Shown: positions 1-64,000 of the stretch, in pieces
How positions within the stretch are numbered: the first letter of the stretch is position 1
How the letters are laid out: each line of letters begins with the position of its first letter
NCBI RefSeq assembly: GCF_036321535.1
Contig: NC_087452.1
Location: forward strand, 33,480,001-33,544,000
Origin: Camelus dromedarius
Taxonomy: Eukaryota
Reading direction: 5' to 3'
Length of the DNA stretch: 64,000 nt
The notes under the pieces: generated by a model
The model's input: the letters and a program-made list of their open reading frames with translations, nothing else
Told to the model about the DNA's origin: nothing
Database searches by the model: none
Made by a program: the position numbers and the translations under genes

Positions 1-839
1 CCCTTGTCTTGACTTAGGCATAGACCTAGAACCCACCAAGGGCCATAGGGAGAAACGTTGCCCGTGGCCAAAGTGGGCTTCCCTGGATTGCCGAGTGGGT
101 GCAGGGTGGGCATCACACAAAGATTCTATTCTGCCCTTTGTGTTGATTCCTCCTTTCTATGAACAAAACCTTTGCGTTCTGCATAGACCCCAAGGACTTC
201 ATGCTGGGTCTGCTTCAGGTGGAATAGATCAGCCTTATATTATGGGGCTTTACCTAATGTTTCTTCTGAGGAGAGGGGAGTAACACTGCTAAAATTAGTT
301 AAGCACGAAAACTCCTAGGAAGGCTTATTCCAGCCCTGATCAGCCCAGGTGAACTCTCCAGGGATGCTGCTCTTTGTCAGAGAAGACCCCCACAAAGATA
401 ACTTCTCTGATGTGGGAATAAAAAAGGTTTGTTAGTCACTTGTCTGTGAAGCATCTGAGCCTCCAAAATTCCAACCCTACTGCAGTCCTGAGGCAAAACT
501 GATCTTCCTGAGAGCTAGGAGCTAAAGTCAGGATATTGACCCTGCCACCTCAAACTTAGGGATCATAAAGCCTTGCTTGTACAGAGCCAGGGTGAGCTTG
601 GGGTGTCCTAAGGATTAGAACCTGTGTCCATCATTCTAGGACCACTTAGAGCCGAGGTCTGAGAGGGTGGAGCATTCTTTTGGCCTGGAAGCTATGGACT
701 TCCACCATATGGTCGAACACTGCCCAAAGCCCAGGGGACTCACTCTCCATCGAGAACATCGTCCCATTCCCTTATGGTCCCGGTCTTCTCGACTCTCCCG
801 AAGTGCAGAGAAGGCGGCACTGAGAGAACAGGGGCTGAA

Positions 840-1560
840 GAGCCGGTGCCTAGTATGCCGCGCACCAGCTCTGGCTTGGGACCATAACGCCCCATCTTAC
901 CCCAGAAAGGGGCCTGGCCGGCGGAGTAGCTACTCCCGGTGCTCCGCCAACGCTGCACTCTTGCGGTACTGGCCGTGTTTCCGAGAGCCTAGGGAGAGAT
1001 ACCGCTGACAGTTTCAGGCCTGCGCTCCGCCCCAGGATTCTTCACGGGCCGCGGAGCCGTTAAGCCCCGCCCCTGAGGGTTCGTCCAATCCGGATCCAAC
1101 CTTCAGTCGGCGCCTTCAAGTTCCGTGTGGCCACTTCCGATCCGTTCCGGAAGTCGCTCAGTGGAGCCAAATTTGAAGCAAACGGAGACGTCTAGGCGCA
1201 GCCACGAAGCTGGACCGGTCGCGGCTTCCTTGGATACCTGCGCCTGTTGAGACCAGTCATCATGCCCATTCGTGCGCTGTGCACCATCTGCTCCGACTTC
1301 TTCGACCACTCCCGTGACGTGGCCGCCATCCACTGCGGCCATACCTTCCACTTACAGTGGTGAGTGACCGCTGTTTGGGGACTGGGCACTCGCTCTGGTA
1401 CCTCTACAGGACTGTGGGGTGTCCGGGCGACCGGTCCGCGGAGCCCAGACTGGTGATGAGGACGTCCTTAGACGGTACCCCACGAGAGGTTCCCAACCTG
1501 GGCAGGAGCGGATCATGGCAGGCTTCCCGGAGGAGGTGATACCTGAGCTGAGGCCGGCAA
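840..1560 (+). promoter_or_regulatory. TRAIP promoter CpG island
   Basis: CpG-dense stretch around TRAIP exon 1. Motifs: CCAAT 1085-1089, ETS/GABP CCGGAAGT 1147-1154, CHR-like TTTGAA 1172-1177. Boundaries approximate. Confidence 0.8.
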
Positions 1561-4500
1561 GGGTCGGGGTTGGTTTAATGAAGACAGAGTAGGGATTTCC
1601 TTGATAGACTTGCAAAAAGACGTGATTTCAAAATCAGTAACCCGGGGGGAGATGAACTTTTGCCACATTAGCGAGCCCGTTTGTTTCTTTGAGACCTGTT
1701 ACACTTATGGCTACCCGATTTGTTGTGGTTTGCTTGACGTTTTGGAATGATTCTGTCCAGAGTCATTTCGTTGTTTAAACACCCCGGTGTATTCACAGAC
1801 CCTAGTAGACTCAAGTTAATATCGGAGAGCAAGGAGGTCCTCGCTAATCAAGCGTTTCTGTAGACCCGTAGGACCATACTGTCGAGTGTACAGCGGGTGG
1901 GGAGGTTCCCCTAGCAGCTGTGGACAGGCTGATTCGGAGCTCCTTTTTCAATTGTGATGAAATATGCGTAAAAAAATTTACCATTTTAACCATTTCTTTT
2001 TCTTTTTTTTACTATACACCATTTTATTGTAGTAAAAATATATAATATTTACCATTTTAACTTTTCACTTTTACAAAACTTTATTTAACAAAAAAGTTCG
2101 TTATGAAAATGTACAGGACCTGATTTTTGTATCATAGTAAAACAAGCCCTTTGAAAAGGGGACATGTGGAAGCAGTTGATTTCTCTGGTGAACACAGCCA
2201 TTTTTTATACTTCTTCCAAGGCTTCTAACATGATGATATTATTTCCTCATATTACCACCCTTTTAGTATTGTTCTGTTGCCCACTAGTTGCTGTCTCCAC
2301 ACATTCATCTATCACAGGATACATAAAGAGATCAAATTCTTGCTATATCCCTTGGTCATGTCTGCCTCCATTTAATTTCAATGAAAACATCTTCATACAA
2401 TTTTTTAATTCAGGAGGGTGTTTGCTCAGTGAGCTCAAAGACGCCTTCCATTTTAGCTGTTTTTAAGTGTACAGTTCAGTGGCATTAAGTACATTCACAA
2501 TGTTGTATAACCATCACCACTATCTATTTCCAAAACTTTTCCATCGTTCCAAACAGAGCACTGTACCCTTTAAACAGTAACTTTCCATTCTTCCCTCCCC
2601 ACAGCCCCTGGAAACTTCTATTTTACTTTCTGTCTCTCCTTGAATTTTCCTATGCTAGGTAACTCACATAAGTGGAATTGCACAATATTTGCTCTTTTGG
2701 GTCTGGCTTATTTCACTAAGCATAATGTTTTTATTCATATTGTAGCACGTTTCAGAATTTCCTGCCTTTTTATGACTAAGTAATATTCATTGTATGGAAA
2801 TACCATATTTTGTTTATCCCTTCATCTGTTAATGGACCTTGGGTTGTTTCCATGTTTTGGCTGCTGTGAGTAATGTTACTATGAACATTGGTGTATAAGT
2901 ATCTGTTCCTGTTTTCCTTTCTTTTGGGTTATACCCAGAGGTGGAATAACTGGATCATATGGTAATTCTATGTTTAATTTTTAAGAAGCTGTCTTACTGT
3001 TTTCCACATCAGCTGCACTATTTTACATTCCCACCTGCGATGCCCAAGGGTTCCAGTTTTTCCACATCCTTGCCAACACTTGTTATTTTCTATTCTTTTT
3101 TTAACAACAGCCATCCTAATGGGTATCTTCTGTTTTACTGCATGTGTTTAAAGCTATCAGGTTCCCTCTGAGTACTGGTTTTGCTGTATTCCACAGTTTG
3201 TTGTTTGGTATGATGTTTTCATTTNNNNNNNNNNNNNNNNNNNNNNNNNNNNNNNNNNNNNNNNNNNNNNNNNNNNNNNNNNNNNNNNNNNNNNNNNNNN
3301 NNNNNNNNNNNNNNNNNNNNNNNNNNNNNNNNNNNNNNNNNNNNNNNNNNNNNNNNNNNNNNNNNNNNNNNNNNNNNNNNNNNNNNNNNNNNNNNNNNNN
3401 NNNNNNNNNNNNNNNNNNNNNNNNNNNNNNNNNNNNNNNNNNNNATGTTCCACAAGCACTTGAGAAAAATGTGTGTTCTGCTGTTGTTGGAGGGAGCATA
3501 TGTCTGTTAAGTCTAGTTGGTTTAAAGTGTTGTTCAAGTCCTCTATTTCCTTATTGATCATCTGTCTGATCGTTCTATCCATTGTTAAAATTGTGGGGTA
3601 TTGACATCTCCATCTTTTATTGTAGAGCTGTTTCTCCCTTCAGTTCTGTACAGTTTTCTTTCATATATATTTTGTTAGGTGCATATATGTTTGCAATTGT
3701 TACTTCTTGTTAGAGTGGAACTTTTATCAATATGTAAAGTCCTTCTTTGTCTTTTGTAACCTTTTTTGACTTAAAGTCTATTTTGTCTGACAACAGTGTC
3801 TCTTGTACATTTTCCATCTTTCTATTTCTTAGTATTTCCTCTGACCTATCTTTCAGTGTACTAATTCTTCAGTCCTGTGTCTAAACTTCTATTAAACTCA
3901 TCCATTGAATTCTTAATTTTGGCCTTTTTTTCAGTTTTAGAATTTCTGTTGGGTTCTTATTAAACTCTGTTATGTCACCTTTTATTATCTAATTCTCTAC
4001 TGATATTTTCAATCTTAATTTTTATTTATTCAGTATAATGTGTTTATTATGCTCTGTGTCTGACAGTTCCAATGTCTGAATCCTATGTGGATATGTTCTG
4101 ATTTGCACTTGTAGTACTTTTCTCCCTGTGTAACTGTTTGCTTTTTTAAAAAACCAAAACATTTTATTGGAATATGATATATTACATAATAGTACACAAA
4201 TAATAAGTGTATGGCTTGCAGAATTTTCACAAACTGAACATACTCATGCAACCAGAATTCAGATCAAGAAACTAGATATTAGCACTTCAGAAACCTCTTA
4301 GTGAGAGACTGGGACCTGGGACACTACCAGAGTGTTTATACTTGCACCTGGATAAACATCTTCCTGGAGCAACAGAATACAAAGAAGTTATAAGGGACTA
4401 AAAATAACTGCACACATGTGCAGTTGGGGCAAATTATGAACAATAAAATATAAAACGGCTCAACTGACACTTCTGAGATGTTGGGAGCAAAATCAAGGTA

Positions 4501-7500
4501 CTAGGCATGATCCCTGCACCCAGCACCACCAAGGGAGTGGGCAGACCCCCTAAGCCACCCCTCCAGTCCAGTGCACCCATCCACCCTTACCCTCACCCCA
4601 TTTAAGTGCGCCTGTTGCTTGTTTTTGCTTCCTGTGCTGCAGCTCGAGTCCCAATAAGGTCTTGCCTGAATTTCTCATCCAGCCTCTTACCAATTTCTAT
4701 TGATTAAAGAGTTCAGGAACCCAGGTCAGTAACACTCATGCCCTCTTCAAGTTACACCCACCCCCCAGCCCACCTTTCCTCCACACATAAGAATAACTAC
4801 TGTTTTGACTTCCAGCAACATAGATGAGTCTTGCCTACTTTACTTTATGTAAGTGGAGTTATGCACAATATAGCTTTTTTTGTATCTGGCTTCTCCTCCT
4901 CTATGTTATATTTATGTAATTCATCCATAATTTTGTTCTTAGTTGTAGACTTGTTTGTCTCATTGCTGTGTGATATTCCATTATTCATGGTTAACTCTGA
5001 TTATATGTTGTATATAGTATTCGAAAAATTATTTATTAAAAAATTGAGGCCTAAGATGACGGTATCATCTTCCTGAAAGGACTGTTCCTCCTTGGTCCTA
5101 GGGTAGGAGAATCTCCTAGTGGGAGACTAATTAAAGTTTAAGGCACATAGATGGTGCATAGCTGAGCTGTGTTTTGCTTTTACTGCTACTTGCTTTTACC
5201 TCTAGTTTACCCTTACCTTGAAAGTATAGCCCTTTGGAATCCCAGCTTAAACGAGGATATGATTATAATCCCCATCTCTAAGTGACCCTGGCTTTGAATG
5301 TTGTCCCCCCACCCCCAAGTCAAAGCCTAGAAGGTTGACAGAATTGCAGCTCAGAGGTAGGGAAGGCCAAGCCAACAGGGCCAAAAGAAGGGCCAGCTGG
5401 TTGGAGTGTTTCTACCAGCCAGGCTCGTGGGATGTACTATCACTGCCTGTGGTGCTGCCCTCCTTGTGGGCAGGCATTGGGTGGAGGAGGAACAGGACAG
5501 ATGCCATTATGGTGAGGGTGGCTACCTGGTCTTTGCGTCTCCCCCCAAGCCAGGGCTCACCAGTCCGTTTTTCTGCTTCTCATTCCAGCCTAATTCAGTG
5601 GTTCGAGACAGCACCAAGTCGGACCTGCCCACAGTGCCGAATCCAGGTGAGGGTGGTGGGGTGAAAAAAACCTCAGCTAACGACATCTCCTTGCCAGGGA
5701 GCAGGAAAGAGGAAAGATCTCTCAAGCTAAGGAGTATCTTTGACCTATTTGGACCCTCATGGTTTGAGGCTGATTGAGCCTTACTTGTGCTTTCGACTGG
5801 CTTGGGAGGCCTACCTATGCACAGGGGTAGCTGACAGATGGACTTGTTGCCTGGGCCAGTCTTCATCTGAGTAGATTTGGCCTCCTTCCCTGCCTTTCCC
5901 CATTTTCTCAATGCCTAACACCTACAGTTGGGGTATCTTTTGAGCAGTTACCACATGGGTGGTCTGCAGTGACATGACTTCAGTAACCACCAAGCTAGTG
6001 GCACCAGCTTGGGATATCTACAGGGTTGCAGAGATTGTCTGACTCCACGGGATGTGCTATGAAAGGTTAGGCCTGAGAACAGGTTTAGGTGCATGTTAGG
6101 CTACATGTGCATCCCTGTCCTCCTTGCCCATGACCCAGCTGTGCAGTCATGCTGTATCTTGTTCTCCCATCCAGGTCGGCAAAAGAACCATTATCAATAA
6201 GCTCTTCTTTGACCTTGCCCAAGAGGAGGAGAGTGTCTTAGATGCAGAATTCTTAAAGGTATCCAGAATTTATCTCATCCTATTGAACCCCAAGCCCTCT
6301 GAGAGTTCAGTTTCTGCTCCTACCCAGGGAGGGTAGCTGGAATATGGAGATGGAGATCTAGAGGGGAGACTTGGTAGAGATTTCAAGGCAGAGGCAATGA
6401 GAGCAGAGGGCAACTGACGGTGATACAGTCATTGGAGAAATAGGCTGTAGGAAGGAAGGGAGCTACTTGGTTGTGAGCACTTCCCTGGGGATTTCAGAGC
6501 AACTCTGACCACAGGTCAGATCTGCAGCTATCCTTCCCAGCCCACTTTGCTGCTTGGACAGTTAGAGACAGATTAGAAAACGCTTCCAGTCCTCAGCCAG
6601 AGAAGATGTGTAGACCCACTTCACAAACCTGCCTGTGCCTCAAAATTGCCTGGGGAGCTTGGTATATACCCAGGGTCCTGAGTCTTTCCAGACCAAGAAT
6701 GGAGGGCAGAGCCCCTGGAATCAAGATGTGCAGCCAGGATAGAAACCCACACTGCAGGGGAGGATGGGTGGATTCCCTCCTACACTTCTGCTGCTTCCCC
6801 TCCAAGTCTAAGATTTAGCTTTCTTTGTGCACAAAGGGGTTGTATTGGCAGAAACCTCTCAAGGAAGTGGGATTGAGGTTTGCAAGTGAACCTGGACTCT
6901 GAGGGTTAATTTGCTGGGAATTTGCTGGGCATCTGTCAGATCAGGATTCATTTGGCCCCAGCCCCAGGGTGCCGTGATGTCCTTGGAACCTCACTGCTTC
7001 AAGAATGTGGAGCTTTTGTGCTTAAAGCCAACATGTTCATCGTCATGGTAACTGCTCCCAGTTTTAAGCTGTGTCCTCCCTGTGATAAAGGCAACAAAAG
7101 CAGCTTCATTTCTTTCCGGCTTTCAAAGCCAGATCTAGGAGACAGGGAGGCAAAATCTTAAGTAGTTTGGAGCAAAAGCTTGGAAGGCACCCTGCTTGGA
7201 TGTGGAAGGAGCCAGAGAGCTAGCAGTAGCTTTGGGCTGACAGCCACTCTCAGGCAGCCCATGCATGCCCTTATCTATCCACCACTTCCACCCCAGATGT
7301 CCAGCCTACGCTGACCAGCTCAGCCACCAAAAGCTCCTGCCCCAGAGTCCTGGGTGGAGAGTTTGACAGCAGGGACTTATCTGCCCACTGGGCTGGGCCT
7401 TATTATTGGTCACATGTGATATTCTGTATCTTGTGTTGACCTAGGAAGGGTGATCTGGAGGAGGATTTGTCTGGATTGCATCCAGCTACCACCCTGGACC

Positions 7501-10500
7501 CTTGGCCAAACCTTTCGGGTCTGCCAAGTCTGGTTTTCCTGCTTATGGAGTAGACACCTCTCTTGCCCACAGGGATGTTGAGTGCATGGGACTCCTGGAT
7601 GGGAGCTCAGCTCAGTTCTGCTCCAGCCTCTCAGTGGTTCTGCGGCAGTGGATTTGGAACATGCATGAACTTTGAGAGGTTCATTTAACCCTCACAGTCT
7701 GGTTTGAGCCTAGCACATGTGACATTTCACTCAGCAGGGCAGAGTTGTCCTGGCTCACCTACCGTAATGGGCCTGGAAGATTCATGGTACACAGAGCCAG
7801 CTTAGAGCTTGGAGATGGTTAGAACATGAAGCAGGCAGAACCCAGGGTGGAGGCAAGGAGTGGTTGGCCATCCCAACTCTGTGTCCCCAGTGAGAGCAGC
7901 TAATGCCAGAGAGGGTGAGGGCCAGCACAGGCCCAGGGAACCAATGGAAGCCTCTGCCATGAGACTGACCACACAGGTCCAGCTCCACTTACTTTGCCCT
8001 GTTGTGCCTGTTTTCCTGTCCTGGGGTCTTGTACCTGAGATTATTTCCATTCATCTTATCTACTTTTTAAAAAGGCACAAAGAGATAAAGCAAGGCTTCT
8101 CTCTCCATTGTTGACTTAGCTTGTCCTTGAGACGCAGCAGGGTCCTTGAGATGCTTCTCTGGATCTACAGGCCTCATTGTCACCTCCCGGGTCTCCCCAC
8201 AAGCCTTATGGGAGGCCAAGTGGAAGCCAGATCCGTTGCTTTTTTGCTGCTTATTGTGGATCTTGCTTTGCAGAATGAACTGGATAATACTAGAGCCCTG
8301 CTTTCCCAGAAAGGTGAGTTCCCAAGGGGCCCTGGGAAGCCCCTGACTTGGGTGCTGGAGGGAGAGGCCCTGGGAGGAAGGCCTCCCTCCTTCTGGCAGA
8401 GCCAGGGGTTCTCCCTGCTTTGTCTGTCCAAGAGTCTTATCAGCTCTTGTGATTGGCAGAAAAGGAGAGGAAAAGGAGGTGACTAAAGCTGTCCACCTGA
8501 ACCAGATGAGCCTCTTCTCTTTGTCTGAGACTTCTTGCCTAGGACCCAGGCTAGGAGGGGCTACCTGATAGGACAGAGTATTTGTAAAAGAGGGTTCAGC
8601 TGCCAGGTTTGGCAGGAATCTGCTTGAGTTCTGGGATGAGGAATTAACTAAAGCCACAGGAACAGGGATTAGTGAAGTCTTTACTCAGGTAGTTTCAAGC
8701 AGCACAAAGAGGGTCTCATCCTGGGAATGAAGAAACTCTGGCTGGGATTCCCTGGTTTGGTGCCTGCCAGCAAGAGAAGTGGGCCATCCAACCTTTTGCT
8801 CTGAGACTTGTTCCTCATGGGCTCTGGGGTGGGTGCTGGAGCCCAAGGGTCCAGGTTCTCATATGGATGGGTGAAGGGGCTTCTTCTCTCCCTCCATCTT
8901 CACCCCTGCTCCAGAGAAGGAAAAACGAGACAGCCAGGTCATCATTGACACTCTGCGGGACACGCTGGAAGAGCGCAATGCCACTGTGGAGTCCCTGCAG
9001 AAGGCCTTAGACAAGGCCGAGATGCTGTGCTCCACCCTCAAGGTGGGTCCCCAGGTCTTGGGGGCGAAGATTGGTGGGGAGGTATAGTCTGAAGTCCTGG
9101 GCTCATTACTCTACTGGACGTATCATTTGGTTCTTGGTTAATACCTTGGTGTGTTCAGTTGTAAAATGGAGGCAAATCCCATCTTCCCAGGCCTCCCATA
9201 CTGTGCCCATCCAGCCCGTAAGAAAAGTGTCATATTGGCTATGCTTACGGATTTTGTACTTGGTAGTCAGGGGAGGCAAGGCCTTCCCAGTCCTTGGAGG
9301 GGCTGCTCAGCCAAGACCTCAGTGAGGCTGAACCGTGTTTCCAAAAGTGGTTTGTACTCCACTGACAAAGCCAGCCTGAAGAACCTTCCATTATCACACT
9401 AGTCTGGCTGGGCTGCTCTCTGGAGCCAGATCAAACAGCATCCCAGGGAGGAGCAGGGGGCCTTTGAAGTTGGCTTTGCTGAGCTGACCGGACAGATCAA
9501 AGCCTGCAGAGCAAGCGGCTCTAGACCCAGATGAATTTCATATCAGCCTGGGTTGGTGAGCCTCTTGCTCTCCAAGGGGCATGAGGTGATTGATCTGAAT
9601 TCATGATTGATATTCTGGCCTCGTAGGAAGGAGCAGTCTTGCTGGATGCCATTTGAAAGGGAAAGGGAACCATCCGTGTGATCAGACAGGGCCCCAGGGT
9701 GCTCATTGTTTCTATTCCTGCTTGGTGGCTGGGCTGGATCACGTGTCCTGGCCGGTGGGAGGGAAGGAGTGAACTAGCTCCTGGCTGTAGAGCAGGAGTC
9801 TGATGGCATTCCTGGGTCAGAGATGGAGTGGCCAGGTGCTGAGGGCAGCCTAGCCAGCTGCCTCAGGCTCAGCTTTCCTATCTTGGCAACCATCCATGAG
9901 TCTAGATGGATAGTGCAGCCCGGATTTGTGCTTCAGGCTTCTTCAGCTTCCTGCACAGCATGTACCATGAGGCGTGGGCCACATGATCCTGGCAACCCCC
10001 AGCAGGCCTGTTGATGCTGGCAGTGGGCTATGCCTATGGTAAGACCTGTCTCAGGAGGAAGCAAGCAGAGAGGTGAGGAAGCAGTTGGCTTGGGGCCTCT
10101 TAGAAGAAAAAGCACAATCCAGAGTCGGGCCCAGGAGCCTTACCTCTGGGGTGTTGAAACACATGCTTATCAGCACTTTCAAAAGCAGACAGTTCTTGGT
10201 AGATTCTCTCAGTGACTTTAGCCTTGGCCCCTGGGAGCCTCCAAGCAACAGATATGTAGAGGTGCCTTTGCCCTTCAGAAGCAGATGAAGTACTTGGAGC
10301 AACAGCAGGATGAGACCAAACAAGCACGGGAGGAGGCCCGCCGACTCCGGAGCAAGATGAAGACTATGGAGCGGTGAGCTTGGAGCTGGGGCCCACCTAT
10401 ACCTTTGTGCCTCCAGCCCGCAGGGGCACAGCTCTCAGGAGCAGCAGGGGTTGGCCTGTCTCTGTGGCTCAAGTCTCCACAGGCCGTGGGAAGCGCAGGC

Positions 10501-13500
10501 CGGCTGGGTATGGGCACAGGTCTCCTTGCTCAGCCTCTGTGGGCTTCTCTACTTTCTGTGGGGCCTTTTGCCACACTCCTCCCTGTGCCTGTTGCCTGTG
10601 GCCAGACAACCTGACAGGGCTTCTGTTCCATGAACCTCTCTCTGGGGATCCCTGACCTTGAGGTCCTCTGTCAGCACCCCTTCTTCTCCAGCAGCATCTC
10701 TGCAGCTGTGCTTAGCTCTGCTGTGGGGCTTTTCTTTGGGTAGACCTGCCTGCTAAAGCATCCTAGCAGCTCAGGCTGTCACCATAGCAACGGCAGCAAA
10801 GGGAGGCAGAGCTGCACTAGGTATCTACCCATCAGCCTCCAGATTTTAAATGCCGTGGGCTGGGTGTTTTTCAGGATTGAGCTCCTACTCCAGAGCCAGC
10901 GGCCCGAGGTGGAGGAGATGATCCGAGACATGGGTGTGGGACAGTCAGCAGTGGAGCAACTGGCTGTGTACTGCGTATCCCTCAAGAAGTGTGTATTCTG
11001 GTCCCTCTGTCCAAATCCAGAAGCTAAGTCATGGCAACCCAGCCATGCCTCTCCATCTGTTGCCCATCTCTTGTAAAGCAGAGCAGGTGGAGTTAAGGGA
11101 CAGACTCTAGAGCCAATCTGTCTCAGTTTGAACTCTCACCCCACCTCTCACCATGTGGCCAGGAGCCAGTTTCTTAACCTCTCTGATCCTCAGCTTCCTG
11201 AATAGAGATATAATAACTTGCCTCACAGGATTATTGAAAGAATTAAGTGTGAATTATAACTGTTACTTCTAAGGAGGTTGGCACAGCTCTCTGAGCTATA
11301 AGCCCCATTGTGATATCCAGAGCCTGTTTCCCATCAGCATCAGCACTGTTACTGACCCTGCCTGGTTTATATCAGAAACTTAGCTCAGATGCTCCATTAC
11401 CATGAGTGTGAAGTTGGGGAAGAGGGGTCACTTGCCTGACAGGCATGGAGGATCCCAGATGCCTCCTGTAGGGGCAGGTGGTGTAGAGGGCCTCCTAGTG
11501 AGGCTGGGGCTTCCTGTACACCCCCTTTTTTAATAGCGGTACTGGGGATTGCACTGAGGACCTCATGCATGCTAAGCATGCGCTCTACCATTGAGCTTTT
11601 ATCCTCCTCCACCCTGTAGATCCTTTTAAATCACCAGTGCCTACAAGACAGGCAGGGTGCAGAGACTCATCAGCTTTCCTTGCATTGGGTGCAGGACCCT
11701 CCACAGCACCACCTAGTCCCTGTTGGGCTCAGGTGTCAGAGTAGGAATGAGAAAGGCTGAGGGTCGGATCTAGCTTTGTGTTTGGGTGGTGCTATGGCTC
11801 AGTCTGAGCAGCAGGTATCTGGTGCTGACATCTCTTTCCATGGCCCCTTTATAGAGAGTATGAGAATCTAAAAGAGGCACGGAAGGCTTCAGGAGAGCTA
11901 ACTGACAAGCTGAAGAAGGACTTGTTTTCTTCCAGAAACAAGGTAACTTAGTGGGGAGCAGAAGGTGAGGGGTGAGGTGGCTGTCCTTTTGTCTTGCCCA
12001 TTCATGTCTCCTAAGCAAGGTCATGGGGCCTGATGGTGCAGCTGGCTTCATGTGACTGGCTGTTGGATGACTCACAGAGACTGGTTTGTGGTCCTTACTG
12101 GGCATCAACTCTGGCCACGTGGCTTGTCCTCTTAGGGTGGCAGATCATGCAGGTATCCCCCCACCACCTGCACACTTATGCTCTTCCTGGCCCCTGGGTA
12201 CCTCTCAGCTGACTGGAGCACACAGGTCCCACAAGTGACAGCTGCAGGAGTCTGTTTTTGTACCAGGCCCAGAGTAGGAGGCCTCTTGGAACTTGGTTCA
12301 GTCAGCACAGCTGCTTTTATTTCTGGGCATGGTGCATCCACAAGCTGCAGGGTATGGGAAGCAGCCCTTGCTCCTGGGCAGCTCCAGATGGGCATTGCTG
12401 GACTATGGTCCAGCCCCATAGAGCTCAGGTCTCCCACCATGTGCCCAGACTCTTCTGGGCTCCAGGCTTCCATGAGCTTGTGTAGCGGCAGGTTGGGGCA
12501 GGGCACATGGCCACCCCTTGGTTTGTCCTTTACTCCTTATACTTCTCTTGTAGTTGCAGACAGTCTGCTCTGAACTGGACCAGGCCAAGTTGGAGCTAAA
12601 GTCGGCCCAGAAGGACTTACAGAGTGCTGACAAGGAAATTGTGGTGAGGGACATCCCTGGCCAGGTGGGAATGAGGGGTGACTTGTGTGCTCTCTAAGAG
12701 CAGGTCTGGGGTAGCTCTGCCCGGGGACCTCGCACTAGTCAGCACTAGTGCCTCTGGGCTCCCTGAATCCTCCTGGGTCAGGACGTGTACCTTGGCCCTT
12801 GGTCTGGAGCCTGGGTCTTCCTCACAGTTTGTCTTATGCCTACATCCTTGAGGTTACCAGAGGAGGGGCTCAGAGAGGGGTTCTGAGATCCAGTAGTCCT
12901 GGCCTCCTGAGCCTGATATTTGGGTTTCAGGCCTTGTTCTGTTACCAGTGGGCTTGCCCCTTGTGCATATGTTGCTACGTCCTTAGGAGTTGTTCTGGAC
13001 TTGATGTCTCAGTCTGTCTTTCACACTTTTCTCTTTCCTTCCCCAAGAGCCTGAAAAAAAAGCTAACGGTGCTGCAGGAAACCCTGAACCTGCCGCCAGT
13101 AGACAGTGAGACTGTCAACCGCCTGGTTTTTGAGAGGTTTGTTGAATATCTGGGGTATGCAGGGGCCATAAGCTGGAGGAGCTCCCCGGTAAGGGTCTTC
13201 ACTCATCTTGGCTTTGTGGGGGTGGGTGGCCCATGTGGGCCTGGAGGCTATGGACCTCCTATAGTGGGAGACAACCAAGATTTAGCTGGAAAGCAGCTTT
13301 GAGGTAAAGTCTGGACTCTGACAAGGGGAGGCCAGGGTAGGCCAGAAAGGAACTAAGAATGGTCAGAGAAAGGGCAGGAGCATTCTCTGTGCCAGGGCAT
13401 TTGTTTATGGAATGGCTCACCTAATACATCTGTCTGCCCCAGATTCTCAAACATGAAACCAGCAGAATAACTCCCTTCTGGTCCCATTAATGTGCGCATT

Positions 13501-16500
13501 AAAGCTGCCAGCAGAGGGAGCCAAGAGGCTGAGGGACGGGTGTCCCTGCCTGCTGTAGCCACCCATTCCTTTTCCTGAGTGTTTCACAGAAACAGGCTGA
13601 GAGCATCCTCAGGGCTCTCTCCTGCTTAGCTGCCCAGCTGATGCTCTAGACAGAAAACACACAGCTCAGTGGTCCAGCCATTTTCATTTGAGCCATTTTT
13701 CAAGGTTGGAAAATCATTATGCTCCTTCTTCCCCACATCCAGTCAGTTGTTAGAGCCTACCCATCTAACTTCTGTGGTTCCTTCCTGACCCTTTCCCTTG
13801 CTAGTGCCTCCACATGAGGCTTGTGATCCATGCTTCCACCCCTCCTATCTGTTCAGCCCTGAGCTGATCCATGCTTCCACCCCTCCTATCTGTTCAGCCC
13901 TGGGCATCGTGCCACTCCCTTGCCAGAACACTTCTGGGGACCTTTTGCACTGTGCCTGAGGCACTTGTGGAGCCTCCTTGTGGGCTGCGGTGGATCTTCA
14001 GCCTTTAGCCACATCACACTGTCAGACACAGCAGAGCACCCCTTCCTTGCCTTCCTGCTCCTATGCCTTTCTGTGCCTGTGCTCTTCTCCATACTGAAGA
14101 GTTAGCTGCCCTGCCGAGCCTTCCCTAGTCTCCTCAGCAGAAATAAGCTCACTGTCCTCTGCATAGGTAGCTTCTTATTCAGATGCTGTGTCAGGAGCCA
14201 GGGGCCACAGAGGTGCTCTAGAGTCTGGCTGGAGCATGGTCCACCCACTGCATACACGCCCAGCCATCCGTAGACTGGGAGCCACATCCTAATCTGCGTC
14301 CCTCACCACTAACTTCCTTACACACATAGTGCTTTCCCTGCATGTAGTACTTGGTCAACGTCACAGGGGGAGTGAATGCATATAGGCCAGTTTCCTTTCA
14401 TTCTTGTACCTGTAATTCCTCATTTTTTCTTTTTTTTTTTAGCATATATTTATTTTAATTTTTCTCCTTAATGGAGGCACTGGGAGTTGAATCCAGAATC
14501 TTGTGCATGCCAGACGCACTCCACCACTGAGCTATACCCCCGACCCCACTAATTCCTCAGTCTTACTCTTCCCTGTCTTTCTTTGGGTCCTCCAGTCTCT
14601 TTATGGAGTTAGAGCTGGCTGGCTGCCCCAGTGTAGGTTGGACTGAGGAAGGGCTGTGGGAGTGTGAGGGGCACAGGACTCTGTGAGGTTCAGCCTGTGG
14701 TTGATTTCGACAAACTAAGCTCTTTGCTGGTCCCTCCTACCTACTCTACTCTCAGAGCCCATAGGCCTGGCCACCTTGGAAGCCCCAGTAACATAAGGGC
14801 TCTGCCAGGAGATTGGCAGGTATAGTACCCACCCTCAGGGAGCTAATAGTCTCAGTTACCATCTCATGTGGACAAACCTTTAGAACCCAAGCTGCTTAAG
14901 GCAAAAAGTAAAAATCCTTTTTCTAGGATATCACTCAAGGCTGCCATCTGCAAGTTCCTCATGGTGCTCCCTTCCACTTTCCATTCCATGGGCCTCAGTG
15001 TTTCCGTGCACTTGTCCTCTGTGTCCAGCATCCACAGTAAAGGACCCACAAGCACACAGGCTGCCTCTAGATGCCCAGGGACTTTGCATACCTGCTTTTG
15101 CTTACTTTCTTTACCACTCCAGGCTTCTCTAAGGTCTAGACTTCTACAACAGGTCTTTATTGAGTGCTTGCTGCATACCAGGCCCTCCCTGTCTTCTTGC
15201 AACTTGTGTTTCAGTAGGATAGACAAGCTAGGGGATTCAATAACCAAGCCTTGAGCCCACTGGCCACACACCACATCATGGGATTTGGTCTATAGCTCCC
15301 AGTTGGGATTGAGCCCACTTCATTCTGAGTAAGCCTTGGGTCAGGGCCTGCAGCCCACCTTGGTACAGAGGTAATTTCTCTGGTCTCCCCTGTCTTTCAA
15401 GCCAGCAGGATACCATATCTGATAAGCCTACATGTGTACAAAACTGAGCTGGGCTTCCCATCAAGCTGTTTGCAAGCTGACGTCATTCCTTTTTCTCCAG
15501 TATTTCTCTGGGCATAAAAATTAGGGTGGCAGGTCTGTGCTTTTTGTATTAGCCCTTCTTTGAACTAGACACAATCAGTTCTAAATTCAGGGTCTTTTTT
15601 AGGGACCCAAGCTCTCAAAAATAGTTGTTGAATCTTCAGTAGCAGCTTTGCCCCATCTTTGTGCTCTGATGACGACCCTCAAAACTGAAAGTCCCCTCAA
15701 AAACCCTGCCTCTACCTTTCCTATGGCAGCTGACAGGTTGCTATGTGGGTCTGAAAGGAGTCTTAGGCTTTCCTGACATATTGCAATGTAAAGGCACATT
15801 CCTGTAACCAACATTCAAATCCAAAGGAAGAGCAGTCCAGGCAGAGAGAATGGCAAGTGCAAAGGCCCTGAGGCAGGACTGAGTTGGATATGCTTGGAGG
15901 AGTGGGGCCAGCGGCAGACAAGCCAAATCTGCAGAGTTTCACAGGCCAGCCATGGAGTGCAGATTTTTATCCTAAGGACAATGGAAACTATCGGGATGCT
16001 TGAGAAAGATCGCTCTGGTGGGACTGGTGCACGCCTCTGATTTTCATCTGGTTACCTGTGAGATGGTTCCTCGAGCCTGCACTCCAGCCCAGGGGTACCA
16101 GGTCACCAGCTTGATGGGTGCCCTCTGAGACCTCTGCTTCACTACAGATGAAGACCCTATAGACATTCAAAGTATTGTGGGAGGCAGTTGGGTATTTGAT
16201 TTTAGGTGTTTTCTGGATGCTTTGCTGTCACTCTATAACTTTAAAATAGGACTCCCTGGAATGCCTTGGAGATATATCCATGTTGGTTCCCAGAGATCTG
16301 TGTTATTCCTCCTGCCACCCAGTGTGTGTGAAGCACACAGGCAATGTTGACTCAGGCATCCCCTTCTCAGTGGATAGCCCAGGCATTTCCAGTTTTCCAA
16401 GTTGATAGCACCATAGGGAACACCCAGGGTTCCAGGGGAGAGGTGAGATGGCAAGACAGTCACCCTGGGACTTCTGTCTCTTGTATCTTATGTCTCAGTC

Positions 16501-19500
16501 TTTCTTGATATTACTTCCTTGCTTTGCTAAAGTTCACCTTGAAATAGTTCCTAAGGAAGGGAACTGGGCTGTGTGTCAAAATGCTTCTATGCTGCTTCTG
16601 GCTTAGTTTGCCAGTTTGCATTCCAGATGAAAGTTAGTTTCCCTTAGACCCCGAAGAGCCTGCTTTCTAGTTGTCTAAAATCCATTGTTGCCGCTGAGAA
16701 ATTGATGCCCATCTGATTCTCAGCTCTTTTGTAGATGAAACTCTTGTTTCTCTTGAGACAGTTTTAGGCTGCTTCCTTTGCTCTGGGGCTCCTGTTACTT
16801 CCCCTGACGTGTCTGGTTGAGAGTTTTTTCCATTTGTCTTGCTGGACCCTTATTGGGTCCTTTCAGGGTAAACATGTGCGTCCTCCTTCAGCTCTAGGAA
16901 CTTTTTTCTCTCTCTCTCTCTCTCTTTGATCAAGTCTTTATTTAAAATTAGCTGTCCAAAACGGGAACTTTCTTGTGTTATCCTTTTGAGAGTCTGCTGC
17001 ACTCCAGTGTCTCCGGCTGCTCTGGACCACCCGCAGATCTAATGTCTGACTTGGTTTGGTCCTGTATACTTTTGGTTTTTTGTACTCTATATTTTGGGAG
17101 ATTTTCCTTAAATTTTAATTAGAATTTAATTTTTATGATATTTTACTTCATCAATCATATTTTTTATTATGGTACAATATATATGACATAAAACTCACTG
17201 TTTTAACCATTTTTAAATGAATAATTCTGTGGCATTAAGTATATTCATATTGTTGTGCAACCATCACCGCTGTTCACCTAGAGAACTTTTTCATCTTCCC
17301 CACCTGAAACTCTACCCATTAAACGCCAACTCCATGCCCCACTCCTACCCCTGGCAGCCACCATTCTACTTTATGTCTCTATCAATTTGACTACTCTAGG
17401 ACCTTCCTATAGGTGAAATCAAATAATATTTGTCCTTTTGTGGCTGGTTTATTTCACTTAGCGTACTATCTTCAAGGTACATCCATGCTGTAGATATGTG
17501 AGAATTTCCTTCCTTTTTAAGGCTGAATCAGTAATCGCATTTTAAATTTCCAAGCCTTCTTTCTTGCTCTCGGAGTGCATCCACTGCAAAATATACTGTC
17601 CTTTGTCTTATGGTCTGGCAGTTTTGTTTCTGTCAGGGTCAGTGTGTATTTATCACGGCCTTTCTCTTGGACTTCCCTCCCGTGCCTGGGGGACCTTGGC
17701 TACCTGTGGCCCTCTCAGGAGGAGGAACAGAAAAGCTACCTGCGAGCCTAACTTATATGGGCAGAGTTTGGGGGAGTGTGCGGTCAGCTGGCATCATACT
17801 GAGTCTTTGCTGAACCTAGGATGCAGAGGGATTTACTGTCAGGTCCAATACTGGCTGCCCTAAAATCCCATGGATGGTTTGCCTGTGTCTTTAGGAAAGG
17901 CCGTTCTCTTTCTTGGCCCCAGGTAGCAGGCTTGCTACCTGGTGCTTTGCCAATGCAGATATAGGAAGGGATGGAGCCAAGCTCACACATTCCATCAGTA
18001 CTCCCATTTTCAGGCTTGTTTAATATGTCTGTAGATCTAGGTCTTCCCTAGTCCTCCCTTGCATTTGTAACCCTCTCCTGGTGGGTTCTGGCTTGATGGG
18101 TCTGGTGGTAAGTCTCCTATCCCCTGGCCATGCTCCCTTCCAGACTGTTTTGGAAATCTACAGATACTGATGATGGCTGCCCATTCCATTTGTTACAGTA
18201 GGATTATCCTACATTCCTGTCATTTTTGGGAGACCTCAGGAGGTAGTTATCACCCCTAGTACTACAGAGAGGGTGTTTGGAAGACTCCTTTTATGAACCT
18301 CAAGAGCACCTGAGCTTCAAGCTCAAGGGAGTTGGGGAAGCTATGCTTAGGACACGTTGTGTAGGACACATTGACTAGTTCCCATGTCACACAGGTGATA
18401 GGTCTGCCCAGGGCCTTGATTCAGTTTTGGAAAGGGGGCTTTGAGTGTCTTGCCTCAATTCCTGAGGACTCTGGTATGAAGCCCTGGGTGAGTATCCCAA
18501 AGGTAATGGTATCACCCAGGAGGACCTCAAGCCAGGCCCTCAACCAGTGAGGGGCGGCACTGGGCCCTAGGCTCTTCCACTTCATCAGACAGGCAGAAGG
18601 TAGGAAGGAAAGAAAGACCATTGGTAGGAAGGAAAATAGTGTTTGAGCTCATGAAAGAAGAAGGATTCACCAGGAGCTGTCTGAGGGAAAAAGAAGTGTA
18701 TTCATATGAGCCAGATGGTGTGGGGGAGTGAGGAAGGCACTGTGAGAACCTCTTGAGTCTTGAGCTTAATGTTGTGGATGGCCAGGAGGTGCGAGTGAAA
18801 AAGGCTGGCTTGGCTTGAGCCAAGGCTGGGCACATGCCATGAGCACCACTGGGCAGGGTCCAAGGGGATGGCAGCAGGAAACTCTGCTGAGAGCCACCTG
18901 GAGGGCAAATGGCTTCCCCCAGCCCGACCCTGCCTGCCTCTTGAGTGCACCTCTGCTAACCTGGGCCTGGACTTGCTGCAGTTGGTAAATAGCGGTAGAA
19001 TAACAGATATTACAGAAGATTGGCATGAGTGGTCCTGGCTGCTGCTTTATATTGTGACTCCCAGAGAGGGAAGCAAAGCAGCCTTTGCTTCCACTTGGAG
19101 GCACGAGGAGGGTAGAATTTCCAGGGATCTGGCGAGGGAAAGGAAGAGGTATTCCAGGCCTTCCAGACTGCTTACCCACCCAAGTCAGTGCTGGCAGTTC
19201 CCTTTCCCCTGATATGCACACCCCAGCGGGCTCCTGACCGAGACTAATATCCCCACGGCTCCTCCCTTGGTCCCTGAGTAGTGAGAGTAGGGCTGTGGGC
19301 AGCCCTGAGGGAAGGAAAGAGAGAGAGTATTCTTGGGGCTGCCCCTGCCACCCTCCGAGTTCTCTGATCACAGGAGCTAAGGAGCCCCACTAGGCCTGGA
19401 TGAGCTAGAGAAATCTTGCTGGCTGCAGTCATCTGATAGAATTACACCCCTTCACCATTAAAAAGTAAAAACACATTCATTGTTGAGAATTTGAAAATGT

Positions 19501-22500
19501 AGACTTATCCCAGCAGTAGTCACCGTTGACCAATAGTAAATTTCCTTCAAGTCCTCTTTCTGTATGTGGTGAGGTAGACGATATGTATGCACAAATCATG
19601 TGATTTGTAGAGGTTTTTTTTCTCTATATGTGGAGGTTTTTTTTCTCCCAATTTTATTGTGGTACAATATATATAATATAAAATTTACCAACATTTTTAA
19701 GTGTACAGTTCAGTGGTATTAAATACCTTCATAAAGTTGTACAACTATCACCACCATCTATCCCCAGAATTTTTGTCTTATAAAAAACTTAAGCTCTATA
19801 TCCATTAAATAATAACTCCCCATTTTCCCCCCTTCCCCCAGCCCCTGTCACTATGNNNNNNNNNNNNNNNNNNNNNNNNNNNNNNNNNNNNNNNNNNNNN
19901 NNNNNNNNNNNNNNNNNNNNNNNNNNNNNNNNNNNNNNNNNNNNNNNNNNNNNNNNNNNNNNNNNNNNNNNNNNNNNNNNNNNNNNNNNNNNNNNNNNNN
20001 NNNNNNNNNNNNNNNNNNNNNNNNNNNNNNNNNNNNNNNNNNNNNNNNNNNNNNNNNNNNNNNNNNNNNNNNNNNNNNNNNNNNNNNNNNNNNNNNNNNN
20101 NNNNNNNNNNACAAATAGCTCTTTGAGATCCTGCTCCCAGTGCTTTTGCATATATACCCAGATGTTGAATGGCTAGATCATTTAGTAATTCTATTTTTAG
20201 TTGCTTGAGAAATGGCCTTTCTGTTGTCCACAGTGGTTGTACCACTTTACATTCCCACCAGCAGCACATAGGGGTTCCAATTCCACCGCATTCTTTCCAG
20301 CAGTTGTTATTTTCTGTTTTTTTATTAGTAGCCATCCTAATGAGGGTGAGGTGGTGTCTCATTATAGTTTGATTTGCATTTCCCTAATATTAGTGATTTG
20401 GGGCCTCTTTTCTGATATTTATTGGCCGTTTGTAAATCATCTTGGGAGAAATGTCTATTCAAGTCCTTTGCCCATTTTTGATTGGATTGTTTGTTTTTTG
20501 TTGTGCTTTAGAAGTTCTCTATATAGTCTGGATTTTAATCCCTCATTAGATACGACTTGCAAATATATTCTCCCATTCTGTGCACTGCCTTTTTACTCTG
20601 TTGATAGTATCTTTTCATGCACAAAATTTTAAATTTTTGTGAAGTCTAATTTGTCTGTCTTTTCTTTTGTGGACTATTATACAGAGTTTAATGTTGCTTT
20701 TTAAATTTAACATATGAACATTTCCCCATATTATTAAGTTTACTCTCTAGCAACAGTACTTTAATGTCTATATCATAGTCAAGCTATGAAAGTGCCAGTT
20801 CGCTGGGGGAGTCGTTTTGACAGCTTTTAATATTGTGCCATTTGCCATGATGAGTGACACTGGAAGGGACATCCCTCTACTTCAGCGTGTGGTCAACTCT
20901 CTCACTGGATCCTTACACTGCATTCTAAGAAATGAGGCTATTTGGACAAAAGGCTTTTTATTTGTTCATCTGAGTTTGTGTGGCTTTTGCTTGCTTCCTT
21001 CCATATCTACCAGACTTTCGCTGTGTGAAGGACTAAGCCAAGTGGTCTTTTTCAGTAGAGATTAGGGCTTCCTTTCAGGGTAGCATTAAACCAGGTGTGG
21101 ACCCCAGGCCCCCGAAGCTGATCCATCTCTGACGTTTGAAGAGCAGTTGTCCTTCTGGGCTGCCACTATGGTCTTAAGTCACCAGGCTGTCTCTGCCTGT
21201 AGTCCAGCTCCTGTGGAGATGCTGAACCTGAAGCTTCGCCGGCCAGCCTTCGGTGATGATATTGACCTCAACGCCACCTTTAATGTGGACACCCCCCCAG
21301 GCCAGCCTTCCAGCACCCAGCATGGCCATGCCAAGAGGCTTTTCCCAGAGAAGTCACAGTAAGTGGTTGTCCCTGGCCTTTCCACAGCCTGGGGGAGAAT
21401 GGCTAAGAGATCTCTGCAGATTCTGCCCTAATAACTCTGAGTGGCTGACGGGGCAGTGAGGGTCACCTGGGCTTGGCCATGGCTTTGGTTCCAGTCACCT
21501 CTTCTTCCTGCTCTGAGTTCTCTCTGCAAAGCCCTTCTGTCGCTTGTCTCATTAATCTTCACGATCACCCTTTAAGCAAAGATTGAGATGTGAGTTGGAG
21601 AGAATACAGGAGTCCCAGTAGGGGCAGATCTGGGCTGATGCTGTTGGGGTGGTGGGGTGTGCTCCCAGTATGTTGAATGCCTGTCCACTGGAGTCCTGAG
21701 GCAGGGACTCTGAACTTCCTCTTCAATTGTGAGCCCCACAGGCTCATGCTTGAGGCAGGACCATCTCAGACCCAGGAGCCCAGGGCCCTACCACTTAAGG
21801 AGGTAGCCCACAGGGGCAGGCATGAGAAGCTGTACGGAGCTGCTATGGAGTGGGTGGGAGCTGCACAAGTGGTGCAGTGGGACTGGGAATGCAGAGACTG
21901 TCCCCTTGGCCAGGCAGGCCAAGTATAGTTCATCATGGAGACAAGAGCTTCTCCCGTACATCCATGTAGATATACACTGCTCAGGTAAGAGAGTTCAAGA
22001 CTTTAGACATGAGAGAAAGAATTTGAGATGTTAGGCAGTGGAGATGGAGGAGGCCCAGGGAGAGGAAAACCAGGTGGCTATCCACCCCTCCCCACCTCAG
22101 GGGCAGAGGCACCTGTATGGTATAAGGCCAGGCCTGGTAGCAATGAGAAACCTAGGGCATGTGGGCTGCAGTCAGGGGGCCTATCAGTGCCTGCTCGATA
22201 CTCTGCCTTCCTCTTGTTGCCTCTTTAGCTGTAAAGGTTGAAGGTGGGCACCTGGGGCCCACAGGGTGCCAGATTTTTAGAGACATTCTACCATCTTCAG
22301 TGACTGCAAGGGATGTGAGGGAGCCCAGGATGCCCCTAACTTGGATCAGCCTCCCAAGAACCAGACTTTCAGCAAGTAGAGTTTCCTCCCTTGGTCATCA
22401 TGTGGCATGACCACAGGCTGTGGGGACAGAAGCAGAGGAGTTCAGTGTCGGCAGACCCTGATCCTGCCCTTGCCCTTGTGACTTTGAGAACCCACAGGCT

Positions 22501-24136
22501 CAGCCTGTCACCATTCTCCCACTCAGATCTGGGAAAATAAGAGGAGAGGTGTCCAGCTGCTAGGGTCCCTAGGAGTTGGATAGAAACACTGTGTCCAGCT
22601 CTGGAGCTAGGAGTGGGAGGCCAGGGCCTGGGGCCATGATCTGTTCTGCCCCCGACCCTACCTACACAGATCATTTAGGGAGATGTCTAGCCCTGTGTTC
22701 TGAGAGCACTTTATGCGCTATCTAACTTACTGAGGGTCTTGTGGAGGTGGTGGCAGATAGAGCTAGGCCTGACTTCTTATCAAGGTATGACTGTCTTTCC
22801 TCCTGTGGGTGGTGGATCAGTTGGGCTTCCAGCCCCACACAGAGCCCAGGACGTGGTAAGGTGCCTGAGAGCACACCATTCCAATGGTGAACATTCCAAT
22901 GGCATTGGCTTGGCTCTGAGTGGAAGCCACAAGTTTGGAATGTGGTCCAACCTCTCCTGCCTCCACCACTCCGGTGGCTGTGGCTGTCCAGCTGTTCACA
23001 TATCTGCCCTTGGGGTGGGGATTACTGAGGTGCCTTGCCCATCATGCTACCATGCCACACAGTTGCTCCCAAAGGGGCATATGCTGACCTGGTCCACCTG
23101 CCTCTTGTGTCTCACTCACATGCCTCTTGCTTTCATGTCTCACTCTTGCAGTTCTCCTGTTCATGATGTTTTCAAGAAGATCCCCAAAGGCTCTAAGAAG
23201 GTAAGGCTTCTTAGAAGAAGCTCAGGCAGTCACCCTGCAACCCTTGCCAGGACTGAGTGTAAAGCTGGACTCCTGAGAGATCAGGGTCTTGCCAGAGCCC
23301 TCTCACTCCTGGCTGAGGACTGAAGCACTTTGGAGCCACCCTGGGAACCCTACTCACTGTCCTTCCTGCCTCCTGGTGAGGCATCAGAGATCCTGATCCT
23401 GTTCCATCCACCATCACTACCCGCCCTCCTCCTTGCTGCTGTCCAGTTCATGAAGCTTGGCTCTGGGGTCTCCTGCAGGAGTCCCAGCTCTCACTGGGTG
23501 GCCAGCGCTGTCTGGGAGAGCCTGATGAGGAGCTGGCTGGTGCCTTTCCTGTCTTCATCCGGAATGCTGTCCTGGGCCAGAAACAGCCCAAGAGGGCCAG
23601 GGCGGAGCCCTGTCGCAGCACAGATGCAGTGAGTGTGGCTTCCTACAATTTGGCAAGTGCCAACCTTCTCAGGGGTGGGACTGGGTGGCCAGCCCCCTAG
23701 CCCATTACCCTGGCCCACTCACCTCTTCCTTCTGCTTTAGGTAAGGACAGGCTTTGATGGGCTTGGAGGCCGGACAAAATTCATCCAGCCTGTATCCTTG
23801 TTCTGTGGCACTGGGCCGGGCTGAGCTTTGGTGCCCACACCATCCCTCACCTGTACCCCCAGATCCCAGCCTGCCAGAGGCTGCAGCGCCAGATATGCAG
23901 AGCCAGTCCTTGCTCAGTGTAGCAGGGTTGCCCACCCCCAAGTCTGAACCTTTCCTGCCCTGCATTCCAATCCTGTCTTTAAGCCTCTTCCTTGACATTT
24001 TCTTCAGACTGACACTACTCTGATCCGCCCATTGCCCATTAAGCCCAAGCCCAAGGCCAGGGCTAAGCAGAGAGTGGGCACCAAGACAGTACTCTCTCCC
24101 TCCCAGGCCAAGTTGGACACCTTCCTGTGGCAGTGA
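1262..24136 (+). CDS. TRAIP: E3 ubiquitin ligase TRAIP (RING, coiled coil, C-terminal PIP box), 472 aa, 15 coding exons
   Basis: Exons: 1262-1359, 5589-5646, 6175-6258, 8274-8313, 8915-9042, 10279-10373, 10875-10988, 11855-11942, 12554-12643, 13048-13136, 21203-21358, 23152-23200, 23479-23628, 23741-23791, 24008-24136. Total 1419 nt, frame continuous, all introns GT-AG. Starts [49 protein letters not shown] (RING-H2) and ends with PIP box [10 protein letters not shown]. Confidence 0.97.
1950..4300 (-). mobile_element. Nested L1 fragments (L1MB/L1ME-like), antisense, in TRAIP intron 1
   Basis: Typical antisense L1 3'-end text (taagtgtacagttcagtggcattaagtacattcac; cacattcccacc...tccacatccttgccaacacttg). 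Interrupted by the SNRPG retrocopy and an N-run. Subfamily assigned from memory. Confidence 0.8.
2063..2447 (-). pseudogene. SNRPG: Processed pseudogene (retrocopy) of SNRPG / Sm-G
   Basis: Minus strand 2429-2205 translates to (L)[71 protein letters not shown], collinear with Sm-G ([76 protein letters not shown]). No introns, ATG lost, stops at 2343-2345 and 2247-2249. 3'UTR with AATAAA (2085-2080). TSD CCATTTTA(A/G)CT at 2052-2062 and 2448-2458. Confidence 0.93.
4302..4734 (+). mobile_element. Probable solo LTR (ERV1-like) inserted into an old L1 fragment
   Basis: About 430 nt of non-L1 sequence starting TG(AGAGAC) and ending GGTCAGTAACA, with TATA-like and polyA-like motifs. The L1-like sequence resumes on both sides. 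TSD not clearly resolved. Confidence 0.5.
11075..11290 (+). mobile_element. MIR SINE
   Basis: MIR core (ttcttaacctctctgatcctcagcttcc...ataataacttgcctcacaggattattg). Further MIR fragments near 9090-9270, 25270-25450, 47330-47440, 55730-55920 and 56260-56400. Confidence 0.7.
11526..11612 (-). mobile_element. tRNA-Ala-derived SINE (Vic-1-like)
   Basis: Reverse complement reads ggaggataaaagctcaatggtagagcgcatgcttagcatgcatgaggtcctcagtgcaatccccagtacc plus an A tail; A box, B box and AGC anticodon arm recognisable. Confidence 0.8.
13506..13523 (+). promoter_or_regulatory. Candidate CTCF site in TRAIP intron 10
   Basis: TGCCAGCAGAGGGAGCCA closely matches the CTCF core CCASYAGRKGGCRS. Motif match only. 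Confidence 0.5.
13824..13902. repeat. Tandem duplication, 41-nt period, 38-nt perfect identity
   Basis: TGATCCATGCTTCCACCCCTCCTATCTGTTCAGCCCTG occurs at 13824-13861 and 13865-13902. Confidence 0.95.
14423..14549 (-). mobile_element. tRNA-Ala-derived SINE (Vic-1-like), older copy
   Basis: Poly-T followed by a degenerate reverse tRNA-like head; TSD TAATTCCTCA at 14413-14422 and 14550-14559. Confidence 0.8.
15170..16250 (-). mobile_element. L2 LINE fragments
   Basis: Antisense L2 3' end (caacaggtctttattgagtgcttgctgcataccaggc) and internal L2 text (ccaggcagagagaatggcaagtgcaaaggccctgaggcagg). Confidence 0.65.
16560..17520 (-). mobile_element. L1 fragments (old L1ME-like plus L1MB-like 3' end)
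   Basis: AT-rich antisense L1 3' end (ctgtggcattaagtatattcatattgttgtgcaaccatcacc) preceded by degenerate L1ME-like sequence. Confidence 0.7.
19420..20720 (-). mobile_element. L1 fragment, antisense, in TRAIP intron 10
   Basis: L1 3'UTR and ORF2-end sequence; minus-strand translation resembles L1 ORF2 ([22 protein letters not shown]). Contains the N-run 19856-20110. Confidence 0.85.
23792..24007 (+). other. U12-type (minor spliceosome) GT-AG intron, TRAIP intron 14
   Basis: 5' splice site GTATCCTT (23792-23799) and branch site TTCCTTGAC (23988-23996), with the branch A 12 nt upstream of the intron end. Confidence 0.9.
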
Positions 24137-24634
24137 GAACAGTGAGTCTGATCAGTGTCCAGATATATGTCTCTGACTTGTAGGCTGAGGACTGGTAACT
24201 AGCTCAGCACAGGGTTTGCGGGGCACAGCCCCTCTTCCAGGACCTGCCCTGAGGACGAGGATAAACAAGAAGATGGGAGTGAAGTTGAGGTCCAGAAACT
24301 GCTTTTCCTGCACACGCCCTGCCCCGCTCCCTATCACACTGGGCCTACCTATGGGAGTGGATGTGATCACCTCACTGTTCCTGACAGCAGGGCTTGCTCC
24401 ATGTTCCAGGCTCCCATTTATAGCCATGATCAGAGGTGGCTGGGCTGCTTCTGGCCCTCCAGACCAGGGTCTTTTGTCGACTCTAGGGACCAAAGTGCTT
24501 GAGGCTTCTCAGGCAGCTTCAGCCTGCCCAAGCTTCTGCCTGCCTCTGACTTGCTGCTCAGCATGGCCTGGGCCAAGCAGGGCAGGGAATAGGGGATGGT
24601 GGTGGGGAGAGGATGGGGAAAGATTTCTATGTAA

Positions 24635-24640
24635 AATAAA
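24635..24640 (+). terminator. TRAIP polyadenylation signal
   Basis: AATAAA about 500 nt after the stop codon, followed by T-rich sequence. Confidence 0.7.
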
Positions 24641-25485
24641 AAAGATAGAATCTTTTATTCCTGGCTCTGGAAGTATAAATTTGCACTCACTTTGGAGGAC
24701 TGTCTGGCATGATTTTCTAAAGTGAGACCTTCACCTAGACTCAGACCCAGCAGTTCCACCCTCAGGGATTGCCTCCCATGGGGCACAGAGAGACTCTAGC
24801 AAGAATGAGGACACTGCAGTACTTTGTCCACAGTCTCTAACCCGGGCACAGCTCAAGGGCCATAAGCAGGAAAGCAAATGGGTAAACTAGGATCTAGACC
24901 CAGTGAACTCACAGCAAGCACAACAAATGACCGGTGACACCCCTCCTCTTCTCCACCTCCCAACTCTGCCATCCAGATTGCTAGCTTTTGTGTCTTAGCT
25001 TCAAGGGCACTCTCCTAGAAGACTTCCCTTTTGACTCCTAGCTTGGGTGAGGCCCCCTAACTTCCCTCTCTCACTACTAGATGGGAGTTCACCTGTTTCT
25101 GCAGGGCCCAACATAGACCTGGCACAGGGAGAGAGGGCATATTTCAGGCTGAGAGTACCCAGCTGCTGTCCGCATGTTTGGAGGAGCTTGGGGCTTCTTG
25201 AAGAGGGAGTGACACTCTTGTTGATAGGAGTTGGACCCCTCTGGTGCTGCCTTGAGCCAAGAATGGTTAGTGAGGAGAAGTGCAGCATGAAGTTAAAGGT
25301 GCAGTGGCTGGCTAAAGTACCCTCCGTACTGGCTGAATGATCTTAGGCAAATTACCTAGACTTTCTGTGTTTCAGCTTCTTTTTCTGTATAGTGGGGACA
25401 ATAGCACCAACCTCTCACTTGTGGGGACCTAATGAGTCAGTATTATGGGTTAAGAATTTGGGAAAAAAACAGAATTTGGGACAGC

Positions 25486-25645
25486 CAGGCAAAGGGTATT
25501 TTTCAGTGATAGATAGTGACCTAGCATGCACAAGGTCATGGGTTTGATCCCTAGTACGTCAATTAAATAAAAAACAATAATAAATAAATAAACCTAATTA
25601 TCTCCTCCCCCACCCCAAATTTAAAAAGATTAAAAATTTAAAAAA
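25486..25645 (+). mobile_element. tRNA-Ala-derived SINE (Vic-1-like), diverged
   Basis: cctagcatgcacaaggtcatgggtttgatccctagtac...aaataaataaacctaattatctcc plus an A tail; TSD AGAATTTGGGA(C/T)AGC at 25471-25485 and 25647-25661. Confidence 0.8.
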
Positions 25646-25831
25646 AAGAATTTGGGATAGCTAAGTGAAATAAGTCAGACACAAAGTACTGTATGATTCC
25701 ACCCAGAGGAGGTATCTAGAATGGGCAAATTCATAAATACAGAAGTAGAATAGAGGTTATCAGGGTCTAGAGTAGGGCAAAATGAGAAGTTATTGCTTAA
25801 TGGTTACAGAGTTTCTGTTTGGGGTGATTTA

Positions 25832-25945
25832 GGAATATCTTTCTATTTAAAAAAAATTATTTTTTAATGGCGGTCCTAGGGATTGAAACCAGGACCTCGT
25901 GCATGCTAAGCATGCACCCCACCACTTGAGCTTTACCCTCCCCCT
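25832..25945 (-). mobile_element. tRNA-Ala-derived SINE (Vic-1-like) inserted in L1
   Basis: Reverse tRNA-Ala-like head; perfect 16-bp TSD TGTTTGGGGTGATTTA at 25816-25831 and 25946-25961. Confidence 0.9.
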
Positions 25946-28721
25946 TGTTTGGGGTGATTTAAAAGTTTTGGAAATACACAGTGATAATGGTTACCAAAAA
26001 AAATTTAGGGCAGACCTAGATATATTGAACTTGGAAAGAGCAATTGTAATCAACTATTTCACAGAACCAGGGAACCTGATCAGACAACAAGGAAAGTATT
26101 GGATGAAGGAAGAGCCTGTACTTGAACCAGCCACCATCCCCCATTCCTCAGCCCCATCACGGTTATGGGGATAGCAGTTATGGGGATAGTGGCTCCAGTT
26201 TCTAAGCTGACTGGTGCCAGGGTGGACAGTAGGGACCTTGCCCTCCAAAAAATTGAGGTTGTATGGTTTGGTGGGTCTGGTGGTAATCTGAAATGCTTAT
26301 CTTGGTTTCAGCCCTCTGGGCTGCAATGGCTTGCCTGGTGGCAGCATCGATCAGAAAATTTAAAGGTCGAGTGCAGAGCCCAGTGACTTTTAAAATTTTT
26401 TTAAACTTTTTTTTTATATAAAGTCTTTGTCAGGTCATTAGCTGTCTGCAGAGATAATGGAACAGAAACTTAAGTGACCGTACACAAGGAACACACACTT
26501 GACAAAAATAGTTTGGAAAAGTCACAAATTGGCAGCTTTAGCCCTCAAAAAGCAAAATTTAGCAATCCCTGAGGAGTGGGAGAACTAATTCCCAGAGTTA
26601 CCACAACATAATACTTAGAATATCCAGTTCTCAACAAAAAATTACAAACAAATTACAGCAAAAAATTATAAAGTATGGACCTTTCACAGAAAAAAAATTG
26701 ACTGAAAATATTACAGATTGTAGAACTGGAAAGTATAATAACTGAAAGATTCACCAGAGTCACAAAAGGCAATTGCTTTCTTATAGATCAGCAAAAATAA
26801 TTAAAATTAAAAATACAATACCATTTATATTAGCACCAAAAAGAAGAAAAAAAAAGAAAACAAATATTTAAGTATAAATCTAATGAAATATGTACCAAGA
26901 TCTCTGTGAGGAAAACTATACAACTCTGATGAAAGAAATCAAAGATCTAAATGGAGAGATATTCCACGTACATGGTAGGAAGACACAATATTGTCAAGAC
27001 AGCAGTTCTTCCCAACTTGATCTGTAGATTCAACAAAATCCCAGTAAAAATCCCAGCAAGTTATTTTGTTGATGTTGAAAAGTTTGTTGATTTGAAAGTT
27101 TATAAGGAAAAGCAAAAGACCAATAACTAACACAATATTGGNNNNNNNNNNNNNNNNNNNNNNNNNNNNNNNNNNNNNNNNNNNNNNNNNNNNNNNNNNN
27201 NNNNNNNNNNNNNNNNNNNNNNNNNNNNNNNNNNNNNNNNNNNNNNNNNNNNNNNNNNNNNNNNNNNNNNNNNNNNNNNNNNNNNNNNNNNNNNNNNNNN
27301 NNNNNNNNNNNNNNNNNNNNNNNNNNNNNNNNNNNNNNNNNNNNNNNNNNNNNNNNNNNNNNNNNNNNNNNNNNNNNNNNNNNNCTAGGCACGGTTCTTA
27401 AGCCTTCACAAAAGTAATTAACTCAGAATGGATCATGGAGCAAAATGTGAAACACGAAACTGTAAAATTCCTAGAAGATAACATAGGAGAAAATCTAGGT
27501 GACCTTGTGTTTGATGATGAGACAATGTTGAAAGCATGCTCCATGAAAGAAAAATATATAATTTGGAGTTCATTAAAATTTAAAACTTCTGCTCTTGAAA
27601 GACTTTTAAGAGAATGAAAAGACAAGCCACAGATTGGGAGAAAAATCTTTGCAAAAACATTTGATAAAGGGCTGGTATCCAAACTATACAAAAAATTCTT
27701 GCAACTTAATAAGAAAACCACCAAATTTAAAAAATGGACAAAAGGTCTGAACACACACCTCCCTANNNNNNNNNNNNNNNNNNNNNNNNNNNNNNNNNNN
27801 NNNNNNNNNNNNNNNNNNNNNNNNNNNNNNNNNNNNNNNNNNNNNNNNNNNNNNNNNNNNNNNNNNNNNNNNNNNNNNNNNNNNNNNNNNNNNNNNNNNN
27901 NNNNNNNNNNNGCTAGCAAAGATGTGCAACAACAGCAACTCTGATTCATTGCTGGTAGGATGGTGAAATTGTATACTATGTCAGTTTCTTACAAAGCTGA
28001 ACATAGTTTTATCAGAGCTGAGTAATTGTGCTCCTATATATTAACCCAAATGAGTTTAAAACTTATGTCCACACAAAGATCTGCACATGGATGTCTATAA
28101 CTTTATTCATAATTGCTAAAAAATTAGGAGCAACCATGATGTCCCTCATTAGGGAAAACTATGTGTGTGAGGTGTGAGGGAGCATATAGAAACTATTCAT
28201 ATGGCTCTGACATGGGGATTGGGAGCAGTAGTGGTTTATGAGAAAAGTAAAAATTCAGTGAGACTGAAACTTACCAGCCTCTTCATCAAGCTCTCCCCTG
28301 GATGCTGAAAGTGTTGTACCATACTCCAAATTCCCAAAATAGTTGCTTCAGACGGTTTCAGCTAGTTTTGGAGGAGCAGATTCCTGGAGCTTTCTATTTT
28401 GCCATCTTCTCATGACTCAAATAGCACTCCCTTAAACAATCAATGGGTCAAAGAAGAAATCACAAGGGACATTAGAAAATACCTTGAGATGACTGAAAAT
28501 GAAACACAATATATTAAAACTTATGGGATACAGCAAAAGCGTACTGATGAAAATTTATAGCTATAAACACCTATGTTAAAAAAGAAGAAAGCTCTAAAAT
28601 CAATAACCCCACTGTATACCTTAAGGAACTGGGGAAAAAAAAGCAAACTAAAGCAAAAGCTAGCAGAAGGAAGGCTATAAGAAAGATAAGAATAAATATA
28701 AATAAAATAGAGATAGAAAAA

Positions 28722-29492
28722 TGTCATATTGTGATTTATATTAAGAAATATATATTTGGCCTTCGTTCTGGCACAGAGCTCCTAAAACCCTTGTCTTTTG
28801 TTATGTTAATGAGATGACTTTTGGAAAGCATCTAAGGATGGGGGCTGGTTGACTGTGGAGTCAACCTGTGATTAGAGGATTGGAATTTTCAGTCCCACTG
28901 AAAGTCTCCTTCCATTCTGGGAGAACAGAGAGACTGGAGATTGAGTTCAATCATCAATGGCCAATTATTTAATCAACTGTGCCTATGTAGTGAAGCCTTC
29001 TAGAAGAACCCAAGAGGATGGGGTTCAGAGAGCTTCCAGGCTGGTGAACACATGGAGATTCAGGGAAACTGGCATGTCCAGAGACAGCACGCAAGCTCCG
29101 TGCCCCTTCTTACATACCTTGCCCTATGCATCTCTTCTATCTGGTTGTTCCTAAGTTATATCCTTTTATAATAAACCAGTAATCTAGTAAGTGAAATATT
29201 TTCCTGAGTTCTGTAAGATGTTCTAGCAAATGAAATAAACCCAAAGAGAAGGTTGTGGGAACCCCCAGTCTATAGACAGCCAGAAGCACAGGTGACAACC
29301 TGGACTTGCAATTGGCATCTGAAATGGTGGGGAGGAGGGCAGTCTTATAGGACTGATCCCTTAACCTATGGAATCTGATGCTATCTCCAGGTAGATAGTG
29401 TCAGAATTCAGCTGAATTGTAGGACACCCAGCTGGTATTGGAGAATTGCTTGGTGGTGTGTAATAAATACACCCATTAAAATTGGTGTCAGA
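28722..29492 (+). mobile_element. MER21-like LTR (ERVL class) inserted in L1
   Basis: Starts tgtcatattgtgatttatattaagaaatatatatttgg...ctggcacagagctcctaaaacccttg, which matches the MER21 consensus start as I recall it; internal AATAAA. Confidence 0.7.
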
Positions 29493-32400
29493 ATCGTAAA
29501 CAAAAAATACAGAAAGTCAACAAAATCAAAAGCTGATTCTTTATATGTATGTATATTCATGACTGGGACATTGTGCTATAGACCAGAAATTGATAGATTG
29601 TAATTGGCTGTACTTCAANNNNNNNNNNNNNNNNNNNNNNNNNNNNNNNNNNNNNNNNNNNNNNNNNNNNNNNNNNNNNNNNNNNNNNNNNNNNNNNNNN
29701 NNNNNNNNNNNNNNNNNNNNNNNNNNNNNNNNNNNNNNNNNNNNNNNNNNNNNNNNNNNNNNNNNNNNNNNNNNNNNNNNNNNNNNNTTTACACCATCAA
29801 ATTGGATAACCCAATTGAAATAGACAAATTTCTAGAAACCCATAAATTAACAAAACTGCCTCAAGAAGAAATACAAAATCTAAATAGGTGTGTAACTAGT
29901 AAGGGGATGGAATCAATATTCAAAAAACTCCCAAGAAAGAAAAGCCCAGGATCAGATCGCTTCACTGGTGATTCTACCAAATATTTGAAAAAGAACCAAC
30001 ACCAAAAAGATAGTATCCACATCGTGAAAAGACAACCCACAGAACGGGAGAAAATATTTGCAAATCATGTATCTGATAAGGGGTAATATCCAGGATATAA
30101 AACTCATCAACAAAAAACCAAATAACCCAATCCAAAAATAGAAAGGGATTTGAATAGANNNNNNNNNNNNNNNNNNNNNNNNNNNNNNNNNNNNNNNNNN
30201 NNNNNNNNNNNNNNNNNNNNNNNNNNNNNNNNNNNNNNNNNNNNNNNNNNNNNNNNNNNNNNNNNNNNNNNNNNNNNNNNNNNNNNNNNNNNNNNNNNNN
30301 NNNNNNNNNNNNNNNNNNNNNNNNNNNNNNAAAAATTGAAACTCTTGTGCACTGTTGGTGGGAATGTAAAATAGTGCAGCCACTGTGGAAAAGAGTATGG
30401 TACAGTATTTCCTCAAAAAATAAAAATTACCATATGACCCAGCAATTCCACTCTGGGTATATGCCCAGAAGAATTGGAAGCAGGATCTCAAAGAGGTATT
30501 TGTACATCAATGTCCACACTACTATTCATAGCACTACTCATAGTTCATAGCACTGTTATTCACAATAGCTAAAACATGGAAACAAACCAAGTACGGTACC
30601 ATGGGATATTACTCAGCCTGAATGAATAAATAAATAAATTTTTTTATTTGTATGAAATGGATAAGCAAAATGTAGTACATACATACTATGGAATATTACT
30701 TGACCTTAAAAAGGAAGGAAATTCTGCAGTATGCTAAAACATTGATGAAACTTGAAGGCATTATACTAAGTGAAATAAGCCAGTCAAAAAAGACAAATAC
30801 TGTATGATTCAACTTGAGGGACTTAGAGTAGTCAAAATCATAGAGACAAAGTCTCTAAAAAGAAATAAATCCTCATCTATATAGTCAGTTGATTTTTGAC
30901 AAGTATGACAAAACAATTCAACAGGGAAAGAGTCTTTTCAACTGAATAACTATAAGCAAAAGAATGAAGTCAGACCCTTACCTTATGCCATATACAAAAA
31001 CTAACTCAGTGGATCAAAGACCTAAACTTATAAGCTAAAACTATAAAACTCTTAAAAGAAGACAGGAGAACCTCTTCATGACCTTGGATTTGAAAATGAT
31101 TTCTTGGATATGAAAACAAAAGCACAGATAACAAGAAAAAATGGGCAAATCGGATTTGATCAAAATTAAAATTTTTTNNNNNNNNNNNNNNNNNNNNNNN
31201 NNNNNNNNNNNNNNNNNNNNNNNNNNNNNNNNNNNNNNNNNNNNNNNNNNNNNNNNNNNNNNNNNNNNNNNNNNNNNNNNNNNNNNNNNNNNNNNNNNNN
31301 NNNNNNNNNNNNNNNNNNNNNNNNNACTAATTAAAGAACTTTGATAGACGTTTCTCCAGAGAAACTGTTCAACTGGCCAATGAGCACATGAAAAGTGTTC
31401 AACATCATTAGTCATTAGAGAAATGCAAACAAATTACAATGAGATACCACTTCATACCGACTAGGATGGCAGTTATCGAAAAGATGGAAAACAAGAAATG
31501 TGGCAAGGATGTGAAAAAATTGGAACCCTGTGTATTTTTGGTGGGAATGTAAAATGGTGCAGCCACTGTGGAAAACAGTTTGGTGGTTTCTTAAAAAGCT
31601 TAACATAAAAATATCATATGGTCCAGCAATTCCACTCCTAGATACGTATGTAAAAGAATTGAAATCAGTGACTCTAACAGATATTTATACACCGATGTTC
31701 ATATCAGCATTATTCACAATAGTCAAAAGGTGGAAGGAACCCAAGAGTCCATCAACAGATGCATGTATAAACAAAATGTGGTCTATAATACAATGGAGTA
31801 TTATTCAGCCTTTAAAAAATTTCAGAAATATACTGCAACATAGATTGAAGACATTAAGGTAAGTAAAATAATCCAGGCACAAAAGGACAAATAGTGTGTG
31901 ATTTCACTTATATGAGATACCTAGAGTAGTCAAATTCATAGAGACAGAAAGTTTGGTTGTTGCAAAGGGTGGGTAAGGAGAAAACAGGACGTATTGTTTA
32001 ATGGGTTGAGAGTTTCAGTTTGAAGAGACGAAGTTCTGGAGATGAATGGTGGTGATGGTTGCACAATAATGTGAATATCTTTAATGCTACTGAACTGTAC
32101 ATTTTTTAATGTTCAAATGGTAAATTTCATCTTATGTATATTTTACCACTATATAAAAAAGAACCAAAATTCTGATACATGCTACAACGTAGATGAATGT
32201 TGAAAAGGTATACTAAGTGGAAAAAAAAAACCAGATAGATACCAAAGGACAATATTTTGTGATTCCACCTATATTAGGTATCTAGAATAGGAAAAGTTAT
32301 AGCGGCAGAAACTATAATAGAATCTCCCAGGAAACAGGGGATCAAAGATTAGAGAGTTACTCTTCAATGGGTACAGAGTTTCTCTCTGGGGTAAAGAAAA

Positions 32401-34203
32401 AGTTCTGGAATTAAATAGTGGTGATGGTTACACAACATTGTGAATGTACTTAATGCCACTGAATTGTACATTTTAAAATGGTTAAAACCACAATTTTTAA
32501 AAATACATCTCTATTTTAATGAAAGCTTAAAAAAAATCAGGAATGGATGTTGAATTTCATCATATATCTTTTGGTGTCTATGAAAGATACCACTTACTTC
32601 AGAATCTGGCCCTGGTTTCTGTACTTAGTACATGTGACACATCCAAAAAATATTTATTGAATGGAAAAAAAGCCCACAATAACCTATCATTTCACACCCA
32701 CTAGAATGGGTATAATTTGGAAAAAAAAAAAAACAAACAGCTTGGCCATGGTGTGGAGAAATAGGAACTTCCGTACATTGCTGGTGGAAAACAGTTTGTT
32801 AGTCCTTCAAAAAATTAAACATAGAATTGCCATATGACCCAACAATTCTACTTCTAGGTATATACCCTAAAGAACTGAAAACAGGTACTCAAATACTTGT
32901 TCTGGAATGATCGTAGCAGCACTATTCATAATATCCAACAGGTAAGAACAACCCAAATATCCATCAACAGATGACTGGACAAACTGTGATATATGCATGT
33001 AATGGAATATTATTCAGCCATAAAAAGGAATGGTGTACTGATACATACTACAATTGGGGTGAACCTCAAAAAAATTAAGTGAAAATAAAGAACAGATACC
33101 AAAGGTCGTATTTTGTATTAATTCCTTTTATATGAAATATCCAGAATAGGCAAATCGCTACAGACAGAACTGTATCTAAGTGTTTGCCAGGGTGATGGGG
33201 TTGGGAATGAGTAGTGATTATTTAATGTGGTCAAGGTGTTCTTCAGTGGGTGATGAATAAGTTTTGAAGCTGGAGAGAGATGATAGTTGCACAATATTGT
33301 AAGTACACTAAACGCCACTGAATTGTATACTTAAAATGGTTATTTTAATGTATGAATTTTATTTCAATTTTTTAAAAAAGAATTTAGGATAGCACCTGGT
33401 TTGGCTATTGTGGAGTTTTGTGGGGAGCTGGCGCCAAGTTCCCAAGAAAGCAGAAGGAGACATCTGTAGGTGAAGGGTACATAGGACCTCTCTGTACTAT
33501 TTTTGAACTTCAAGTCTATATTTCAAAAGAAAAGTTTAAATTTAAAATAAGGTCACATATGATCATGGCTGCCCCATGCCTCACACTCTCAGATCTGGCA
33601 CCCAGATACTGACCACCCTCTTGGAATCCTGGGACTCATCGGTGAGAGACCCTGATTGGCCACCTAGGGCTGTCAGCTGTCCTGATCTTGCAGCTGTGAG
33701 CAGAGGGGACTCCCTGAGAGTTCCTGAGGAGACGGCTCAGGGTTAGGCAAGCACTCCCAAAGGTGTTAGGCTCCATCCCAGGTCTGTAGTTTAGGTCCTG
33801 GAAGTGGGACAACTTAATCCCATAAGTTCTCACAGCCTCTGGGATGGGACTGGCTCTGTCTTCTAGGGTCTCTAAGTCTCTGAGTGTGGGCAGGCAGCCA
33901 AGCAAGTCATCAGGACAAGGGAGTTCCCACCAGCACTCTGTGGGTGAGAAGCCCATTCAGGCAGGAGCTCCTGAGGGTGATCGGGGGCTGAGGTTTGGGA
34001 TGTCTAGGGAGCTACAGGAGACTACAGGGATCCCTCCCACGGCTCTGCCCCCTTTCTCAAGAGAGATACCTGCTCTCACACGGGCAGAACAGAACCAGGA
34101 ACTCTGTCCCACCTTGCCAGTGCCCTAGGGCTGCCAGAACTCATTTTTGCCAGGCTGTCTGTGCAGGACAGGCTGGAGGCGGGACCAAGAACCAGCTCAG
34201 TCT

Positions 34204-34227
34204 AGTTTCACTTTTACTTTCATTTTT
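34204..34227. promoter_or_regulatory. ISRE / tandem IRF elements in the UBA7 promoter
   Basis: AGTTTCACTTTTACTTTCATTTTT about 175 nt upstream of the ATG. UBA7 is an established interferon-stimulated gene. Confidence 0.8.
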
Positions 34228-34399
34228 CCCCAAACTGACAGAGGAAACAGAAAGCTGTGACCAGCAGCGTCCTTTACTCCTTGGCCTTAGTGCCTGTTTG
34301 CATTACCAAGGCTGGGCACTGACTCCTGCTGGCACTGCCTCCCATACAGAGATCCTATCTATAATTGCTTCAGCCTGTCGTCCAGCCCCAGGCCTCAGG

Positions 34400-37300
34400 A
34401 TGAATGTCCTGGAGACTTCCAAGTTGCTGGATGAAGAGCTCTACTCTCGGCAACTGTGAGGCCTGAGGTGGGGAGGAGAGCGGGGTGGACTTCTGACTTC
34501 TGGTCTCCAATTACCTGCCCTCTTACCTCTACCTACAGGTATGTGCTGGGCTTGCCGGCCATGCAGAGGATTCAGGGAGCCAAGGTCCTGCTGTCAGGTC
34601 TTCAGGGCCTGGGGGCTGAGATAGCCAAAAACCTGGTCCTGATGGGTGTGGGTATCCTCACTCTTCATGATCCTCACCCTACCTGCTGGTCTGACCTGGC
34701 TGCCCAGGTGAGGGTCCTTGGGAGACTGTGGGTTTCCAGGCCAGGTTGGGGGTTCAAGGGCTCAAGAGAAAATTCCTTGCTTAAGCCAGACTGGGTCTGT
34801 CTTTAGTTTTTCCTCTCAGAACAGGACTTGGGAAGGAGCAGGGCTGAGGCATCTCAAGAACTTCTGGCTAAGCTCAATGGAGCTGTTCAGGTGTGCATCC
34901 ACACAGGTGACATCACTGAGGACCTGCTGCTGGACTTCCAGGTACCCTCCCAGCCCTACTCTCCAGGCTAGCCCTGTAGCCACCTCCAGGCTGTAGCAGT
35001 AGGGTGGGCCCAAAGTGGTTCTGGCCCTGCTGATCTTGAGGTCCGCCCAGGTGGTGGTGCTGACTGCCTCGAAGCTGGAGGAGCAGTTGAAGGTGGGCAC
35101 CTTCTGCCACAAACACGGAGTCTGCTTTCTAGTTGCGGACACTCGAGGCCTCGTGGGGTGAGTGAGACAGCTTGCCTCGCCTGCCACATCCATACAGCAA
35201 CTGGTCCCAGTGCTGTCCCCAGCTCCAGGCTTGCTCCAGAGCCCCTCCACCCAATCCCAGGCCTGTCCCAGCATCCCCTCTCAATTCTGGTGCCCAGTCC
35301 CACTCGTCTGCCTCCTCTACCCTGCCTGCAGACTTGCTCCAGTAAATCCTTCCGACTCCAGCTTCCAAGCCTCTCCCAGCATTCTTTTCCTAATTCTTTT
35401 CCCAGTTCCTCTGGGCTTGCCCTAGTGTCCCCCACCCTTCATCATAACCGTGGTGGTTAACCACTGAGCCATCTCAGTGACCCCTACTACCCCACCACAG
35501 GCAGTTATTCTGTGACTTTGGTGAGGACTTCACTGTCGAGGACCCTACAGAGGCAGAACCCCTGAGAGCTACCATCCAGCACATCTCCCAGGTGGGTGCT
35601 AAGGTCTGGGCGCTCACCTACTGACTAAGGAGGGGCTGCTGGAGCCTGTGGAAGGCAGATACAGGTAGCCCTGAGCAAGCCACCTCTTATCCAGGGATCC
35701 CCTGGCATTCTCACCCTGAGAGAAGAGGCTGATGCCCACCACTTCCACAATGGGGATTTGGTGACTTTCTCAGGCATTGAGGGCATGGTGGAACTCAATG
35801 GCTGTGCTCCTCGGCCTCTCCACATGCGGGGTGAGTCAACCCCACTCCAGGCCCCCGTTGTGGGTGGACACAGCCTGGTCCATGGGGAGAGGTTCTCCTT
35901 CCACCTTCCTCAGGGTGGAACAATGTCAAAGACATAGATGTAAGACAGGATGGGGTGTGGGGAACTCCTGGAGTTCAGGGGTCACACTGACTAGGCTGGA
36001 TCTCCTCCAGAGGATGGGACCTTGGAGATTGGGAACACAGCAACTTTCTCTCGTTACTTGCGTGGTGGGGCTGTCACTGAGGTCAAGAGACCCAGGACTG
36101 TGAAACACGTGAGTTTAAGTGCATCTGAGGTGAGGGGTTTGGGCGCCTTGTGGGGGCCCACGGGGTTCTGGACCTGACCCTGAGCTGAGTGCCCCCTTCA
36201 GGAGCCCCTGGATGCAGCCCTGCTCCAGCCCCGTGTGGTGGCCCAGAGTCCCCAGGAAGTGCACCGTGCCCACTGCCTGCATCGGGCCTTCCGTGCACTG
36301 CACACATTCCAGCAGCTCCATGGCCGCCCTCCTCGGCGGTGGGATCCTGTGAGTGGCCCCAATGCCCCTTTCCCAGCCTGTGTCTTAATGGGGCCTCACC
36401 TTCCAGGAGGCAATGACTATCTCACAGATCCAAGTTTGAATCCAGAGGCAGTTTCCCACTCATCTAAAGGAGATGATAAACACTATCTCCAGACCAGAGG
36501 CTGGGTCAGTGAAAAGGCCAAGCACAAAGCCTGGGGACCCATGCTACTCCTAACCTCTCATATCTGGTCTGGAAGCTGCCCCCAGGTTGGAGAAGCCTCC
36601 AGGGTTGTTGTCTGGCACTGGGTATCCTCTGGTGGGGCTTCCCAGTCTGGCAGCTGGAATTCCATCCCACCTAGGCTTCTGCTTCCTCTTCTGTGGAACA
36701 GGGTGGATGGCTGCCTGAAGGATTGGAGCTTCAGGGGGATCCTATACCCATGGAGTTCTACCCCATAGGTTGATGCAGAGATGGTGGTGGGACTCGCCCA
36801 GGCCCTGGAACCACTGAAGGGGACAGAGGGAGAGTCATCGGAAGAGCAGCTGGATGAGGCTCTAGTGCGGACAGTCGCCCTGAGCAGTGCTGGTAGCTTG
36901 AGCCCCATTGCAACCATGCTGGGTGCGGTGGCTGCCCAGGAAGTGCTGAAGGTGGGCACAGGAAGAGGCAGGGCGGGGCTGGGATGGGTGCTCAACACCA
37001 GACGGCAGCCCTGGGGGATTCACCAACCTGGGTGCAGCCCTCAGCCAAGATCTGAGGGCATTAGGAGGTGGAAGGAGTCCCCAGCCTAAAGTGCTGACTT
37101 CTAGGCGGTCTCCAAGAAGTTCATGCCCTTGGACCAGTGGCTGTACTTTGATGCCCTCGATTGCCTTCCAGAAGATGAGGAGCCCTTTCTCAATCCTGAA
37201 GACTATGCACCGGTGAGAACCTGGGGTAGGGGTGCAAGCCTTATCCAAACTCAGGACAATGGGGAAACTGGAAGACTGGTCCCAAAATCCTGGCCCGGAA

Positions 37301-40300
37301 AACTTGGTATAAGAGGGAGATGCAGCAGAAGCCAGTGGCCATCACTGACCGCTATCTGTGTCCCCTAGAGAGACTGCCGCTATGACGGGCAAATTGCCGT
37401 GTTTGGGGCTGGTTTTCAGAAGAAACTGAGCCACCAGCACTACCTCCTGGTGAGCCTTGTGGTGAGGTGGGGAGTGAGCAGGGTGGGGCCAGGCCAGGCC
37501 CTGGCTAAGGTTGTTCCTGTTGGCAGGTGGGTGCTGGTGCTATTGGCTGTGAGCTGCTCAAAGGCTTTGCCCTAGTGGGCCTGGGGGCTGGGGGCAGTGG
37601 GGGCGTGACTGTTGCCGACATGGATCACGTGGAGCGCTCCAACCTCAGCCGGCAGTTCCTCTTCAGGCCCCAGGACATTGGTGTGAGTGCCCACCCCTCC
37701 CCACATCCGTGTCCTGAAATGTCCTCCTGTAATACATACCCCACACCCAAGTCTTCACACTTTCTTCTCAGAGGCCAAAGGCAGAGGTGGCTGCTGAGGC
37801 TGCTCATCACCTGAACTCAAACTTGAAGGTGACCCCGCTCACCTACCCACTGGATCCCACTACAGAGCACATCTATGGGGACAACTTCTTCTCCAATGTG
37901 GATGGCGTGGCTGCCGCCCTGGACAGTTTCCAGGCTCGTGAGTGCTCGACCTGGGAACTCAACCCCTTGTCTGAGACTGTGCCCACCCCACTTCTGACCC
38001 TCTGCTCCTTTGCCAGGACACTATGTGGCTGCTCGCTGCACTCACTATCTGAAGCCACTACTGGAAGCGGGCACAAATGGCACCCGGGGCAGTGCTTGTG
38101 TGTTCATGCCGGATGTGACTGATGTCTACAGAGGCCCTGCCTCGGATGCAGATTCTGAGGATGCCTCCTACCCTGTCTGCACCGTGCGGTACTTCCCCAG
38201 CACAGCCAAGCACACCTTGCAGGTGGGAAGGACCCCCAGAGACTCCTACCCAACCTGGCTCCATCCTCAGCTGCAGAACTGTTCCCTAACTGGCACCTCA
38301 TGGTTCCTCCCTTCCCCTTAGTGGGCCCGGGATGAGTTTGAGGGACTTTTCCATCTGTCTGCTGAGACCATCAAACGCTACCAACAGGAAGGCCACCCAC
38401 AAGGGTGAGTAAGAATTCAGAGCCCCTGTCAACCAAGAGGCTTAGCCTCAGACTTGCTCCTCTGTCCGCAGGGCACTCATTTCTCTGGCTGACATGGATG
38501 GGCCACAGGTACTGACCCTGCTGCAGGTGGTGCTGGGTGTCCTGAGAGAGCGTCCACAGACGTGGCGAGACTGCGTGCTGTGGGCCCTTGGCCACTGGCA
38601 ACTGTGCTTCCATTATGGCATCATACAGCTGCTGAGGCTCTTCCCACCTGATAAAGTGGGTACTAGGAGTCAGGAGGATGAGTGCTCAGGGTGGCCAGAC
38701 AGAGTCCAGCAGCCTCCATTTCCCTAGGTGCTTGAGGATGGAACACCTTTCTGGTCAAGTCCCAGACAGTGTCCCCAGCCCTTGGAGTTTGACGCCAGCC
38801 AAGTGAGTGGAGTCTTTTGGGAGCCCTGAGAGGGGAATGTGGCCCCTAGAATGGAGGTGAGCACCTCTGATTTTGCAGGAGAGGGAGATGCTGAGAGGGA
38901 GAGAGCCCTATCTGTGCACATGGGGGTGTTCACATGTGAGGCAGATGCAGGTGTTCAAACAGATCCACAAATGGGCAGTGACCCCCACCCCACGCGCCCA
39001 TCCAAGCTCACTCAAACCCTTGCATCTGCCCCTGCTCTTGGTCTCACTGCAGGACATGCACCTCCTCTATGTGTTGGCAGCTGCCAACCTGTACGCCCAG
39101 ATGCATGGGCTGCCTGGCTCTCGGGACCAGACTGAGCTCAGAGGACTGCTGAAGTTGCTGCCACTTCCTGACCTCCAGGACTTGGCCCCCATCTTTGCTA
39201 GTGACCTGGAGCTGGCTTGGGCTTCTGCTGAGTTGGGTGAGATCCCTGGCCCTGGCCCTAGCCCCCATCCTGCCACTCAAAGGCCTGACCCTGTCCTCAG
39301 CCTGTGCTCCAGAAAGAAGATGGGGTCAGGGGAAGGCAGCCAACTTACTACCTTTCAGGCCCTCTGACCTTGCTTCTGTCTAGCCTTGGCCCCTCAGAAG
39401 GCCCTCTCTTCTGCCTACCCCACCCCACCTTGTTCCCTTGGCCGACTCACCAAATAAACAAACAAACAAACGAAAATAATAAAAAACACAAACCACTGGG
39501 CCCTGGGGAGCAACTAGCTGTGGCTGCTAGATAAGGACAGAACTACATACATGTATGTGCACGCACACACATGCACACACAGGTGTGGGCTGGGGCTCCT
39601 AGGGAGATTGCAGCATCAATCAAGGGGTCTCACTGTAAATGGGAAGTGCTAGGCTTGGCAGGGACCAGGGATAGGCACTGGGCTCCTGGAAGAGTGCAGG
39701 ACTTGGGGTCTAAGGATTGTCCCAACACACCTTTCCCCCGACAGGCCCTGAGCACTTGAAGAAACTGCATGAAGCCCTGGAAATCTGGAGCACAGGCCCT
39801 CCCCTGGAACCCTTGATGTTTGAGAAGGTGGGAGCCCATCTGGGGCTGAACAGACAGGCTAGAGAGGTTGTTGGGGAAGGTTAAGAACTAAATCTCTTGG
39901 TCTGAGCCCCTTGGTCTGAGTTGTCCTCCCAGCAGGACCCCAGGAGCTCCTCACTTCCCTTGAGCCTCAGCCTCCTTATCTGTTAAGTGGGTAGATGTGA
40001 GCATCTAGCCCACAGTATTGTGTGAAGACCTGTGCAGTGGCACAGAGTTGGCCAAGGTGAGGGGCACTGGGGCAATGTTAACACTACCGTGCCTTGGCCC
40101 TCACAGGACAATGACAACAACTTCCATGTGGATTTTGTGACAGCAGCAGCTTGCCTGCGAGCTCAGAACTATGGGATCCCACCGGCCAACCGCACTAAGG
40201 TAACTTGCCCCTTGGGACTCAGGCCTGGAGGTGGGGTCAAACCCTAGCCTTACACCTCAGGCCCAGACCAAATCTTCTGTCTATGGCAGAGCAAGCGAAT

Positions 40301-41771
40301 TGTGGGCCGGATTATCCCAGCTGTTGCCACCACTACAGCGGCCGTGGCTGGCCTGGTGGGCCTGGAGCTATACAAGGTGGTGGGCGGGCCACGGCCCCTC
40401 AGTGCCTTTCGCCACAACTATCTGCACCTGGCTGAAAACTACTTTAGCCGCTGGGTACCTTTTGCCCCAGCCATCCAAAAGGTGAGCCCTTGACAACACT
40501 TCCCCGACACCAGGCCTGAGTTTTCCCTGCAATCACCCTACTCGGGCTTCAGGCTGTCACCAGGACCCAGACTCTGGGGGAGTCCTCAAGACTCCCTCCA
40601 GCCCCCTCCCTGCTGCAAAGCCAGGCTGGGACCTGTCAGACACAGGAAGCAGCCGTCAGCCACCCCCACCCTCCAACCCTCCGGGTCTGGGGGAGCTGCA
40701 GCTTTAACTCATTAGTGGAGCCAGACATCCCCCACATCCCCCTCCTTCCCACGAGTGCCCCTGAGGGGGAAGGGGGACTAGGGCCCTAGCCCCAAACAGA
40801 GCTGAACATCAACATTGCCTGCATGGCATGGCATCCATCCTCCTCTGGCCTGGACCTTCCCCTCAAGCTGAGTTGAAAGACACTGAGCTCTCCACCATGG
40901 GGCCCTGTGTGGGGTGTGCAGCCCTGTGGGGATGTGCACGCTCATGTCACATGTGAGTGCACTGGGGTCTGGGCATCCCTGGCCCTGTGGTGTGTGGGCA
41001 TGGAGGGAGCATGCTTGCACATCTGTGTGCCAGGTGGGACTACAGGGCTTTTTCACTATGTGGGCTTGCATGGGTGTGCGTGTGAGTACACATGTGGGTG
41101 TTCCTGGGCTTGTGTGCATGTGTGTTCCTTCAAGTGCAGGGCTATGAGTGCCCCTGGCTGTGTGCCCAGGCTCTGCAATAGTTGGCATTTCCTTAGGGCA
41201 CAAGGAAGGGTGTAGAGAGAATTTCCTCACCAGGAGAGAGGCGAGAGGTCATGGGCCAGTGCTGCTCTTGCTGAGCAGCTCTGGGGTCCTTCAGGGCACA
41301 GCACACAGAGCCCCTTTGTGAGGGGCCCAGCCTCTAGCTAGAACACAAGCTGCCTTTGTCCATGGAGGAGGGGGAGAGGGAGGGGAAGGATCCTCCATCT
41401 CACCTCTGGCCTCGTCTCAGCTTGACCCCACTGTTTTCTGGGGAGCTGGCAGAGCCCCCCTGTCTTGGCCCCTGGCTGTCTGCCACCTTCTGCCCTCAGC
41501 TCTGGGTCCCAGAACCTCAAGACTCTTGAAATAAGGAAGGAAAAAGGGGACAGAAAGAGGAGGCCTCTGTGGGCTGTGTCACTGCTTGGGTCACTGTGCC
41601 CCTTGCCTGTGTGCCCATGAGTAGTCCAAGGCCCTGGTAGTAAAGGATTAGAGGACAGGATGTACCGCCTACCCCCCTACCCCAGCTTCCAGCCTTGCAT
41701 TTGAGGAACAAGCAGCTTTATCAGAGACTGCAGTGGCCCTGTTCCCGCTTCCTCAGGAAGCATGTCCCTCC

Positions 41772-41826
<55 letters not shown>

Positions 41827-42945
41827 CCTGTGTGATGGATCGCCTGTTTCCCTGTGCGGGGGCCCCATATCCCCATTTCCTGTGCTGGCCTCAGCATGGG
41901 TGGGGAGGGTGGTGAGACTCTGGGCCTAGATCCCACCTTCCACCCCCACCCCCTGGCTTCTGCTTCCTGCCTCTAGTCCAGCTCCTCCCCTAGGAAGGGG
42001 CCATAAGCTGCTAGGGACAGGGGGAGGGGGAGGGGTGTGTGTAAGAAGCTTCTCACTCCTCGCCACTACCACCCCCCAGTTCCAACACCTGGAGTGGACC
42101 TGTTGGAAACGCCTAGAAGTGCCTGCTGGGGAGCCGGAGAGGACCCTGGAGTCGTTGCTGGCCCATCTCCAGGTGTGCCCCATTCCTGCTCTGTCCCCAG
42201 GCCTGGCCCAGCCTGGCCCAGCTGGCACCTGACCTCTCTCTGTCTAGGAACTGCTGGGGGTGAGGGTGACAATGCTGCTGCGTGGCCCGGCCGTGCTCTA
42301 CTCTGCAGGATGGTCGCTTGAAAAGCAGGCCTGGCACCTGCCCCTCAGGTGAGCCCACACCTGGCTCTAGCCAGGTCTCATTCTGTCCCTGGAAGTTGGA
42401 GGTGGGAGAAAAGTAGCCTTCCCTCTTTCCAACCTCATCTGGGCCCCTCACACCTTCCTGAAGTTTTCTTTTGCCAAATGGAGCCAGCAAATGGTCTGGG
42501 GGTGGGCGGAGGGCCAAGAGCCTGAGGAGGGGCCTCTAGGAGCTGCCTGCTCAGCCAGCCCCACCAGCTCCTCCACACCCTGCTCAGCTCCCCTTTCCCA
42601 GCCCACTCCCAGGGGACTCGCAGCTTCCTGCCTCCTGCCCGCCCCGCCAGCCGCTCCTAAAATAGTTTCAGATGTTTCCTGTCTTGGGCCATTCTTGCTC
42701 CTGGCTTGGGCTCCTTATGGCCCACCAGCACCTTGTAGTCCATGCCAGGACACTCTCTGCCTGCCACTGCCCACCTCCCCAATCTCCCCCAATCCTCTCC
42801 CCACCATGCCACCAGGGTGACGGAAGTAATGCGGCAGGTGACCGGCCAGGCACCTGAGCCTGGACAGCGGGTGCTGGTACTGGAGCTCAGCTGTGAGGGT
42901 GATGAGGAGGACACTACCTTCCCACCCGTGCACTATAAGCTGTGA
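34400..42945 (+). CDS. UBA7: Ubiquitin-like modifier-activating enzyme 7 (ISG15 E1, UBE1L), 1018 aa, 24 exons
   Basis: Exons: 34400-34455, 34539-34707, 34807-34941, 35051-35157, 35501-35591, 35695-35830, 36011-36108, 36202-36348, 36769-36951, 37105-37212, 37369-37449, 37527-37682, 37772-37937, 38017-38222, 38322-38404, 38472-38655, 38728-38802, 39053-39236, 39745-39827, 40107-40199, 40290-40481, 42080-42172, 42248-42348, 42816-42945. Total 3057 nt. Motifs: [33 protein letters not shown], catalytic Cys599 in YPVCT (38178-38180), C-terminal UFD. Confidence 0.96.
41773..41822. repeat. (AC)25 microsatellite in UBA7 intron 21
   Basis: Perfect dinucleotide run. Confidence 0.97.
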
Positions 42946-43009
42946 CAAGGCAGCAGCCTCACCACCCAGCTCTGTCAAGCTCTGCATCCCAATCCCTCAG
43001 GAGGTACTC

Positions 43010-43015
43010 AATAAA
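43010..43015 (+). terminator. UBA7 polyadenylation signal
   Basis: AATAAA 65 nt after the stop codon, inside an L2-tail-like motif. Confidence 0.75.
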
Positions 43016-43209
43016 TGCTTGTTGAAGGAAGGACAGGATGGATGACGGAACACGAGACAGGCACACGGGGTGTGACATGGGTATGACAGGGACCCCTGCA
43101 GGGAGGAAAAAGGGTCTATAGATTCCCCTGCCTGATTTGTGCCTTGCAGGGCTGAGGCTGCCTCCTGGAGCCTCAGGGGTATGGAACCAGGACAGTCCAG
43201 AGAAAGGCT

Positions 43210-43215
43210 TTTATT
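43210..43215 (-). terminator. INKA1 polyadenylation signal
   Basis: TTTATT on plus, i.e. AATAAA on minus, about 21 nt after the INKA1 stop. Confidence 0.75.
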
Positions 43216-43236
43216 GTCCCAGGCTGGAGGGCAGGG

Positions 43237-44852
43237 TCAGAGGTAGCTGACAACATCATTGCAGATGATGGGCTGGCGACTGCGGCAACTCATGAGGGCT
43301 GCAAAGCGTGAGACATCTGCAGGCAGTTCAGGTTCCGGACGAGGTGGGCATGACAATCGCTTTCCTGCCATGGCTGCCCGGCGTGCCCTGGCCAGCTGGC
43401 GCCGCAGCTGCTCAGAGAGGCCAAGCAGGAACTGGGGTGGCCGGGCACGGGCACGGGAGCCACCCCTGTCATCCCCCTCACCCGCTGCCTCAGGTAGCTC
43501 CATCCAGTTGTGCACCAAGTCAGCAAAGCAGTTGTCCCCCAGAACTAGGGGCTGGCGACTGCGACCTCTGCTCAGCAGGGCTGCTGTCCAGTCCTCAGCT
43601 TCCAGCCCCTGCCAGTGCTCCAGGCAGGCATCTGGGGTGGACTTGGGCCGTGGTCGGTGGGCAGGTGGTGCACGGGCCACAGGAGCCCCACTAGGCAGGG
43701 AGATGCCACTGGCCGAGAGACGCTGTCTGTGGGGGGGCCGTGCAGGGGGTGCTGGGTGCTGGAGTACGGGTAGCTCTTCCTCTCTCCATGTGCTGCCTGA
43801 CACCTCTGAGAAGCCAGAGTCCCAGTCCAGGGCATGCTCCTTAGGGGTCCCCAAGACTATACCCCTGTTTCCTGTCACCACAGCTTCTTCCTCCTCTTCC
43901 TCCATACCACAGACTGAGTCCTCTTCCAAGGCATCTGGGGCCCTGAGCCGGTGCCTGAGCCGCACACCTGAGCCGGGTTTGGTGGGTGGCGGAAGAGGGC
44001 CAGGCATCTGGGGTGAACCTGTGTCCCGGCCACACAGCTGCAGAGGAACAGAGGGAGGAACAGAGGGCAGAAGTCGGAAGGGCAGTGCTTGTACCCCTGC
44101 CTGCCTGGCCAGACCAATTCCAAAACAGAAGGCCCAGGAGGGCTGGATAGGCCTGCAGGCCTAGGCAGCAAGGCCTCTAGTGGGCACAGGGCCGGCATGG
44201 GGCGCTGGCACACGAAGCTCGTGTGGCTCCCATCGGCCGACCTGGTGGCAGTCCGGCAGGCTGCAGCACGCAGAGCCAGGCAAGTCGGTACCCGCCACCA
44301 GGGCGGGAGGCAGGGTTGCGGGCCTGCATCGGGAAGTAGGTCCTGCTCAGGGCTGGGGTCTGGGGGTGGTTGGCATCCCATGCCTCTTGAGGGATTCAGC
44401 TCCCTAAAGCCCGCAGCGTCTTTCAGAGAAGGATAAAGTACTTGCTACGTGGGGTGTAGAGGACGGAGGTACAGGCTAGTCTGGAGTAGGGGGCATTCAT
44501 AGCAGCACCAGTACTTTAGTCCCTCGCAGTCCCCTGCTCCGCCCCGAAAGAAGTTTCTCCCCCCAATTCATCCGCCGCGCCGGCAGCGCGGCCAGCTGGG
44601 CGGCTGTTACTTGATGCCCAGCGCAGCTCCCAATCGTCCGAAACCCGACGCGGGCCATCTGGGCCATCTGCGCCGCCCCGCCCCCATTCTGCCTTGGATG
44701 GGCACTCGGGACAACCCCCCAACCCGTGTGTGGTTCGGGCTGGATCGCAGCCAAGCACCCCACACACGTCCTCACGAATCACACCCGCTCCCAAGCCTCA
44801 CCAATTCCCAGCGCAGCTGGCCCAGGAAGCTGTCAAGCCGAGCGCTGTGCAT
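43237..44852 (-). CDS. INKA1: PAK4 inhibitor INKA1 (FAM212A), 283 aa, 2 exons
   Basis: Exon 1 44852-44802 (MHSARLDSFLGQLRWEL, then GTGAGG donor). Exon 2 44037-43237 (LCGRDTGSPQMPGP...DWDSGFSEVSG...EDWTAALLSRGRSRQPLVLGDNCFADLVHNWMELP...RSRQPIICNDVVSYL*), with two Inka boxes. Confidence 0.95.
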
Positions 44853-45720
44853 CCCGGTGCCAGAGCCCCCGCCAGGCCTGCCAGTTCCTCTTAGAACTCT
44901 AGCGGGAGCGGCGCGGAAAGGGCCCGGCGGGCCGTCCAGCGGCGCCCTTGCCCTCCGCCTTGTTCGGCGGCTCCTCCCTCTTCGTAGCTCCCGCAGCGGC
45001 CGCCGCCCCAACATCTGGCAGCTGCGCCCCGCCCCTGGCGCCCCAGCCAATGGCGCTGGGGCGTGGCTGATGTGGCCCCGCCCCCTGGGCCCGGCCGGGT
45101 GGGCGAGCTGGACGCCCACTCCCCACTCCGCCAGCTCTGGAGGGAGGGGCGGGACTGTATCTGGAAACCCCGTGGGCTCCGGGCCGGGACTCCTCGACGT
45201 CCTGGACAGCTGAGCTGACTCCAGGTCCGCTGTAGGACCCAGGACAAGTCGCTTCTCTGTGGTAGCCCCAGCGTTCCCATTTTTCCTGGGACAGAACTGT
45301 GGTCTCTCCTGCAGGGGCCCTGGGAGCGCGCGGGTTTCCCGGCTGCGCCCCTATGCGGGCGGACCACCCCCAGTCGTCGGACCCCGCAGTGCCGTGGCCC
45401 ACTCGGGGCCGACCCACCAAATCTGCTCCTGGAGCCAGCCCTGACAGTCCCTAGGAGTCGATGGGATGGGTTCCGCGGCCCCTCCGAGGACGACGGGAGC
45501 GCGGAACCTCGCGGCAACACCGGGGAGGAGCCTCAGTCAAGGCCCAGTCCCCGCCCTCTCTGCCCGCGTCTGCGGCGAGCTAGGCGGGGCCGCCCTCTAG
45601 TGGGCAGCGCGCGATTAGCTGCGATTCCTGCCGCGACACCCGCATCCCCTCTGACGGTACCACATGCAAACTGGGAGCGCAGGGATTTAGCGCGGCGCTC
45701 TCTCACCGAAATGGTCAGAG
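44440..45720. promoter_or_regulatory. INKA1 promoter CpG island
   Basis: High GC and CpG density, GC boxes, CCAAT at about 45047, tandem CCATCTG E-boxes in intron 1. Boundaries approximate. Confidence 0.8.
45590..45603 (-). promoter_or_regulatory. Near-consensus CTCF site between INKA1 and CDHR4
   Basis: Minus strand reads CCACTAGAGGGCGG. Confidence 0.7.
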
Positions 45721-45749
45721 CCTGTTCCCTGAAGCCATTCCATAATCGG

Positions 45750-46990
45750 AGGCTAGGTTCAAGGACACAGACTAACTGGAGACAGAACTAGACAAGTCAC
45801 TAGACAGAAAAATACCGGGGTATGAGGACGAAGGGCTCGCTTGAGAGAAGAGATTCTCAGAGATTGCATTCTGTATGGGATCTGGATAAGCCATCAAGGA
45901 GAGATCCAGAAGAGGGGTATTTTAGGTAGAGGAACCATCCAGTTAAAAGCCCTGAGAGGACAGGAGCTGGACAGGGCTTAACAGAAAGAAGGCCCAGATG
46001 TCTTATGATGGTGGTAGTTAGGGGAGTGAAGAGGTCAGCAAAACCAGGTTCCTGGCATTCTTAGAAAGGAATAAGGGGTTTTGTTCTTGGTCTGGTGGGA
46101 AGTACTGAAGGCTTTTGAGCAGGGAATGACCTGGGCTGGCTCCTGTTTAGATAATTGCTGCTCTGAGAGAATTACTCTGTAATAGAAGTGGAGGCTCCTG
46201 CCCTCATCCAGCAAGGGAGGGGAGGGCCTGGGTCCGGGTAGGTCTGGTGCAAAGAAGGGGGTCACCCCTTCTGGGATGTGTTTTGGAGTTAAAGTCGTCT
46301 TGCTGATGCATGAATATGGGAAGGGAAAGAGGAGTATCTAGCATGACTCCTAGATTTCTGGTCTGAACAACCGATTGGCTGAAATTGCCATGATTTGATC
46401 CAAGAAAGACTGGAGAAGAGTGGGTTTGGAGAGCAAAATCAAATGATCATTTGTGGACACATGACCCTTAAGATACTTGTTAGATATTAAAGAGGAGATG
46501 CACAGTCAGCCATTGGGTGTGTGCCTCTGTTGTCTGGGAGGGAGATCAGCACTGAAGCCTTGGATCTAGGAACCAAAGGGAATGGATGGTATTTAAGGCC
46601 AGGGACCTGGATGTGAGTGGGAAGGTGCACAGTGGAGGGCAGCAGTCAGACTGAGCCCTGGAACACTCCACTGGGGGAAGGTAGAGAAGATGAAGCAGAA
46701 CCAGCAAAGAAGCTTAGCAGGAGCAGCCAGGAGGTGGGAGGAAACCAAGAGAGTATGAGCACTTAGGAGCCAAGGGGAACAAGCATCAAATGCTGCTGTG
46801 AGGAGGTGAGACTGGAGAACAAACTACTGGATTCAGCAGTATGCAGGTCTCTGAGGGCTCTGACAAGGGCAGTTTTATGGAGAGAGGAACAAGCTCAACT
46901 ATGATAGGTAGAAGAGAGAGTAGAGGTGAAGAACTGGAGAGAGCAAGTGTAGACAACCTTTTAGAAATTGACTTCTAACATAAATAAAAT
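45750..46990 (-). mobile_element. L2 LINE fragments
   Basis: Purine-rich degenerate L2-like sequence (gaaggcttttgagcagggaatgac; ggatttcagcagtatgcaggtctctgagggctctgacaagggcagttt). Confidence 0.6.
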
Positions 46991-47558
46991 GATTAGACAA
47001 CTCTCAAAGGTACAGCTCCATAAATGTTAAAATCTGTAGACACCTGTGCAACTGTCACCCAGATTAAGATACAGAATATCACCAGCCACTCCAGGAGGCC
47101 ACTTTGTGCCCCCTCCAGTTGATATCCCCAAAGATGACCACTGTTTTTATTTCTGTCACCAAGGATACTTTTATTTGTCAAATGTAGACAGCTTTTGAGA
47201 GATTCTGTTGATGGCTGGGCTCAGATTTTATAGGCAGATAATGTTCTAATGGTGAGTGGACAGCTGGGGTTCAGATTCTGTGGGGTAGCAGGTCCTGGGC
47301 ACACTTTTCTTGTGTGCTGTGCTTGCTCTGTCTCCAAGACTGCATGGCCAAGACTTCGGTCTTGAGCCTCAGTTTCCCCATGTGAAGCTTGATCCTTCTC
47401 CCCTCACATCTCCTTCAGATTGTAGTCATGAATAGGAGAATTCATGGGGAGCAGTGAAAATTGGGGGTGTTCCAGGCCTTTTGATGCCTGTCTAGAGCCT
47501 AGAGCTCAGTCACCAGGGATGGGTGGGGCTAGGATCTTGGAAGCCCAGGAGTCCCGCC

Positions 47559-47613
47559 TGTTTGAGCAACTAACCTGGCAACTAGCCTGGCAACAGGGTG
47601 GGCCTGACAAACA
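47559..47613 (+). promoter_or_regulatory. CDHR4 proximal promoter: tandem RFX-like sites flanked by forkhead cores
   Basis: TGTTTG 47559-47564, CTA(A/G)CCTGGCAA x2 (47570-47593) then C, ACAAACA 47607-47613. Motif-level evidence only. Confidence 0.55.
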
Positions 47614-47656
47614 CGTCTGGCTTTCTGGAGTCTCTGCAGTCTATCTTCAGGCCACT

Positions 47657-50600
47657 ATGGTGCTGCTCAGGCCCCTGGTGCTTCTTGTTGCTTTGGTTGT
47701 CTCTGGTGAGGAGCTGGTGGGTGGAGGAGCTCCAGTTCTTACCCCATGACTCCACAGAAGAGTAGAGTCCTGATCCTTCTCTGATAAGCTATCACGGAGG
47801 ACAGGGGCTGGGGGGAGACAAGAAAGGGCAAAGATCTGAACCCCTGACCCTCATTCCTTATCTTGGCTGCTTTCTTCACCAAATTCTCACTCCCAGTCTG
47901 TGAAATGAGCTGACACGTGGTTGGATGTGGGGATAAGGAAGGATTTTAGCTGCCTGTCCCCCAGATGTGGCCAGGCCCTAAGGCAGAAGGGAAGGACTCT
48001 ACTTGTGGGTATGTTTCCATGATCATGGGGGTCCTCCAGCCTGAATCATCTCTTCCTCACAGACCTCCATTGCCTGCCCTGGTTCATAAATGTCTCTGAG
48101 AGCCAGGGACCTGGTACCATCCTTCAGTCTTTCTTCTTCAACTGCTCTTCATACATACCCACCCTGAAGTTGCTCCATGTGCAGCCACCCACCAACTTCT
48201 TCAACCCACCCAGCCTGACCAGGTGGCAGGGGATCTATGTGGCCAAGGTAAGGTAATGGGACCATGGGAGGACAAGGGGAGACCCTAAATTCACAAAGCC
48301 AGAAATGATGGCAGGGGATGGAGAGCCTAGGCCCCACAAGGCACTGCACACCTACCACAGATAACCTTGAGCAGCTCGGCCCAGCTGGATGCCCTGGTAG
48401 TGAACCACTATGAGCTGCAGCTGCAGTTCACATGTGGCAACCATACGATGGAGGGACCACTCTCTGTGGATGTGCAGCGGGACCCTGGTCACATCCAGTG
48501 TGCTGGGAGATTTGCCAGCCCAGGTGAGGCCACGAGCAGCAGGTGGGGGTGTGGGCAGGCATTGCCTGAACAGAGCCTCCCTGACCTCCCCTCTGGCCAG
48601 CTGGGGAAATCATTCAGGTGCCAGAAATGGTCACACCTGGGGCCCGGCTGTACACTCTGCTGCTCCCAGGCATGGAACTCCAGGGAGCCCAGGTAAGCCC
48701 TGCACATGGGCAATGGAGGGAGGGGGCCAGGATAGGAGGACTGGGGTGACCAAGTCCAGTCTCTGCAAGGCCAAGCATAGCCTGCAGAGGGACTCTTAGT
48801 CTATAGCCGAGCCTCTGCATGATGCATGTTCTTGGAGAGAGCCACTGAGGGCTGCCCACCCCACTATGACTGGTCCTATAGGAACATCTCAGGGGCTGAG
48901 TTTTTTAAAGTTCTTCTGTATGTACTGCGTTCTCCATGAAAATTCTCTATCATTTTTGTAATCCAAAAAAGAAATGTGGTTAAAAGACAAAATAATTGAT
49001 TTAAAAGCAGAGAGGATTGAGGATCAAGGCCAGGGGGAACCCAGGCTAGAGTATCAGTGGTGGGTGTGGGAGCGTTGAGAGTGGACAGGTACCTGGTGGG
49101 TTGTTTGGGGATTTTGACAGGGATGCTTGGGGGCACTGGGTGCTAGGGATGGGGCCTCCAGCATCTCTGTCCTGTCAGATGAGCATCACCAGTGCCCAGG
49201 ACCCTCCATACTTCCCTGGACATTTCTCCATCAATGGGCAGGGCTGGCTGCAGGCACCGTCCCAGGGCCTCAAAGGACAAGCTCAAAAGGTAAGCATGAC
49301 TGGGGACCAGGAGATATCCATTAATTAGGCACAAAATTGGCAGAGCCATCACCTCCTGGAGGTTTGTTTGTTCTTGGCCTCCTCAGTCATGCTGCCTTTC
49401 CCAGACATAGTCCCTACCTGCACCAGCTGCCCCATGCTGTCTGTCCTCCCACCTTGGCCTGGTTCTGTGCTGAGCTCTTAAGTTCTAGAAAGAAAAGGGA
49501 TCCCTGGCTTCAGGAGCCCATGATGACTCTAATAGAAAGAAGAAAGTTCTATGTCATCACACAGGAAGAGAAAGTTCTGGGTACAGTGGCTAGTGTAGTC
49601 TGGAGGAGGTTAGAGAAGTTCCTTCTTTAAAACTTCCACATCTTAGTGACTGGCTCTTAGCCAAGTCTAAGATGATAATTTACATTGTGATTGACTCAGA
49701 TATTACTCTTTTAGGGGTTGTGTGAACCCTAATAGAAGGACTTATGACCCAAAAGAGTGAGACTCAAAGAAGTATCTGTCAGCAGAGTGACAGGTCATGG
49801 GGAGGAGTGAGTGTGGTACCTTGTGGGGAGCTGCATATTTGAAGGGAAGACTGGGCACAGACATACAGGTAGACACACACCATGGTTCCCTTCCTGTTCT
49901 GTGTGCACCGCAGGTCTTCCAGCTTCAGATTCTGGTGAACTTTGGACAAGGCCAAAGCTGCCATGGGATGCTGATTGTGAAAGTTTTGCCTGCTCCCTCC
50001 AGCCAGGTCTCCTTCCTGTAAGGCTCCCCTACCCTGGGAACAGTCGGGAAGGTAGGACCTAGCCCCAGGGAATTAGGAGTAGGATTAAAGTGTGGGGTTG
50101 CTGGTGCAGCCCCAGCTAGCTCCAGTAAGAAGGAAGACCCAAGGGAGGGGCCTGTAGACAGGCAGGTAGGAGCCAGTACCCTCATTTTGGTCCAGGGAGC
50201 AAACTCAGAATATCACCATCCCTGAGAACCTCGTCCCTGGGAGTAAGGTGGTTCAGGTCCAGGCCCGGGGCTTCGATGTGCGCTACGAAATCCTCTCCCC
50301 GATGCCCTGCCCGCTCTTCTCCATTGGATGCGGTGAGTGGCGTAGAGGGTGGGTACCCAGATGCCTCTGCGGCTGTTCTAGAGGTGACCCGTACCTCCTC
50401 GCTCTCATAAGAAACAAGCTTGGAACTGAGGCAGAAAGTTGGGGACCGGAAGTTAGAAACGAGACTTGGAGGAGTGGCCAGACTCTACGCTTTCCCCCGC
50501 GGATGGATCGGTGGGAGGGTGGGAATCGGCAGGAGCTGGGGGCGAGGCCGAACTGTGCGTCCCCCGCCCTCCCACCCCGCCCAGTCGACGGCCTGGTCCG

Positions 50601-53600
50601 GACCACCGCGCCACTTGAGCTGGCGCAAGCCCCAGGCGCTGCGGTCACTAGGCTTCAGGTGAAGGCCTTCGAGCGGCTCTGGCCATGGACCAGCGCCAAG
50701 CTTGAGCTCACGGTGGACGTGCAGTCAGTCAACCGCTGGCCCCCCCACTGCCTCCCAGCGATGTTGGTGTGAGTACAGGCAAGCCTTACTTAGGCTGTGG
50801 GGGCGAGAGCCACTTTTCGCGGCCCAGCCCCACCTCTCGCCCTGCCGCCCGCTCTCTGCTCCCAGGACTCAAATCCCCGAGACCACTCCTGTGGGCACCG
50901 TGCTGAATACCATCACTTGCACTGACCCAGACTCTCCAGGCTCCACCCTCGACTACCAGCTGATGTTCCACAGACCTCCTGGTACGGCCAGCCTCTGCCT
51001 TCGAGACAGAGTCCTGCAGGTACCCAGCCCCAGCCACCAGACACACGTGCCGGGTGCTTGGGATAGGAAGAGGGGGACGAAAGGGAGGTGGGGAAGGGGA
51101 GGCTAACGGTCTGTGGAACCCGAGACCATGAGGGCGAAGGAGACCGTGGTGGAACCAACCTGCTTTGCAGTCTGGAAAACAGAGGATCAGGGTAGGCTAT
51201 CTGTGGATACCCTGGCCCGAGGCAGAACAGCATGGCTCAAGGCTCTCCCAGGCTGGAGCCTCACTCTCTGGTCCTCTGGCTAGGTGAATGCCACACTGGA
51301 TTGTGACACTCCTGGGGCCTGCTTTCAGTATGCAGCTTCCATCCTGGTGCTGGATAACGGTCAGCCCCTCATGACCAGTGAGTGATCATACCCAGACCTT
51401 GACATTCAGGACATGGCTCTTCTGTATGCATTTTCCCACTCTCAGGATGAGATCACCTCTCCTCCCTCAGAAACCAAAAGAGCAAGGTTGTCTCCACTAA
51501 AGACCCCTGAGTGAGGCACATCTCTCCTCTCTTAGATGCCCCCAGCAGAGGAGGTCTATTGCCCTCCCTTCCTCTAGACCCTCTCCCTCCCTAAACCCCC
51601 AGGACAGGGCCACATCTCCCTCCTCAGAACCCCAGGGCAGGGCTGGGCAACCCCAGGCCAACTCCCTGACATCTGAATGGCTTCCAGCTGAGGTGCCAGT
51701 ACTCGTGATGGTGACACCTGTCAACGAGTTCGCCCCATCCTGTGTGCCACGCACATTTCGGGTTCGTGAGGATGCAAGACCCCACACTCTGCTGGGCTCT
51801 GTGCTGGGCAGTGACATGGATTACCCACATGACAGCATTGAGTTCTACATCTCTGGTGGATCTGCCCCCTTTGCTGTGGACCGTCTCAGTGGTACTCCCA
51901 CCCCAGGGCTGGGATGGAGAGGTGGAGCCAGAGTTGACTGCAGGCTAAGGTTGTGGCTATCTCTTCTAGGAGAGGTTCGCCTCCTGGGGCCTTTGGACTA
52001 TGAGCTGCAGAAATTGTACAGGCTTACTGTCCTGCTGAGTGACCACAGCCAAGACCAGGATCCCACCTGCCACCACTCAGGCTCCTGCACCATAACCATT
52101 GAGGTTGAGGTAACTGAGCCCTGAGACCTTGGAAGGAATTCAGATCTCCCTCTGGCATTCTGCTTTTCCACTCTGTGCCTCAGTTTCCTCTACTGGTTAG
52201 CTGGAGACGGGTGGGATGTCACTGTGGAAAGCTTTGGAGCCTGATGGCTGACACCTACGTTCTGGCTGTAGTGGGTGGAGGCTCAGGGGCTAGTCTGAGG
52301 ATTTGGGGAGTGGGTGACCTGTCTTCCTTCCTGCAGGATGTGAATGATCATGCTCCTGAGTGTGAGCCCCCATTTCAGGAACTCACCATCCACAGTCACC
52401 TGGGCCACAGTGTGGAGGTGACCAAGGTGTCATGTCGGGTTCCCCAAGAGCCACACCGCCTGGTCTTCTCCTACAGCATTGTGGGAGGCGAGGGCCATGG
52501 TAGGGGTGGGCTACCAGGCTGTGGGGGAGGAGCAGGCCAAGGCCAGCAATGGCCCCCTTCTTCTGCCACTCTGTTTTCAGGGAATAGTCAGAGCCGATTC
52601 AGCCTGCAAGGAGCTGTCCTGGTGTACAACGACCTCATGTTGGGGCTCTCCTGGCCAGAGCAGCCCCATACTTATGAGCTCTTGATCCATGTGGCTGATG
52701 CAGGTCCCTCCACCCCCCACCTCAGCACCACAACCACTGTCATTGTTCATCTAGTTCCTTGGACGGCCAGCACAGTGGCCACCAGCACCCACAGAGCTAC
52801 AGTGAGAGGGGTCCACAGGCTATTGGTGGGTGGGGAGAAAGGATCTTGGAGGGTGTGGGGACCTAGTTTTCCACCTGGAACCGATGTGGGGAACCGATGA
52901 GTGCCAAGAGCCTGACAATTCAGAAGATCAAATCTGGGGTGTGAGATGGTCCAGCCCTTGGAGTTGGATGATCAGGGCATTTTGGCAGGGCAGTGGTAAA
53001 ACTATGGCCCTATTTCAGGTGTCTTCAATGATGACACCCCTGCTTGTGACAGACATGGAGGCTTTCTGGCAGCCAGAGTCCTGGTTTGTGGTGGTGCTGA
53101 CTGTGACAAGTGCCCTTCTCCTCCTGGCTCTGGGCTGGCTCCTCAGCAAGCTCCTTCAGGGGTAGGGTTCCTATCCCTGTGCTGTCTGCCTCCTCCCAGC
53201 CCCCCAATGGACCCCATCTGTGATAGGTACTTTCAACCAAGATTTGCCCAAGCTTATGAGCAGCCAAACTGGTATTAAGTAGGGCTGCCCTCTCTCCAGT
53301 GTTTGTCAGGTTACAGGCAGTGAGATGCTGAGAGGAAGTTGTCTCAGTCATTGGCAGAACCCAGTCTTGGAATGGGATCGGTATGGATGAAGCCCAGGGC
53401 TTTGGACTCTGAGTCTGTCATGCATTGGACATTTACCCCTATTCCTGACCCCTGCCCTCCACTTGAAACCTGACTTTCCCCTAAGACTCTTCTTATGGGC
53501 ACAGGATTGAACCCAGAGGAAGGTGAGGGTAACAATGTGGTCATTGCATACAGACACAGGCTATCCCCAGTAAAGGGGGCAGATTGAATGGTATTAGTTC

Positions 53601-54720
53601 CTGGAGCCAGCAGGTCTGCTGGCCCTCACTGCTTGATCCCTCCTTCTGGCATTTTAGGTTGGCCCAGGTGCTCCAGGCACCAAACAAACCAGCCCAGGCT
53701 CTGCTCCTAAACAGGTAAGCCTCATTTGCATACCTTTATGCCTGGAAGTCCAGCTCTTAAACTCAGACTGGGGCCTGGAGGCTTATGCTATACTCCTGCT
53801 CCTACTCTATCCCAGTAGCCAAGGAACTGAGGGACCCATTGAGGGGTTCATGGAGGCACAGAAGATGGAGACAACACAAGCACCCAGCAGTGTCATGAGC
53901 CTGGTATGGTCAACCCACCATCTTGTGTAGTGGGCACCCTGGCTGCTCCAGAGTATTCCCCTGCCAACCCTGCCCCCTTCCTCTTGGATGGCTATCCCTC
54001 TGGGAGGGCCCATACCAGCACCATCGGGATGGAGGAGGCAGGTGACCTCTTTGGGGACAGGCCTCCACCTGCTCCCCATGGGCAGAATTCAACTCATTGC
54101 ACTCTCTCATTTTTCACTTCAGCAGCATTTTGATGGCAGAGCACAGGACTCCCGTGAGTCCTCCTCTTTCCAAACCATTCTCCACTTGGGCCCACTTTCT
54201 CTCCGTACCCCATCTCAGTATCTCCTCCTACCACCAGGCATCCACTATCTACTCTTTCCCTGAATGGGGTGTCTCCCCCCTAACACCTCCATTGACCTTT
54301 CAGCCAGTGTTTGCCAAACACCTGTGGGACCTGGTCTGATTCCTGCCCACAGTGGAAGAGGGGGAAGGTGGTGAGGAGGGAAGCAGCCCTCCAAATACTC
54401 CAATGTCACCATGAATTCTGGCAGAGTAATCTGACACTGGGCTTCGAGGGGCTGGTGTCCAGTTCAGGGAAATCAAGGATGTTTCCTGTGCATTTGAGCC
54501 AGACTTCAAAGGACTTGATAAAGGAGAGAGCGTCAAGGTGGATCAAGCAGAAGTAGGGGGGTCACACCAAGGGTCCTGGAATATCTTCCCTTAACCTTAT
54601 GGGAGGGAGGCAGTTGTGCTAAAGCCAGCAGTGATGTCTCTCTCTCCTGACCTTCTGAGCTCAGGTACAGGCAGAGATTACCTGTTCAACACACATACGG
54701 GAGCCCGGCGCTGGGTCTGA
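47657..54720 (+). CDS. CDHR4: Cadherin-related family member 4, 787 aa, 19 exons
   Basis: Exons: 47657-47705, 48063-48247, 48361-48523, 48601-48692, 49179-49289, 49914-50017, 50196-50332, 50585-50768, 50866-51019, 51284-51377, 51688-51891, 51970-52109, 52337-52487 (GC donor), 52581-52801, 53019-53161, 53658-53714, 53816-53903, 54123-54153, 54665-54720. Total 2364 nt, open. Signal peptide, cadherin motifs (PVNEFAP, LDYE, DVNDHAP), TM WFVVVLTVTSALLLLALGWLL, tail GRDYLFNTHTGARRWV*. Confidence 0.93.
50240..50900. promoter_or_regulatory. Intragenic CpG-rich island over CDHR4 exons 7-9
   Basis: Local rise in CpG density relative to the rest of the gene; boundaries approximate. Confidence 0.6.
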
Positions 54721-54794
54721 GGCCAAGAAGCTGCTTCATATTTGTGGAATTTCTTCTTCACATGATCATGGGCTATGTTTCAAGTTGATTTGAT

Positions 54795-54800
54795 AATAAA
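54795..54800 (+). terminator. CDHR4 polyadenylation signal
   Basis: AATAAA 75 nt after the stop codon. Confidence 0.75.
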
Positions 54801-56399
54801 CAAAATTACAAACAGAAGAGTCCTAGCCTTGTAACCTACATGTGGGAGAAGCTCTGAAATCTGTGGTCACTTGTTCTCACTTGGAGAATGCCCTGCCTTG
54901 TAGGAACACTCTAGGGAGGAGTAAGGTTATTTTTTTTTTGAGAAGGCATTGTACAATGCTCTGACAGTGATTAATGTTCTGCAGAGGTAAGAAGCTGTTA
55001 TCCTTGTTAGTGACTGTGGGGGCCTCCAGTTGGCCTATCCCCTCAGAGGACACCTGCTCCAGCAGATAGGGAGGGCCCAGGACCTTCCTTTTCCTACTGA
55101 AAGGAGGCCATTGTTTGAGAGCCACACCAATCTCCAGGGCAATCTGCTGACTGTATGTGGAGGTTTTCTTGAAAAGGATCTGGAGCATTTCCATTGTGGT
55201 GAAGGTTGGTGCAGACTTGGGCACCTCCATGGCGTGACTGGCCATGGAGGAATTGAGCAGGTGTCCTCATTTCTTCCTAATCTGTTTCTTTCTAATTCCT
55301 TGGCCCTCGGTCCTCCCTGTGCTGAGCTGAGCTGCTGGACGTGGGCAGGTGGCCTACAGTAACCTGCAGGAGGGCGGGTTCTATCGGGTGTAGTGCAAGC
55401 CCACTCCCCTCTGCCCGGCCTGGCATCAGGTCTCAGGTTACTGCCAGCTCTCCCCCAAGGACCTCCTGTCTGGGTGGAGGTTACCTTTACTGTAGTGTCC
55501 TCCAAGTTCTCTCAATCTCCTCCCCTCTGTCAAGTCTGTGGACCTGAACCCTCTCAGGGTACCAGAGGACCTCCCTTCCTGAGCCAGTTGTGGTGACCCA
55601 GGTGGAAGAAGCAGCTGAGTGCCTTCTGGGGTGGGAGGTGGGGCGGGAAGCATGCTTTGTGGTGCTTCCAAGTAAAGTGAGGGTGTTAGAGCAGGCCTCA
55701 GAGACAGCAACTTGACAGCAGTTGGTTAATGGAAGTGGTTTCAGGTAGACTTTTCCTGAGCACTTACCCTGCTCTAAGGGCTCATTAAATGTTCATCTCT
55801 GAAGAGCTTGATTTTTATCCTCATTTTACAGATGGGGCAATCAAAGCTCAAAAGTCACAAAGCTAGCTAGACCCACTTGCTGTGGGTCAGGCTGGGTGAC
55901 TGCATCTGAAACCAAGCCCAGGGTTAGGTGCTCTGTATGGGGGATAACTGTACTCCCAAGACTCTTCGTTGGCCTTGGTGGCACATCAGGCAATTAAAGG
56001 GAAAAAAGATGTCATAAGAACTCAAGACTAGATGCTCTAGGGCAGAAAGAGAGAATGCATGCTGTGTGACAGGGCTTGTGCTGGTGCCTGAACGTCAAGC
56101 AGAAGGAAAAATGTGGGCAACGCGCCAGGGGCTGCTGGGGCAGCACAGAAGGCTGCACCTTGGTACTGATGAAGGGCAAAGCTGAGAAAGCTTCTGGGAA
56201 GAGGGCACTATAGACGGGAGTCAGTAAGTGGAGGAACGAAACCCGGGGTTTCCATTTCCAGAGGTGGCATAACCTTGGTCTGGCTTCCCATTCTGAGCCT
56301 CAGTTTCCTCACCAGTGAACCAGGGACAAGTCTTGCCTCCCAAGCTGGATGACAAGAAAAGCATATAGCACACAGCACAAATTCGCTAAGTGTGCATAA

Positions 56400-57450
56400 G
56401 TGTAAGAAGACGATGCCGGACCCGCACGGAGGCCACATACGCAAGAATACCAAGGGCGCTAACAGCCTCGAAGAAGCCTCACAAGCTCTGCCGCCAGCAA
56501 CGCTGGGAATGGCGCGCATGCGCCAATTCGTGTCGTCACAGTCACGTGCTGAGGCGTTCGGCACGGGCCGCCAGAGTTAGGCTCTGACTGACAGACCAGC
56601 CGACCTGTCAGCGGGAGGCACTCCTCCGAGTGTCGGGCAAAGAGGCTGTTGATTGGGGATATTCTCAGCTGGGGGCGGGTTCTTTGCCGTCCTGGTTACT
56701 ATGACTCCCGGCCCCCGCCCCCTCGGCTGGCCGCCATCTTGTTGTTGATCCGTACCTAGTGGGCAGCGCCGGGAGCAGGACCGAGTGCCCGGTGCGGGGC
56801 CGCTGCTGCGGGGCTCAGCCGCCTGCGCTGCCTGCCAGGGGGCGGGCCGAAACCTGGAGGCCCGGGGGGCCCAGCTCCCGTGGGGAGCCGTGGGCGCCCG
56901 CTGCCCGGGCCGGGCCGGTAAGTGACAGGAGCCGGCCCGAAAGACCAGGCTGACGCCGTGGGGTGGGCGGCCGCGGGCGCGGGGTTGGAGCTGGCGCGTG
57001 CAGGGTAGGGGCAGCGGCTGAGCAATGCTCGAGCGTCCTGACTGGCCGCCCGTGGAGCCTCCCAGATGTTGTCGCTGAGGCCGTAGGACGGCTTCGGGGT
57101 GGAGGTCTGAGAGCCCCGCTCCCAAAGGCCATCCTGCGGGTAGCGGGAAACTAGTTTCTCTGACCGAAATCCTGGGCTTCTCTGACCCTCAGCGCTAATC
57201 CGTGTCCACTGCCAGCTTGATGTTCTCCGGGGTCTTGTGTTGCTCCCGAGTGAGCAGTAACGTACCGTTTTTCTTAGGTGTCGCTCCTGCGACTGACTTA
57301 CAGACCGCTTGAGACTAAGACTAGACAAAACAAGCGAAAGCCCCCGCGAAACGGGCAGGCCAGTGTGACGGCCCTGTGATTCTGGCTGAGCGAAGGCCCT
57401 CTGCCCGGCGCCTGCTACCTCTGCTCCTCGGAGCGCACCGTTGTCTTTTA
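56400..57450 (+). promoter_or_regulatory. IP6K1 promoter CpG island
   Basis: CpG island with NRF1 GCGCATGCGC 56514-56523, E-box/CLEAR-like GTCACGTG 56541-56548, GC boxes and YY1 GCCGCCATCTTG 56730-56741. Confidence 0.8.
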
Positions 57451-60279
57451 CCTGAAGGGCCTGGTTTAACGTCCATGATGCCCGAGTTTTATTTTGGGAC
57501 ATAATTTCTATGATTCTAGACCATCACTTTTTGGAGTTATGGTAAGATCTTCCTCTTTTTGCTCTAGGAGAAAGTGAATATCGTGGTGATGACTTGATTG
57601 ATTTTATCTCGTAAACGCATATTTTGCCAGTGTAATCAGGAGACAGAGGAAATGTGGGAGTGTTTTAGAATCAGAAAAAAATGAAACTTCTTTTTGTCTT
57701 GCGAATGGTGCGGAACTGGCACAATAACTTATAACAGTGTTAATGTATCTTTCCCAATGAAAACAGATCGCCAGGCCCCCTTCCTGTGAGGGTAAGACGG
57801 TAGAGACCGCGGGCAAGGTGTGCAGGTCTAGGAAGAGTTCAGAGTGCTTCAAAACACATTTCTTTTTCCCTATGAGCCCTTGGCTCTTCAGCACAGGCTC
57901 CTGTATTTGGTCATACAAAAAGCCTGCCTGAGACGGCTAAGAAGTTAAGCAACAATACTTCATACACTTGTGTCAGGATCTTGTCACCACAGAATGTTTA
58001 ATTTTCAAAGAAACCAGCTCCTTGTTCAGGAGGTTTTCTTGGAGAAGATGCTGAAACCAGAGACAGCTGGTGGCCTGTTACTGTTGCCCTTACATGTGAG
58101 AAGAGAGAGAAGTTTAGGGATTAGTCTTTAGGTATTTCATTACCCTTGGGCCATTTTTTGAATCTTGAGTGAGTTTTACTCTTGGTAAGACCAGTATCTT
58201 GGACAGTTCTTGACAAGAAAGGAGGGAGATACTAAAATATTTGGAGCTTCTCAAAGTACCTCAAGCTCCCAACCCTGCTTTGAATAACACTTCTTAAATT
58301 CCTGCTGTTTTCTGTTTAAAATAACCCTAAGTTAGTTAGGCTCCTAGCCTATTTTGGGTATCTGGCCTCTTGGAGATGTATAAACAGACAGACCCTCTCC
58401 TTAGTCAAGTTCATGACGCTAACCTGCATACAATTTTATGGGGTTCACGGGTCCATTAAAGTCCATTCATGGTCTAATCCTATTTTAGAACTGTTGCCCT
58501 GAGGAAATAATAGAATATCCAAGAACTTTTATTGCCTTTGTTTAATGCTTTTATTATCTCATGGATATTGATGAGTATTACATGATGCTTGCTTGATTCA
58601 GCATATGTTACTACCTAAAGATAGCTAATAGCACTACTTCTGTGCTGGGCATTTTTAAGTGCAAATGAGTAGGAATTTTATAGCCTTCCATTTACTTTAA
58701 CTTCATATTTAAATAATTCACCTGTAAATGTTAATACTTTTAATTATTATGGGCAACAGACATAATTTACAACTATAGAGATCCTACATCAAAGTCAAGC
58801 TGCTACAGACTTGCGGGATGAGATCTGATGTTCTAATGTGGCAGTCAAGGTGCTCCTGCCCAGCTGGCCTCAGCCCGCATCTCTAGGGTTTGTCCTAAAC
58901 CCCACTAACCAAATGGTTTGATAAACATTCCATACAAAATCATTTACTTACACAAATCCTTTTGCCAGCTTATCCATTGGCTCTTGCTCCTCTTTGGGAT
59001 ACCCTGTGCCTTTAGTTTCACTTCTCTTTTCTCCAGAGTCCAACTCATATCCTTCATACCTTCTTTATGAAACACTCCCAAAACATTCCAGTCCTTGGGG
59101 ATACTCCACTCCCTCTGAACTGCAGTAGCATTATTGCTCTTATTAAAAAACCAACAGTATATATCTTTTAAGAATAATTGTTTATTTCCTCTGATTAGAT
59201 CTAATTCCCTTCCTACAGAGACTGTATTTTTGTGTCTTCTTGTACCTCCAAGCAGTAGATGAGGACTAAATGTTTACTAAAATGTGCTAAATTTGTCTGA
59301 GTTGGAAACACTCTCTGTAATTAAACAAGGAAATGGAGGAAATGGGCAAGTACAAATGAGGATTTGGTAGCCGTGGATCTCCACCTCCTATCCTGCCTGA
59401 AGTGCTTGCACCTGTTAACACTAGCATATTATGGAGGCCCATTCTCATTCTGTAAGAGGCAGAACTTGTTCACAGTGCAGAACTGAAGCCTAAAAATAAA
59501 GTAATCCTGCATCTCAGAAAGGGTTTGGTGGCTCACCCCCTTCCTGGCTAAGATGCTAGTTTTGACTCTTGGAAAATAATGTATTGGGTGAACATCACAC
59601 TGGGTGCTGAGATTGTTAGACTCTCTTCTGGTTGGGTCTTCTCACTGCCGCCTTGGACTGCTGTAAACTGCTGCCAGTAGTATTGCTGCTTGCCCTCCTC
59701 CCTTTGCTGCCCTGAGACTGTAAGGAGCAGTGATGGGAAAGGCTGCACAGTGCACTCTATCTCTGGCTTGGGGCAAAGGAGCAGTCAGGCATTTTATATG
59801 TTTGTGCCAATGGATCTGTGTTTTTGCCCTGATTTAAAATCAGTTCATTTTACTTATATACTACAGCAGGATTTGAGCAGTTGATTCTGAGTGGGAAAAA
59901 CTAAGACATCTCGATTCTTATACAAAACATGATAAATCAAGATTCTCATGTTTGCTGCTATTATGGTTTGAAGTTGCATTTATGTAAGAGGCATTACAAA
60001 TGAGTTTTGATGGGAACATATGTTCACTTCAGTGCTGGATCCCTGTTAGAGACTTTATTTTGTTGAGTGCTTAGAAAATCTGCTGCTGATGCCTTCTGTA
60101 AAAATTTTATTTGTGGGTGCTGATTTAGCTCAGTTATTCATGTCTCCTCATTTTGCAGAAGGTGGGCAGGCTAGGGAAGCAGGTCTAGGACTGGACTTCT
60201 TTCAAGTCCAAAATGTGATGTCAGGGAATAAGAGCACCTTGAAATCCATAAAAATCTGGGCATGTTATGATTGAATGAA

Positions 60280-61010
60280 CATTTACAGTAAAACAACTAT
60301 TCTGTAATCAAAAAGTTAATGACAAGTGTTGGTGAGGATTTGGAGAAATAAACAGTCCTTATACCCAGCTGGTGAGAATGTGAGAATGAAAATGATGCAG
60401 GCACTTTGGAAAATTGTCTGGCAGTTCTTTAAATGATTAAATGTAGAGCTACCATATGACCCAGCAGTTCCATTCCTAGTTATCTACCTGAGAAAAATGA
60501 AAACATATATCCATACAGAGACCTGTATTTGAATGTGTATGGCAGCATTATTCANNNNNNNNNNNNNNNNNNNNNNNNNNNNNNNNNNNNNNNNNNNNNN
60601 NNNNNNNNNNNNNNNNNNNNNNNNNNNNNNNNNNNNNNNNNNNNNNNNNNNNNNNNNNNNNNNNNNNNNNNNNNNNNNNNNNNNNNNNNNNNNNNNNNNN
60701 NNNNNNNNNNNNNNNNNNNNNNNNNNNNNNNNNNNNNNNNNNNNNNNNNNNNNNNNNNNNNNNNNNNNNNNNNNNNNNNNNNNNNNNNNNNNNNNNNNNN
60801 NNNNNNNNNNNNNNNNNNNNNNTAAGGCTTGGGGATGGATGAGAGGATAGGGGAATGATAGGTAAAGGGTATGGGATTTCTTTTTGAGGTGATGAATGTG
60901 TTCTAAAGTTGTAGTGATGGTTGCACATGTCTTTTATATACTACAAACCATTGAATGGTACACTTTCAGTGGGTGACTTAATATGTGTGAATTATCTCAA
61001 AGCTGTTATA
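60280..61010 (+). mobile_element. L1 3' fragment in IP6K1 intron 1
   Basis: acaagtgttggtgaggatttggagaaa...catatgacccagcagttccattcctag...gtagtgatggttgcaca; contains the N-run 60555-60822. Confidence 0.8.
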
Positions 61011-61487
61011 AAGATAACATAATATATAAGAAATGTATATTCACTATTAAAAAAGATAATATATGAATAACATGAAATAAAAATAAAGGATCATTCATAA
61101 CTTTACTGTTAGTGTTTTATTGTATAGCCATACTTTTTTTCCCTGTGTTTTGTAACTTACAAAAATGAGGTTATGCAATACAATCTGATTTGAACCTTTT
61201 TGCAGTCAGCAATATATTATGAACATCTGGGTTGGTAAATGATGTATTTACATCAGGGCTAGCCGGCAGTAGAATGGGGAGGCATGATGTAAGGGCAGAA
61301 GTAAGTGGTGGGGACTAGGGTGAACTAGCAAGCACAGGCCTTATTGAAAGGGTCACTGTTTCTTAGTTCTAGCCAATTGTTGTGTTACTAGATTGTGTGA
61401 TTTTTTTTTTTAAGAAAACCAGAAATCTAGATTTTTATGTGAAATTTCCTGATTTTAGAATTTGGCAATGAATTAAGAAAATTTGAG

Positions 61488-61628
61488 GGGGAAGGGGGAG
61501 GGTATAGCTCAAGTGGTAGAGCACGTGCTTAGCATGCACGAGGTTCTTGGTTCAATCCCCAGTACCTCCATTGAAAAAAAATAAACAAACATAATTATCT
61601 CCCCCCTGCAAAAAGAAAGAAAGAAAGA
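61488..61628 (+). mobile_element. tRNA-Ala(AGC)-derived SINE (Vic-1-like), youngest-looking copy
   Basis: GGGGAGGGTATAGCTCAAGTGGTAGAGCACGTGCTTAGCATGCACGAGGTTCTTGGTTCAATCCCCAGTACCTCCA with intact A and B boxes and an (AAAG)n tail; TSD AAGA(A/G)AATTTGAG at 61475-61487 and 61629-61641. Confidence 0.9.
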
Positions 61629-62214
61629 AAGAGAATTTGAGCCACTTCATTGGTCACAGAAAACCCTTTATGAACCAGAAATGGTGAAAAATTTGAATTG
61701 CCTGGGGTACGTTCCCAGGTGAGGTGGAACAAGGGGACACTCTACTTTATTGTTTCAACTGTAATACTGGATTTCCCCCACTTTGGGTTGGAAATACTTT
61801 CGTATGAAACTACTTTCTGATGAAAGTAGGGTGCTGTGAAACCTTTCGTGAGCCGAAATGGCATGAAGTGGAGAAGCAATTACTTTGGGACACATCTTGC
61901 TACAGATGCGCAAAGTAGATCAAGATAAAGCACAGATAGCACAGACAACAGTTCAGAGCTGTGACAGCTTGATGCTGAGATGCTGATTGTAATTCCCAAG
62001 GAAGGAGCTTGGCAGTGCCACTCTCTCTGTTCTGGGAGCATGCTACTTCTATAATGGCTCTCTGTAAAACAGATGCTGAATGCTGTTTTCACTTTCTGCC
62101 TTTTCATAAAAGTGAAAATGCTCTTTGGGTTTCTTTTGGTTAGTGAAAACAGGTAGGTCTTTCATAAAAGCAAAGTGGTGTAAAGCCAACTTTTTGAAGA
62201 GTTGGGGATACCTG

Positions 62215-62681
62215 TACTGTAAACAGATATCCTTTTTGTGGTCTATTTAATGCCATGTTTTTTCATATTTTTATGCTTTTTATTGGTAATTTTGCTGATA
62301 AAAATGGTTCCCAATTATAGTGTTANNNNNNNNNNNNNNNNNNNNNNNNNNNNNNNNNNNNNNNNNNNNNNNNNNNNNNNNNNNNNNNNNNNNNNNNNNN
62401 NNNNNNNNNNNNNNNNNNNNNNNNNNNNNNNNNNNNNNNNNNNNNNNNNNNNNNNNNNNNNNNNNNNNNNNNNNNNNNNNNNNNNNNNNAACATACCTAC
62501 AAGGTTATATATTGTGTGTATGTGGCTCTGGAAGGTTATGTATTGATTAGTTGGTGAAAATGTTGTGTCCATGGGCTCAAAGAAACTTTGTATTTCCCCT
62601 AGGTGCAGTGGCTCATTATTTGCTAACTTGGTGTTTGCAGTGACTTTATAGAACATTACTATGAATAATGAAATTTGACTA
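62215..62681. mobile_element. Tigger4/MER46-like DNA transposon fragment
   Basis: Terminal text tttcccctaggtgcagtggctcattatttgctaac...gactttatagaacattactatgaataatgaaatttgact matches the recalled MER46 end; contains the N-run 62326-62489. Confidence 0.65.
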
Positions 62682-64000
62682 TATAGTATTTTGTATCGGA
62701 CTCAGTATGATGTTTTTGAGATTCATCCATTTTGTTGTGTTCCTTTTTATTGCTGAGTAGTATTCCATTTTATGGCCGTATCATTTGCTACTGTCATTTG
62801 GGTTGTTTCTGATTTTTGACCTTTATGAATAAAGATGCAGTTAGTATTCTTGTACAAGTCTTTGTACAATTTTTTATTTCTCTTTGATAAATATCTGGGA
62901 GTAGAATTGCTCTGACTCCCAGGCTACATTGAGGGACACTGTTTCAGGAAAAGTTGGAGAACAGTTCTATAGGTTCTAGGCCCAGTTTTGTTGTTATTCC
63001 TCCCTCATAGTTCTCAGCTCCAAGCTTCGTTTTCTGTTTGTTTTTTTTTCCCCAGGTTTCTGGGTCTACCCATATGGAGCCAAAAACTAATGGATATTCC
63101 ATTGAGGTGGGAAGTTGGAATAATTAGGAACCATTTGAAGTAGAGACAAGCTTCTACATTGAGGGAGTCTGTTTGCTTTATAACTTAGTTCAGTTACTTG
63201 TCTTGTTTCTGAATTTGTTAATTGATGCAGGCTAGGAGGGTACTTGGTCATCCACGGGGTTCACAGGATTCATCCTTCATACCTCTGTAGAGCCTGGCCT
63301 TGGTGATTTGTGCCTTTGTAAGGGTGCCCAGTTACCACCATGGGCACTGCAACTTTACACTGTTGGTCATATGTCAGGCATGCTACTTTAAAAAATTGCA
63401 TTATTATAATTCACATGCAACTTTTCAAACCTTGAGGTGTCCATATCTGATGATCTTCCATGTGTGGTATTTGAAAACCAACACCAACCAGAGTCCTAGC
63501 TAAGTGATTTTAATTTCTGGGAGCAGCAAGCAGTGATTTTGGTGATCAGTATTCATCCCTTAAATCCACCCTCCTGTTAAAAATCATTTTTCCACACTGT
63601 GTGTTCATAGTTCTGTATGGCATGTTCCATTTTGTTTCATCATTGACTTCTTGTGCCAGTGTTCAGTGACTGGTTTCTTTGTAGCCAAAAACTTGATTAT
63701 CAGCATCCTCTTTTATAGCTTCTCAAGTTTCTTAATAAAATTGATTAATATGGACCGCTAAAATGATATTTTCTGGGTGTAACATAGGGTGGGTATTTAA
63801 GATGAATGAAACTTTCATGTGGGAGTTGATTGAATTGAGAAATTTACTCTTTAAATACTGTTTCTTTAAGAAGGCATTTTATTAAAAATTTCAGGTGTCT
63901 ATTTTCTTTTCAGTTTACTGTGTTTTTTTCTAGTTTGTTGGTAGAGAAAATCAGTATGTAATACTCCTCTTGCTGTCTTCTAATGGTAGTTTAAGAAGAT

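What the first reader, a model, noticed from the sequence alone, without database searches (positions are those of the whole stretch)
38381..38410. UBA7 exon-15 donor apparently lost (GT>GG) and rescued by an in-frame donor 18 nt downstream, inserting EGHPQG into the catalytic domain
The recalled human protein reads ...HQQ-AHTSL..., which puts the phase-2 donor after CAA CA (38386). Here the next bases are GGAAGG, one change from GTAAGG. A strong donor AGG|GTGAGT at 38405 keeps phase 2 and extends the exon from 65 to 83 nt, giving [14 protein letters not shown]. The protein is 1018 aa, exactly 6 more than the 1012 aa I recall for human. The insert lies 37 residues after catalytic Cys599 in the second catalytic-cysteine half-domain, which faces the E2 (UBE2L6) during transthiolation. 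It may be a lineage-specific change in the ISG15 antiviral pathway; if camel, this is the MERS-CoV reservoir host. It could also be a polymorphism or a sequencing error.
Basis: partly seen in the sequence, partly recalled or inferred. Interest (0 to 1): 0.72.

Follow-up and report, generated by a model that had tools for sequence, protein, structure and literature searches.

The report
Camelid-wide splice shift lengthens UBA7
In camels and alpaca the gene for the ISG15-activating enzyme UBA7 lacks a usable splice signal where other mammals end exon 15 and carries a strong one 18 bases further on, which likely adds six amino acids at a predicted flexible turn that probably tolerates them; this is an ordinary kind of gene-structure change.

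Summary
With an 83-nt exon 15 (38322-38404) the window encodes a 1018-aa protein identical to RefSeq dromedary UBA7 X1. The six-residue insert (636-641) is in 4 of 4 camelid species (alpaca EGHPQE) and 0 of 35 other mammal rows, so it is neither an error nor a polymorphism. Deer-like read-through ORFs show that the 18 nt are old intron 15 and that the outgroup donor reads G-Y-A-A-R where the camel has GGAAG. Splicing at 38404 rests on annotation and donor score. I saw no junction read: one contig left intron 15 unspliced and two raw runs had no reads. The functional claim is weak. A good model (pLDDT 90) puts the insert in a low-confidence turn after a 28-residue helix. It holds none of the E2 contacts named in the papers read, and E1 enzymes vary in length there (UBA1 is longer than human UBA7). 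Verdict: a real donor shift on the camelid stem, already in gene models, probably tolerated. I found no paper describing it.

The parts
34400..42945 (+). UBA7 coding span, 24 exons, 1018 aa with the 83-nt exon 15
   Evidence: gene model; identical to P0099 = RefSeq dromedary UBA7 isoform X1
38178..38180 (+). codon of catalytic Cys599 (exon 14)
   Evidence: Cys599 named as catalytic in PMC10409785
38322..38386 (+). ancestral 65-nt part of exon 15
   Evidence: outgroup proteins join residue 635 directly to the exon-16 sequence
38387..38392 (+). dead ancestral donor, GGAAGG (G at +2, position 38388)
   Evidence: score -3.0; outgroup reads G-Y-A-A-R in 5 of 9 spanning deer-like ORFs
38387..38404 (+). 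18 nt of former intron 15, now exonic by annotation; yields residues 636-641 (EGHPQG; alpaca EGHPQE)
   Evidence: homology to the outgroup intron start, 5 of 12 ungapped identities in read-through translation, shuffle p 0.0002
38402..38412 (+). new donor AGG|GTGAGTAA
   Evidence: score 10.6, 7 of 11 matches to the U1 complement; implied by all 18 camelid protein models checked that hold the region
38406..38414 (+). in-frame TGA (38406-38408), met if the intron is retained, and a second GT four bases on (TGA|GTAAGA) whose use would include that stop
   Evidence: translation; score 1.6 and 7 of 11 U1 matches; use not tested
38405..38471 (+). intron 15, 67 nt, shortest of the gene's 23 introns (85 nt from the old donor; 91 nt in the deer-like outgroup)
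38472..38655 (+). exon 16

Best explanation
Camelid UBA7 has GG instead of GT at the exon-15 donor position of other mammals and a strong in-frame donor 18 nt downstream, which is likely the one spliced and would add six residues at a predicted flexible turn of the catalytic-cysteine domain that most likely leaves the enzyme working normally. Shown: the sequence; that the 18 nt are homologous to the start of intron 15 in an outgroup; that the insert is shared by four camelid species and absent from the other mammals compared. Inferred: the change happened once on the camelid stem. A latent or newly strengthened GT 18 nt inside the intron (the last in-frame site before a TGA) took over U1 recognition, so the old donor could change at +2 without a frameshift; the order of the two events is not resolved. 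The exonised codons were then kept because the helix-turn-helix at 635-650 varies in length among E1 enzymes. It is splice-site turnover with a tolerated insertion, not a new mechanism.
For: The window protein equals RefSeq dromedary X1 with 0 differences; Bactrian differs at 3 positions, wild camel at 4 and alpaca at 22, all with the insert. 18 of 18 camelid models that hold the region have it (19 checked). It is in 0 of 35 non-camelid rows of A1 and is the only camelid-specific indel there. Of the 97 hits, 92 could be measured: the 5 long ones are camelid and 87 are normal or shorter. 9 of 15 listed deer-like ORFs read through intron 15 in register with the camel; the junction codons are S-K in 5 (+1 G, +2 pyrimidine, then AAR) and G-K in 4 (+2 open), against R-K in camel. 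Three outgroup ORFs end exactly at residue 635, as a GT-A/GT-G donor read in frame would force (P0142, P0143, P0159). Model with pLDDT 90.1: helix 608-635, turn 636-638, helix 639-646, local pLDDT 69 and 54; TM 0.85-0.93 to UBA7 and UBA1 structures. Segment 614-669 is 50 residues in 28 of 35 mammals, shorter in 7, 56 in camelids, and 41-141 (mode 53-54) in 93 of 143 E1 rows. Human UBA1 has a 3-residue gap against camel here, human UBA7 a 6-residue gap. The camelid stem branch (0.11) is not long next to pig (0.15) or ruminants (0.18) (quick tree). Donor shifts are routine between mammals (TOGA2 preprint passages).
Against: No spliced junction across intron 15 was seen. The only contig covering it (run X10, depth about 7) has intron 14 spliced and intron 15 unspliced; X6 did not cover it; X21 and X22 gave 0 reads. 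The gene models are predictions and could favour the canonical GT by rule. Outgroup DNA was not obtained (searches found nothing), so the ancestral T rests on translations, and the three ORF ends could be contig ends at the splice branch point. Tolerance is inferred from length variation and a model without E2; no distance could be measured. A bovine E2 contact (Q645 = camel Q653) lies only 12 residues after the insert.
Confidence: 0.72

Rival explanations
1. The shift is real and the six residues tune the enzyme: they reposition the short helix 639-646 and the start of helix 651-666, whose Q653 would touch UBE2L6, and so change the rate or species specificity of ISG15 transfer in camelids.
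For: Fixed in four species. Bovine Q645, which hydrogen-bonds UBE2L6 R81, aligns to camel Q653. No other mammal compared has a longer segment (0 of 35). Two camelid-specific changes to Lys flank the preceding helix (E>K609, N>K631). UBA7 SCCH loop lengths vary between species and affect E1-E2 complex formation (bioRxiv 2024.11.07.622398, abstract and section 7).
Against: None of the named contacts (human R602, H691; bovine R600, Q645, R688, K694, S769, D774) falls in the insert. One UBE2L6-SCCH interface mutation had minimal effect on charging (PMC10693564). Specificity is ascribed mainly to the UFD. 7 of 35 mammals have deletions of 1-4 residues in the same stretch. Alpaca already differs at the sixth residue.
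Confidence: 0.12
2. The main consequence is on splicing. The shift leaves a 67-nt intron with an immediate in-frame stop and a competing +4 donor, so a large share of camelid UBA7 transcripts would be unproductive and ISGylation capacity lower.
For: Shortest intron of the gene. Unspliced in the one contig that covers it while intron 14 is spliced. A Logan ORF of Bactrian/wild-camel type starts at M649 on a 2584-nt contig, which fits a break just upstream (P0006; ambiguous). The +4 site has 7 of 11 U1 matches.
Against: UBA7's short introns are retained generally: intron 13 in both X6 and X10 at a depth similar to the spliced form, intron 16 or 17 in outgroup ORFs (P0141, P0173, P0083). One contig at depth 7 is not a measurement. 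The donor itself is strong, and the ORF is intact and conserved in four species.
Confidence: 0.11
3. Transcripts still splice at 38386 through a non-canonical GG donor, and the insert exists only in gene models.
For: No junction read seen for either donor; annotation pipelines prefer GT.
Against: The GG site scores -3.0 with a strong GT site 18 nt away. None of 18 camelid models lacks the insert, and the 1012-aa dromedary isoform X2 lacks a different six residues near position 75-80.
Confidence: 0.04
4. Sequencing error or private polymorphism at 38388.
For: None found.
Against: The Glu codon that begins at 38388 is in the models of four species. The X10 contig covers the place with no other letter.
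Confidence: 0.01

Closest known systems
Evolutionary splice-donor shifts (exon extension into an intron), as handled by CESAR/TOGA2; e.g. the 24-bp donor shift in GPALPP1 exon 4 and the 165-bp shift in CFAP46 exon 30 between human and mouse (bioRxiv 10.64898/2026.06.30.735536, passages)
   Same: Old donor dinucleotide mutated, frame-preserving canonical GT used further into the intron, stop-free extension, intact protein.
   Different: A different gene and lineage, in an antiviral enzyme. The preprint's passages do not mention camels (0 occurrences); its supplements were not seen.
Mammalian UBA7/UBE1L, the E1 for ISG15 (PDB 8SE9, 8OIF human; 9JTC bovine)
   Same: About 80% identity, one-to-one alignment over 1-1018, catalytic Cys599 and R602 kept.
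   Different: Six extra residues after 635; Leu at the position of human H691 (a variable column).
UBA1 SCCH helix-turn-helix after the catalytic-cysteine helix (PDB 6DC6, 9MC4)
   Same: UBA1 has residues opposite the camelid insert, and the model shows a turn followed by a short helix there.
   Different: Unrelated sequence. The camelid residues come from intron, so this is not a return to an ancestral sequence, and the camel segment is still a few residues longer.

Membership tests
Splice-donor shift with intron exonisation | Ancestral donor position lacks a canonical dinucleotide in this lineage | tested here: met
   GG at 38387-38388; the Glu codon there in four species
Splice-donor shift with intron exonisation | Outgroups have a canonical donor at that position | tested here: met
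   By translation only: G-Y-A-A-R in 5 of 9 spanning deer-like ORFs, +2 open in the other 4; three ORFs ending at residue 635 favour T but may be contig ends. Outgroup DNA not obtained.
Splice-donor shift with intron exonisation | Added exon sequence is homologous to outgroup intron, not a new insertion | tested here: met
   5 of 12 ungapped identities after the junction, shuffle p 0.0002; register continues to the acceptor, 85 vs 91 nt
Splice-donor shift with intron exonisation | New donor is canonical, in frame and stop-free | tested here: met
Splice-donor shift with intron exonisation | Transcripts use the new donor | tested here: inconclusive
   No junction for either donor in 4 runs; one contig unspliced; annotation implies use
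UBA7 (ISG15 E1) orthologue | Full-length one-to-one similarity to UBA7 above UBA1/UBA6 | tested here: met
   1862 bits to human UBA7 vs 966 to UBA1 and about 625 to UBA6
UBA7 (ISG15 E1) orthologue | Catalytic Cys599 and intact reading frame | tested here: met
UBA7 (ISG15 E1) orthologue | Activates ISG15 and transfers it to UBE2L6 | not testable with these tools
   needs a charging assay; the ISG15 gene could not be located in the held genome
Lineage-specific adaptive change at an E1-E2 interface | Changed residues contact E2 or ISG15 | tested here: inconclusive
   No named contact in 636-641; nearest is Q653; no coordinates available to measure distances
Lineage-specific adaptive change at an E1-E2 interface | Accelerated or positively selected evolution on the camelid branch | tested here: inconclusive
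   Protein branch length ordinary (quick tree); no dN/dS run

The most novel reading that the evidence does not exclude
A single splice-donor switch on the camelid stem changed ISGylation in camels, llamas and alpacas, either by re-tuning UBA7-to-UBE2L6 transfer through six intron-derived residues next to an E2-touching helix, or by creating a 67-nt, stop-bearing intron that is often retained and so caps UBA7 output. This would be a family-wide change in an antiviral pathway of hosts that tolerate MERS-CoV.
Probability: 0.15. Interest if true: 0.6.

Novelty: new member of a known kind. Interest (0 to 1): 0.27.

Why it matters
As it most likely stands, it is a clean, traceable example of splice-site turnover and a practical warning: camelid UBA7 numbering shifts by six after residue 635, and human-based exon projection would wrongly call the gene broken. 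It also shows that the UBA7 635-650 turn accepts six extra residues in a conserved, intact gene. It would matter more only if charging or splicing assays show an effect, because ISG15 is strongly induced in MERS-CoV-infected alpacas (PMC8195365 passages) and cross-species ISGylation experiments depend on E1-E2 compatibility.

Tried and rejected
1) Raw RNA reads X21 and X22: 0 reads laid, so no test; X6 did not cover exon 15. 2) Outgroup DNA in metagenome contigs: 593 pattern hits, none confirmed; a DNA pattern found 0. 3) First fold with 39 close mammals: pLDDT 43.9, discarded; the model used came from 74 rows picked by hand from the roughly 330 stored proteins. 4) The 1012-aa dromedary isoform X2 as a short exon-15 form: rejected, its deletion is near residue 75-80. 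5) Status of ISG15 in this genome: a ubiquitin-family scan (53 matches, stretches around 30 places cut out; none recognised as ISG15), four motif patterns, two published alpaca primers (the one 2-mismatch hit of the junction-spanning primer was not examined) and two neighbouring-gene families all failed to find it. The neighbours were not found either, so this is no evidence of loss. I recall a report of a non-functional ISG15 in Old World camels; searches did not find it, and dromedary proISG15 was expressed and cleaved in PMC6927636 and its mRNA is induced, so it stays an unverified recollection. 6) No complex prediction was run: no camel UBE2L6 sequence was in hand. 7) Earlier scan findings: none.

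Full report
1. Observation. The window reads ...TACCAACA|GGAAGGCCACCCACAAGG|GTGAGTAAG... at 38379-38413, with the next acceptor ending at 38471. I built the gene by coordinates: 24 coding exons, all 23 introns GT-AG if exon 15 is 38322-38404 (83 nt, phase 2). This gives 1018 aa without a stop, Cys599 and EGHPQG at 636-641; with the donor after 38386 it gives 1012 aa. Human UBA7 (PDB 8SE9, 1012 aa) aligns over the whole length with one six-residue gap at this place.

2. Species, and whether it is an error. The 1018-aa protein has 0 differences from P0099, the dromedary RefSeq isoform X1 (XP_031326200.1). The Bactrian, wild camel and alpaca X1 proteins differ at 3, 4 and 22 positions and all carry the insert, alpaca as EGHPQE. 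Of 19 camelid models checked, 18 hold the region and 18 of 18 have the insert. The Glu codon begins at 38388, so the G there is shared by four species; a contig from another camelid run also covers the base with no other letter. Error and private polymorphism are excluded. The feature is already part of public gene models.

3. Distribution. In an alignment of 39 mammalian UBA7 rows picked by hand to cover lineages (4 camelid, 35 other, from pig, hippo, whales and ruminants to afrotherians and a xenarthran), 636-641 is a gap in 35 of 35 others and is the only camelid-specific indel of the protein. Among all 97 hits, 92 could be measured: the 5 long ones are camelid, 78 have the usual length and 9 are shorter; 5 could not be located, and many rows are isoforms of one species. 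[quoted passage not shown]

4. Was an old donor lost, and are the 18 nt old intron? No outgroup DNA could be fetched, but unnamed read-through ORFs served instead. Of 15 listed members (18 in all) of a cluster whose exon residues match deer UBA7, 9 read through exon 15 in a shifted frame and on through intron 15 into exon 16. The camel translated in the same frame is in register: [17 protein letters not shown] against S/G-K-T-P-D-K-G-V-W/C-E-S-R-V-P, with 5 of 12 identities after the first residue (p 0.0002 in 100,000 shuffles), and an intron of 85 nt against 91. The extension is therefore exonised intron. The junction codon is Ser in 5 of 9; after an exon ending in A this must be AGY, so the outgroup donor is G-Y-A-A-R where the camel has GGAAG. 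In the other 4 it is Gly, which leaves +2 open. Three further outgroup ORFs (P0142; and P0143 and P0159, 2 of 5 members of a horseshoe-bat-like cluster) stop exactly at residue 635, as GT followed by A or G would force, but a contig could also end there at the splice branch. Together they point to an ancestral GTAAG-type donor changed to GGAAG. At the new site the deer-like codons (GGN GTN TG) need T at +4 where the camel has A, so the two differ there; which state is older is not known.

5. Which donor is used? A matrix from the gene's other 22 donors scores 38404 at 10.6 (range 3.0-12.4), the GG site at -3.0 and a second GT four bases on at 1.6; the only other in-frame GT sites upstream score -4.1 and -3.4. 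Beyond 38405 an in-frame TGA (38406-38408) closes the frame, so 38404 is the last possible rescue site. Direct proof is missing: of 4 runs laid, two raw runs gave 0 reads, one did not cover exon 15, and one contig has intron 14 spliced but runs unspliced through intron 15. The intron is now 67 nt, the shortest of 23. Retention of short UBA7 introns is general (intron 13 in both contig runs; introns 16-17 in outgroup ORFs), so this one contig does not show a defect, but it keeps rival 2 open.

6. Structure. A fold from 39 close mammals failed (pLDDT 43.9). With 74 rows including distant E1s the model reached pLDDT 90.1 and pTM 0.90 and matches UBA1 and UBA7 structures at TM 0.85-0.93. The helix after the catalytic cysteine spans 608-635 and ends exactly at the old exon end; 636-638 form a turn, 639-646 a short helix and 651-666 the next helix; confidence at 631-650 is 69 and 54, among the lowest in the chain. 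The stretch varies in length: 7 of 35 mammals have deletions of 1-4 residues in it, human UBA1 has residues opposite the insert and only a 3-residue gap nearby, and among 93 of 143 E1 rows that could be measured the segment 614-669 runs from 41 to 141 residues with a mode of 53-54, against 50 for most mammalian UBA7 and 56 for camelids. SCCH-E2 contacts named in the papers are human R602 and H691 (PMC10409785, passages) and bovine R600, Q645, R688, K694, S769 and D774 (bioRxiv 2024.11.07.622398, passages and section 7). None lies in the insert; bovine Q645 aligns to camel Q653, 12 residues after it. An SCCH-facing UBE2L6 mutation had minimal effect on charging (PMC10693564, passages). I had no coordinates, so no distance was measured. 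The camelid stem branch is ordinary (0.11; pig 0.15, ruminant stem 0.18; quick tree only, the careful search did not finish).

7. Mechanism. Most likely (0.72): splice-site turnover. Shown: the dead site, the strong in-frame site, the intron origin of the extension and its camelid-wide presence. Inferred: use of the new site, a single origin, and tolerance. Rivals: tuning of E2 transfer (0.12), loss of output through retention or the +4 site (0.11), a non-canonical GG splice (0.04), error (0.01).

8. What is known. Donor shifts are a routine kind of change: the TOGA2 preprint corrected 452 coding exon boundaries in one human-mouse run and shows donor shifts of 24 to 1377 bp (passages). Small lineage-specific indels are common in camels too: 128 genes in Old World camels (PMC12127551, passages and section 11). 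In its six supplementary files UBA7 appears only in the one-to-one orthologue list; a camelid-wide change lies outside that paper's design. I found no paper describing this insert: UBA7 with camel gave 28 papers, 20 listed, none on it by title and abstract start, three checked by passage; searches and a 2026 camelid immunity review (0 mentions of UBA7 or ISG15) added nothing. Subscription journals and bioRxiv supplements were not searchable. PMC13097003 (passages) says nothing on exon 15. Whether dromedary ISG15 is intact could not be checked in the held genome.

9. Verdict. A real, camelid-wide, already annotated donor shift adding six intron-derived residues to a variable turn of UBA7: a new member of a known kind, interest 0.27. 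The most novel reading left open is an effect on camelid ISGylation (probability 0.15, interest 0.6 if true).

Noticed in passing
window 37938-38016 (intron 13): Both contig runs hold intron 13 retained at a depth similar to the spliced form (14.3 vs 17 in X6; 5.3 vs 3.9 in X10), and both lack 2 nt at 37978 relative to the window.
   Followed up: no
window 34807-34824 (start of exon 3): RefSeq dromedary isoform X2 (P0110, 1012 aa) lacks six residues near 75-80, which fits an alternative acceptor 18 nt into exon 3.
   Followed up: partly
window from about 42800 onwards: Several GenBank dromedary models (P0100, P0106, P0111; 1688-1714 aa) run from UBA7 into about 700 further residues and cluster with cadherin-related family member 4 models; read-through or an annotation merge.
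   Followed up: no
UBA7 residues 609, 631 and 697 (window about 38208, 38370, 38637): Camelids have Lys at 609 and 631, where 32 of 35 other mammals have Glu and Asn, and the dromedary protein has Leu at the position of the human E2-contact His691, a variable column.
   Followed up: partly
window 38403-38404 equivalent in alpaca: Alpaca has Glu at 641, which implies A at the -1 position of the new donor (a weaker site), yet its models keep the same boundary.
   Followed up: no
window 40482-42079 (intron 21): By far the longest intron of the gene (1598 nt), with a long CA repeat near 41772-41822.
   Followed up: no
G000, whole genome: ISG15 and the families of two expected neighbours (agrin NtA, Noc2) were not found by any search. 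The region may be missing, withheld or missed.
   Followed up: partly
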